Assembly (NCBI GenBank): GCA_000442015.1
Contig: KE561022.1
Location: 1 to 64,000 of the forward strand
DNA: 64,000 nucleotides
Reading direction: 5' to 3'
DNA from: Rozella allomycis CSF55
Taxonomy: Eukaryota
Part shown: piece after piece, positions 1 through 64,000 of the stretch
Layout of the letters: each line of letters opens with the position of its first letter
Position numbering within the stretch: the first letter of the stretch is position 1
Made by a program: the position numbers and the translations under genes
The notes under the pieces: generated by a model
Told to the model about the DNA's origin: nothing
Seen by the model: only the letters and a program-made list of their open reading frames with translations
Databases searched by the model: none

Positions 1-101
1 TTTCATTTAAATAATCTATTAAAATATCTTTTCGAAAATTATTTCCGCGCATTTTTTAGAAATTGGATTTTGGTAGGATACCCTTGTGTGGCGCAAGGGA
101 A

Positions 102-2168
102 ATGCAGAATACTGGTAAGTGTTTGGAAAACCCTCAAAATAGTTAAAGATATTAAATGTAAATCTGTCTATCAAGAGACCGACTTGAAAAGTTTATTATC
201 TACTGCCAAACTCGTACACTTATAAAAATACTCATCAAAAGATTCAGTATAACATGTCTGAAGAAATCAAGTTAATTGAATTAAAATATCCAAAAGATTA
301 CTACCACCAAATTCGCGATGTGATAGTATGTGTGAACAAAAAATTCGGGGAACTTCCATGTCCCGTTTTTTATAAGGAAAATGAGATGAGTTCTAGATTT
401 ATAGGTAAATAATTTAATTAAAAAACTTGACAGATGCTCCATTAAATATTATGCCTTCAAATGTTTATCAACATCTTTACGCCAAATGTATTCCTCTTCA
501 AGATAATCTCATTGCAATTCTTGGCAAGTGTCCCATGGAAATAAAAAGGGTTATATTTAAAGAAGAAATTAAGACTATCGTTGAAATTCAAAAGTATGCT
601 AAAGAAAAGGAAACGTAAGATATTTTCTTTTCAAGCATAGAATTGAACCATGTTTTGGAAGACTTTTGTTTTTTAGAATATTGGCGAAACAAATATCGGA
701 TCAATCTTTATTTGATCTTTATGATATATTTCAAGATTATGGATCAAATATCAACAATATTGCCGTTTTCAATTCCCTTACATGGGTATTCCTTCAAGTT
801 ATGCAAGAAAATCTTCAGATTAGCATCAATAGTAATTTTTATGTTATCAATTTACCTAGTTTGGAATGATTTCTATTATTCTTTTATTATGGGAGCTGAC
901 GTTTCGAGTGGCAAAAGTACTTTTGATGAATTCTCTGTAGAGATTTGTGCCATTTTGATCTCCAAGTAAACTCTGTGGGATTTTAGTGATAGGATTGTGA
1001 ATTTGAAGAGCATAGAAAGTAATGTAGAACAAAGTATTGTTAAGCTTCATGAAAATTTAATTCTGTCGTCTTGCACTGATAAGAAACTAAAGAATACAAC
1101 TTCTGTGTTATCATATTGGATGCTTAATAGTCAATTCTCTCAGAGTTTGGCGTTGGTTTTATTCAAGCGCCTTTTGCGTATTGCCAACCATGAAGATCCA
1201 AAACTCAAAAAGCAAATATGCTTCTATTTAATAGAATGTCTTGATAATCATTCATTGTTGTTCAAGGAGTTGGCCAACATCTTCACATCCGGCGGCACCT
1301 TCACATCGCAAATTCTTTCTCTGTTATCTGAAATTCAAACCAAGAAATGTATTTTCAAAGTAAAAAAATTGCAAAACTGTTTTAAAGAAAAATCCAAAAC
1401 CTCTTTTAGAATGTCTTGACGCCATAATCAGTTTTTGTGACAAAGCCAAGGGTTCAAGCGAGAAAGATACTGAAAATGTAATGCAAAATGTGTTATTTAA
1501 TCAAGGCCCAAACAGAAACTTCAATTTCGAATATTGTGCAAGTGAGAAAAGTTGCTCATTCCATCAAAAGTAATTATGAGCGTTCCAGATATTGTTCTTT
1601 TAGTTCTTTCTTAAAGTATTCTCTGTTTTTCATTCTATTTTTTATTGGATACAATTATTATTCTTGTCCTTCCACTGCAGGATTGCCTGATGATTATATC
1701 TGTCGGTTAGGGCGAACTAAGGCAGCGTATATTGCTAAGCATAAATTATCCGGTCTTTATCAATATTTAAAAGAGACGGATCAATTTTCTTATGTTTATC
1801 AACTCTTTCATGGAAATTCATTTGCTAAAGACCTCTCAGTGAAAGCAGACATTTTGCTTGAACAGTTTTTCAAATTTCAAAAATTAGTCTTTTTAAATCT
1901 TGGGTCTCATTTAAATACAATAATCAAATATTACAATCAGGTTTATCATGAAAACATCGTGTATTCATATGTCAGTCCAATGTTGCAATTTACAACGGGT
2001 AGAATGAATCAAATGATTTTAGCGTTACAACCGTACTGGAACCAGCTACTTGAAATTCCTGCTTTCGAATTTATTTTTAATCTAATCAATGCATGTATTC
2101 AACGCTTAGGGCAATTAATTTACTCATTGTTTAATGAAGCCTTTTCAATTCAAGTAGACACTCTCTAA
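102..2168 (+). CDS. TMEM214-like membrane protein (multi-exon)
   Basis: The frame from ATG 102 stays open after removing 26-29 nt GT-AG introns (e.g. 115-142, 214-241, 405-433, 615-640, 1360-1387, 1478-1505). The segment FFRILAKQ...LTWVFLQ...IWNDFYYSFIMG and a C-terminal TM helix resemble TMEM214 by recalled similarity. Confidence 0.5.
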
Positions 2169-2246
2169 TTTAATTTTAATAAATGAAAGAATTATGATTA
2201 CGATTAATTAAATATAATTTATTAGTTGTTTGCATTTTTTATTTAT

Positions 2247-3068
2247 TTACGCCAGAACATCCGTAGATGCATGTATCCAACCTTTCCTAGTTCCACTTGC
2301 TTCCACCCAATATCGAACAGCTTGAAAAGCAAAATTGGAATCAAGAGAAATATAAACGTACCAACAAATCAATTCAACTCCTACAGTCACAAATACTGCA
2401 ATAATAATTCCCAATACTATATCAACCGTATAATGAAGTCTCAACCCCAAAAACAGAACTGCTGAAAGAGCAACATGGATGCTTGAGATGAGTCTTTTGC
2501 ACAACTTTATCCATTGTCTATTTTTGGTTGTGTCTATCCACCATCTGACCAAAGAAACAGTCATAAAAGCCATATGTCCAGAAAATATCATATCCGTACA
2601 CGCCTTTTTACTTCCTGTAAAAATTTCGAACATTCTATTAATCAAAGCACCAAATTCATTTGGAAAACTTGCGCAGAAAGAAGGATCAGACGGGGGGATT
2701 TGTGTCACAATGATTGTCAAAGTGCGAATAACATACAAAATCATTATTGCAAATACACTTCTACGTAATAAAAGAAATCTATCAAAGTTTGGTGATTCTA
2801 ATATTTGATGAACAATTGAAACCATTGTAAAGGAAACTACTGCCAAATCTGCAAATCCATGGTGGACAATATTCCTCAGATCAGGTATGACGGAAAAGGC
2901 CATATCATGCACGGTAATTGTAGAGTTAATATTTTCTTTATGCTTGAGATATACATCATCAGATATTATTTGCATAAATACCATTACAAACGAAATGAGC
3001 AATAGTGCAATTATTAACCCTGCTAGTCTGACAAACTGGACTACTACAACCTGATTGTTAATTTTCAT
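2247..3068 (-). CDS. Sphingomyelin-synthase-family (PAP2-like) phosphosphingolipid synthase
   Basis: Multi-TM ORF with CTDMIFSGH and HYTVDIV, matching the SMS D3/D4 catalytic motifs. Confidence 0.8.
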   Translation of the reverse strand: MKINNQVVVVQFVRLAGLIIALLLISFVMVFMQIISDDVYLKHKENINSTITVHDMAFSVIPDLRNIVHHGFADLAVVSFTMVSIVHQILESPNFDRFLLLRRSVFAIMILYVIRTLTIIVTQIPPSDPSFCASFPNEFGALINRMFEIFTGSKKACTDMIFSGHMAFMTVSLVRWWIDTTKNRQWIKLCKRLISSIHVALSAVLFLGLRLHYTVDIVLGIIIAVFVTVGVELICWYVYISLDSNFAFQAVRYWVEASGTRKGWIHASTDVLA

Positions 3069-3434
3069 CTAAACGTTATCAATTCTGTATTGATTAAATG
3101 TCGTCGCAAGATCCGTTTTCAGGCTTGGTTGATCAGAGCTTAATAATGATTTTGTAAGTATGGTAATGCCATTTAATGGATAAGTATAAATTTCATGACG
3201 TAAGTGTGTATCGTTGAGTCTGAAGTGACGGTGTAGTTTGTTACATTGATTCCAGTGGAATTATGGAAATTTTGTAGCAAATTAGCAACCCCAAACGTTC
3301 TGGAATCTGGAAAAACAGGCAACGTTGGAAACAATTTGTCAATTTGATTCTGGATTCATCAGTCGAATGAATTTTTAATACATGGGCCTTAGTCATTTGA
3401 CTCTTTAACAAATAGCCAAATCAATGTTATATAA

Positions 3435-4296
<862 letters not shown>

Positions 4297-4327
4297 AAAC
4301 GCATAAATATAGTTCCCTTAAATTTAT

Positions 4328-5035
4328 TTAAATTTTTCTTGGCACCCAGAGATCGGCCCTTTTAAACTCAAATTTACGTTCTGCGTCATTAAAAACTGGT
4401 CTATTTAACCCTAGACCTTCGAATATCGTGTAATTTCCTTCTTGCTTCGTTTTTAGATTGTCATTATCAAGCGAAATAGCATCTTTAGTATCAGAACCTG
4501 GATCCACAAAACAAGATATTTCGCGATCTGCAACTATGTTAAAATCATTTATATGGAATTTTTCTCCATACCAAGTTGATAGCCGGAATTCAACTACTAA
4601 GGATCCTTCCAAAATAAATTTCCGCTTCCATATCGACAAAGCATCGTATGGCACTTTTACAGAGAAACCATTTTCAGTAATAGTTTTTCTGTGGAACAAT
4701 TGATCTAATGTTACCGTAACTACGCGAAAGTCATAAATACGATTTAGATCTTCAGCAAAGAGCCCTACACTCTCTGGTAACTCGGGCTTATCGAGGTGTT
4801 TAGCTACTATTGACCTAGCGTTATTTATTTCTTTCATTTTTTGACTTGCTTCTTCTGAATTATTCTTATCTGGATGGTATTTTAAGGCAAGCGCACGATA
4901 AGACGAAGCTAAATCTTTTTCAGTGACAGGTGGAGCTAGATTTAAAATTTTGTAAGCTTTGTCTAGTTCATCATTATAAACACAATAGCTAGAAAAGATA
5001 AAAAATATAGTGCAAAGAAAAAATGAATATTGCAT
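4328..5035 (-). CDS. Signal-peptide-bearing J-domain protein
   Basis: From MQYSFFLCTIFFIFSSYC (hydrophobic leader) to the J domain AYKILNL...YRALALKYHPDKN. Intronless. Confidence 0.75.
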   Translation of the reverse strand: MQYSFFLCTIFFIFSSYCVYNDELDKAYKILNLAPPVTEKDLASSYRALALKYHPDKNNSEEASQKMKEINNARSIVAKHLDKPELPESVGLFAEDLNRIYDFRVVTVTLDQLFHRKTITENGFSVKVPYDALSIWKRKFILEGSLVVEFRLSTWYGEKFHINDFNIVADREISCFVDPGSDTKDAISLDNDNLKTKQEGNYTIFEGLGLNRPVFNDAERKFEFKRADLWVPRKI

Positions 5036-5194
5036 GGGTAAGACTACACAAGCCCCTAGATGGAATGATGTAGATCTTTTGTATTCAGTTTCAAAGGATA
5101 TCGACAGGAAAAAAAGAAAAAAACTAAAGTTTTGGGGTATTCTTTGAATCACAAAATGGAATATTTGGATTGATTGACTTAGCAACCAACCAAC

Positions 5195-8100
5195 ATGGAG
5201 AAGCAATCCCCGAGTTACGATACAAACCAAGAAGTGAATCAAAAGCCGAAAAATGATGAAGAGATAAATGGTATAATCGATGTATATTTATTATAGACGA
5301 TCTTGATTTACTTTACAGTGGATTGTTCAGTCTCGAGAATGGTCCTGCCTATCGAACATTAGAACATCTTCTAACAATTAGTTCTATCTCTAAAACAGAG
5401 TAAGTAACATTATGACTTTTTATAGCGCGGATAAATACAAAGAATCTATATCTAAAATATTTTCCATGTTAATGCAAAAGATTGATTCAGAAAAGCAATT
5501 GTTAAGAACATCTAAAGATTTAGAGGTTAAACTGGGGCAAATCGCAATAGAATTAGAGAAACTTAATGCGCAATCCTATCAAGATAGTGCGTTAATAGCT
5601 GACTTAAAAAGAGAGCTACTGAAAGTATCATCAAATTTAATGATTCAAAAATAGGGCCAGAATGAATCCTCGCTTTGTATGGAAAGAGATTCTAAATTAG
5701 AAAATGAGAGAGATGAACAAGTCAAAATAAAGCTCGATGTGCTTTCTGACATTGAGCAAGCCAGACAGCACAAGGTTGATATGTTAGAGCCTCAGTTAGT
5801 CGCTAGCAATAAAGAATTAAGAGTAAATGAAGTATATAAACATTAATGAGCTTGACATTTTACAACGAAAGCAACAAATAGAAAACTTGAAAAAAGATTT
5901 TGAAGAAAAACGAGAAAGTTATGATGAAATACTGAAAACCAAAGAAAGGCTGGATGTTGAACAAGAAAAATATTCGATATCTTTAACTAAAGCCAGCGAG
6001 CTTCCTCCTAAATTGATGTAAGCCAGTTTTGGAAATTTTGAAAGTAAACAAAATGAAATATTGAAAGATGCTATATATAGTTTGCAGCAAGAAACTGTTA
6101 AGCAAAGTTCATTGTCCTTGACTTTGGATACAGAAATTATCAAGCTGACAAAAAAGAAACAAGTAAAGGTTGCTAAAATACACGAAAGGAAATCGAAAAG
6201 GATAGAAATGAGTCCCAAACTGAAGTAGAAACGAAAATGTTGCAAATCGAAGCATTAGAGGCACAGACTGATGAGATTTTTAGGAATCATGAGTTGGCCA
6301 AGGAACAATTGTCGATTCAAAAGACAGAAAAGATAAAACTTGACTATGCAAACAAGCATTGTGCACAGGATGTAAAAATATGAGAATTTATAGAAAAGAT
6401 AAGAAAAGAGCATGATAATTTGCTTAAATGCTTTAGAGACAAAGAAAACATGCTAAAATTATACGTCAGATTGGAAAATCAAGTCAACAACATAAGAAAT
6501 CTTATTCCAAAGCTTGAAGGACAGAAAAATGAATTAGACAGGGCCTTGCAGAGCCAACAACAAGAAAATAAAATAATTAAAGCAAAAATAAGAAATTCAA
6601 GACAGGAAATCGATATTGACATTTTTCATTACCTTCAACAAGATGATTTGGACATTAAAGAAAGGGAGGCACTACAGCAAAGTTTAACTACGCTGGAGAA
6701 ATTAGAAAAGAGGCTTCATGAGGCTCAAGCAGGGAGCAAACTGATTCAACAAACAATGAATCAAATCAATTTAGAAAGAGATTTGAGGGTGAGAGAATTA
6801 ACAAAAGTTAAACAAAAATTAAAAGACATGAAAGAAGAATGCAGAGTAAAGAGTGGCATAGTTAAAGATAACTATAAAAAACAATTGGAGGTCGCCCAAA
6901 GACTGAAAGACACAATGCACCTATATGACTCTGTAAAAGCCGAGAGAAACAAATATGTAATTGAAATATACTTTAGAATAAAGGTTAACATGATTCAAGC
7001 GTCCACACAAAAGATTTCTGAAATGAGAGAAAAAGTTAGAATTTTAGGAAATGAAGTTGATATTCTAAGGTGTGATTTAAACAATAAAGATAAAGATTTG
7101 GCCGTAAATTAAGATTTATTTTTAAAATATTTAGAAAAAAATTCATGAAAATGCTGCGCTATTTAACATTCGGGATTCCTTGCGAAATGATGTGAATAGA
7201 GCGGCATTCTCCTACAAGGAAAAAGAAGGTTTCTTCTTTTAATAAATTTAATAAAGGAATTATTGAACAAAACGCTGGGTTGATAGAGATTTTAACTCAC
7301 AACATTAGCGATTGTGAAACAAAATTAAAGGAATTAAAGAACAAGTTTAAAAGTGCTGTTAAAGCAAGAAATAAAGTTGGAGTTCAATTGTTGGAGCGTC
7401 AAGATGAAGTTTGCGTGTTATATGAGAAAATAAACTTCCAAGAAGGTTTATTAAACGAAGGGAATTTAAAATTGAGCCAATTAGATGAAGAAATTAGAAT
7501 TTTAAAATTGGCTATCAAAGAGTTGGAAAGAGATATTGAATTATTGAAAAAAATTAGGCCAGAAAAGTTTGAAAATGTAAATGAAATTAACCTACTGCAA
7601 AAACAATTGGATGAGATAAAGGAAAAGGCTGATAACCTTGGTTTAGAGCTAGAAAATCCTCAAAATCAAGTTCGTTTTAGACACCTTGATGGCACAGACC
7701 TTCACGTGTCAGAGTTGTCTGCCAAAGTAAGGAAATTAGAAGAAAAAATTGCCAAAAAAGAAGTAAAATATCAGAAAAAATATAAAAGGAAACTCTAATT
7801 GAAAAAGATTTGACGCTAGAAGAAGTTACCAAATTGACAATTAGACTTTCTGAAAAGACAAAAGACTCTTCAGAAACGTCCACTGCGGCAAGCAAAAAGG
7901 TTTGAGCTTTTGCTTTCATGATATATAAGATAAATGAACTCCAAAACAAATTAAAGGATGTTAACAATTCCATGATGGCTACGATATCTGAATTATCACT
8001 TGTGCAAGCAAAATGCATTCAGCTTAGAGGTGAAAAAGAAAATAAAGTAAGTTACTTTAAAATTTGAAACAGGCTCGTGAATTTGAAGAGGCAAAAGAAA

Positions 8101-8439
8101 GATTCTCAAGTGGTTCTGAACCAATCCCAAGATTTGATGACGAATTACAAAAAATAGTTAAAGAAAAAGAAAGAAGAATCAAGCAACTTGATGAAATGAA
8201 AAATTCTGATTTCATTTTGTACTAAACATCGTTTCAAATTACTTAGTGAAAATGATGGTTTTGAAGACATTAATGGTGTCAGAACAACAGCTAAATTAAG
8301 GCCCAATGCGTATTTAAATGAGAGTGACAATTTACCTATACCCAAGCCTTATGGTCTCTATGCGCCATTTAAGCCAACTGAATCCATTTATCACCTGAAG
8401 CAATTCAAAAAACAAATCCTAAAACAAGTGGAAATTTGA
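5195..8439 (+). CDS. CCDC146: CCDC146/MBO2-like flagellar coiled-coil protein
   Basis: Long multi-exon coiled coil with LYDSVKAERNKY and the C-terminal RPNAYL...LPIPKPYGLYAPFKP motif. Confidence 0.8.
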
Positions 8440-8481
8440 TTTATTTTGAAAATTGAAATAAAAATATTTCTAAAAATAACT

Positions 8482-9309
8482 TTATTGAATTGGGCGGCTT
8501 TGATTTTTAGTGCTTGAATTTAGTCTTGACCTACCACCTGCAATTTTTATTGATTTAGAAGAAAAATCATTCAAAGCGTTTACATCAACTTTAGCTGTCT
8601 TCATAATACAATTTGCAGTATAAAAGGATACATATGAGATGCATAACAATTGTGTATTATACAAGACCTCAGATATTTGACTACTTTCTACGATATTCAC
8701 CAATATGCAGCTGATAATTAAGTAAGATGCTGATATAATTGCATTGTATAAGAATTTTTTCTGCATGATCAACCATCTGTTCTTTGGTAATTTAGAAAGC
8801 TTAAAGTATATTAAAAAATTGAATGCGACGTTAAAACTCTCTATTATCCCTACCCCAACAATATCAAAAAAAGTGCCATTGTATGAAATATGGTTACAAG
8901 TCGGTGACACTTTAGTCATAGCGCTAAAACCTATTGATGTGCCAACATAGATAGAAATTATCCAAAACATTAAAATCTTAGTCATCCTAGCGTAAGATGG
9001 GTAGCAATGTCTCACCAATGCATACAACTTTGCATATTGAATACAATAGTATAACACAAATGCAAAATACCAATTGAATGTTGCGTTAAACACTTCCAAG
9101 ATTCCGCAGCCAATTCTACCACCGTTAAAAATTAACAAATTAATCACAAATTGAGATATGACCGATATGACAACACAAATTTGTGCGATTCTGCCCCTTG
9201 ATTTGTCTCTTTTTAAATGCGCAAAGGATTCAAGTAGAAGTTTTAAACATATCAAGGCGTAAATTACAGTCAATGTCATTAGAGCATCATTCCAGACCAA
9301 GCTTGCCAT
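8482..9309 (-). CDS. Intronless multi-pass (about 7 TM) membrane protein, possibly GPCR-like
   Basis: 275-aa ORF with about seven hydrophobic segments and a polar basic tail. Confidence 0.55.
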   Translation of the reverse strand: MASLVWNDALMTLTVIYALICLKLLLESFAHLKRDKSRGRIAQICVVISVISQFVINLLIFNGGRIGCGILEVFNATFNWYFAFVLYYCIQYAKLYALVRHCYPSYARMTKILMFWIISIYVGTSIGFSAMTKVSPTCNHISYNGTFFDIVGVGIIESFNVAFNFLIYFKLSKLPKNRWLIMQKKFLYNAIISASYLIISCILVNIVESSQISEVLYNTQLLCISYVSFYTANCIMKTAKVDVNALNDFSSKSIKIAGGRSRLNSSTKNQSRPIQ

Positions 9310-9504
9310 TTAAATCTTCCGTGCGTTTCAGAATGTTGTCACTATGGGCGTCGCCGCGACACCGCGTAATGATAGATCGATTTGATAAATTTGGAACTCA
9401 CATTATCAAGCATTATATCAATATTATTACAATTCGGTAAAGTAATCTTGCAGAAAAAAATACACAACTGGGGAGAATTTGATCTAGCAATTGATTTATT
9501 GGAA

Positions 9505-9839
9505 TTAGAATAGAATGAATTGAGGATCCGCCTTGTTCATATCTTCAATGTACCTAAAGAATTAACGATTTTGTGTGAAGTTTACTTTGTCAGATCGCTC
9601 TTTTTATGCGGAAACCTTTCGGTTTTAGCCCAATTTGGTAGTTCCTTGCATGCATCCCACCCGATAGCTTGGTTTTGAGTTAATGGATGCTTATAAACTT
9701 CTTTCGGGTCCTTTAAAATAGGCTTGTGCTGTCTTAAACATTCCGAATATTCTTTGTGAGATGAAAATGACTTTAAGGATTTGTAATTCTCATTTTTTAA
9801 ATAAGGAGTTTTCGGTCCCAAAGATGTTAAATTGAACAT
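9505..9839 (-). CDS. TEX49/SPMIP11-like axonemal microtubule inner protein
   Basis: PKEVYKHPLTQNQAIGW...RFPHKKSDLTK, one intron, then YIEDMNKADPQFILF*. This is the TEX49 pattern by recall. Confidence 0.6.
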
Positions 9840-9861
9840 AAAAACCGTTGCTAAGTTTTAT

Positions 9862-11376
9862 TTATAGTAATTCAAGCCCAATTCCAAATTGAAACCCAGA
9901 TGATGAAATCGATCCATTGGAGGCTTTTATGGGCAATACAGCATTAAATTCCACTCTTGCATTTTTAAAAACAGTCAGTATGGCTCCTATTCCAACGGAC
10001 ACATTTGGAGGTGAGACATTCAAAAAGTTTTGCACCTTTTGGCCGATATTGTCTAATCCATTTTCTGTATAGAAATGTTTATCACATTTACCGAATACAT
10101 TGGCCAGATTTCCCGCATTTACAAAAATGTGACCGCAGGCAACATCTCGTTGAATATTCGGCAATGGAAACGAAGCATTGGCGCCAAATTCGTAAAATAT
10201 ATCACCACCAAGAGCATCAACTTGCCTAAACAGTAAAAGAAGGACTTACGACGGTCTCGTGGGCCAATTCCACGCGCATTAAAACCTCTAATGGATGTGG
10301 GTCCGCCAATGAAAAATTTATCTAAAATATTTAGATTTTGGCCTTGTAGAGGTACTATAAATCCATTTCTAGCAGTGAAACCCAACGCCTCAATAAGTCA
10401 AAATTTAAAAGTCGTACAATTTCTTTGAATAATGTGAAATACTTTGAACAAGAGTTTTCGAACTTTAAAAAGTTCACACTACCCCCAAGGCCTGACAATT
10501 CCTTTCATTTTTTAATCAAATGATGTACTTGATGAAGTTTAACAGAATATCCTTTTGTGGGAACTAAGGGATGATTTAATGTTGAATGTTGAAACGAATG
10601 AGAAACAGAAGATTTCAAGTTATGACCCGCTTGTCTCCTGATTCTATTTGTGGATTAATGCTACGTGTTACATTGAAGACACACTAGGAGTGAACGACGA
10701 GATTGATCTCCATGAAGCTTCATAACAAAAACTATGCATGCCAATTATTCCAGGAAACTAATTTAAGCAAAATATGTTAATTACATTAAATCCTGTTCTC
10801 ACACCTATCGATTCATCGCTATATGGCTTATGAGGGGTCACACTCTGGTAGTGATTAAAAAGAGAAAACGAAAACTTTCTTTCTGGATCGCATCGATAAG
10901 GTATCGAGTAAACAATATTGAATGGTGATTTCTCCTGGATTCCTGTTTTGCACAACAAATCTAAATTGTCGCCTATCCCAATTGTGTTAGGAAATGACAC
11001 TCCAAAATTCTTAATGAAACAATTCTATGTTAATTACAAAGCCAACATATTGATGTCCTATTTCTGTTCCGGCTTTGAAAGTTCTATTTCTTTCATCTAC
11101 CACTAGAATTATGTCCACTCCATCGTCCATTTCTTGCGACTGCGTCAGTTGAATATTCACATCCTTAAATATTTGAAGTCTATTCAGCTTCTCATATACC
11201 ACTGACAATTCGTCGACAAGCGATCCGAGATTGGTATGCTGATGCAATTTGTCTAAATACTTTTTAAACAAATAATCCTTCGTTCTTTTTCTATTTACAA
11301 CTCTTATATTATGTATTTTAATAGGAGTTTTGTAGAAGTCATCTTTTGTTAGTGGCATTTGTAGCTCTATTGTCAT
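9862..11376 (-). CDS. SAM50: Mitochondrial outer-membrane beta-barrel assembly protein Sam50/Tob55
   Basis: POTRA-like N-terminus, DKFFIGGPTSIRGF, and the terminal beta-signal FQFGIGLELL. Multi-exon. Confidence 0.9.
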
Positions 11377-11394
11377 TACGAATTTTACGATTCA

Positions 11395-12189
11395 ATGTTA
11401 CTCTGCTGCAAAGCCATAGATGAGTTATTTTTAATAGTATCGGCTTCATTTGATTATATGATCCTTGAAAAATTCACGATTCCAAGCTTTAAGCGAATAT
11501 CGTCACGAGTACTCCAATGTGTACGATGCCAGTCCACTTCCAGGGATATTTTTTGCAGACTTTTAACAAAAAATCTATTATTTGTGTCATTTAATGATGA
11601 CGCAAATAATTTTGTCATTGATTTGGAGTTGGATCGCATACATACTTCTACAAAATCTAGAATATTCTTAGGGGATATATGTTCAACTATTCCTAGTTTT
11701 ATAAATAATTCCATACCAAGCAAAAAAGAGATAAATTGGATAGAATATTTTCCCAGCCATGATTTCTGGATTATTGAAACAGTCAAGGCCGTAATTCTAT
11801 TCGACGAATACGGCAAGAAATTGATGCAAGTAGATATAGATGACTCCTCATTATTTTATTATCAACTGTTTTCCTCAATCGAACCAGCTTTATTACTAGT
11901 AAGTTTAAATGATAAAAATACCGTCTCCAAAATTATAACGAGGACTACTCATCAGATACTTAAGTGCAGCGGGTTCGCGTATTTGTATGATGGTGAGAGG
12001 TCTGGGTTGGAAAAAATATGGTTCTCCAATAGGTACGATCCATTGACTCCAAAATACATCGAGTTTGGCCAAGTCGACGAACCCAAAGTAATTATCGAAG
12101 ATCTCAATCAATATTTTCTGGATACTGCGAAGAGAAAAAAGAAAATATTAAGCATGATAAAAAAAGAATGGTCGGATATTGACAAATGA
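11395..12189 (+). CDS. Hypothetical protein
   Basis: 264-aa ORF head-to-head with SAM50 (18 bp between start codons). No family recognised. Confidence 0.55.
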   Translation: MLLCCKAIDELFLIVSASFDYMILEKFTIPSFKRISSRVLQCVRCQSTSRDIFCRLLTKNLLFVSFNDDANNFVIDLELDRIHTSTKSRIFLGDICSTIPSFINNSIPSKKEINWIEYFPSHDFWIIETVKAVILFDEYGKKLMQVDIDDSSLFYYQLFSSIEPALLLVSLNDKNTVSKIITRTTHQILKCSGFAYLYDGERSGLEKIWFSNRYDPLTPKYIEFGQVDEPKVIIEDLNQYFLDTAKRKKKILSMIKKEWSDIDK

Positions 12190-12344
12190 AATTTATTTCT
12201 GTAGATTGACCTACTTGGATAGTATTTTGAAATGTTGAAAATTTGAAATAAAATTTAATTTGTTTCCGAATTTTCTGGGGTTTTAGGGTGAGGCAGGGTT
12301 CGACTCCTTGGTGACTGATCCCTCATCCTTATTACCTTAATAAA

Positions 12345-12430
12345 TACGATTATTGAATTAATTGTATATATTTAAAAAAAAGAATTCTATGTCTTACGAT
12401 TATTTAATTAATTGTATATATTTAAAAAAA
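12345..12430. repeat. 36-bp direct repeat, two copies, 50-bp period
   Basis: tacgattatt(g/t)aattaattgtatatatttaaaaaaa at 12345 and 12395, one mismatch. Confidence 0.85.
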
Positions 12431-12522
12431 TGTCTACTTGGATTTCAGCCATAACTTATAGCCTATAGGTAAGTGAGTAAAGTACTTGGTAAATCAACAT
12501 TTAGAAATCGGACAAAAGAAAA

Positions 12523-12604
12523 TGATTGAAGAGGGGTTCGAACCCTCGCCTCCGGAGAGATCAGAGCCTAAATCTGACGCCTTAGACCACTCGGCCATCC
12601 AACC
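12523..12604 (-). tRNA. tRNA-Leu(UAG)
   Basis: Cloverleaf GGTTGGA.../TTCAATC-A, anticodon arm TCAGA-TTTAGGC-TCTGA, long variable arm, GTTCGAACC. Confidence 0.95.
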
Positions 12605-12719
12605 ATGCGAGATGGTGCGCAAGTGCATAAATAAAGCATTCAGGCATCTAACCATACAAATTGGTGCTCAAATGTATTTATTAAAAGACAATGAAATTAA
12701 AGAAAGAACAATCAATTCN

Positions 12720-13280
12720 TTCAAATTCTTCTTTGAACAACTTGGCATCTACATCAAATCACTCCACTATTCCTACTCTCAGAATTAGCCAATCTAATCG
12801 CCAACAACTCAGCTGCAGGCACTCCCTCAGAAACATCAGCAGCGACAGTCCACACCCACGATCTATCAGAGCCAACATTAGGCTTCAATTCCATCTCATC
12901 AGTAACTTTATCACCCACAAACATACCCATTACCATAATGATTAGCACAAACTTTATGTGTCTTATCTCTTCTCATAACCAATCTAACCTAATTCCCACT
13001 TAATCCAACCTCGTACCTTTTTGGACTCGTTGTGCTGCAAAAATCTCACATCTCCGGTTCCCCTCTCCTTCCACTCATTGGTCGCCTTTTCAAATCTAAA
13101 AAGCTTTGCACGCATCTTGAATAAACTCGTCTCCTCCTCCTCATTCGTCTTGACTTCCACGGCCTCCAGTTTCACAATAGGCTCAAAGTGCACTTCGGGA
13201 GACGCTTCAACCTCCTCGTGCTCCTCAACTTGCTCGGGTTGCTTATCTTCAACTACAACGGGTTTCGTTTCCTCGGTCAT
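12720..13280 (-). CDS. YRB1: Ran-binding protein 1 (3' end cut by N at 12719)
   Basis: [35 protein letters not shown]. Confidence 0.92.
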
Positions 13281-13381
13281 TTTTGTTAAGGCCAGGGTAC
13301 TCCAATTTTACAACTGTGCCTAAAGTGAATAACAAAATGAAATAGTCATGGGATTATTTAAATTAATTTATTCAGTTTGAT

Positions 13382-15980
13382 TCATCTGGTAAATGACAGC
13401 ACCCAGCGTCTCCTGTCATCTTCAGAATCGGCAGCAAAGTATCTCCATTGCACTTCCCTCTGCGGTGTTATCACTTGCACACTCATCACAAATGACGTTG
13501 GCATCTTTTCCACATGATGCACCATCTTCACTTGCAGAACTTTTAATACTCCCAACGAGTCCCTGGACTCGGGATTTTTAAAATACGTCAAGGTGTTGTT
13601 ATGCTCAAGCACAAAGTACCTTCTCTTCCATGATTTCACCGAATGACCTTGCTTGTGGATCCATCCGGAATAGATATTGGACATTGTTGGACGGTGGACG
13701 GCTTCAATGGATGGGAAAAACTGCAGAGATATCGTGTCTTGGCTTAATGGTATTTCATTGCTTTCAAGATATGGGATTATTTGGTCGGAGCTGGAGAGGA
13801 CAAAGGAATACGGGGATTTGGAGATAATGGCACGATACCTGCTGGTTATATTGTTTCCTGTAAATCCAATATCATTCAACACACTGTTACACAACTCACC
13901 TGCTGTTAAATTGAAGGTCAAGGAGGTTTTGTATGCTATAAAGTCCACCTTGCCTGGTCTTTGAACATGGATTACGGCCACTAGACCCTGATGAGAAACA
14001 GGATTAGAAATCCCCTTTATAAATTTGTTTAATTCATCGGAAAGTTTAAAGTACATGTGGAATGCAAATTCATCGTCAAGCCAAATTTCAACCTTTGAGT
14101 TTTCCTTTTTAACCTTGATCAATCCTAGCTTTATAGAGAGAACAAAACTATTGTCGCTTTGTTTGTATAGAATCAAATGATCATCTTCAATGACAACAAG
14201 ACCTAAAAGCCCCTGTGAATCGGAATTGAGATTCAGATAGTACTCAACAACCATCTTTTGGGATTTCGAAAACATTGAATATCTCTTTGACCATGTCAAG
14301 TTTTCTTTGAACCATGAAAATGCGCGTTGCCAATATTCCATTGACACTTTTTGATCAACGAAACAATGGAAAACACGCAACTCTGTGTGGATGTCGAACA
14401 GATAGCAAGATAGTTCTGCACTGAATGGGTGATTTCCTATCCCGCATTCTTTGAATTCTTCAATTTCAGAAAACGGTATCTTTCCGCAAGGCTTAGAGTC
14501 CTTATGCAAAAGAAATAATGGTATTTACGGATGCATTTTTGTAATAAGATATTCCATTATTGTCAAACACAAAATATCTTCTTTGATATTCTGTATTAAT
14601 GTTCCCTTGTTTGTAAACGTAACCTTCAAATGGTGGTACAATTAGCTATTTAAACTATACACAGTCAATTACATGCTGAGTATTGGTTATATTTTTCTCC
14701 AAGTATTTACCAAATAACACTATTTCATCGGTTGAGAGACTTTCCTTCAAAGCGGGTACACGGATACCGTTCAAAAACAGCAATTCAAGAAACACGCAAT
14801 TTCCTGTTTTTATTAAATCTGTTCCTACTTCTTCCGTTATAAATTGATTTTTGGTCTTCAAGGCCAGAATACGCTTATACAAAATCATAACATCATTCCC
14901 TTTAACAACATCACAATTAGACATTGTAGTGTCTTCACATATAAATTCCTTGTCAATATATTTCCTTTTTGCATACAACTCTTTGTCCTCCCTTGAAGAT
15001 AATGAACTGCACTTGTCAGATGAAACCTTGTACTCAAGAATGGAGTTGACATTTTTATTTCCCATGGCCTTCAAAATTTCAAATTGGACAGTATTAAATT
15101 GGTCCAAATGGGTGGAGCGTATTTTACTGACATGTACTCCTAATCCCCTATGAATTCCTGAACATTCTACACATAAGAACACTCCATGGTTAATTGACAC
15201 CCAAGACGCTTCTTTAATTTTTAAAATTCGGAAATCCTTACCTAAAGATCCACAGTCTGCGCATTTATCATTGCCATCTTGTGACCTCAATGATTGAATC
15301 GCTTTGGTGCATAGAGGTCGGCCTTGGTACAAATTCTAAAAAAGAATTGAAAGTATCATTACTTGGATGCTGAAATTGTTTTTCAAAACCTCTAGCTGTA
15401 GAGCAAGATCTGTACTCTCAATAATGTTACTTGAAGTTCCATCCAGAATCCATACCTTATTTTCTTTAATTGATACGCCGCATTCTCTAAGACTAAAAGA
15501 CTTGATCATTTTTTCATCAGCATTATATATATATATGATTTCTTCTTTTCCATCCACTATCGCGTAGACCTGTGTGCCATTGAGAAGCACAGGTGAAGAG
15601 TTCTCCAGTATGGATTTCAGATGAATTTGTGAGAAAGCGGAGGACGCGATATCTTCTTCTAATCTATCGCTTTCATCATCACTTGAATCATTGGCAGTGT
15701 GAGTGTGGGAAACCTTGCTGTGACTTGTTGTGTCCTTTATCACCATAGGCATGCTGGTAGGCCCTTCTTCAATTAGCTTTAGAAAGCATTTGGGAACTAT
15801 ACCATATCGATTTGTTGTTTCACTGAATGCCTTGTTGTTAACAAAGAAAGTAATTACAATGTACCAGTCGTTGTCAACGCTAGTAATAATTCGAAGAATT
15901 TGACCTGCTGTAAATGATAATTCGTCAGGGAATTCAGCCTTGAATGTTTCTATTGCAACTGCATGTTCATGAACTGTCAT
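13382..15980 (-). CDS. SH3 + ArfGAP + multiple PH domain protein (ARAP/centaurin-like)
   Basis: SH3 (FKAEFPDELSF...YGIVPK), ArfGAP zinc finger (CADC...CVECSGIHR), and PH domains (GYVYKQG...QRRYF; GWIHKQGHSVKSWKRRYFVL). Confidence 0.85.
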
Positions 15981-16092
15981 AAGAGGAGGCCAATTAAGAA
16001 TGCACGTGGGGCAAGTATATAATAACAAAATAGGAAGCCTCAAAGATTTACATTTGACATGAAAATATACAAAAAAGTAAAAATTTAAAATN

Positions 16093-17035
16093 CAAGATGA
16101 GCATGAATCTTCAATTCTTTCTAGTCTAGCCCAAATACCACAAGTCATTGGTGATTTCGTTTGGGAAACCTTGGTCGGTAGCAATGAAAACATTGCAGAC
16201 CCAACGATCAAATCCCCAGATACACAAAATGAAAGTTCGGATGTGATTAATAACCAGGAAGAAAATAACACGAGTATAGAAGAACGTCCCGTGTTGATGA
16301 AAAGATCATCGCTTGTACATTCTGTTGAATATAGTGAAGGTCCGTTGATGGTTTTGAGGGGGCGCACTTGTAGTCAAGAGATCCTAAATTATCACATCGC
16401 CTCTTCTGTAAGTTGCATTTACTATTCAAGAAAGATCAGAAGTGAATTGCCTTCATTTTTTAAATTTACCAATGAATGGGTTTTGCAGTATTCGACTAAT
16501 CAGCACGGTTTCAGTCTGAATAGTTTATTTAGGAATTCTTCTGGGCCATCAGTTGTTGCAATTAAAGATTCAGGAGGCTCGNAAATTCGTCCGGGCCATC
16601 AGTTGTTGCAATTAAAGATTCGGAAGGCTCGGTAAGTTTTAAAGGATCTCAATTTTAGATTTTCGGTTGTTTTGGAACTGATACATGGCATCCCCAATCC
16701 AAGCATTACGGAAATGGGCAATGGTACTTGCTACCTTTCAGATTAATTAGTTTTCTTTGGAAACTTGATTCTGAATCAAATGAAGTGATAATTTACAAAT
16801 CCACAGGAGAAAACGAATACTTTCAATTTTCAGAGCCCCATTTCATTTCAATGGGGTGCAGGTAAAGGATTGATTATCTATTTTTAGCGATGGCAACTTT
16901 GGTTTATATATCGATGAGCAGTTATTGAAAGGTTCTAGTTCCAAAGTGACTACATTTGATAACGAAATTTTGACGACTCAAAAAGATTTTGAGATTGAAG
17001 GGCTTGAAATGTGGACTTTTACTAATCAAAAATAA
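16093..17035 (+). CDS. OXR1: TLDc-domain (OXR1-like) protein, 5' end lost at N 16092
   Basis: WVLQYSTNQHGFSLNSL, YGNG, FGLYID, FDNEIL, LEMW. Confidence 0.85.
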
Positions 17036-17504
17036 ACACCCCTTTCCATTTTCTCTAGTGACACTTAATTTATTTTGAACCTGCCAATGCTATTTATAGA
17101 TTGAACTTTGAGCCTCGTGGCCATGAATGACAATACAAGTTACAACTGATCATAATAATAATACCTACGCTTTAAACCCCATTTGAGTGAGATTGGTTAC
17201 CTAAACGTAAAACTGCAATCGGAATCTAATTATGAACACTGATGCTAACAAATCATTGAATCAAATAGTGCATAACTATTAACTTACTTTCACAAAACTC
17301 TCACAGATGATTACAAAAGGATTTTGAGATTTATGGGCTTGAAGATGGAAATGTGACACTCGCTATCCTTCAACGTTGAATCTATTCAAATCGACCTGAT
17401 GAAAATTTTATCAAGGCAAGCATAAACTTTGACAGGGAAGGTACTGCTTTTTTGTTTAATAATTTTACAAATTTCTCTATTTGGAATTCGGAATTTAAGT
17501 ACTG

Positions 17505-18870
17505 ATGCCAAAGGAGCGGAATAACATAAGCATTGTGCTTATTGGAGATACAGACTCAGGAAAGTCAACTATTGCTGGACATTTGGTGTATGCATGTGGG
17601 GGCATGGATGCGGAAGACTTGGCTAAATACGAAGATGATGCGATCAAGGAAGGCTTTGATTCCTTAAAATACTCTTGGGTTATTAATAAAAAGAAAAGAG
17701 AGAGTAACGATGCGAAGAATATTTCAACGTCACTTTGGAAATTCGAAACTAGCAATGCGACAGTAACATTGTCAGATGTTCCCGGACATGACGATTTTCT
17801 TCAAAACCTACTCACCACGAGCACGCCACCTGATTGCGCTATGCTTGTGCTAAGTGCTATGGAGGGAGAATTTGAGGCAGGAATTTCAGAGAACGGTCAT
17901 ACCAAGGAGCATGTTCTCTTGACTTATACACTTGGGATTAAGCAACTAATTGTAATTATAAGTAAAATGGATACAAATGAATGGTCCATGGAACGCTTTG
18001 AATATGTAAGTGCCCAAACTAAAGACTTTTTATCCAAGGTAACAAAGTAAATTAACAAAAATTTAGATCGGATATAATGCAGATGAGGTACCTATAATAC
18101 CAGTTTCAGGCTGGCATGGAGATAATTTGGTTAAGCCTTCGAATGAAATGAAATGGTTTGAAGGGTGGACCAAGAAGAATGGGAAAACGCTATTAAGGGG
18201 TGTCACAATATTGGAGGCTATTGATTCAATCTTTCCCAAAGTCAATCCCATAGACAACCCATTGAGGATATCACTGCAAGACATTTACAAAACAAATCAA
18301 TCAACTCATCTAATACCTGTTGGAAAGATTGGTTCTGGCATTTTAAAAAAGGGGATGACTGTCAAATTTTCTCCATCAGAAATAACAAGCAGGGTAGAAA
18401 CAATCCAAATTAATGGAACTGATGTTGAAGAGGGTGTTTCTGGTGATATCGTTTCTTTTGAAATATCTGGAGTGTCCATAAAGAACATCAGTCGCGGATT
18501 TGTAGTTTCAAATTCACAGAACCAACCATCCTCTGGAGTTATATCATTCATAGCTCAAATTATAGTTCTGAATCATCCTAAACAACTGACCATTGGATAT
18601 ACACCTGTTGTTGATGTACATAATGCACATCTTCCTTGTCAGATAACCCATATAATGGAAAAGATTGATCGAAAGTCTGGAATTAAATTAGAGTCTAACC
18701 CTAAAGCTTTATCTACTGGAGATGCAGCATTAATTCGATTAGTTCCAACTAAACCACTCTGTGTTGAACCTTTTCACAAATTTCCAAATTTAGGAAGATT
18801 GGCTATTAGAGACCAAAGACAAACGATCGCAGTAGGAGTTGTAAAAACAGTAGAGAGAATACCAGAATAA
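17505..18870 (+). CDS. Divergent EF-1alpha paralog
   Basis: SLWKFET, GEFEAGIS, VLNHP and LGRLAIRDQRQTIAVGVVK. One 28-nt intron at 18039-18066. G-boxes are altered. Confidence 0.9.
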
Positions 18871-18880
18871 ATAAATAATC

Positions 18881-20362
18881 TTAATGCAATTCTTTATTGT
18901 TATTGATGTAATATAGAACTAATTCAAGCGCGATCAAAGAATCTTCAACACTGCAATGACCCTCCCCACTTTGTTGCACGAATTGTTTTAAATGTTGTGA
19001 CGCTAGTTTTCGCAGAGATAATCTCTTTTCAGGGAAGAAAGGCCCTTTAAACAAAATAGATGTGTCTAGAATATTAGGATGAAATAGCTAGTATGCAAAA
19101 TATATTTCTAGTACCCGTAGAACATTTAAATCATTTTCAATGGAATGTCCAACAATTATTGAGGACGGTGATATTAAATTGTCAAAAATTTTAATTGCAT
19201 TATCAAATGAATACATTTTTTCAATGTTCCCTTTGAAATTTGGAGGAAGGGTGGGAATGAATGTTTTATGTGTGTTTTCATCAATTCCAGAATACGTTGT
19301 GTTATAATCCACAACTGATCCTTCAGTCTCTACTAATATATCCAAAACTGTAAATAAAGAACATTTTCGATTACTTGTTTGTTTATCATCACCAACAACA
19401 CTTAAGCGCTTAAGTTCAAATCCTTTTGTAGTAAATACCTTTGAATTATTAATCGACAATTTACCATTTCACAATCAATGGCAATAAGATCATTTCTTTC
19501 ATCATCTTTTTCAGTTACCTCCCAAAATTTAAAAACCTTGGCCACTTCAGTTGGATCATCGAATTTAAAAACATGATGATGATGACTATCGCAACCTGCA
19601 CTTGCTGCATTCATTCTACAGCAAGGGTAATAAACCTCGCCCTTTTTCCCTAAATNACACTTCAGTTGGGTCATCAAATTTAAAAACATGATGATGATGA
19701 CTATCGCAACCCGCACTTGCTGCATTCATTCTACAGCAAGGATAATAAACCTCGCCCTTTTTCCCTAAATTTTTTGATATTATCGTTTACGGTATAGTTT
19801 CCAAGGATGAAATTCGCAACGGATTCCCGCTTCCTCTTCATAGTGTGTCATAGGGTCAAACAATTGTTGACAGCGACAGCACTTTACTTGATCCAAAGTA
19901 CTCTTTTGAATTGTAGATAAGCATTCTCTTGTTGGGTACCCATACTCGATAATTTCATTTTCAGTCAAAAGCAATTTCCTGAATTCATCTATATCAAACT
20001 TATTATCTTCCTGCTTAAAACGCTTTGCTCTATCGCTATCTCTTAAAGACAAAAGTAATGTGGAAAAAGCTGGACGATATTTGGATGGTATCGGGTTCTG
20101 GTCATAAAGCTTTTTCTCTTCGATAAGAGCCTTCGAATTTGCTTCTTTGTCATTGCTTTTTAGATACTCTTTGTAAATACTTGTCAAGGCTTTTTGACGT
20201 ATGTTGTAAGGAACAGACATGTCCATGCTCAAAGGAAGGATCGGGCCATTGTCGTTGTTCTTTCTATGAAATAAATGCAAAATATACCAGTGTATGTGCT
20301 AATCGTTTTTCGCTTTGTTCAAGGGAAGCCAATTTTGCAGCCCTTTTCATATATTTCCACAT
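18881..20362 (-). CDS. DEDDh RNA exonuclease (REXO1/Rex3-like)
   Basis: CCRC...CEFHPWK, AIDCEM, GHSIENDL, GHCSVEDS. Contains an assembly duplication at 19543-19770. Confidence 0.85.
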
Positions 20363-20511
20363 TCTTGATTCTTCATCTCAAGGATTGAATTTCAACTCTA
20401 TGAAGTCATGGTTGATACCTTGATATAATTTAAGAGCAAAGACTCAGAGAATATTAAACAAACTAATATTTGTGGTGCATATCAATATATTCGATTATTT
20501 AATGAAAACAT

Positions 20512-21176
20512 TTATTTCTTTTTTGCCATTTCTTCAGCAGCAGCCTTATCAGCAGCTCTCTTCTTACGGATTCCGTCGTAACGGGCAACATTCCATGCTT
20601 TACGAAGAGTTTCGTAAGCCTTGAATTCTTTTTCAGCAGCAGTAATGTTCTTGATTCCTTCAAAAGCAGTGTTGTCGTTGACAATTGGCATCAACTCGGT
20701 CTTGAGTTGAGTTGCTTGTTTAACTTCTTCCAATGAAGATTCAGATTTCTTGATGTTCTTAGCCTTACGTGGGAAAACAATCAATTTAGATTTATATGCC
20801 TTTAATCTTTCAATGTTTAATTGGAGAGATTCTACGGAACGATTCTTTCTGCGGTGATCAACTGAAATTCCGAGAACACGAGCTTCCTTCTTTCTAACTC
20901 CAGCAGCCTTTTATTTTCAATATAAAACCATACCTTGAGTTCTTCAAGAGAAAAACCACGACCAGCACGAAGCTTCATGTTATAACGAACGGTTTGACCA
21001 CGGACAGCTGGGCGCAAAAGTCCATCAACAGGACGTGGAGCAATAAGTTCTGCTTTCTTCATACGTGCAAGTCGGCGACTCTTCTTTTTTCCTGGTTGAT
21101 CAAACCATGTCTTAACGCGGGTTTGCCAGTGTTTACGAAAGTGTTGATTTGGGAGAACGTTATTATGTTTGACCAT
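20512..21176 (-). CDS. RPL13: 60S ribosomal protein L13 (eL13)
   Basis: [38 protein letters not shown]. 26-nt intron at 20908-20933. Confidence 0.97.
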
Positions 21177-21689
21177 CTAACATTAGTTACTGTTTTAAAA
21201 CAATAATTTTATAGTATTTTGAAGTAAAGTAGTGCGGGAAGAAATTTTTACCTTGCTTTTACCAGGGTCTTTTGCGAAAAATCCGATTTCTATTAAGTAC
21301 TTGTCTATTTTGTTTTCTTGGAAAGCTCTAAAATTTACCGTGTTATTAGTTTAATATTCGAAATAAATCATTGAGTACATTATACATAATAACACGTCAA
21401 TGGGTAATGAATGTATTCTAAGATGCGACAATAATTATGCCGACATAAGTATAAAATATAAAGTTAAATAATAGTTACGAATACGAATATTAAAGAAATA
21501 AAAATAGGTATAATTCACATATGCAGTTGAATTACTGTTTGGTATCATCACATGAATTAAGACTTTACTTATTGTCTATTGATTAATATAAATTATCATC
21601 ATTGATGAATTATTTAGTGTTATTCTACAACATTTTCAAAATAAGCCCCTGCTAAAATCCCTTGTACACTGCGCCACTCTTTTTTTCAT

Positions 21690-22168
21690 ATGGCTTCTGT
21701 TCAAACCTACGGACGCAAAGTATATTTTTTATTACATAATTATAGAAAACTGCTACTGCTGTCGCTCACTGCAAAGCTGGAAAAGGATTAATCAAGGTTA
21801 ACGGCACTCCAATAGAACTCCTTGAACCAGAAATTCTTCGCTTAAAAGCCGTGGAGCCTGTTATGATTCTTGGCAAAGAAATTTATTCCAAACTTGATAT
21901 TCGTGTACGCGTCAACGGTGGTGGTCATACATCTCAAGTGTATGCTATTCGTCAAGCTCTTGCCAAAGCTGTTGTCGCTTATTATCAAAAATGTACAAAC
22001 AAATACAATTTTTTAAATATAGTTGTTGATGAAGCATCCAAGAGACAAATTAAAGAAACCTTGGTATCCTTTGATCGTTCCTTGTTAGTTGCAGATCCTC
22101 GCAGATGCGAACCAAAGAAATTTGGTGGTCCAGGTGCTCGTGCAAGATATCAAAAATCTTACCGTTAA
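21690..22168 (+). CDS. RPS16: 40S ribosomal protein S16 (uS9)
   Basis: VQTYGRKKTATAVA...[18 protein letters not shown]. Introns 21720-21745 and 21993-22022. Confidence 0.97.
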
Positions 22169-22205
22169 TTTTTACGAAATAAAGATATTCATTACAATTA
22201 CAGTT

Positions 22206-22572
22206 TTATTTGGCATTTCCATTCGAAAATTTCGCTGCCGCGTATATCACCAAGAATATTATTACTATAAGCACCATGAGATAGCATCCTTGTCTTTTAT
22301 AACGCGCTTGAATGATCTTTCTCGTAACATTTTTTGTTGTCCTTAATATCGAAGATCCTGCTTCTGACAATTGGAATTGCATGGAATCTAATATGTTATT
22401 CTGCGATACCACGTCGTCGTGTATATTTAAGGAAAGTTCCTTTATGTTTTTGATTTTGTCTTTGTTAACCTGAAAAAAACATTATTACTTAGTAGCTGAT
22501 CGGTTTTCTCGTCGTTTTGTCGAATTAAAGTTTCTTGATCTCTCTAAATAAAATTCTATTATGTTACCCCAT
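22206..22572 (-). CDS. BET1-like Qc-SNARE
   Basis: SNARE coil (QNDEKTDQL...IHDDVVSQNNILDSM) with a C-terminal TM anchor. Confidence 0.7.
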
Positions 22573-22756
22573 TTGCGTCGGAAATTCGCAAAATTTCTTA
22601 TTAAGTTCAACAATCTACTTTCTTTCTAGATTACATGTTTAATGACTGATCTGAATCAAATTTGTAGAATCCACAATAAATCCCTAAAAATGAATTTCTA
22701 TTGTCATAAAAAGCCTTATTCAAAAAATTGATTGAGTAAAATTAGAAGAATTTATT

Positions 22757-23560
22757 TTAGAGACCCCTTTTAAGAATTTCGTTGTAATACAATGCTGCTC
22801 TTTCGGTCATTACCACAGCTTTATGTGCAAGTACATCATACACCGTCAAAAATTGATCCGCCTTGTAAAAATTTACGGTTGGCTTTTTGCCTGCACGCAT
22901 TAAAGTTTGACTAAGATTTCTCTCAGGAGCTTCTGTATCAATAAAGAGGACTGATTTCCAGTTATTTCTCAACTTAATGTTCTCTAATTCTTTTAGTGTG
23001 GGTGTGTTAAGTTTTAAATCTTCATTCTGAATAATAAACAATTCATTCTGTTTTCTTTTTGCAGTTAAGGCGCTGCGTAAACCAAATGCCTGTATTTTTG
23101 AGTTTAGAGGATAACTCCAATCTCTTGGTTTCGGAGGATGACTTTTTCCACCTATATATTACTACATTTTTAGTCAATATACCTCCTCGCCTGTGAGGCG
23201 CCCTAATTTGACCTACTCTGGCCTTTCCAGTTCCTTTTTGTGGCCTAATTTTTCTTCCTGATCCCCGTTTTTCTGCCTTGGATTTCATACACTTATTGCC
23301 TTGTCTTAAACATGCTCTTCTCCAAATAACACAAGTGTGCATGACATCATTTCGTATTGGGGCATTAAAAATGCGATGCTCTAACTCTATTAGCTTAATT
23401 GGTTCACTCATTGGAAAATTTCTGACCCAAATCATCACAGGAAAAATGAATGGGTTTTGAAGTACTAAATATGTATAAGGAAAGTTATTTTACGAGGGTA
23501 ATGTCTTACAGTCGCAACAGCTGCATTGTTGAAGTGACGCACAAAATTCAAGCAAGCCAT
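22757..23560 (-). CDS. MRPL4: Mitochondrial ribosomal protein uL4m
   Basis: RGSGRKIRPQKGTGKARVGQIRAPHRRGG, with a presequence-like N-terminus. Confidence 0.9.
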
Positions 23561-24254
23561 TCCAATTTGGCAAGGGTTACAATCGAGAAAATATTTAACT
23601 TTAACACATAAATAATTCAAATTAATTTATTCCAGTTCCTGTAGATAAATATTGATGTCAGGAATGGACAACAAATTTTACAACTGTGAACAATACACTA
23701 TAAAGACGATCGGTATCGTTTAAGATTTTCAGTAACAACAGGCGGTGCTGAATTCAAGTTCACTTTCCCATCATTCAATTCCATATTGAATTGCTTCAAA
23801 GCTCTATTCGTTTGTTTCTTGAAACTATTCAAGAACTCGGGTTTTGATTACTTAATGGACGAGAACATTGAAGGTGAATCATAAATAGACTTCAAAAGTA
23901 AATGTAAAAGTACAAAACATATTAATGAGACAAGAATTTTTAAGACCTAGATAATCTTTAAACCAAGAGGGTACCAAGTTTTGCAATAGAATAATTGAAA
24001 GGAATGCAGATGTGAGTACCAACCATATTTTTACTGTGATATTTATGCCTGAGACTTACTATAATGCGAGCGACGTGAATAATATAACAAATTGTCGTTT
24101 TCAATTATTCTTCTTTGAAAATTGTTAATGTCTAAATATTATATCTTTGAATATTAATAATACCCTCCATTATTAATGTTGCTTTTTTCTCATTGTCCAT
24201 AAGAAAGTTCTAAAACAGAAATTTAAGATTACGAAAATACCGAAATTGACATCC

Positions 24255-25694
24255 TTAAAGTGCTTTATTTAAAATGTCACTTCCATAAATGAGAGGAAAT
24301 ATTGCCTCACCGAAAATACCATATAGCTCCTTGTATTGCTGTAAAGAAGGTGAGTTTGAATTATTTTCAGACTTCAAACACTCCGCGGCGCATACCTAGG
24401 GTTTAAAACATCGTATTTGTTTACAAGTAAAGCTTTATAGCATTTTCCAGCTTCAAAGTGTTGAATCGAACGTTGGTCTTTCATATGATGATCTAATAAA
24501 TCACCATACATTTTTAGGTGAGGGATAATCATTATCTTAACCACTTCATGACCAAGCTTAGAGAGACCTAAAATAGCTCCATAGTGTGATGTCAAAGGTT
24601 TCGACGGGTCTAAGAATATTTTTAAAAGCGTTTTTGTTAGTCTTGGTTGGATAGTAGAGTATGTTGTCTTAAATTGATTGCAAATTTTAGCCACTAAGCC
24701 GGCCGAGAATTCTCGGAGAGACCAATGGTTTTCATTGGGTGCTTTGCATAAAGTTTTACCAACAAGACAAGTAAGTATAATAGGCATTAACTGATGCAAC
24801 TTTTGTATACAACGTNGCATTAACTGATGCAACTTTTGTTATACAACGTGAAAGGCCTTACATAAGGTTCAATAAAAATGTTCTTATTATCAAGCAAAGC
24901 ATCTATCATCCTCATCATTTTTCCTAACATTCCAAGATCACGTAAATAACGGGCGACCATTTCAGAGGCGAATTGAATAAAGTATGGAAGCAATAATTGC
25001 AAGCCAAGCTCGTTTCTTAGAGTTCCCAACATTTGAGAGGCCTCAATTTCATTTGCTTTAAGTAATCCGTGAGTTAAAGTCTCAAAAAATATTTGTTGCT
25101 CTTTGGGTAATGCATGTTTCGTTAAATCCTTGGTTTCAATGTCTTTTTGAGTTGTATTCACAGATAATTCGACGTTATTAGATATATCTTCCATAAATGA
25201 TAGCTAAGTGTGGTACCTTGTTGAGGGTTCTGAGGTAGTTGTGGTTGAACTCCTTCAACTGCAAGCCAATGACTTCCGATTCTCTTTCTTTGAGGTAACT
25301 TTGGCAGTTGAGATTTTAAAAGGTCCTCAAAATCAATTTCTTGGTCATCCACGTAAAATACATTTCCGACTGATACAGGACGAAAAGAAGAAGTCGTCAC
25401 AGAACTGTAGCCATATATTTTAGTGTAATTCCTATTGGCCAATGAATCGTTTACGTCTGCAGTTGTAAGCAAAGACCTTTTTGCGTGATTCATGAATTTT
25501 GCCGCTTCCTACTCTGGGTGATATTAAAAAGAAGTACTTGTATGATTTCACGAAGTCGATATTCAACGTCTTGTGCAACTAGCTGAGTCACTTCTTCGGA
25601 AAGATTTGAAATTCCAATAGTTTCAGCATATATCTATTAAATGATACATCACTTTTATCGTTACTTTGATACTCTGTGGCGATAAGAGGGTCAT
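24255..25694 (-). CDS. TAF6: TFIID subunit 6
   Basis: AQDVEYRLREIIQEAAKFMNHAKR, HWLAVEGVQP, LLPYFIQF, NHWSLREF. Confidence 0.93.
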
Positions 25695-25782
25695 CAAAAT
25701 CCAAGCCACAACTGTAGTTCAACTGTTCAATTAGATAAATATGATTGATGATGATAAATTGAAGTGATATTAATATAGAGAG

Positions 25783-27955
25783 ATGCATGATATTGTATTT
25801 AACAAATTGGTCTATTTTTCTTTATTTGAAAATTGAAATTTATGAATAATTGTAGGCAACAATTGATTGAGTACCAATCCAAAAACTTTAATGATTTGAT
25901 CCTGAATTACCTGTTTTTTATTCATGAATTCATAGATATTCCCGATCACAATGAATTCATTGATTTAATTCGAGACGGACTTGAGGATCCTTTGCGGATA
26001 AATTTCGACTCTTTAATGAAGAAGGCATCACTGATAGCGCGTAAAAGGAGTAAATATATTTAATAGAATCTCCTTTATTTGATTTTGCAATTAGCGATAC
26101 TAAAAGAACTATTGAAGATTTAGAATCTAACTGTAAAAGGCTAATTGAAGAGAATTTGGACTTGAGAAAGCAATTATTTAAAGCAAGAGCAATAGAAAAG
26201 TCGGCAAAGGGCAAAACAGAGGACAGAATGAAAAAATCAAGGTCCCTTCAGGATATAGATTTGATGCATGAAGAGGTTACATTCTTTGATGCACCTCTTC
26301 CGGTGGAAATAATTAATACTTCAATGATAGACTTGATCTCAATAGCGAGTGTGATGCTTCAATCTACAGAAGAGGTTCTCCGAGATGTGCGACTTCATAA
26401 TGTGCCGACAAAACCTGTAACAATCCCAACGGCAATAGATTTTAACGAGGCTGACATATTAGCTTTGCATGTACAATCCGTAATAAAAGGATATCAGTTT
26501 CGAAGTAAATTCAATCAACATTGTAAATAAACTAATCATTGTCAATTCAGTGTCTAAAAGAATGATAGTCAAGGAAATTGTAGAAACCGAGAAGAATTAT
26601 GTTCAATGCTTGTTGTTTTTATTCAGAGATTACAAAACAGAGTTTTTCAAAAACAAAAAGCAATTGGGCTTATCAGATGAAAAAATTGAGGGTTTATTCC
26701 CTTGTTTGCCCGCCCTCTTGGAAAAGCACGTGGACTTTTTAAGATCAATGGTGACCAGGATATCAAGGTGGAATATGTTTTCAACGTTTGGTGATCTTTT
26801 TCTTGTAAAAGTAAAGAGATCAGAGAATTTAAATAAAAGGATGCCGTGGATATTGATTTGTATGTTGCTTATGTCTCAAAATTTGACTTAACGATGGATG
26901 CGCATCACGAGGCTATGGAAAAATCGAATGTCGCTTCATTTGTTAAAGTAATTGATTGGTTTTCTTCATTTGAATGGTTTGTAAAAAGAATAGCGGAGTG
27001 AATTTGGAAATGAGCGACATGACGATATCGCCTGTTCAAAGAATACCTAGATATATTTTACTAGTCAAAGTAAACACAGTAGACGCTTACTTTTAGCAAC
27101 TTTTAAAATACACGGATAAAAGACATAAAGATTTTCCTTTACTAAACCAAGCATATGAACGATTGTCTGAAATTGCATCCTTTATTGATCAAAAAAGAAG
27201 AGAAGCAGAGCAATATCAAAATATAATTAAACTACAGGAAAATATCCTTAATTGTCCCTTTGTAAAACTTTTCTTTTTTGTTTTAAAGCCAATCGCTAAA
27301 CCTGATCGATACATTGTAACCACATTTGATTCTTTAGAGCAATCCAATAGAGATATTGCTAAAAAGAAACCCAGGCATGTAGTTATTACTAATGATTTAA
27401 TCGTGTGTCTGGGGATCTCAACAAAAACGTTTTCTTATGAAAAAGTTTTTGACTTTAAGTGGCTTGTCCCTGTATTGGAATGTCAAATTGGAATTGTAGA
27501 AAAAAGAATTGAAATGTCTGACGATGAAAAACTATTTGCTGTTGGAATTGTTTGGAATGGAAAAAAGGGACTTGAAAAAAGGATCTTTTACTTGAAAAAT
27601 GAAAAACAGCGTGATGAATTCCTATCCTCATTCGAAAAGGTTAAAAAGGCATGCGTAGATTCATCGAGAGCAATTGCTCAAAGAAAAGAGACTTTGGCTC
27701 GCGTTCAAATAAAAAAACAATCGTTTTCCAGAGTAATTTAGTTGAATTCGTTTAATGCAAAAGGAAAGAAGAATTGCTTGTCAAGAAAGGCTTAAAGATC
27801 TAGAAGCTAACCTAGAGGAAGAAGAAAATAAATTGTTGAAAAAATTATCAATGAAACAAAGACAGCAATCATTAAAAAAGATTTCACAATTGGAAGAAGA
27901 ATTATCATTGCAAAGAGAGCTCTTACTACAGTGGGAGATGGTTCAAGATTATTAA
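25783..27955 (+). CDS. IQ-DH-PH RhoGEF (start approximate)
   Basis: IQ-like VQSVIKGYQFR, DH motifs EIVETEKNYV and PVQRIPRYILL, then a PH-like segment. Confidence 0.82.
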
Positions 27956-28002
27956 ATAAATTTCTATTTATTCCATGGTCAAAATCTATTTTATTTTAAA
28001 AC

Positions 28003-28711
28003 TCAATTATCTTTCACTCTCACGTTCTTTNNNNNNNNNNNNNNNNNNNNNNNNNNNNNNNNNNNNNNNNNNNNNNNNNNNNNNNNNAACACTGGAATTG
28101 TATTGCTTGTATTTTCGTCCGCATCGGCACTTAAAACTTTTTCAGTCACTTTAAAGGAATACGCCGAATCATCAAATTCTTCATCATCTACATCTTTGAT
28201 TTTTGGCACCATTGTATCATTTTCAGGTTCTTGTGTATTGTCAGGATTCGCTACATTTGTATCGACAACCACATCTTCATTTATCGGCAGGACCAATTCA
28301 TGTTCTGTTGGAATTGTCTGCCAATCATTTTTGTCAATTTCAGGCATTCCTGGTATGTGTCCAATTACTAAAGGCGTCTTTTCTTTAACAGGAACAAGCT
28401 TCTTTTTTGTCTTTTTTGTTTTTGATATTCTTTCCTCCTGATCATCTAAATCCTTCCCCTCAATAATGGCCTTTGCTATATTCTGTTGCTTAATTTCCTC
28501 TTTGGTCTTTTTTCTGACGTCAGAAAGAAACTTTTCCACATTCTCTTTATGCTTCCTTCCAGAATTATGTAGTTGAATAGTCTATTCAACATAACGTACA
28601 ATCGTTACCATTTTGCTATCGCTTATATAGCATTTACAGTATTGACAGTAATGTTTTGCTTGCGATACCCAGTACTCTGACCTATTTTTCTATTTCTAGT
28701 TGGTTTTACAT
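28003..28711 (-). CDS. WBP4/FBP21-like U1-type zinc-finger splicing factor
   Basis: MSEYWVSQAKHYCQYC...HNSGRKHKENVEKFL. The start codon is split AT|G by a 28-nt intron. N gap at 28031-28087. Confidence 0.8.
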
Positions 28712-28731
28712 GAAAAAATTGGATTCGCCAC

Positions 28732-29910
28732 ATGGATATTTCTCTGGAAAAATGTTGTTTACAAAATAATATAGTTAAAGATTTACAATGGTAAAAATAT
28801 ATTCAAAGATTTTTAAGGTCCCCAGATGGTACTTGCATAAATGCCAGTTTTGATAACGGCCAAGTGATGCTTTTTGAAACGTAATGATCGTTAAGATTTT
28901 AATTTAGACAAAACTTTTTAATCAAGGATGTAGATACAAATAGTACATTGACTTACAAGGAACCTGAGAGTATCTATGATATGTGTTGGTATCCGTTTAT
29001 GAATTCGAATGGTATAATTTAAATAGTTTGAGATATTTATAAGATCCATCATCATGCTGTTTCGCAGTTAGTAGCAAAGACCAACCCATTCATCTATGGG
29101 ATGCTTATAATGGAAGCCTGAGAGCTTCCTACGCTTTGATAGATCATAGGGAGCGATTTGTAGCCCCTAACTCATTATGTTTTACTCCAGATGGCACAAA
29201 GTACTAGAATTCATTTTGTAGTATAGAATTCTTTGTGGTTACTTTAATTCTTTGGCTTATTTTGATGTGTTAACACCTGGCTCGGATTATACGCACATTC
29301 CTCTCATCGCATCAAGAAAAAGCATCGATGGACAGAAAGGTAAATAACGCACATTAAAATAACAAGGAATTGTTTCGGCATTGTCGGTGTGCCAAACTAG
29401 GGGACTAATTGCGGTAGGGACATATAGCAAAACCATATTTCTTTACGACATGGAAACTTTTGAACCTGTTCTCATGCTTCCAGAATTTCAATCAGGTTTA
29501 ACTCAAATAGAGTTTAGCCATGATGGTAATTTTCTGTTTACGGCTTCTCGTTGCGATGATAGCATTAAAGTTTGGGACTTGAGAAATTGCGATGAGCCTT
29601 TGTTAGAATTTCCGCGAAAGGGAATGATTAATCAACGTCTATACTTTCAATTGACTTCGGACTATCTAATAACAGGGGACACTGATGGTACAGTCTCTTT
29701 TTACGATATTAATTGCCTTGAAACTGGCAGAATGGTCAATAAAAAAATTGGTCGCGGTAAATAATTATGAATTTCATGAAAGATTCCATTCCTGCCGCCA
29801 AATTGTTTGGAGATTTACTCGTGACTTGTCAAGGTTCTCGGTGCTTCGAGGACGAAGAAGTAGAGAAAAATATTTCAATGTGGACTATAAAAAATATAAA
29901 TTTTGAATAA
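28732..29910 (+). CDS. WRAP53: WRAP53/TCAB1 (Swt21-like) WD40 protein
   Basis: WSPDGTC, IYDMCWYPFMNS, PIHLWDAYNGSLRASY, NQRLYF. Confidence 0.85.
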
Positions 29911-29918
29911 ATTAATTA

Positions 29919-30683
29919 TTAGATTGTTGGAATGCGATTCGAATGCATTATTTATTGAACTTGGCTTGAAAATATTTTATCGAGTCGCCTGCAACTTTTA
30001 ACTGTTCAATTAGTAAATCATCCGTAGACTCAAGGTCATTTAGTCTTACAATGCTAGCAAATGTCTCTTGATGTCTTTCCAATACGGATTGAAAATGCTA
30101 TTTTACATTTAAATTTTCTTTACTCCAATATCTTCGTTAAAGCAATCTAATTTGGAGAGAATTAAATCCTGCTCAGATAAGTTCTTTAAGGTTGTATCCT
30201 ATTAAGATCTTATGAAAAGTATAACATTACTAATTTCTTGGACAATTTATCTAGATATCGCTTCTTTTCATCAACCTTGGGATCTAAAACTTCAAAGGGT
30301 TCTAAATGATTAAGTAATGAACCAAATACTCTTATGCCCTTTGATAAAAACTCGGTAATATTGTACTCTTGCTGAAGAATAGAAAATAGTTTCTAAATAG
30401 TGTTTTATCTTTTGGATTTGTAGCTTCTAGAAACATTACAGAGTCAGTCAATGAGTGGTGTAATTGGAAAAGTCCAGATCTGTCTATAACAATACTCATA
30501 ATCAAATGCTTTACTTTGATAAAATGTACCTAAATCAATGAATAAATACTGACTCAAGTCTACCATTTTAGTGGAATTGAATTCATTTTCTGAATCCTGA
30601 ATGTAACAACCAGTGGGGGACAGATGAACATTTAAAGTTCCAATAACCTTTAAAGAAGGTGAAAGTGAATTAAAAGTAATCAT
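29919..30683 (-). CDS. Hypothetical multi-exon protein
   Basis: An open frame can be reconstructed across several ~28-nt introns. No family recognised. Confidence 0.45.
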
Positions 30684-30962
30684 GAAAATTCCAATTTAAT
30701 TAAGAATGGAGAAATAAAGTGAATACATTTGATTGGGGTGGTACTTAAAAGTACCGAACTAATGTTCCAAAATTCAATGTTGAATAGNGTACCGAACTAA
30801 TGTTCCAAAATTAAATGTTGAATAGCACTAAAAAGCACAGGGTTGGGTATGTACATAGAGCACAAGGAGCATTTATAAATGCTGGTAGTATACAAAATAC
30901 TGGGGTAGCGTTTAAAAACACTTTTAAATATATAAATAAAAAAACTAATTAAATTGAAATAA

Positions 30963-32314
30963 TTACCTGATGTGCTTCATTTTAGATTCAAACTTTGCAG
31001 AGGGAGAAAGAGATGAAAGAGTGTTCATTTTCTTTGATGACTCGAAGCACTTCCAAAACTTAAGATTTTCATCAGCTGCAGCGGAAACAACAGTTTGACC
31101 ATCTGGAGAGATGGCCATGTGAAGAATTCTTGAGGAATGACCGTAAAGATCTGCAACTTTTGTCATTGAGGGATATTTCCAAATAGAAAGTTGATTATCT
31201 GAATATCCATGGGATGTGATTATTTCTCGATGCTCCTCAGAAAATAAAATTCCACAGACTTGGGATCCAGCGTCGATAGATGAAAGGCAAGCCCCAGATT
31301 GAGTGTTCCAAAAACGAATTGTTTGATCGCAGCTTCCTCCGCCAGAAGCCAAAAGATTATTTTGCCAAGGACACCAAGCTAAAGCTTTCACTGCTGCATT
31401 ATGTTGAGATTTAGAAAATTTTGGTGTGACAGATCGAGAGTCCCAAATGTTAACAATGTTGTCATTTCCACCAGAGGCTAATTGAGTTCCATCAGGCGAC
31501 CATTGCAATCCACAAACTTCTTGAGAGTGGCCATTCAAAGTGGAAACGTGGTGATTTGAAATTCTAACGTCACTGTGGAATATATTTCCATCTCTCGCCC
31601 CAGAAGTCAAAATATGATTGTTCCATGAAAGACTAGGGATTCTTGATGAATGTCCAGTCATTGTTCTCATTTTACACAGCTTCTCTGTATCCCACAATTG
31701 TATTTGCGCTGAACTTGTTCCGACCGCCAAATAACTTCCATCTCCAGTCCATTTCACAGACGACACATAGTCGGTGCCTCCAAGTGTTAACAATTCTTCT
31801 ACGGTACCACTAGAAGCATTCCAGAGGTAAATTGTTTGATTAAGAGCTACTGCTAATACATTCTCACTACTCCAATCGAGCAAATTCAAATAATAGTCAT
31901 CAAGCAAATCGGGAGCATCCAACACTTTTTCTGGCGTAGTCGGGATATTTCTTGTCGGTTTACGTGCTTGGATGGATATATTGGGTTTAAATTTATATAT
32001 GCTTCTTAAATCTTCTTTTGCCTTTTGCGGTGCAGGTGGTCTGTAAGCAAGGATACGCGTGTTGTCACTTTCTGCAAGTGAATCCTGCAAATTTTTATTA
32101 TATTCGTTTTTGCCCATTTTTTCTTCGTCTTTTTCAAAATTTAGGTGCCCCATTTCCGCACTGTTGCTCGGTATAAACCGGTCTGCTGCCTAAGTTTTCC
32201 TATATATATGCCAGCTACCATTTGTTGTTTCTTCTTTAGGTTTTGTACTCGTAAATAGCGTGGTTGATTAACACTAGTCGATTTTAAAGGTGAATCGAAA
32301 ACAAAGGTGTTCAT
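30963..32314 (-). CDS. CDC20: APC/C activator Cdc20/fizzy
   Basis: C-box DRFIP (after intron 32190-32218), VLDAPDLLDDYYLNLLDW, WD40 repeats, terminal IR. Confidence 0.95.
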
Positions 32315-32326
32315 GGCAAAATTAAA

Positions 32327-32333
32327 CCAGGGT
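32327..32333 (-). promoter_or_regulatory. ACCCTGG start-proximal element (representative copy, CDC20)
   Basis: The same or a near-identical motif lies within ~30 nt of the gene start for more than 10 genes in the window. Confidence 0.6.
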
Positions 32334-32483
32334 CTGCGATTGGCGCGAATTGCAATTTATACACCAAAATAAAAATATATCTCAAAATATTTTATCTTTT
32401 AATTTTTTATTTATTCCTATTTTTGGTCACTTATTTAATTATCCCTCAATTGTTTTTGTTTTACTAGCCTCATTACGACAGCA

Positions 32484-33585
32484 ATGAAAGATGTGACTGA
32501 TTTTTCTTCTGCTACTACTGAAATGACAAAGATTTATCTCAAATTAGGCATTCCCTCGCCAAATCTTCATCCTGAAATTAAGAAATACCGTAAATTGATC
32601 AAACAATGCAAGCATCAGCTTCTGCAAATAAAATCATCGAATGATTTGATAAAATATTCTGGTTGGATAATTGGTAAAAAAGAATTGATGCAAAACGAGT
32701 AATGCAATGATGTTAATTCCAAAGATATCTTTTCCTAGAGAAAGAAGAAAAGGTTTTAAGACATGAGCTCAACATATTTGAATCAATTAAACTTAAAGAT
32801 ATTGAAGTGGCCCCAATTATTCCAGAAAAGAAAATATTTAAGAAAATCGACGTATCTGAGCGTTTGTATAATACAGACAATAGGATCAAAGCAAAAAGAA
32901 CACAGGACCAAATTCTTGATGAAAACATCCAATTTAATAATGCCATTGAAAAGAAAACTTCTTCAAAAACAGTACCGCCATTAGATCGAGCGAAAATAAA
33001 AGAAGAACTAGAAATTTGGCGGGTATAGTATTATCAAGGAATAAAATAGTCTCAAAAAGAAGAGAAGAAGAAAAAACAAGAAGAAGAAAAAGCAAAACTA
33101 GACGAGAAAGCAAAGAAACACGCCAAAGAAGAACGGGTAAACTAATCACAAATCTTGCATGCTAGGCCAAAATTCGAAGTGAAATGATCCAAAAGCAATT
33201 AATGAAAATGCTAGATAACATTACGAGTCATAAAGAAAACGATTGTCAAGAAACAAAAGCATCTCATCTGAATGTGGCGGAGAATCATGAACGAGTAAGA
33301 TTGCCAATAAAATTTTGATTGAATTTGGAACTAATGGAGAAAAGGAAGATTATGATTGAGAAAAAGAAAATGAAGCCAGAAAAGAATATTGCGCCATACA
33401 AACCACTTAATCAACCGCGAGCACCATCCCGAATACTTGAACCAACTGCCGCATCTATAGCTAGGCAACAGGACAACGGAAATATAGGACCAAATATATG
33501 GAAAGAACCTATATATTCTCAAAAGAGGTACCCATCTATATACGGCAAAAGACATAGGGCTACTCCGTCATGGCTACGAGGATAA
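32484..33585 (+). CDS. CCDC112-like coiled-coil protein
   Basis: The C-terminal PSRILEPT...HRATPSWLRG resembles the CCDC112 tail by recall. Multi-exon. Confidence 0.55.
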
Positions 33586-33593
33586 TCAATAAA

Positions 33594-33809
33594 TTATAAA
33601 GGTTTATTATAACGTTTTAAAAGTTTACTTTTTCTTGACTGTGATTTAATCGCGATTGGATCATCTTGTCTATATATGTCATTTTCAATGTACGCCGGGT
33701 TGTTCAAGGTAGAATCAATTGTGGATACGGATTCTGTTTCGCTAAGGCTTGGGCTGCTACAAATATCATTTTCAAAAGTTGTAAAGCTTATAATCCCCGT
33801 ATTCATCAT
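33594..33809 (-). CDS. Small hypothetical protein (71 aa)
   Basis: Short ORF filling the intergenic space, with the ACCCCGG upstream element about 20 nt before its ATG. Confidence 0.4.
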   Translation of the reverse strand: MMNTGIISFTTFENDICSSPSLSETESVSTIDSTLNNPAYIENDIYRQDDPIAIKSQSRKSKLLKRYNKPL

Positions 33810-33909
33810 AAAGCCAAAAATTGAAGGAACCGGGGTCGGAAAATTGCAACCTTCAATTTATAGCATTGCGAACCGCGTGGCATGCGATGACAAATATAGT
33901 AACACAAAA

Positions 33910-35221
33910 TTATTTTTTATTTAAATCTTTCTTGAAATCTTTCTTTGGAGTCATCAATATTTCTTTAGGCTGGACCTTTCCTAATGCCTAATCTATATTT
34001 AAAACTAACAATACTTTGTTAAACGCATAAGAATATTCGGTTTCTTCCATTAAAATATTCATGTTTGATGCTTCTAAAGGCAATCTTGTAGTATTTCCAA
34101 TGTTTCTACTGAGATTTCTAACAGATCTTCGCACTGGTGTAACTACAGTCTCAACGCCAAGCTCTATAACATTTCCAAGAAATTTAAATACCTCGCTTTT
34201 GTCTTTTGGTAGCCCTGACAGGCGTTAACACTGCAATGGAAGCGTCAAATATATTATCATTTTCCTTCTTATCTTGATCTGGTGAAGAATCAATGACGAA
34301 ATCCAGTGTTCGTTTAACAGAAACGGAACCGGCGAGAGACTTTGTAGCTCTTTTTTTCTTTGGAGTGCATTTAGTTAATATTAATTTATGCTGCTTGATT
34401 GAATTATCCAATTCTTCTTCCATGGCCTTCAAGTCCACATCGTCGTCACGGTTTATTCGTTTCAGTAATTCACTCTTAGCGTTTAAAATATCATCAACGG
34501 GCTCTTAATGAACAAACAAATGCATTACTTGAATCTTTTCTAAAATCGCAGTTTCGTAAATGTTCAAAGCCTCTGAAGAATTCCCAAGAGATTCTTCAAA
34601 CCGAGCCCTTGAAATCCAATATTTGGATGTTCTTGATATATCTTTCTGACTAGATTGACCTTTTGCAGCTAAGATATCAAACACGTATCGAGCCAAGTCA
34701 TAATCTCCATTCAATCATTATTAAATATATACATTACTTTGGCGAAATAAGACGCGTCACTCAAGGAAAATAAAATGAATGTTGGAGGTTTAATCATCTG
34801 TCTTTTTATGATCTCTCCTTTGGTGTTAACGGTCACTAAAATAACTTTATTCTCGATCCACCAATCACGAGAAGTCCTTAATAAAATCAATGTGCCATAT
34901 TTTACCATACTCCTTTTATAAACTGTTTTCCTGTATCAAGCAATTTTCGATCATTGTTCGTATTTTCATGATCTGGTGAAGGAGTCTTTCTCATTCTTGT
35001 TAAATTTTTCGAATCTATCATGTAATAGAATAAAAACATACCCGTCACCTTTGATGACCAAGTTGGATCGACTTTTCTGACAACAAAATCATTCTTCCTC
35101 TTCTCCTTTTCTTGTTTAAGTCTATCAAAACCATAATCTGTTTATACTTTTTATTTTTGAGGAATTCATCTAAAAGCAATCTTCTGTTATCTTTCTTTTC
35201 GCCGTTTTCAAAATTGTCCAT
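33910..35221 (-). CDS. CKAP2 C-terminal-domain-like protein
   Basis: KYWISRARFEE...NIYETAI and the TPVR/TPVRRSVR motifs. Multi-exon. Confidence 0.6.
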
Positions 35222-35249
35222 TAACAGCCGGGGTTTAGAAAATTTCAGA

Positions 35250-37632
35250 ATGTCGCGAATAATTGTTAAAAATCTTCCAAAACATACGACAGAAGAATCT
35301 ATAAAGGCTAAATTTGGTTTGAAAGGAGATATAACAGATATAAAGATGATGAAGACATCCAGCGGTGTTTTCCGCAGATTTGCGTTTATCGGATTTAAAA
35401 CAGAGGAACAAGCGAAAAATTCTGCTGAATATTTCAACAATACATTTATCGACACTTCTAAAATATCTGTAGAAGTTGCCAAGCCTGTAAGAAATTTCTT
35501 TTGCATTGAAAATAGATCGGATCCCAGGATTTGAATAGACCTTGGAGCAAATATTCCAAAAAGCCGGAAGAAGGCAAAGAAAAAGATAAAGAAAAGAAAG
35601 AAGACAAGAAGAAAGATATAAAGAAACAATTTAATGATTTGCTGAATTTGGAACAAGATGGAAAGTTGCAAGAATTTATTAATGTGATGAAGCCAAATGC
35701 TACTCAAAAGACATGGGCTAATGACGATGGAAACAACATTGAAATAAAGAAGAATGAAAAAGCAAGAACCAAAGGAGGAGTTACTTTTGATTCAGATTCA
35801 GAAGATGATGAAAACTATCAAGAATTTAAGTTTAAAGAAAGTGACGATGAAAGTGAGGCTGAAGTTGAAGATATAATCATTAATGAAGACTCAAAGCTGG
35901 AGAATGAGACTTTGGCCGAAGAGGGAAATGCCAACTTGAAAAAGATGTTGGCATTGGAACAGCCTAAAGAGAATAACGAGACAGATGTCATTTTGGATAC
36001 TGGAAGATTGTTTATTAGAAATCTTTCATATACATGTTCAGAGGACGAACTCAATGAGCTTTGTTCTAAATTTGGTCCAATTTCGTCAATAAATATGCCA
36101 ATAGACAAGGAAACAAAAAAGATTAAAGGATATGCGTATGTTACGTTTATGATTCCAGAGCATGCTGTTAAAGCTTACATGGAGTTGGATCATAGTATTT
36201 TCCAGGGTAGACTTCTTCATGTTATTCCTGCAAAGGAGAAAATTGTGGATGGATTACCAGTTGAGCCTAAAAACTATAAAGAAGTGAAAGAAAAAAAGTT
36301 GAAAGAAAAGGCGCAAGATAAGACAAATTGGAATTTGATGTTTATGAATGTAATGTATAGTTTAGAGTGTAAAATAGCCTGATGCAATTATGAAATGTAT
36401 CTCTAACGAGATGAAAGTGTCAAAATCTGAGCTTTTGAATCCTGAAAGTGACAATTTGGCGGTTAGAATGGCGGTGGCTGAAACTCATGTGATTAATGAA
36501 ACCAAATCATTTTTAGAACAAGTAAACAAAGAGATTAAAAATAAATAAAGAATGGAATTGATTTGTTATCGCTGGATGAAGATGCTGAAAGAAGTAACAA
36601 GGTGATAGTAGTTAAGAACATTCCCTTTGAAACCACAGTGTCTGAAATTAGACGAGTGTTTTCTAGATTTGGATCTTTGGGGAGAGTAAAATTAATTTGA
36701 TTAAATAAAAGGTATTAATCCCTCCAACTAGAACGCTTGCTATTGTAGAATTTATTGAACCAACAGAAGCGAAAAGTGCATTTAAGAATCTAGCGTATTC
36801 AAGATTTAAATCTGTTCCATTGTATTTAGAATGGGCGCCTTCTTTGATGCTGAATAAACCATTTGAAGGACATAAATTAGAAACTGAAACTGTAGAGCCA
36901 ATAGAGAACACAGAAGTGCCAAGTGGGCCTATTCAGTTGTTTTCTGTCTTCATTAAGAATTTGAACTTTAACACAACAGAAGAAACATTGAAAACTCATT
37001 TTGAATCAATTGGAAATTTGAAATCTGTGACAATCGCTAAAAAGAAAGATCTTAAGAACCCTGGCAAATGGCTATCAATGGGTTATGGATTTGCAGAGTT
37101 TTCAGATAAAGAAAGTGCCTTGAAAGCTATAAATGTTTTACAAGTAAAATCTTTTTTATTTAATAAATAGAATGTTGTGATAGATGGACATGCTATATCT
37201 CTAAAATTTTCAACTAGATCTATTAATGGATCTAACCAATCTAAAGTTATTTCAAAAACAAAAGAAAATAAAAATTGTACAAAATTGGCTGTCAAAAATG
37301 TTCCATTTGAAGCCACGCTCAGTGAAATTAAAAGTTTGTTTAAATCTTTTGGAAATATCAAAAATATTAGAATTCCAAAGAAATTTGATAGATCTCACAG
37401 GGGTTTTGCCTTTGTTGAATTTTTTTCTCATGAAGAAGCTAAAAAGGCAATGGAAGAACTTTATCACACTCACTTGTATGGAAGGCATCTCGTCTTTGAA
37501 TGGGCTGCCCAAGACGAGTCAATAGAAGACTTGAAAGAAAAGGCTAAACGCCAAATCTCCTCAATGAACGTCAAAATTCCAAACAACAAGAAAATTAAAA
37601 TGAAAGACGACGTTGAAGATGAATTTCAATAA
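35250..37632 (+). CDS. MRD1: Multiple-RRM rRNA processing protein Mrd1/RBM19
   Basis: MSRIIVKNLP, RPWSKYS, TWAND, multiple RRMs, HLYGRHLVFEWA. Confidence 0.95.
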
Positions 37633-37686
37633 ATCATTTTTCAAATAAACTAAAATCTAATTTTGCCTAAAATTTTTGCCTAAAAT

Positions 37687-38345
37687 CTACTCTTTTTCTT
37701 TCTCTTTATTTATTAAATTCATTTCAGCATCAACATACTCTTTCATTACTTCCATTTTGCTCTTTGTTTCTATCCCCTTTTCTCTCCTTTCACTATCCTC
37801 CACAATTTTGATCATCAATTTGTCTATTTTCTTTTCTATTTCTCCCAACTGTGCCAACTTGACATCCTTTTCAACAATTGACTTGTCCATTGGTATCATC
37901 GAATAATCCTCACTCCACACTTTACTAGGATCATCTCTCTGTGCTGATGGCTTTATGTAATCAAAATTATACTATATTACTGATTGTCCATCTACAAGTT
38001 TTTCCAAATGAGAACGCAATAGTTCATCCTCTGATGACGCGCGCTCCATCTTAAATATTTCCAAATTTTAAAGCTTACAGACTCCATTCTTTGGCTTTGC
38101 TCTCTTTCTTTTTCTATTCGGTCAGCAGAAACAATATTGTTTTCACTACTTTGATAATGATACGCATTTTGATTCCTTGTACGTCGATAACTGGCTTGAT
38201 AATATGCACTATATGCTTCAGACATTACAAACGCCCCTAATAGTATCGCACCAACCACTGGTAATCCAACAGTCAGTGGATGATATTTCCTCGATAACTT
38301 TGCATACTTTATACGAGCGGGCAACTTGGATTTATATACTTCCAT
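37687..38345 (-). CDS. COX16-like small mitochondrial membrane protein
   Basis: HPLTVGLPVVGAILLGAFVMSE TM segment followed by a charged tail. Weak recalled similarity. Confidence 0.4.
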
Positions 38346-38392
38346 TTATGAATTTTCAAATAAAAACTAATAAAATGAATGAATAACTTTAT

Positions 38393-38815
38393 TTAACGTT
38401 CCTTGAAGTAGTTGAGCAAAACGTTGACAGCTTCAGATTCTTCACCAAAGTCTTTAACGACAGCACATCCACATCCAACAACCTTTTGTGGGTTTCCAGA
38501 CTTGTCAATCTTGCAGAGACCAACCCATTCACCAAGCTTCTTGGCATCAGCAACCTTGATAAGGTTAATGTTGTGTTCACGGCAAAGAGCTTCAACAAGG
38601 CGAACATAAGCTTGTTCATTGCAGGATTCAGCAAGGACACACAAGTGAGCTTGACGACGATCTAAAGCCTTGACACACTCGCGGAGACCACGGCAGAGTC
38701 CATCATTGATCAAAGCCTTTTTCAAAACTTCTTGCAAAGCTTCTTCAACAGACATTTGGCTGGATACTCCAGTTTCAGTAGCAGCAACTTCCACAACATC
38801 TCCTTCTGTAGTCAT
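38393..38815 (-). CDS. RPS12: 40S ribosomal protein S12 (eS12)
   Basis: ALQEVLK...GLCRGLRE...[11 protein letters not shown]...KVVGC. Confidence 0.96.
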
Positions 38816-39075
38816 TTTAACAGACGTCCTTAATGTGGGATACCAGGGGTACTAGGAAAAAATTTAGAATTTATTTCCCGAAATTTCAGAAATGATTTCC
38901 GAAAAACATTTATGTGAAACTCCTCATTCAATGCAAGAAATAAATCTATCAACTTCAAGAAGAATCTGGGAAGGAATTTGGAGAAGTGGGACTAATTCGT
39001 ATTATTCCAGTTATTATGGAAAATTTATCATGGAGTATATTTAACTAATAAAAGNGTTATAAGTGCTAAGTTTAT

Positions 39076-39919
39076 TTAACGACCAAGGACTGGAAAAGCA
39101 CTCATATCTTTAATGTCAACAGGCTTTTGTTTGTTATACTTTGGCTTTTCCTCACGAGTATTTTTACGGGGAGTGCGGGTTTGAATATCGATTTCAATAA
39201 ATTGCTTTGCTGCCTTGGCTTTGGTTTTTCTAGCCTTTGTTTTTTCTTCAGTTGCAAGGAAAACTTCATCTTCTCTTTCGAAAACTACAGCATCTTTCCA
39301 CTTTGGATCAAATTTTCCATCGTTAGCCTTTCTTGGTGGTGGCAAAGCAACGTTGACTTTTTGTTTCTCTGCGTAGTATTCGTCAATGGTCTTCTTTGGT
39401 GGCTCTTCAACTTTTGGTTCCTCTGGGATTTCTGGTTCAGGAGTTTGAACGTTTTCTTCTTGAGGAATTCTATGATATAAATAATATATTCTTACTGCTC
39501 TTGGGTTTCTTCAACAGTCTTACCCCAGTTTCCTCTTCCAGCACCTTCTTTCTTTTGTTCAGATCTTCCGGTACCACTACGACGGTCAAAATCACGTCCT
39601 CTAAAACCTCCTCTACCTCTTTTGCTTCCTTTTGGATGCATTTCCTTCTGAGGTTGCTCAGAGAAATCCACATTGCGGTGGTCACGGGAATCGCGTTCTA
39701 CTGGTCGGCGAACTTTTAAAAAACAGCAAAATCCTTACTTCCACCACGGCCTCCTCTAGAAGGATAGTCGTTACGACGACGTTGTTCCGGTTTGCCTGAC
39801 TTGTCAGTTCGGGAAACTGGCTTCTTTTCACTTACAATTTCTTTCTTTTGGATTGGAGCAGCTACTTCTGGCTCTTCGTCTAAAAGAGCAAAGGGATTTT
39901 TGGAAATAACTTCAGTCAT
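39076..39919 (-). CDS. Stm1/SERBP1-family RNA-binding protein
   Basis: KNPFALL, RDFDRRSGTGR...GAGRGNWG, terminal AFPVLG. Confidence 0.85.
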
Positions 39920-40209
39920 AAAAGAAAATGAACCCTGGAAAGTTCTTTTAAGGAATTTTCTAGTTTCACAAAAATGTTGTCTTTTGAATAAATAGGCAAA
40001 GTTTCTACAAAATTTTAATCCATACATTTATTATAACATTTATTCCTTGTTGAAAACTATTGCTTATAATGTTCGTAACCTTCACATTAGAAAGTAATTT
40101 AAGCATCGGTAAAATACAAACTGAATGACTTTCAGCTTTGATTTCTTGCTATAAATAGTTATTAAATACAGTATACCAACTTAGCCACGTTTTAAGTAGT
40201 GGCTTAGAA

Positions 40210-41466
40210 ATGACGATGTCATTAAAGCGGTTTTATGAATTCGCTCGACCACGTTTCCAGAATTTCAAAATTCAATTTATGCGTTATCAACTGGCACGGT
40301 TCTCTCTAGCGACCTTTACTGCATCTACGTTGTTCGGCTTTCATTCACCATGGGATAGTTTCGTGGATGCAGAAAAGACTGTACCTTCTGAACCTCAGGG
40401 CGACATTAATATATGTCCCAAAGAAATGTCGTCTTTTTTCTCTAACCCCATGGTAAGGAATATATTATCTTTTTGTTAGTGCAAACTGAATTCCAGTGTT
40501 TACGATGAACATCAAGAATCCAAATTTAGATTGGTTTTTTCTATTGGTTGTAAGGGGAAAAAAGAAAAGAATGTCAATGAAAAGCCGATCCAGTCATGTG
40601 GTAACTGTGGGGAAGATGCTTACTTTTTCACGAACAAGGAGTCATTTATTTCTTTAGGTGTTGCTGACGGTGTTGGAGGTTGGGTGAATCAAGGAGTAGA
40701 CCCGTCTGCTTTATCAAAAAAAGTTATGGAAGGTGCGAAGAATGCGTTAAATAAAGAGTATGTTAGCCCTAAAGAGGCTTTGTCCATATCCTTTAAAGAA
40801 GCAGAAAAATCAAGAGATACAAATCCAGGAGGCACCACTGCTTGCATTATAAGCTTGGATAAGAAGAAAGGGTTATTATCAGCAGCGAATTTAGGAGACT
40901 CTGGGTTTCTAATCATAAGAGACGGTACTGTCATTTTTAAGTCAAAAGAACAACAACATTTTTTCAACGCTCCGTATCAATTTTCTATCTACCCTAGTAA
41001 TATGAGGGTTACTCCAGGTTCTATACTTAATACAGCAGATGACGCCGCCGTTATGGATGGAGAGCTTCAACACGGTGACATCATTATACTCGCATCCGAT
41101 GGGCTTTTTGACAACATGTTTCAAGATGAAATAGTTAGTTATTCTAATTCAATTTTAGAAAGAATCTATGCAAGGTTTCCGGATTACAAAGACACTTTAA
41201 AGGAAATGTATCAATCTCAAGAAAAGATAATACCACAAATGAATCCTTCAATTTTAGACTTTGTTCAAGAAACGATGCACGACTTTGCTAAGGGACTAAC
41301 AGAAGAGTCCGCAAAGCTTTCGTTTAATATGTATAGAAAAAGTCCGTTTGCTGTGAACGCAAGACGGATTGGATATGATTTCATGGGTGGAAAAGTTGAT
41401 GACATAACAATACTTGTGGGCTACGTTGTTGGCGAAGATTTGACTTTAAATAAATCTAGACTTTAA
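40210..41466 (+). CDS. PTC7: PP2C phosphatase Ptc7-like
   Basis: GEDAYF, GVADGVGGW, ANLGDSG, QQHFFNAPYQ, SDGLFDN, GGKVDDITI. Confidence 0.92.
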
Positions 41467-41946
41467 TTTTTCATTAATTGTTAGGCAAAATAAACCAAAA
41501 AATNGCTAATTAAAAAAAATCATTATCTTTATATTTTTGAAAAGAGGCGGGTCTACGTCCTAAAATATATTGATTATTGAATATTTTTCTAGTATAAGTA
41601 TTCTACACTGAGAGGAATTTTGTCTTAATTTTTCTTTCGAACTTGTGCGCTTTCTTGTTATTTTCAACATTGCTCGATTCCGCAATTTAATTCCTAGTTG
41701 AGCTGGTTTGAGTATTCAAATCTAATAGACCCGAATCCTCAAGCTCTTAAGTCTTGTTACTGGGCCAAGTCATGATTTTCTGTTTGAATGTAGCTAGCAA
41801 TTTAGCATTAGCTTATTTTAAAACAATGGGACACCAGATATAACATAAAATTTATATTTTTTATATTTATAGTTTATTTTATCACATTGGCCATTGCAAA
41901 ATAGAATTTTGCTTAAACTTCCCTACTTGTGTTAAACAGCAAACTT

Positions 41947-42207
41947 TTAACAATTCCTAAATTCTACATTATCTTCACCAAAAAACTGAGTCGCCGAATG
42001 CTCTTGGCCTAAATCTACTCTAGGATCTCCGAGCAAAAGTTTGACAACATCTGCATGGCCTTCTTCTGAAGCACGCCGAATACAATAATCGCCTTGTGCA
42101 CTTGGATCAACTCTAGGATCTCCAAGCAAAAGTTTGACAACATCTGCATGGCCTTTTTCTGAAGCACGGCGAATGGAGAAATTGTCGTATGCACTTGGAT
42201 CAACTCT
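41947..42207 (-). CDS. Ankyrin-repeat gene 3' fragment (bounded by N 42208)
   Basis: Two DPRVDPSA...IRRASEEGHADVVKLLL units. Confidence 0.75.
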   Translation of the reverse strand, partial: RVDPSAYDNFSIRRASEKGHADVVKLLLGDPRVDPSAQGDYCIRRASEEGHADVVKLLLGDPRVDLGQEHSATQFFGEDNVEFRNC

Positions 42208-42334
42208 NAACACATGAATTTTGTGCTGGTTTTTATATTTATGAATTAACGGAGTCACAGGCGTGTAAGTGTTAAGGCAAGCTGTATACAGTATATCGAC
42301 GTCGAGGGTCGAGGGCAATGTATAATGAAAATTC

Positions 42335-43567
42335 ATGAATAGGTATTTTTTGAGTAACGTGCCTTTTGTTGGTATTCTAGGTCCTTCACAATTTAACTTT
42401 CCTTTATCGATAGAGGAGAAACTGGAGTCTGATTTTATGACCTGTATAAAGTTTCATTCCTTAGGCCACTCGCTAGCTGCCGGATGTGCAAATGGAGATA
42501 TTTTAATTTGGGATTTGGACACCAAGAATATTGTACGAAAACTGAAAGCGCACAAGGCTGGCGTTACATGCATAGATTGGTTCAAAGATACAAAGTATAT
42601 GATCTCATCCTGTAGGAATGGTCAGGTGTACTTGTGGGATGTCGTTAGTCAACAAGCACAATTAGTATTTGAAGAATCAGGGAAGGTACTGGTAGCAGCT
42701 CGATTTCATCCACATGACAAAAATACGTGTTTGGTTATACCAATGAATTCTTCACCTTTAATCATAAAGAATGGTATTTCAAAAGAGATTATTCGTGTAT
42801 TTGACGCTGAATTTTCCGACGCATCATTTATGAATGATGGCGCTATGTTGGTTTACGGCGATTCTAGCGGAAAGCTTTTGCTTCTTGACATCGAAAACGA
42901 CAAATTGATCTGTGAAGCCGAAAACTTTGCTTCTCCTATATATCAAATAGTGGTGAAACAAAAGTATTGTTTATTTGCATGTAAAAATAGGAATGTGATC
43001 GTGAATTATGCGGACCGTTCTGTTCGTATGTACACGATAGATTTCGTATCTGGGACAATCAACCTTATACATAAGTTGCAAGATTTGGTAGATCGCCCTC
43101 TGTGGAGCAGAATAGCATTCAGCGGCGATGAAGAATACATATTGGGCGGAACAAATAACAAATCTATACACAACATATATGTTTGGTCAAAGCATTCCGG
43201 AACACTTTTCAAAATGCTTGAAGGTCCGAGAGAGGGTTTGATAGACCTCAATTTTCACCCATACCGACCAATAATAGCGTCATTATCAGCCTACGGTGTA
43301 ATTTTTCTGTGGAAAGGGAGCATTGATGAAAACTGGTCTGCATATGCTTCTAATTTTCAAGAATTGCAGGATAACGAAGAATATGAAGAAAGGGAAGATG
43401 AATTCGATATAGTACATTAATAGCATACCGTTTTTAAGGTTTCTAATGGCGATGAAAACGAGGTCTCAATGAGCAAAGATGATGAGTGGGTTGATTGTTT
43501 TTCTTTTGAAGATAGTACGGAAAAGTTGCTTTACATACCAATTTATGAATTTGATCCCTTAATTTAG
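42335..43567 (+). CDS. RBBP5: COMPASS subunit Swd1/RBBP5
   Basis: WD40 repeats, LEGPREGL, FHPYRPII, ENWSAYASNFQELQDNEEYEEREDEFDI. Confidence 0.93.
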
Positions 43568-43690
43568 AATAAACTTGCCAAAATTTTTAAATGTATATTT
43601 TTGAACAAGTTTTTTTCAATAACAGCCAGCTACCTATCGCTGACGGATTCAATACAAAAGATACTTCATTGCGGTTGCGCCACATTTCGT

Positions 43691-45034
43691 ATGCCGACAA
43701 TTGTAGTGCAGGACAAAGCTGTTATAAAATCTGCTGTAAGTCCCAATTTTCAGGTATCGAAAGTATACATAAAAATTAACGTAAGATATTTACAGCTACC
43801 ATAGTCAAACTTTACCACTCTAAGGGGAAATCCTGGCTTTATCAAGATATACTAGGTGCTGTTGTTATTGCTCGGGATATAAAATCCAACATACCTTTCT
43901 TTAAAATAGTGGATTTGAAGGTTCGCGCAATTATATTAATGTAAAAGACAAATAAGGTCGTATGGGAACATGAAATATATCCGGAAATTGATTACGTTCA
44001 AGATAGGCCATATTTTCATTCATTCTCTGGAGACGTAAGCATATCATCGACTGTTTTTCAGGAATTCATGATAGGTTTCTTGTTTGCAGAAGAAGTTGAG
44101 GCGATTCAATTTTATCATATTTTCAAAAAGAAAGTTGACCCAATAATAAAACCTTCAACCGCACCCATCTCGGCTGCTCATTCCCAATCAACTCCGAATT
44201 TAGCCTATGCATCGCCCTCACCTAAAATAGAGAAAAAAAGTATCTTTAGTGGATTTAGAAAAGAAAAGAAGAAGAAAATATCAAAGGCAGATATCTCAGG
44301 TCCAACAGACTTTAGACACGTTGGCCATGTTGGATTCGACCCGGTTAATGGATTCAACATACAAAACATTCCTGCAGAATGGAAAAAGGTGTTCGAAAAG
44401 GCTGGAGTTACAAAAGTAAATACTACAACTTTTCTCGATAGGAACAATTGGAGGACGAACAAACGGCTCAATTCATATTTGACTTCGTTCAGAAAAAAGG
44501 TGGTATTAAAGCTGCAAAAACAGAAGTCCAAGTCAATAGCTCTACTGAAGAGTTGCAAAAGTCCAGGGAACCTCCAGCGGTGCCAAGTAACTCTAAATTT
44601 CTCTTTCAACAGGCCGAAGAGCACCACCACCTGTTCCGCCTAGCAGAAGAAGAAATAATGATATGCCACAGGTTGATCAGAGACCTCAAACAAATTTTGT
44701 TCCACCACCACCGCCTATGCCAAACAATTCCTTGGTTCCTCCAGCTCCTCCAGTAATTCCAATGGCATCAAAGGAAGAAATCGCACCATCACCACCTAAG
44801 CCCAAGTCCAACAATGTTCCAGTTATTCCTGACGCGAGAGCTGAACTTTTAAATAGCATTCGAAGTGCTGGATTGAATTCTTTGAAAAAGGCTCAACCAG
44901 TCGAATCCCCTCCGCCATCAACAGACGATGAAGATTTGATGGCGAGTTTGCTAGCTAAAGCTTTAGCAAATAGAAATAGGCATATGGCCCATTCGGACTC
45001 TGAAGACGAATCAGATGAAGACAGTGAATGGTGA
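43691..45034 (+). CDS. WASP: WASP (WH1-basic-CRIB-proline-WH2-acidic)
   Basis: FHSFSGD, ISGPTDFRHVGHVGFD (CRIB), polyproline, RAELLNSIR...LKK, acidic DEDSEW terminus. Confidence 0.93.
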
Positions 45035-45145
45035 TTACTGAGTAAATATTTTTTTCAATTTCCCTAATGGACTTTCTATTTTAAACAAAAAATGCAATTT
45101 ATATTAATTAATACACAAAGAGAATTAAAAACATTTTAACAAAAT

Positions 45146-45583
45146 TTATACACCCATTCTCTTATTTCGTGATGAATAATCTTTCCTTGAGACAACCAAA
45201 CCCTTTCCTTTAATAGCCCCTCTATAAACTAATTCTATCAAGTCTATCATTTCTTGTTTATTATCTAAAGCCCAGTTAATCTTATTGTTATTCCCTGTGC
45301 CCAGATCAACCATGACATGTTTATTCCTAAAAAAGAACATTACAGTGCACGGGTCATACAGCTCATACATCTTATTAAAATCAGGAACTTCGGTAATGTC
45401 TACCAAATACACCACAGCGAAATTCTTGACCTTGTCTGCAATCGAATACAATACTTCGTCCATTATCATACACTCGGGGTCCCAGTCATGTCCGAATCGG
45501 ATAACAACAACGCGATCTTCTTCAGATAATATAGCCTGATCAACTTGCCAGCCGTTAGTCAAATGTGGAAGAAAGAAAGCCAT
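45146..45583 (-). CDS. DIB1: U5 snRNP Dim1/Dib1 (TXNL4A)
   Basis: WQVDQAILSEEDRVVVIRFGHDWD...GTGNNNKINW. Confidence 0.97.
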   Translation of the reverse strand: MAFFLPHLTNGWQVDQAILSEEDRVVVIRFGHDWDPECMIMDEVLYSIADKVKNFAVVYLVDITEVPDFNKMYELYDPCTVMFFFRNKHVMVDLGTGNNNKINWALDNKQEMIDLIELVYRGAIKGKGLVVSRKDYSSRNKRMGV

Positions 45584-45622
45584 AATCCTTTCCAGTGGCT
45601 CAGTCGTTGTTGAGCATTCAAA

Positions 45623-46053
45623 ATGGCCATGTCACAGCGCTCGCGAGTAATATTATAATTTTAAAACAATAGGGGCGATTACCTCCAGACGCCAACAGAA
45701 TTCTTTTTGTCAGGTACCATTTTTCTCATGTTTCAAGTAGAAATTTGCCTTTTAAAATATCCGCAGAAGAAACTTACGACCTTTTTGGCAAATATGGTGC
45801 TATTAGACAAATTCGTGTGGGAACAGACAAGGAAACTAGGGGAACGGCCTTTGTAGTTTACGAGGACATATACGATGCCAAAAATGCGTGTGATCATTTA
45901 TCAGGATTTAATGTTTTGGGAAGATATCTTATAGTTTTATACTTTAACCCCAATAAGATGTCCAAGAAGATGTCAGCGGAAAAGAAAAAAGAGGAATTGG
46001 AGGCATTGAAACAGAAATTTGGACTTGGAACGGTTGGAAATGTTGCACAATAA
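45623..46053 (+). CDS. SF3B6: SF3b p14 branch-site protein
   Basis: [19 protein letters not shown]...[12 protein letters not shown]...[10 protein letters not shown]. Confidence 0.95.
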
Positions 46054-46152
46054 ATATTAACCTTGTAATGGCTTAAAGTGGACATGACTTTTTATTGTTG
46101 AAAGATCTAGGTTAGATTACCAATTCTTTTCAGCACCCTGGCTTCCTTCCCA

Positions 46153-47052
46153 ATGTGGATTTTTTTGCATATTCTGGTGTTACTAGTAGCAAGCAGTTTT
46201 CAGGTGTATATACCTCCGCATGTCGAATACCAGATAAAATCAGTGGAGAGTTTTGAGACGATCCAGAGAAATCTACTAGACGAGATCCTGTCATACATGG
46301 ATGGCAACCTTGTTTTACAATCTGTATACTCTGATTCCCCCTTTACCAACACGTACAAGGCATCTTTGAAGAAACTTTTCCGTTGCTTGCGCGGATCTCC
46401 ATATGATTATGTGTCAAGCGACCGGCGATACCACTTTATCGTGCCTGTTGAAAAATTCAAGCAAGATTGTCTCGAATCTGAATTTGCGACTGAATTTGAA
46501 TTGAATTCTTTATCACAAGTTTTAGATTTTGTCAAGATGTCTGTTGAAATCAAATCGTCTGACCCGAGTGAATTTTTTGACACTGAGATTTTCAAGGTGT
46601 TGGGGAAGCGCTTGAAATTGTATCTTTCGTTTAAAACTGATGTGTTTAAATTAAATGAGCTAAATTTTGAAAGTGTTCAAGTGGACATCAACTCTTCGAG
46701 GAAAATGCTACTAATAACGCCACTTTGCTTACTTGCGAAACATTCATCGACAAGCTTAAAGTACATTGAGTTAGGATCCAAGAAGCCGGAATCGTATCCA
46801 CAATTAATGAAAGCGAAAAAATATATTATCAAAGGCGCGGATCGATATTTGCATTACTTGTGTATATTCAGTGTGAGAGACTTTTTGATCCAGTCGTTTC
46901 CCGACTTGAAGTCATTCTCTTTTTCTAATGCAAGTTTAATGAGCCACGTTGACAACTTGCAGCTATTTTTGAATCGGCATCGGAGAAGTTTAAGGGCACT
47001 TGATTTGAGCTATTCTGATTTTGGCGATGATGGGTTAATAAAAATCAGCAGT
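46153..47052 (+). CDS. Secreted LRR protein, 3' truncated at N 47053
   Basis: Signal peptide MWIFLHILVLLVASS and RNI-like LRR LRALDLSYSDFGDDG. Intronless. Confidence 0.65.
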
Positions 47053-47053
47053 N

Positions 47054-48725
47054 AGCCCTTTTCGGAGGCCTCTCGAATACAATAATTGTCAAGTTCACAT
47101 GGATCAACTTTTGGATCTCGAAGCAAAATTTTCACAATATCTGCGTATCCATTAAGGGAAGCCGACAGAATGTTACACGCACTAGGATCAACTCTAGGAT
47201 CGTCGAGTAAAATTTTGACGACCTCTGAATAACCACGACATGAAGCAGCTCGAATGCAATAATTTTTTTCAACAGTTGGATCTACTCTAGGATCTTGTAA
47301 TAAAATTTTGACAATTTCTGCATAACCTCCATCGGAAGCCATTTTAATGCAATAATTTTTTTTAGTAGTTGGATCCACTCTAGAATCTTGTTGTAAAATT
47401 TTGACAACTTCTGCATGACCGTACTCAGACGCAATTCGAATACAAGCATTTTTTCTCACAGTTGGATCCACTCTAGAATCTTGTAGTAAAATCTTGACAA
47501 CTTCTGCATAGCCTCGTTCGGAAGCCATTCGAATACAATTATTACCAAGCGCACTCGGATCTACTCTGGAATCTTGAAGTAATAGCTCCACAACATCTGT
47601 ATGACCTTTCTTTGAAGCCGCTCGAATGGGATAGTTGTTAAATATACATGGATCTACTCTAGAATTCTTAAGCAAAAGTTTGACCAATTCTGTATGACCG
47701 TTCTCGCAGGCCCTTCGAATAGCACGATTTTGTTTCACACTTGGATCAACTCTAGAATCTTTCAGTAAAATTTTGACGACTTCTACATAGGAATTTTCGA
47801 TAGAATATCGGATAGCATAATCTGAAGCACGGCGAATGGAGAAATTGTCGTATGCACTTGGATCAACTCTAGGATCTTGAAGTAAAAGTTTGACAACATC
47901 TACATTGCCATTTTCGGAGGCCTCTCGAATACAATAATTGCCAAATATACTTGGATCAACTCTAGGATCTTGAAGTAAAAGTTTCACAACATCTGCGTAA
48001 CCAAAGGACGAAGCATTTTTAATAGAATAATTTAAATTTGCACTTGGATCAACTCTAGGATCTTGAAGCAAAAATTTCACAACATCTGCATGGCCATGAT
48101 AGGAAGCAGAACAGATAGCGATATTTCCCCACACACTAAGATCAACTTTACGATCTTCTATTAGTATCTTAAGAACACATGTATCACCATTTTCAGAAGC
48201 CATCCTGATGGCCGAATCAATAGCACTACTATCAATCACTGACGTTGTTAAAAGATACTCAAGCATCTCTTTGTTCCTATTTCTGGATAATTTATTCCCA
48301 TAGTTTTTGTCTTCTGACGGATCGGATTGAATACCTTCCTTAACACTGCTGAAACTACTTGCCCCATCCTGGATTTCATAAGTAAGATTATAACGGCATA
48401 CAAACTTGAATGCATAGTTTACACATTTTTGAGAAGCGTCTCTTTGTTTCATGAAATTCAGAAAGCAAGCGAACTCTTCCCGGCTACCCCTGTTTTGGGG
48501 GATATAAGCACACAAATCTATGTTCAGCAATTTATCGCAAACATTCTTGATTAGAAATTGAATTACGTACGGACAATTCCACGAAAGGCTTATTTCAGCA
48601 GCTTGATGAAGAATTAAGTCGACACAAAGTGAACGGAATGATCGTGATGTTCGAGACATTTGTTTCACATCGTCTACACCTAACTTCGACAAAATAACAA
48701 GCCAAACTTCGTGAGGAACATCCAT
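47054..48725 (-). CDS. F-box + ankyrin-repeat protein, 3' truncated at N 47053
   Basis: F-box MDVPHEVWLVILSKLGVDDVKQMSRTSRSFRSLC, then about 11 repeats of 34 aa (D(P/S)RVDP...IR.AS..G..EVVK.LL). Confidence 0.88.
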
Positions 48726-48889
48726 TTTATAAAGTGGCTGAGACAACAATCATCGATTGATCGACTTTATTAGATGCACTGTCATCAACTTTTTCAACTC
48801 ATCAATTAATAGGCGAATCTCCAATTATACCATATCGCTGACATACAAACGGGGAGGCCGATCTAAAATTGGGAAAATTCTCACTTCAG

Positions 48890-50430
48890 ATGAGGCGATT
48901 CTTTTCATCAATTTCGAGTAACTACCCACATTACAGACCTAAAAACAAAATTTATAAATATTCTGAGCTTATTTCAAAATATCAAAATATTGCTCCAGGG
49001 ACAAAGGCTACTGATGATAATGTTACCGTTGTTGGTCGAATATCAAGTATTCGTGAAGTCTCCAAAAAGTTGACATTTATTGACCTTATCAGAGATGGCC
49101 AATCATTGCAAATAGTCTCAACGGCCAACGTTTGCCAAACTCATGAATTGGTGGGGAAATTCAACAGGGGCGATATTGTCCAAGCAGAGGGTTATGTAGG
49201 AAAGACAAAGACTGGTGAACTGAGTCTGTTTATAAAAGAAACTCAACGTCTTTCACTTTGTACTGAAAATCTGACGACCGCACATTTTGGAATAAAAGAT
49301 CCGGTAATCAATTCGGTACTTTTACAAAGGAAATCAGAAATAGGAAAAGATATGTGGACATGATTGTTTCCCCCAATACATTTCGCATATTTCAAAATAG
49401 ATTCAAAATGATTAAGATTATTAGAGATCATTTGAATTCAATGGACTTTCTGGAGGTAGAAACCCCAATAATATCATCTGAATTGGGTGGTGCCAATGCT
49501 AACCCTTTTGTTACTTATTTATCTGACCTGAATCAGGAGGCGTATTTAAGAGTAGCACCAGAACTATTCTTAAAAATGCTTGTCATTGGCGGCTTTGATA
49601 GAATATACGAGATTGGAAAACAATTTAGAAATGAAGACATAGGTACATGGCACCATCCTGAGTTTACTTCCTGTGAACTGTACATGACATATGCAACTGT
49701 AGATGATTTAATTCATCTCACTGAAGATTTGATTTACAAGATCGCTGAGGTGATTGTAGTTGAAAAAGATAGGGATTTTTACAAACCCCCATTCAAGAAA
49801 ATATCAATTGTACCCTTTCTCGAACAGAACATTGGATCCAATATTCCATTGCAATCAGGTATGTTATTTTAAGTTAAGTAATTTGATAATTTTCTGTTGT
49901 TTGCGGAAACACTTTACGAAAAAAATGGATGGGAGAAACCTCAAGTTAAAACTGCATCTAGATACTTTGATAATTTGATTAAGAGATTCATAGAACCGTT
50001 ATGTGAAAAGCCCACATTCCTAATTGGACACCCGCTATTTATGTCTCCTTTGGCAAAATGCATGCATGATAACGTAAGTTTTTCACATTGATAGCATTAG
50101 CAATATATAGCTGATAGATTTGAGCTATTTATTAAAGGAGTGGAAGTAGTTAATGCTTACCAAGAATTGAATGACCCTGAGGAGCAGCGAGCCAGATTTA
50201 AACATCAAATGATGGATAAAATGTTAGGTGATGTCGAGAGTTGCAGTGTCAATGAAAATTTTGTTGACGCGTTGCAATATGGATTGCCTCCGACGGCCGG
50301 ATGGGGAATGGGTATTGACAGAATGGCAATGTTAATGTCGGGTTTAAATTCTATTAAAGAAGTTTTAGCATTTCCTTTAATGAAAAGTGCGAAAAATAAA
50401 GATCTAAAAGTAAATAAACAAAGAGATTAG
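48890..50430 (+). CDS. MSK1: Mitochondrial lysyl-tRNA synthetase
   Basis: Presequence MRRFFSS, FLEVETP, YLRVAPELFLK, FRNE, HHPEFT, YGLPPTAGWGMGIDR. Confidence 0.92.
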
Positions 50431-50468
50431 CGGTACGGGCAAATTTTTACAATTTTCGCTCTCATCAA

Positions 50469-50541
50469 GGCTTTGTTGTCTAATGGTATGATTCTCGCTT
50501 GGGGGTGTGAGAGGTCCCGAGTTCGATTCTCGGCGGAGCCC
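50469..50541 (+). tRNA. tRNA-Pro-like gene with an expanded 8-nt anticodon loop (UUGGGGGU)
   Basis: Acceptor GGCTTTG/CGGAGCC-C, Pro-type D arm GTCTAATGGTATGAT, stem CTCGC/GTGAG, perfect T arm CCGAG-TTCGATT-CTCGG, followed by TTTT. Confidence 0.85.
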
Positions 50542-50576
50542 TTTTAAACAGTTTTTTTTGAAAGCATGAAATAACT

Positions 50577-53258
50577 TTATTGCAGGTACAATTCGTAGCT
50601 GTTGCCAGATTTGATGTAAGCATTGTAGATATCAATTTTTGTTTTCGAAGCTATATTTTTTCCGTTTATATCTTTTGGCGAAACATAGTTTTCATAAGTT
50701 AGTTTATCTTTTTCTGGAATCTGAATGTTTCCAACATGCGATTTCAGATAACGCTGGAAATATGGATATTCACTATGAGATTTTTCATCGTCGACGGGAT
50801 GTTGGGCAAATTGAGTTGTCTTATTAACATACCTTTCATAGTCAGATATATCATTTTTATGAACATGAGGATCAGACAGGATATTGGCTATTTTGGATAT
50901 AGATGTAGATCTGATATGTGCGGTTCGAACTGATCTTTTTCTAGAATTATCTTCTGATTTTTTTAAGAGTTCTATTCTGTGACTGTACTTTCCTCCTGTT
51001 AACAAAACTTGCTCTATGCCTGAACCCACATTTACTTCAACTCGTCCTGACTGTGATCTTGAAACAAATGGGCTTTCATTCATTTGGCTATCCTTGCCCA
51101 TTTGCTCTGTACTTAAAATTTTCATGGCGTACATTGAACCAAGAGATTCCAATCTCGGTTGATAGTTCAATTTCCAAAGGTACGATGTTAACAGCGCGCA
51201 CTCATCGAATGACGCTATTATAATACTCTTGGAATCTTACTTGATATTTGAACACTATTTTGAAATTTTTCAGTGAACCAATAAATATAGGAAGGATACT
51301 TTTCATATCTATTTCTGAATCGTAAATGCAATGGCGCATCTGTAGGAAGATCTGAAATATTAAAATTTAAGGCAAAAGGTTTGAATTTTCCAAGGAAAAT
51401 GTTAATAGCTTCTTGTTTCTCTTTGTCATTAAAGGAATTTGAATAGAAACGTTTAATTGAGTTAATAAGATCTCTTGAATGTGATGACCATCCAGATGAT
51501 TTGCGATAAGTTTCAATCGTATTGACTAAGTTGCTACCGCCATATTGTAGAGCTAATGTATCTCCATGGTCATGATACATTTCAGCCAATATCTTAATGG
51601 CATCGCAATCCAAGTCTAGAAAATTATCAGAGAAACATCCAAGACATTTAAGCTTTTATATAAGAATATAAAAAAATACTTGAAGAGTAAGTGCCTGCCT
51701 TCCAATCATGAATTGAGCCGCATTGGTGCGATCTAGGCAATCGATGCAATTAGTTCTGATAATTCCTTTCTGGACACTACGCATGCATTGAATAGAAATT
51801 CATTTACTTTATTTCTACTGACCCGCTTATCCTTGAGTGATAAATTTGACATTTTCGGATTAGCATTTCCGATATCGATTCCAACTCCTTGATGACATTT
51901 ATTGATGGGCTTTTAAAATTTAAGATGAAAGATACTTTTTAGCTGCTCGTGACATATCCCACGATAAATAATCGATTTTACAACACAAGAATTGATTTAA
52001 GTATGAAATTGCATTTTGATATTCTTTTGAAACAATACTTTCTCTGGGAATCTTTTCCGTTTGCTATTTTTACAAAATATATTCTTTACTTTGACCAAAT
52101 CAAATATCATTAATGGTCCACCATGACGTTCAAAAATCCTATCAAAATGTTTTGCAGTTTGAACATAGAATGGGTCATTTAAAACCACTATTAACGTATA
52201 TGAAAATAAAATACACTGGATAGGTGGTTTTGGTGCCATATTTTGAACTTCTTGAGCCCAATAAAGAGGAATCGATCCTCGCATTTGAACAAAACTTGTA
52301 ACTTGCCCAGAAAAAAACTTTGTTGTTGACGCATCATGAACAATTTGCTCTGTTTCCACCTCATTTGCAGCGTAGCCCTTGACTCCTTACTATCTATAAA
52401 GGTTACATTGTCATTAACACCTCGTTTAAAAAATCTGGCTCCAGCAAATTCAGCAGATCTTCTTGCAATTAATGTAAAATATATAGGCTTCCCATAGACT
52501 GAGATTTCATTTTTCTTTAAAATAATATATTTACTTGCTTGACCGACAAATCCATAAATTATTGGGACAATCCAATTTGTTTCATACGGCTTCATGTCGA
52601 ATGGGAAGAACTGGTGGTTCCAAATAAACATTTTATTGAAGCTTAAAGGTTTAGATGAATCTTTGGTTATTTGCTGAACAGTTTTGGACAAGTTGTAGGT
52701 GAAAGAAAAGTAAAAATTCTTGGTCAAGTCAATCCCCTTGAACAATTCTAAATATCTATAATAATATTATATCATTCTTGCCTCTTTTCTTCGTTTGAAA
52801 TGTCGCTTGCAGTAACTGACATAATTTCAACACTATCAATGTGATGAATACTGTGTATTCCAAGCTGAGCGACCACACTACTTTTACTAACTAGAATCAT
52901 GAACCAATTTTCCAGTATTTTGTAAAATCCTTTGACTCGATTAGTCTTTTATTACCAATACAAGCGACGAATGTGCCAAGATATTGACATCCGCCATTGA
53001 TCATGTTCCCTTCATTTACCATGTTTAAAACATCGTCAACTTGACTGCTAGAATACTCTGTAGGGTCTTCATGCAAAGCAAAATCATTATGTTCTCTTTC
53101 TATTTTCAATATTCTCCACAAATCCCCAAAAATGGTTTTAGCAGTTAGATAGTATTTCTAACAAAACAGTCATTCATTTTTACTGCTTTAGTTTCGTACA
53201 AATTAAGCAAGTTAAAATTGTTAAGATGTTTTCCATTAATGAATTGAGTTTCAAACAT
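50577..53258 (-). CDS. FIG4: SAC-domain PI(3,5)P2 phosphatase Fig4
   Basis: [46 protein letters not shown]. Confidence 0.93.
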
Positions 53259-53348
53259 ATCAGCCGTAATTTGAGTTTGAGACAGAAAATTCAGTATTTT
53301 ATTACCTGCCTTGATGTTTCAAATATATAATCTAAAACATAAGAACAG

Positions 53349-53422
53349 GCTCCCATAGCTCAGTTGGTTAGAGCGTCGTGCTAATAACGCGAAGGCCGCA
53401 GGTTCGACCCCTGCTGGGAGCA
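53349..53422 (+). tRNA. tRNA-Ile(AAU)
   Basis: GCTCCCA/TGGGAGC-A, anticodon arm TCGTG-CTAATAA-CGCGA, followed by TTTTT. Confidence 0.95.
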
Positions 53423-53533
53423 TTTTTGGTCACTTTTCTTATCAACTTTCAATTTCATCACAAAAATTCCATAAATAGAAGAAATCAAACTAGTAACCAG
53501 TATTAAGGCAAGGGTCCTGCATCAATATTTTCA

Positions 53534-55934
53534 ATGAGGCCACTACGCCACCTTAAAAGACTAATGTCAACGGCTCCTATTTGTAAATCCATGATTTATA
53601 GCCACGTTTATCACGGAGAAACTTTCAAAGATTCATATCAATGGTTGCGTGACGATTCTAGACAGAACAAGGATGTTTTGTCATATCTTGATTGCGAGAA
53701 CGATTACACCAGACAAAATCTGGTTGACCCGTTAAAAGAGTTAAAGAATACGCTTTATAAAGAATTCGTGTCTAGAATGCAAGAAGATGACCAAGACGTA
53801 CCTGTTCTTAAGGGTAATTGTAAATTCAATGGCCAGCAAAGATAATTTTCTATACTTTAAGAAAGTTGAAAAAGGGAAACAATATCAGATTTATTGTAGG
53901 AGGCTTGTTGATTCGAAAGAAGAAAGAGTAGGATTTTTGTAATTTTTGTTTTTAGGTTCTACTGGATTTAAATGATGAAGAATTCAAGAAACATTCATTT
54001 TTGAATGTTGGAAGTTACTCAGTTTCTGTTGACCATAAAGTAAATAGTTTTTGATTTACATAGAAGATAATTGCCTATTCACTCGATACCTTTGGCGGAG
54101 AATCATACAAAGTGAGAATTAAAGATACCACAACTAATGAAGAAAAGGAGATTGCTGACAATTCATACTATTCTTTAACCTGGTCAAATAGCAGTCAAAA
54201 TATATATTATGACGTCCATGATGATATAATGCGTCCGTATGAAATTACTGCAAGGTGTGATTAGTTATAAAATAATGATGCAAAACATAAAGACCGGAGA
54301 GAATTGTGTTGTGTACGAGGAGACTGATCCAAAGTTCTCCGTTGGGCTTTCTAAGAGCGATGATAAAAAATACATCTTTCTACATTCTCAAAGTTCTCTG
54401 ACCAGGGAGGTCAGAATAATTGATGCCAATGATCCTAGAAAAGGTAATATAGAAAAATTGATCGCAGAAGATGTTATGTGCTTTAGACAAAGAGAGGTGA
54501 ATCATCGTTATTACATCCAATCATCTCCAATAGGATTTCTTGTTTTATCCAATAAAGAAAACAAGGAAAATTTTCAACTATATTTGGCGCCAAACGCAAA
54601 TTCAAGTTGGATTGAGCTCTTGCCTTATGACAAAGATGTTTATTTAGAAGATTTCAGAATATTTAAAGATTATTTACTTTGTATGGTTGGTTCATTCCTT
54701 TTTAAATAGTATTTGAAAGATCTTCAGCCACTGTGAAAGTTAGGGTGATCCCATTCTTATTTGAATCATCTCAATTAGATATAGCAAATAGTTATTACAT
54801 TGAAATGGAAGATGAAATTTATTCTGTTTCTGATCATAAAGAGCAGCAATTTGAAAACAATATTTTGTAATTTTTTCGTACATCCCGTAAAACAGTCGAT
54901 TTTCATATTCTTCTTTAATTCAGCCGGAGAAAGTTATTGATTTCAATTTAAAGACCAGGGATAAAATAATAAAGAAAGAAAGAGTAATTGATGTCATTAT
55001 TGAATATCAAGATTGTAAATGGATTCTCAAAGTCTGACTATTGTGTTAAACGCTTATATGCCAAAGGACATGATGATGTTAACATCCCACTTTCTTTAGT
55101 TTACAAAAAGGCGTTGTTTAAAGGTGACGGAACAAATCCGTGTTTACTCTACGGGTATGGATCTTATGGCATATGTATTGACCCTTCATTTCGATCCAAT
55201 TGGATAAGTTATTTAGATAGGGGGTTTGTATGTGTCATAGCCCACATAAGAGGTGGTGGTGATTGTGGAAGGAGTTGGTATAACAATGGGAAATTTCTAT
55301 CAAAGAAAAATACGTTTAAAGATTTTATCTCTTCAGCCGAGTTTCTTTTGGACAATAAATTTACGTCGCCGGCAAAACTTGCTATTGAAGGTCGCTCCGC
55401 TGGTGGACTTCTTATAGGTGCTGTACTCAACGAACGACCAGAATTGTTCACTGCTGCCGTTGCAGGCGTTCCTTTTGTGGACGTTATTAACACCATGATG
55501 GATGAGTCCATTCCTTTAACAATTAATGAATACGAGGAATGGGGAAATCCCAATGATAAAGTAATTCATGTCTATGTCTATTAAAGACATTCTTTGACTA
55601 CATGCTTTCTTATTCTCCTTACAATAATATCCCTGATGATGAAAATATCAGTTTTCCAAATTTGTTAGTTACTGCTGGTCTTCATGACCCTCGAGTTGTA
55701 ATTTACATAATACCTCTCATTATTAGCAATATTGGGAACCAACGAAATATGTGGCCAAATTAAGGGCATCAAAGATAAAGAAAAAGGTAAAGACTGGCGT
55801 AAATTCTAAATTAGGCGCTCTTTCTTAACATGGAAATGGTTGGTCATTTTGGATCTTCAGGCCGTTACGCCTACCTCGAGCACATTGCATTAGACTATGC
55901 TTTTGTGATCAATTACTGTTTAAATACAAAATAA
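53534..55934 (+). CDS. Oligopeptidase B (peptidase S9A)
   Basis: DSYQWLRD, YGYGSYG, HIRGGG, GRSAGG (catalytic Ser), EWGNP, DPRV, GHFG. Confidence 0.92.
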
Positions 55935-55946
55935 AAGGTCTCTTTA

Positions 55947-56769
55947 TTAAACTTTTTTGTGTTTGTATGAAGATGAGGGGCATGAGTCCCGTAATAGGCA
56001 TTGACCACACAAGGGATTTCTAGGTAAGCAAATCTGTTGACCGAATCCAACCAGCAATGGATTTATATCTCTCCAGTATTCCATTGGCAACCAATCCTGT
56101 AGTTCCTTTCTTGTGTCCTCGGGAGTTTTTGTCCCAGAAACCCATTTTAATCTGTTAGATATTCTGTGAACATGAACATCCACGCCTATACCCAAATTTC
56201 TAGAAAATGTATTTGTTATTTGCTTTACTGCTTCCAAGCTACTTGCATTGTTATATATGCCATTTTTGGCCCAACTCCTGGAAGAGAGGTCAACTAAACA
56301 TTTATTACATAAAATTTCAACATACTTCACCAATGGTATCTGGAATATCTTCATCATATTTCTGACAAAGTAATTCTGAGGTGTCCTTCAAATACTTGGC
56401 CTTGCGTTTATGGAATCCGACTTTGGAGATGCAGTTATCTATTTCTTCTTCACTCATTTTAATGACAGAGCTTGGTTTAAGAGGGGTTTTATATTCCATC
56501 AAGCAATGTTCATTTAGTTTGTGAAACGCCTCAGCTGTTATCGCATCTTTTGTCTGCGAAGAGAGCATTAGAGATACAAGCGTCTGAAATCTAAATATCT
56601 ACTAGTTTTTGGCATTGGATTAAAGTACTTTTGGTGAAAGACTCTTATCAGCTAGCCTTTCACAGCCTAAAGAATCAACAGGAGCATTTCGACTTTCTCG
56701 CATCTTTTCTAAAAGTGTAAGAGTATCTTTCCAATCCTTTGGGGGTAAGATCGTCTTTTTTGGAGACAT
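55947..56769 (-). CDS. NTH1: Endonuclease III homolog
   Basis: [34 protein letters not shown], Fe-S motif C-x6-C-x2-C-x5-C. Confidence 0.95.
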
Positions 56770-56852
56770 TGTTTTAACCAGGGAATTAATGTAGATCGGG
56801 GATTTACAGTTGATGGTGGTTTGATAATATTTTTTGGATCAAATAAAAATAA

Positions 56853-56924
56853 TTCCGCATCGGGGAATCGAACCCCGGCCTTTGCGGTGAGAGCGCAAAA
56901 TCCTAGCCACTAGACCAATGCGGA
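56853..56924 (-). tRNA. tRNA-Glu(CUC)
   Basis: TCCGCAT/ATGCGGA-A, anticodon arm TTGCG-CTCTCAC-CGCAA. Confidence 0.95.
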
Positions 56925-56995
56925 TGTGTNACGGTTAAATGTTGTCATTATTCCTACTTATTGTGGAACCAAAAATTAGATTGGTAAAATTGATA

Positions 56996-57041
56996 TTCCG
57001 CATCGGGGAATCGAACCCCGGCCTTTGCGGTGAGAGCGCAA
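56996..57041 (-). tRNA. Second tRNA-Glu(CUC) copy, 3' part only (cut by N 57042)
   Basis: 46 nt identical to 56853-56898 but with a different flank. Confidence 0.7.
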
Positions 57042-57042
57042 N

Positions 57043-57908
57043 TGAAGTTGGGATTTAACAATTTGTCAATCAGAGGATTTGAGATTTTATTTGATGGGCT
57101 TTCTGCAACCAAAATAAGTTCATTGGATCTATCATTTAGTCTGGGGCCTTTTCCATGGAATGTTTTAGCCGCTAAAATTCTAAAGTTGAAGCATTTAAAG
57201 TCGTTGAATTTATCAGGGGTAGTATTAAGACAAGAAAATTTGAAACATTTGTGTGATATTCTTTCACTATCTAATATTGAAAACATATCTTTAATGGGAA
57301 GTTTTAATGCAGTGCCCTCGTCAGTATTGAAAAGAGAGTTACCTGCCGTGTTTAAATGTATGAAAAAGATAAAGTCTTTGAATCTTTCGTATAATAAATT
57401 AAATCCTGAAATTTTGTGGAGTTTGACCAAATCGATGAAAGAGTTAACCAATTTGCGAGTGCTGAAGTTGTCGAATACGAATATTTTGGATGCTGACTAT
57501 TTTACAAGAAGAAAGTTGTTGTCTGTAGGATTTGTTTTCAGATTTATTGAGAGTGTGAAGAATGTTGAAGTGTTGGATGTCAGTGGAAACAATTTGGGGT
57601 ATGAGGGGGCTAAATTGATGTTGAAGGAGCTGAAAGAGAGGAATAAGAAGATTAGAGAGAATGTGGTGAGGATTGAGAATGAGTTGATATTTTGTAGAGA
57701 AATAAATGATAGCGAGTTGAGAATAGCCAGGGAAAAGAGATTTAGAAAAGAGTTGAGGGAGTTGAAGGAATTGGAAAAGAGATTTAAAGTTTTAGCGTTT
57801 TATAATTGTAATGTAGCGTTTAAGGCGCCTGGGGGTATTATTGATGAGTTGAACTCAGATGACTTTTTACAAAATGTGTTAAAAACACTTTTAAAGCCCT
57901 TTGTGTAA
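57043..57908 (+). CDS. RNI-like LRR protein, 5' truncated at N 57042
   Basis: LKSLNLSG, IKSLNLSYNKL, LRVLKLSNT, VEVLDVSGNNLGYEGA. Confidence 0.75.
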
Positions 57909-58065
57909 TATCGGGATTTTCTGCTATTAGTGGATCGTGCCTGGCAAAAGCGCATGGATAGGGTCTTGGTTATAAACGAATCTGTCGTGGCCCGCTGTAA
58001 CCCGTAAAATTAGAACGTATAGTGCTTGCACTGTGCTAGTATGGTTGTTANACTATTATTTGCAT

Positions 58066-60687
58066 TTATTCAAGGGGATTAGTATTGATCTTTTTAAATG
58101 TAAAAGGAAGAAACTTGTAGCCATTGCCCCCATAAAATTTAGAGTTGAATTCAACCCAATGAAGACGCATGGCATGAAGAAAGGCAGATAGACCTTCCAT
58201 GCCGAGTAGAATGCCGACTGTTAAAGCAAACCAAAAGTAGAAACCAATGTAGAGCATGAAGAAGCTGCCTCTGCAATTGTCAATAATCATTGTCCAAAGA
58301 ACATCAGATAATTCTATGAGAGAAGAGTGAATAGATTACGCGCATGAGCTAGAGAAAGAGCCCAGAGACGAAGATAAGACGCTGTGTTTGAAATGCAGCC
58401 GAGAGCGAATTCAATTGTGTGGATTGTTTGATGAACAAAAATTTCACCAAATTCAAAGTGCTTAATTTAGTGAGATTTAATTGAATTACTTGATGTGCAT
58501 TATGAGAGGTTGAATGGTCGTTGGATGGGTTATTTGACTCTGGATCAGCGTTTAAAGGAATAGACTCTGAATTTAGAGGAACAACTTCTTCTCTGGTGGG
58601 AGAATGAGTTTGAACAGAGTTGTATCCAATTGAAGTTTTTTTCAAATGCTGATGGCGAAGATAAAAGGGTTTAACAAACCAAAGGATTGGAATGCAAAGA
58701 ACAGCAACAACTACAAGAATCATTTGAATTTGTTTCTGTCCACTGTATAAAGGATATTTAATGTCACTCCCAAAATCTAAAAACATTAAAATTAGCATGT
58801 TTAATAAAGAAGGTGGATTTGACATTGAAGATTGATTAATCCATTTGAAAATTATCATTACAGCCAAATACCCAAAAATTGAAGTCATAAACACAACTTG
58901 TGGGATAAATTCACATAAAATAGACAAATAATCTTTTCTATGCAAATGATTCAACAAACTCAAAAATATTCCAAACAACATCTATTAAATCAATTTCAAT
59001 TCTATTACATGTAACACTCCAATTATTATGGCTTGCTTCATTTTATATGAATTCAAAAACAATAAAATATTCTCAGAATCATGCCACGATGGATCTATTC
59101 CAAATGGATACACTTTCCCATTAAACGTTGAACTCCCATCACGTGCAAAGTCAAATCCAGATTCAAAAAAATAAATTGCTTTAGAGAAAATATCATTGTA
59201 AATCAATCCAATATAAAGCGAAAATAATCCCATAAGAAATATCATGTATCTCCCTCCAACAACAGTCTGCGTCATTTCCCCTTTTATTTTACTCAATTCT
59301 TTCTCTTTCAATATCAAATAAATTCCAATCAATGTCATCAACATTCCATGTCCAAAATCTCCAAACATCACACTAAACAGAAATGGAAACGTTATCACCG
59401 TAAACAGCCCTGGATTCACCTCTCTATACGTCGCCATCCCATACGAATCTATAATCTCCTGAAACGCAACTGTATATTTATTCGTTCTATGAAAAGTTGG
59501 AGGCTCTAAATTAGTCTTCATCTCATGCATCACTGACGCCATCATAGTTCCACTCTTCTCACTAGCTGTCCTCAACGCTATAGTCACCTCCCCAAGCTTA
59601 TTCTTTGGTGCCCATCCCTCAGCTATCAAACATCTTCTACTATCATCATAATTAAACATATTCATCGTATGATAAATAGCCTTTTCTCTCCTAACTACAA
59701 ACGTCCATTCTCCAATCATCTCAATCACCTGGCTCAACACACTCCTCCTCGTTTGATTCGTATTGTATATCACACTATTCAAATCTTCCAATCTAGCGGC
59801 TACTTCAAGCGAATGCTCCCGCCTCTTCTCCGCAGAATCATCAATAGAATACAACGTTGCACCCAACGACTCGCATATCTTTTTTATCTTATTCAATATC
59901 TCTTTCCCATGCGCAAATATCAAAAACACATTCTTCTCAATCACATCCCCTGTATTCGGTTCCTTCATCACCTCATCAATCTCACTATAATTCAAATACA
60001 AATTCCCTCTCAACGCCCTCCACAACACCCGCTCAAATGTAATCATCTTCTTCCTATCAATCACCCCAGCTACAAACCCCAGTCCACTACTCTTCGTCAG
60101 TCTCTCAGGCTTCCCCTCCTCAATATCCTGGTGCAGCAACGGCCTCTCATGGTCATCTGAATGCACCCCCATCATCCTATCCTCCTGCCGCGCTGTCACC
60201 TCGGTAAAAAAATTTGCTGTATCCCGCAACACATGCTTCAGCTCTGTCATCTCCAAATGCCGCTTCTCCAAATTCTCCTGCGATCTATTCATCTCCTCCA
60301 ACCGACTCGCCAAATCATTCACACGCCGCTCAAGCTCATCCAACTCTTTCACAGAACGCGGGAAATACCGCGTATCAGGCTCCACCAACACCATATCCAT
60401 CTTGCGCGCTTGGCTCGCTATAAACCCTACTACCAGAAACTATCACCCTTACGAAGATTCCTCTCAATCTCATCAAATCTTCTAATCTCATTCACAAACG
60501 TTCGCTGGAAAGGATTCACATTCGCGTTCATCTAGTTACTCTGTTTACACTATATTACATCCCGGAAATGCACCAAATCTAACTCGCCCAGTTCTGACAC
60601 AGTTCCTTGCGCTACCTCAAACGGTATATACAGCTGGATAAGCGACATTACCTCGGAACGAAGCAACGAACTTGGAACAACACTCAT
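58066..60687 (-). CDS. VPH1: V-ATPase V0 subunit a
   Basis: [59 protein letters not shown]. Confidence 0.96.
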
Positions 60688-60820
60688 TAATCGACAAGGG
60701 TCTATGTACACAAACTAAAGATTAGAGGCAAACATAATAACATTACATAGAAAATTAATAATGTAATATTAAAATAGATAAAATTTAAAACTAATAATTT
60801 ATATCAATGATAATATGCAT

Positions 60821-61783
60821 TTATTGTGGAGCAGCAAAAACATTCAATTTTCTATTACGGAAAACAATCTTCTTTGCAGCAATCAATTTATTGGCTTCTT
60901 CAACATTCTCACATTCAACTACAGCATGTCTTTTAACAAGAATAAATATAAATTACCCCTTTAATTTTTCAGAAAATTCACGTTTAGGAAGTGTGACATT
61001 AACAACCTTGGCGATTCCTTCAACAATCTTTTTAATATCTTCAGCAGAAACTTTTTCTCCCTTGGCATTAAAGTTTCCAAGTCCAGAGATATGAACAACA
61101 TTGGATTCAACTGGCTCAGCATCACCCTCTTTTTTGGCCTTTTTATTCTTCTTTGTGTAATCGTCAGAAGCTTTGATCAACAATGAACGTCCATCAAGCT
61201 TTTGTTCGCTCAAAGCAATCGCCTTTTTCTGTCCTTGTGCAGTCTCAAACTGGATAACGCAATGTCTACTAACCTACAAATAATAATCTTACCCCTTGTT
61301 TCTTCCGCCAGCTACTTTTGGAAGATACATTCTAACAATCTTTCCGCAGTCCTTGAAGAATTCGCGGATTTGCTCTTCACTGGTAGTATACGACAGATTG
61401 CCAGCCCAAACACCATTCTTGTTCTTTTCTACGTGCTCGGATTTAGCAGCAACATGCTCGACTTCAGATTTTCTCTTCTTGTTTGTCTTTTTAGCTGGCT
61501 TGGCTTTTTCTGAAACAGCTTCCTTGGCTTCTTCTTGTTGGCTGGATTCTGAAACAGATTCTTCCTTGATTTCCTCCTCCTTCTTTTCTTCTTTCTTTTC
61601 TACAACTGCCTCCTCTGGCTTGGAGGCCTGGCTTTTTCTTGTGACTCTCTTGACAGGCTTCACTGGCTCAGATTTCTCTGTCTCGGTAACTGGTACCTCT
61701 TCAGCCTTTTTTTCTGTTGAAGCGTTTTTTGAGCCTTTAACTGAAACTCTTCTTTTTTTATCAGCAGCTGTTTTGGGGGCCAT
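60821..61783 (-). CDS. Lys/Glu-rich two-RRM nucleolar-type RNA-binding protein
   Basis: VWAGNLSYTTSEEQIREFFKDCG plus a second degenerate RRM. Confidence 0.75.
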
Positions 61784-62082
61784 GAGAATTTTTCGGTGGC
61801 TTGGTGGTTTCTGGTGTGTTCCATTGTTCGTTCCATTACAATTATTATTTTTGTTGATTAGAAATACATTTTTACAAAATTTTTCTATTATTTAATCTTA
61901 ATTGGCCTATGAATTCAGAATCATTGTACTGATTTCACGAGGCGTCGAGACCAAGTTAAAATAAAGATTGAAATATGAGTTATACATCTATTAAAACAAT
62001 TTCATTTCACCTATTGCATTATCAAATAAATACCCGCCAAAAATATATTAATTTTTTAGTTTTGGAAATTTCTAGAAATCTT

Positions 62083-62843
62083 ATGGATTACTACCAAATT
62101 TTAGGAGTATCACCTGCAGCTACAGTTGAAGATATTCGCAAAGCGTAAAGATCATTGAAAGTTATAATTAATTAGATATCGCAAGCTTGCATTGGAATGG
62201 CATCCAGATAAGGTGCGACCAGAGTTACGTGAAGAAGCTAATGTAAAGTTTAAGCTGATATCGGAAGCATACGAAATACTATCCGATCCTCAAAAGAAGC
62301 AATATTATGATAGATATGGCAATGATGAATACGATGCAACAACGGGTAAATTATAATGCCGATTCTTGAAAGGAAAGCATCATAGCCATTTTGAGTTTCA
62401 TGATCCTGAAGAGATATTTAGAAGCATGTTTAGTATGTTTGATAGTGGATTTGGTCGAAATGCATTCTCTGATTCGTTTTTTTCAAGGGGATCAAGGGGC
62501 AGGAACTCTTTCTTTGACGACGATGATGATTTCTTTTCAGGAAGATTTCCAAGTTCATTCAATTCAATATTTGGAAGCTTTGGTGATTCCAATCAAGATC
62601 CCGGGAGAAACACGAACAGGTCTGTATATACATTTCCCCAAGGGATGACTTCTCAAAGCACATCAGTTCAAATAATCAATGGGCAAAAGACAACAAAAAC
62701 TACCATGATTGATGAAAAAGGTAATGTATCAATAATATCTTAATTGTAAAGGAAACAAGACAGAAATAACTGAAACGCCTGATGGACAAAAGAAAGTTCT
62801 GCTCAATGGGGTTCCGCAAGATCCACAAAAATATCTTAAATAA
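62083..62843 (+). CDS. Class B J-domain protein (DNAJB6-like)
   Basis: MDYYQILGV...WHPDK...[13 protein letters not shown]-rich region [17 protein letters not shown]. Confidence 0.85.
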
Positions 62844-62910
62844 CTTTTGATTTAATAAAAGCATTTTCTATCTAACGCTTGGAGATAAAATCTGTGCAAA
62901 TTTATTTGAC

Positions 62911-63416
62911 TTAAATGTTATCAATATCAGCGTCTCTAAGCTGTTGTGGTGGTACATCATCTTCATCAGAGCCCATCATATCGTTGTCATCTTCCGGCTC
63001 TCCCTCAGCTACTTCCATAATATTAACTAATTAACCAAAAAGATTTAAAATACCATCATCCGGCAATTCTCCTTCAGCAACTAATTGTCTAGCTTCATCA
63101 GGAAAATATTTAGCAATAATATCGCACTTGTCATCTTGAAAATCACGCAACGAGCACAAAACAATGTCACCGGTACCTATCCAAACCTTTTTGCGCATTT
63201 TTCCACGAATATGACCTTGTCGTTTTTTACCGTCAAAGCATGATAGTTCTACGCGAGCGTTCCCAAGCTATTTTGGAGAAAATAAACACGGGATACCATT
63301 TTAACAACTTGGCCGTATTCTTGCTCTTCGTCTTTGTAAATTAATTCTCTTTTGCTTTCAGATTCGGATTTTCCCTTTCTACGGTTCTTACCGCCTTTGC
63401 CTTTAGGTTTTGGCAT
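62911..63416 (-). CDS. EIF1A: Translation initiation factor eIF1A
   Basis: [39 protein letters not shown], acidic tail DIDNI. Confidence 0.96.
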
Positions 63417-63479
63417 TTTTTCTAAGCAGGGGTGGGGAAAATCGGCTCATTTATATTATCATAAAAAAATCTTGCAAGA

Positions 63480-63907
63480 GATATAAATGATGTTGTAATG
63501 ACTCACCATTACGGGTTGTTTGTAATTCTAAATGAGTGAAAATAGAAAGTGGAAAATGAAGAGTATGAAAACAGATTATGAGATTTTCTCCTTATGTTGA
63601 ACACGTCTGGAATAAAACAGTGGAAGAAGGAGGCTCATGAGGTCTCGGAGTCGGGATCAAAAAATGAAGAACAAGCGTGAGGCCAAAGGTTTGATATTTT
63701 TCCCTTTCTGTATGGAATCAACTGGAGGAATGGACGTAGATTCTTTGGCTTTCCTTAAAAGTATCGCACATGCAGTGTCCAATGTGCAAAATGTCGAAAC
63801 TAATGTGGTATACCACAGAGTACAGACTAAGAATTAGTCTAAGATTAAAGATAAGTTTTACATTAGCAAAAAGGAATGCATCAATGATTCTTAGAAGACT
63901 GGCATAA
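63480..63907 (+). mobile_element. Degenerate non-LTR retrotransposon C-terminus (RLE, CRE-like)
   Basis: DVVMTH...KMKNKREAKGLIFFPFCMESTGG...; after a frame break, KISFTLAKRNASMILRR. This matches the RLE-terminal pattern. Confidence 0.65.
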
Positions 63908-64000
63908 ATACTTAAAAAAGTATCACTTGTTATTTTAAGAGAATTCAAATTAGTTTATTAGTAGATGTTTTATGTTAACAAATTGTAAGTGTCAAGTTTA

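Follow-up and report, generated by a model that had tools for sequence, protein, structure and literature searches.

The gene at positions 50469 to 50541 of the window, by which we mean the whole stretch of 64,000 nucleotides analysed here, is, to judge from its sequence, a tRNA-Pro of the eukaryotic type in which the G run of the anticodon loop is longer by exactly one G. The gene and its 8-nt loop are present in contigs of two read sets, and in structure the gene is an exact analogue of the classical proline frameshift suppressors. We give roughly even chances to the reading that the gene is a real, possibly transcribed and redundant tRNA-Pro copy, which is degenerating or near-neutral rather than a selected recoding device.

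According to this proposal, a nuclear tRNA-Pro paralogue, which can probably still be transcribed by Pol III, would have gained a G in the anticodon loop, resulting in a run of five Gs and a loop of 8 nt. The copy would then have gathered several smaller departures from the canonical tRNA-Pro body, with selection on it presumably lacking. If the tRNA is expressed and charged with proline, it would, by analogy to SufB2, engage in triplet pairing with CCC (and CCU) in the A-site. The product would mostly hold the frame, slip by +1 at a low rate at CCC-N sites in the course of translocation and face competition from the normal proline tRNAs.

The gene and its genomic setting

ARAGORN identified four tRNA genes in the window, three of which are ordinary and lie in similarly gene-dense surroundings. 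For the gene at 50469-50541, the output was tRNA-???, with the four bases gggg given as the anticodon at position 33, and the loop thus has 8 nt. The Rfam tRNA model (RF00005) matches the gene over model positions 1-71 with 42.0 bits, the gathering score of the family being 29 (E-values of 9.8e-08 in a scan of 401 nt and of 1.6e-05 for the whole window). In the cmscan alignment, four residues stand opposite three model positions, which sets the loop apart from the 7-nt anticodon loop of the model. It has to be mentioned that the default gathering scan of positions 1-64000 misses this 42-bit tRNA because of the Rfam speed filters, and that the same model recovers the gene with laxer filters. 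The gene body is that of a tRNA-Pro, with a eukaryote-type body sequence and with G35 and G36. The coordinates of the gene, of its parts and of the introns that are discussed below are summarised in Table 1. The A-box region is a putative one, and the two T runs, which are of the kind expected for Pol III, are taken as putative terminators from general knowledge of this polymerase.

Table 1. Coordinates of the tRNA-Pro-like gene, its parts and selected introns in the window
Feature	Positions	Strand	Basis or remark
tRNA-Pro-like gene, 73 nt	50469-50541	+	ARAGORN; Rfam RF00005, 42 bits; alignment with metagenomic tRNA-Pro(GGG) genes
Parts of the 73-nt gene			7-bp acceptor stem (two G-T pairs), D arm, 5-bp anticodon stem, 8-nt loop, 5-nt variable region, T arm, discriminator C
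Anticodon loop TTGGGGGT, 8 nt	50499-50506	+	Sequence, ARAGORN, Rfam alignment, contigs of X1 and X2 without gaps
G run inside the anticodon loop	50501-50505	+	ARAGORN: anticodon GGGG, then G and T
Anticodon stem, 5' strand CTCGC	50494-50498	+	Pairs with 50507-50511; one G-T pair
Anticodon stem, 3' strand GTGAG	50507-50511	+	Arm as in metagenome locus L005 except for the extra G
A-box region, tRNA positions 8-19	50476-50486	+	T9 and A15; G in aligned tRNA-Pro genes
B-box/T-arm region, including the TTCGATT T loop	50520-50530	+	Sequence, Rfam
Two T runs, TTTT (50542-50545) and T8 (50552-50559)	50542-50559	+	Putative Pol III terminators
Intron, 26 nt	49304-49329		Lysyl-tRNA synthetase gene
Intron, 27 nt	50074-50100		Lysyl-tRNA synthetase gene
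Intron, 27 nt	58982-59008	-	V-ATPase a-subunit gene; multiple of three, in-frame stops inside
Intron, 87 nt, GTATGT..AG	49859-49945		Lysyl-tRNA synthetase gene; shows that intron sizes vary

A preliminary description of this DNA had already placed an 8-nt loop between the strands CTCGC and GTGAG, likened the extra G to that of SufA6 and SufB2 and listed U9, an A15-C48 mismatch, an intact acceptor stem, an intact T arm/B-box and a TTTT terminator. The structural part of this account was borne out: the loop by the sequence, ARAGORN and the Rfam alignment, and the single G added to a tRNA-Pro body by ARAGORN, Rfam and the alignment with related genes. T9, A15 and C48 are all present, the stems pair and the TTTT run is in place.

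[quoted passage not shown] In eukaryotes, inosine-34 tRNAs took over from G34 tRNAs for eight amino acids, proline among them (PMC8266599, in part). G34 is thus not the usual eukaryotic solution for proline, which favours a degenerating copy. The same can be said of the number of steps involved, as at least two changes are needed to arrive at the loop of the window gene from an AGG, CGG or TGG gene.

The tRNA is located in a gap of 146 nt between two convergent genes. Its start is 38 nt past the TAG of the same-strand gene for a mitochondrial-type lysyl-tRNA synthetase, and 35 nt separate its end from the stop of the opposite-strand gene for a Sac-domain phosphatase. Pfam revealed ordinary nuclear genes around 50469-50541, and the window is characterised by a GC content of 33-38%, the standard code and very short GT..AG introns. 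The top named relatives of a 471-aa V-ATPase fragment share 49-56% identity with it and belong only to chytrid, blastocladian, mucoromycete and other fungi; four non-fungal named matches reach 40-46%, and none of the matches is near-identical. We therefore regard the DNA as that of an early-diverging, fungus-like eukaryote to which no annotated organism is closely related.

Two further observations were made in the window. A sub-threshold match to Plastid-ycf2 (40.7 vs 65.7 bits) at 53349-53423, antisense to the tRNA-Ile gene, is probably merely tRNA-like. Moreover, an open frame of 579 aa with many ankyrin repeats and a recurring motif occupies 47010-48749 on the minus strand. Its end overlaps the opposite-strand end of a 310-aa frame (46153-47085) that has no Pfam match, and a single N is present at 47053.

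Signs of wear, relatives and paralogues

The gene shows signs of a pseudogene (T9, A15/C48, three G-T pairs, the lowest score) alongside pairing stems and a score above the gathering score. All four stems pair, and there is no damage to G18/G19, T33, the TTCGATT T loop, the B-box region or the T-run terminators, which speaks against degeneration. The TTTT run directly abuts the gene, and the T8 run starts about 10 nt downstream of it. However, the gene departs from its relatives at positions that are constant among them. T9 stands where all three aligned tRNA-Pro(GGG) genes have a G, and A15 where these three genes as well as a CGG paralogue have a G. Since C48 is kept, the 15-48 pair is lost. 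Furthermore, one G-T pair is found in the anticodon stem and two adjacent ones in the acceptor stem. The score of 42.0 bits is the lowest of the four tRNA genes in the window, the others being tRNA-Leu-TAG (56.1), tRNA-Glu-CTC (61.2) and tRNA-Ile-AAT (69.7). These deviations argue for a degenerating copy, and a decaying tRNA, which the preliminary description had named as an alternative, fits them at least as well as its functional reading does. Folding turned out to be uninformative because the cloverleaf lies 4.4 kcal/mol above the minimum free energy structure (-20.2 vs -24.6 kcal/mol), and the gap for the ordinary tRNA-Glu is 5.3 kcal/mol (-24.0 vs -29.3 kcal/mol).

Relatives were searched in a metagenome collection by using a pattern that covers the D and anticodon arms and allows a G-rich loop of 7 or 8 nt. 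Seven loci matched the pattern, each with TTGGGGT as its 7-nt loop. A loop of 8 nt occurred in none of these seven loci, in no prokaryotic genome searched with the same pattern and in no viral contig searched with the exact arm; as the patterns are narrow, these blanks are weak evidence, which leans towards a degenerating copy. ARAGORN calls a tRNA-Pro(GGG) in the loci L002 and L007 and no tRNA in L001, L003, L004 and L006. L005 is partial and situated at a contig end, and its anticodon arm is that of the window gene minus one G. When the window gene was aligned with L002, L007 and L005, the mean column identity was 87% and the only gap, of 1 nt, fell within the G run. The D arm and the anticodon arm are alike in L002, L007, the partial L005 and the window gene. 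However, the metagenomic genes differ by their 7-nt loop, G9, G15 and fully Watson-Crick acceptor stems. Being eukaryote-type tRNA-Pro genes with a GGG anticodon and a 7-nt loop, L002, L005 and L007 are unusual themselves because eukaryotes normally read CCY with AGG (inosine). In L003, L004 and L006, the tRNA-Pro-like D/anticodon/T region is identical and follows a long T run, and an acceptor stem is not recognisable. These three loci may represent a tRNA-derived element.

Paralogues were read in the contigs of run X2 among the records listed (8 of 13). One record, a contig of 875 nt with a depth of 284.2 (vs 277.7 for the contig with the 8-nt-loop gene), has the stretch 50511-50543 (33 nt, including the T arm) in common with the window, with one mismatch. 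The tRNA-Pro(CGG) gene on this contig has an ordinary 7-nt loop and G15, nearly matches the window gene in the T arm and the 3' acceptor strand and is present at single-copy depth. Thus, at least one canonical tRNA-Pro paralogue is present in the X2 read set. Moreover, the depth of X2 rises to 868.8 and 809.4 over the tRNA vs 277.7 on the flanks, the extra depth spanning 50438-50571. Therefore, there must be additional tRNA-Pro-like contigs, which may belong to this organism, and the window gene is probably a redundant one. The canonical paralogue and the extra depth both support the view that the window gene is a degenerating copy.

However, some observations do not sit easily with degeneration. 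The pair 29-41 in the anticodon stem is C-G in the window gene vs T-A in the CGG paralogue, and in view of this two-sided compensatory change, the gene descends from a separately maintained isoacceptor rather than from a fresh dead duplicate. In addition, the gap between the convergent genes is tight, and junk would hardly persist there. The loop has exactly the SufB2 form, with five Gs and no other damage, and the window gene is possibly the only CCY-specific decoder of the genome.

Enlarged anticodon loops and decoding

SufB2 from Salmonella is the ProL tRNA (GGG) with an inserted G37a, which uses triplet pairing in the A-site and shifts during translocation (PMC7803779, in part). In cells, +1 frameshifting by SufB2 at CCC-C amounts to 8.2% with m1G37 and to 20.8% without this modification (PMC7803779, in part). 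[quoted passage not shown] By its sequence, the loop TTGGGGGT has the form of the SufB2/SufA6/SUF suppressor class as defined in the available part of this source (PMC7803779). The window gene shares with SufB2 the identity as a proline tRNA, the extra loop G, the run of five Gs, the 8-nt loop and the complementarity to CCC-C (PMC7803779, in part). However, SufB2 is a bacterial, laboratory-selected suppressor whose activity was measured, whereas the window gene is a wild allele of a eukaryotic nuclear gene, has a eukaryote-type body and is known from its sequence. SufA6 and the SUF alleles of yeast likewise bring about +1 suppression at proline codons via an altered tRNA-Pro anticodon loop, and the yeast alleles illustrate that the principle works in a fungus; unlike the window gene, they are mutants selected in the laboratory. 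The suppressor allele of yeast SUF2 was reportedly found by Cummins et al. in 1982 to have an insertion in the anticodon loop. SUF2 of baker's yeast encodes a tRNA-Pro(AGG) (PMC5389508).

A natural and functional tRNA with an 8-nt loop is the yeast mitochondrial tRNA-Thr1 (UAG), which reads CUN triplets (PMC3113583 and PMC7609411, both in part). Unlike the window gene, tRNA-Thr1 belongs to mitochondria, originated from tRNA-His, goes along with a codon reassignment and a dedicated synthetase and is devoid of a G run. Putative quadruplet anticodons predicted by gene finders in chloroplast genes are said to have been described by Mohanta et al. in 2023. These resemble the present case in that a tRNA finder called an 8-nt loop computationally, but they differ from it in being chloroplast genes. 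According to the available part of the 2016 review by Atkins et al. (PMC5009743), the loops of nearly all natural tRNAs are standard and the few natural exceptions were not known to mediate frameshifting. A literature search, with most subscription journals outside its scope, did not turn up any natural tRNA-Pro with an 8-nt loop that had been reported from a eukaryotic nuclear genome. Most of the known frameshift-suppressor tRNAs with an extra base in the anticodon loop are mutants from the laboratory or engineered tools. If the window gene were expressed, as a SufB2-like nuclear tRNA of a wild eukaryote, this would mean that cells tolerate or use such a tRNA, and a natural scaffold for quadruplet decoding in eukaryotes would be at hand. 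If it is a decaying copy, which we judge to be more likely, the case would be a minor annotation point and the gene should be labelled as tRNA-Pro-like with an 8-nt loop and not as a normal isoacceptor.

The proline codons were counted in 68 non-overlapping ORF segments with 13,047 codons, which serve as a crude exon proxy. CCT occurs 158 times, CCC 60 times, CCA 199 times and CCG 57 times. As CCT and CCC make up 218 of the 474 proline codons in these ORF proxies, a CCY decoder is needed. The window gene could be a working proline tRNA that reads CCC and CCU as ordinary triplets despite its 8-nt loop, possibly as the main CCY decoder, and we regard this as possible though unlikely. The intact cloverleaf, B-box region and terminators as well as the compact intergenic gap are in line with such a function. 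Furthermore, metagenomes contain eukaryote-type tRNA-Pro(GGG) genes that share this arm and have 7 nt in the loop, and the yeast mitochondrial tRNA-Thr is functional with its 8-nt loop (PMC3113583 and PMC7609411, both in part). However, SufB2 shifts at CCC-C with a frequency of 8.2% even with m1G37 (PMC7803779, in part), and as CCC-C is not avoided, shifting of this kind would come at a cost here. C follows CCC in 8 of 60 cases (13%) vs 14.9% C at that position overall, and CCC-C is thus neither avoided nor enriched, which is weak evidence because the ORF proxies are small and crude. T9, A15/C48 and the low Rfam score point to a relaxed constraint, and the extra depth in X2 suggests that there are other tRNA-Pro-like copies. 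We consider it improbable that a wild eukaryotic nuclear tRNA-Pro with a five-G, 8-nt loop of the SufB2 type is expressed and charged here and either acts as a CCY-specific decoder or causes a standing low +1 shift at CCC-C/U that is needed by a gene or a mobile element elsewhere.

The position of the gene, on the same strand as and 38 nt past the stop of the lysyl-tRNA synthetase gene within the 146-nt convergent gap, might also hint at a non-translational role. The gene could serve as a chromatin or transcription boundary between the convergent genes, as a 3'-end processing signal for the upstream mRNA or as a source of tRNA fragments. The odd decoding parts, next to an intact B-box region and intact terminators, would fit such a role. 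However, nothing that was observed points in this direction and three ordinary tRNA genes of the window have similarly gene-dense surroundings, which makes a role of this kind quite improbable.

Sites at which a +1 shift would be required were searched on both strands of the window by scanning for CCC-N at the end of a long open frame that could be continued in the +1 frame. The scan yielded five crude 0-to-+1 candidates, and for all five there are GT..AG alternatives of the length 3n+1. Three of the five are antisense to Pfam-supported genes, namely 2445 (+) over the PAP2 ORF and 60065 and 60077 (+) over the V-ATPase ORF. None of the CCC-N sites within the 64-kb window is convincing on either strand, in agreement with the preliminary description, which had noted no coding sequence in the window needing a +1 shift. 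The in-frame stops at 49870-49881 of the lysyl-tRNA synthetase gene were ruled out as a recoding site because the 87-nt intron at 49859-49945 removes them in frame.

The lack of a +1 target in the window and of CCC-C avoidance supports the reading of the window gene as a degenerating copy. A selected +1 or quadruplet decoder, which reads CCC-C/U as proline and restores the frame of genes or mobile elements elsewhere, appears very improbable to us. The loop is that of the classical suppressor class, i.e., a tRNA-Pro with an extra G in the G run (PMC7803779, in part), the gene looks transcribable and the loop is real in two read sets. However, a target in the 64 kb is missing, the 8-nt loop is present in no relative found with the narrow patterns, CCC-C occurs at background rate in ordinary coding sequence and tertiary positions of the tRNA deviate. 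Moreover, the few natural tRNAs with non-standard loops are not known to mediate frameshifting in the available part of the 2016 review (PMC5009743). Of the natural +1 or quadruplet tRNA that had been proposed at the outset, the structure, an 8-nt loop with an extra G, is therefore left standing; the function found no backing in an RNA run containing the stretch, in a window target or in a conserved relative with the same loop, the suggested search for this loop having been negative in the seven metagenome matches and, with the narrow patterns used, in viral and prokaryotic sequences.

The fifth G in the read sets

The window contains 13 single Ns and one run of 57 Ns (12719, 16092, 16582, 19656, 24816, 28031-28087, 30788, 39055, 41504, 42208, 47053, 56930, 57042 and 58051). 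The assembly is therefore unpolished and the fifth G had to be checked. For this purpose, Logan contigs of four runs (X1, X2, X7 and X8) were compared with 49500-51500. In X1, a single contig with a depth of 17.3 spans 49500-51500 without differences. In X2, the contig with a depth of 277.7 covers 49796-51153 with no other letters and no gaps. An insertion or deletion was reported in none of the four runs, the coverage of X7 and X8 excluding the tRNA. X1 and X2 have different study and organism labels, and one or both may be the source of the assembly; at least one of them is regarded as independent. Among the 15 runs examined, no RNA run was listed for this stretch, which speaks neither for nor against expression of the gene. 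The gap-free agreement of the X1 and X2 contigs makes an assembly error unlikely. The fifth G had been singled out for confirmation in reads; contigs from two public runs carry the 8-nt loop, and a 7-nt loop was not encountered among them. An error of assembly or sequencing in the homopolymer, with a 7-nt-loop tRNA-Pro(GGG) as the true gene, is hardly credible as the origin of the fifth G, because in spite of the unpolished assembly the separately assembled contigs of two differently labelled runs match without gaps at depths of 17.3 and 277.7.

No variant was reported within the tRNA in X2, with the caveat that contigs drop rare variants. On either side of the gene, X2 contains two versions of the stretches 49713-49825 and 51124-51261, with depths of about 222-259 and 116-120 and with 6 and 11 differing positions. 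Thus, two haplotypes or strains are present at these stretches.
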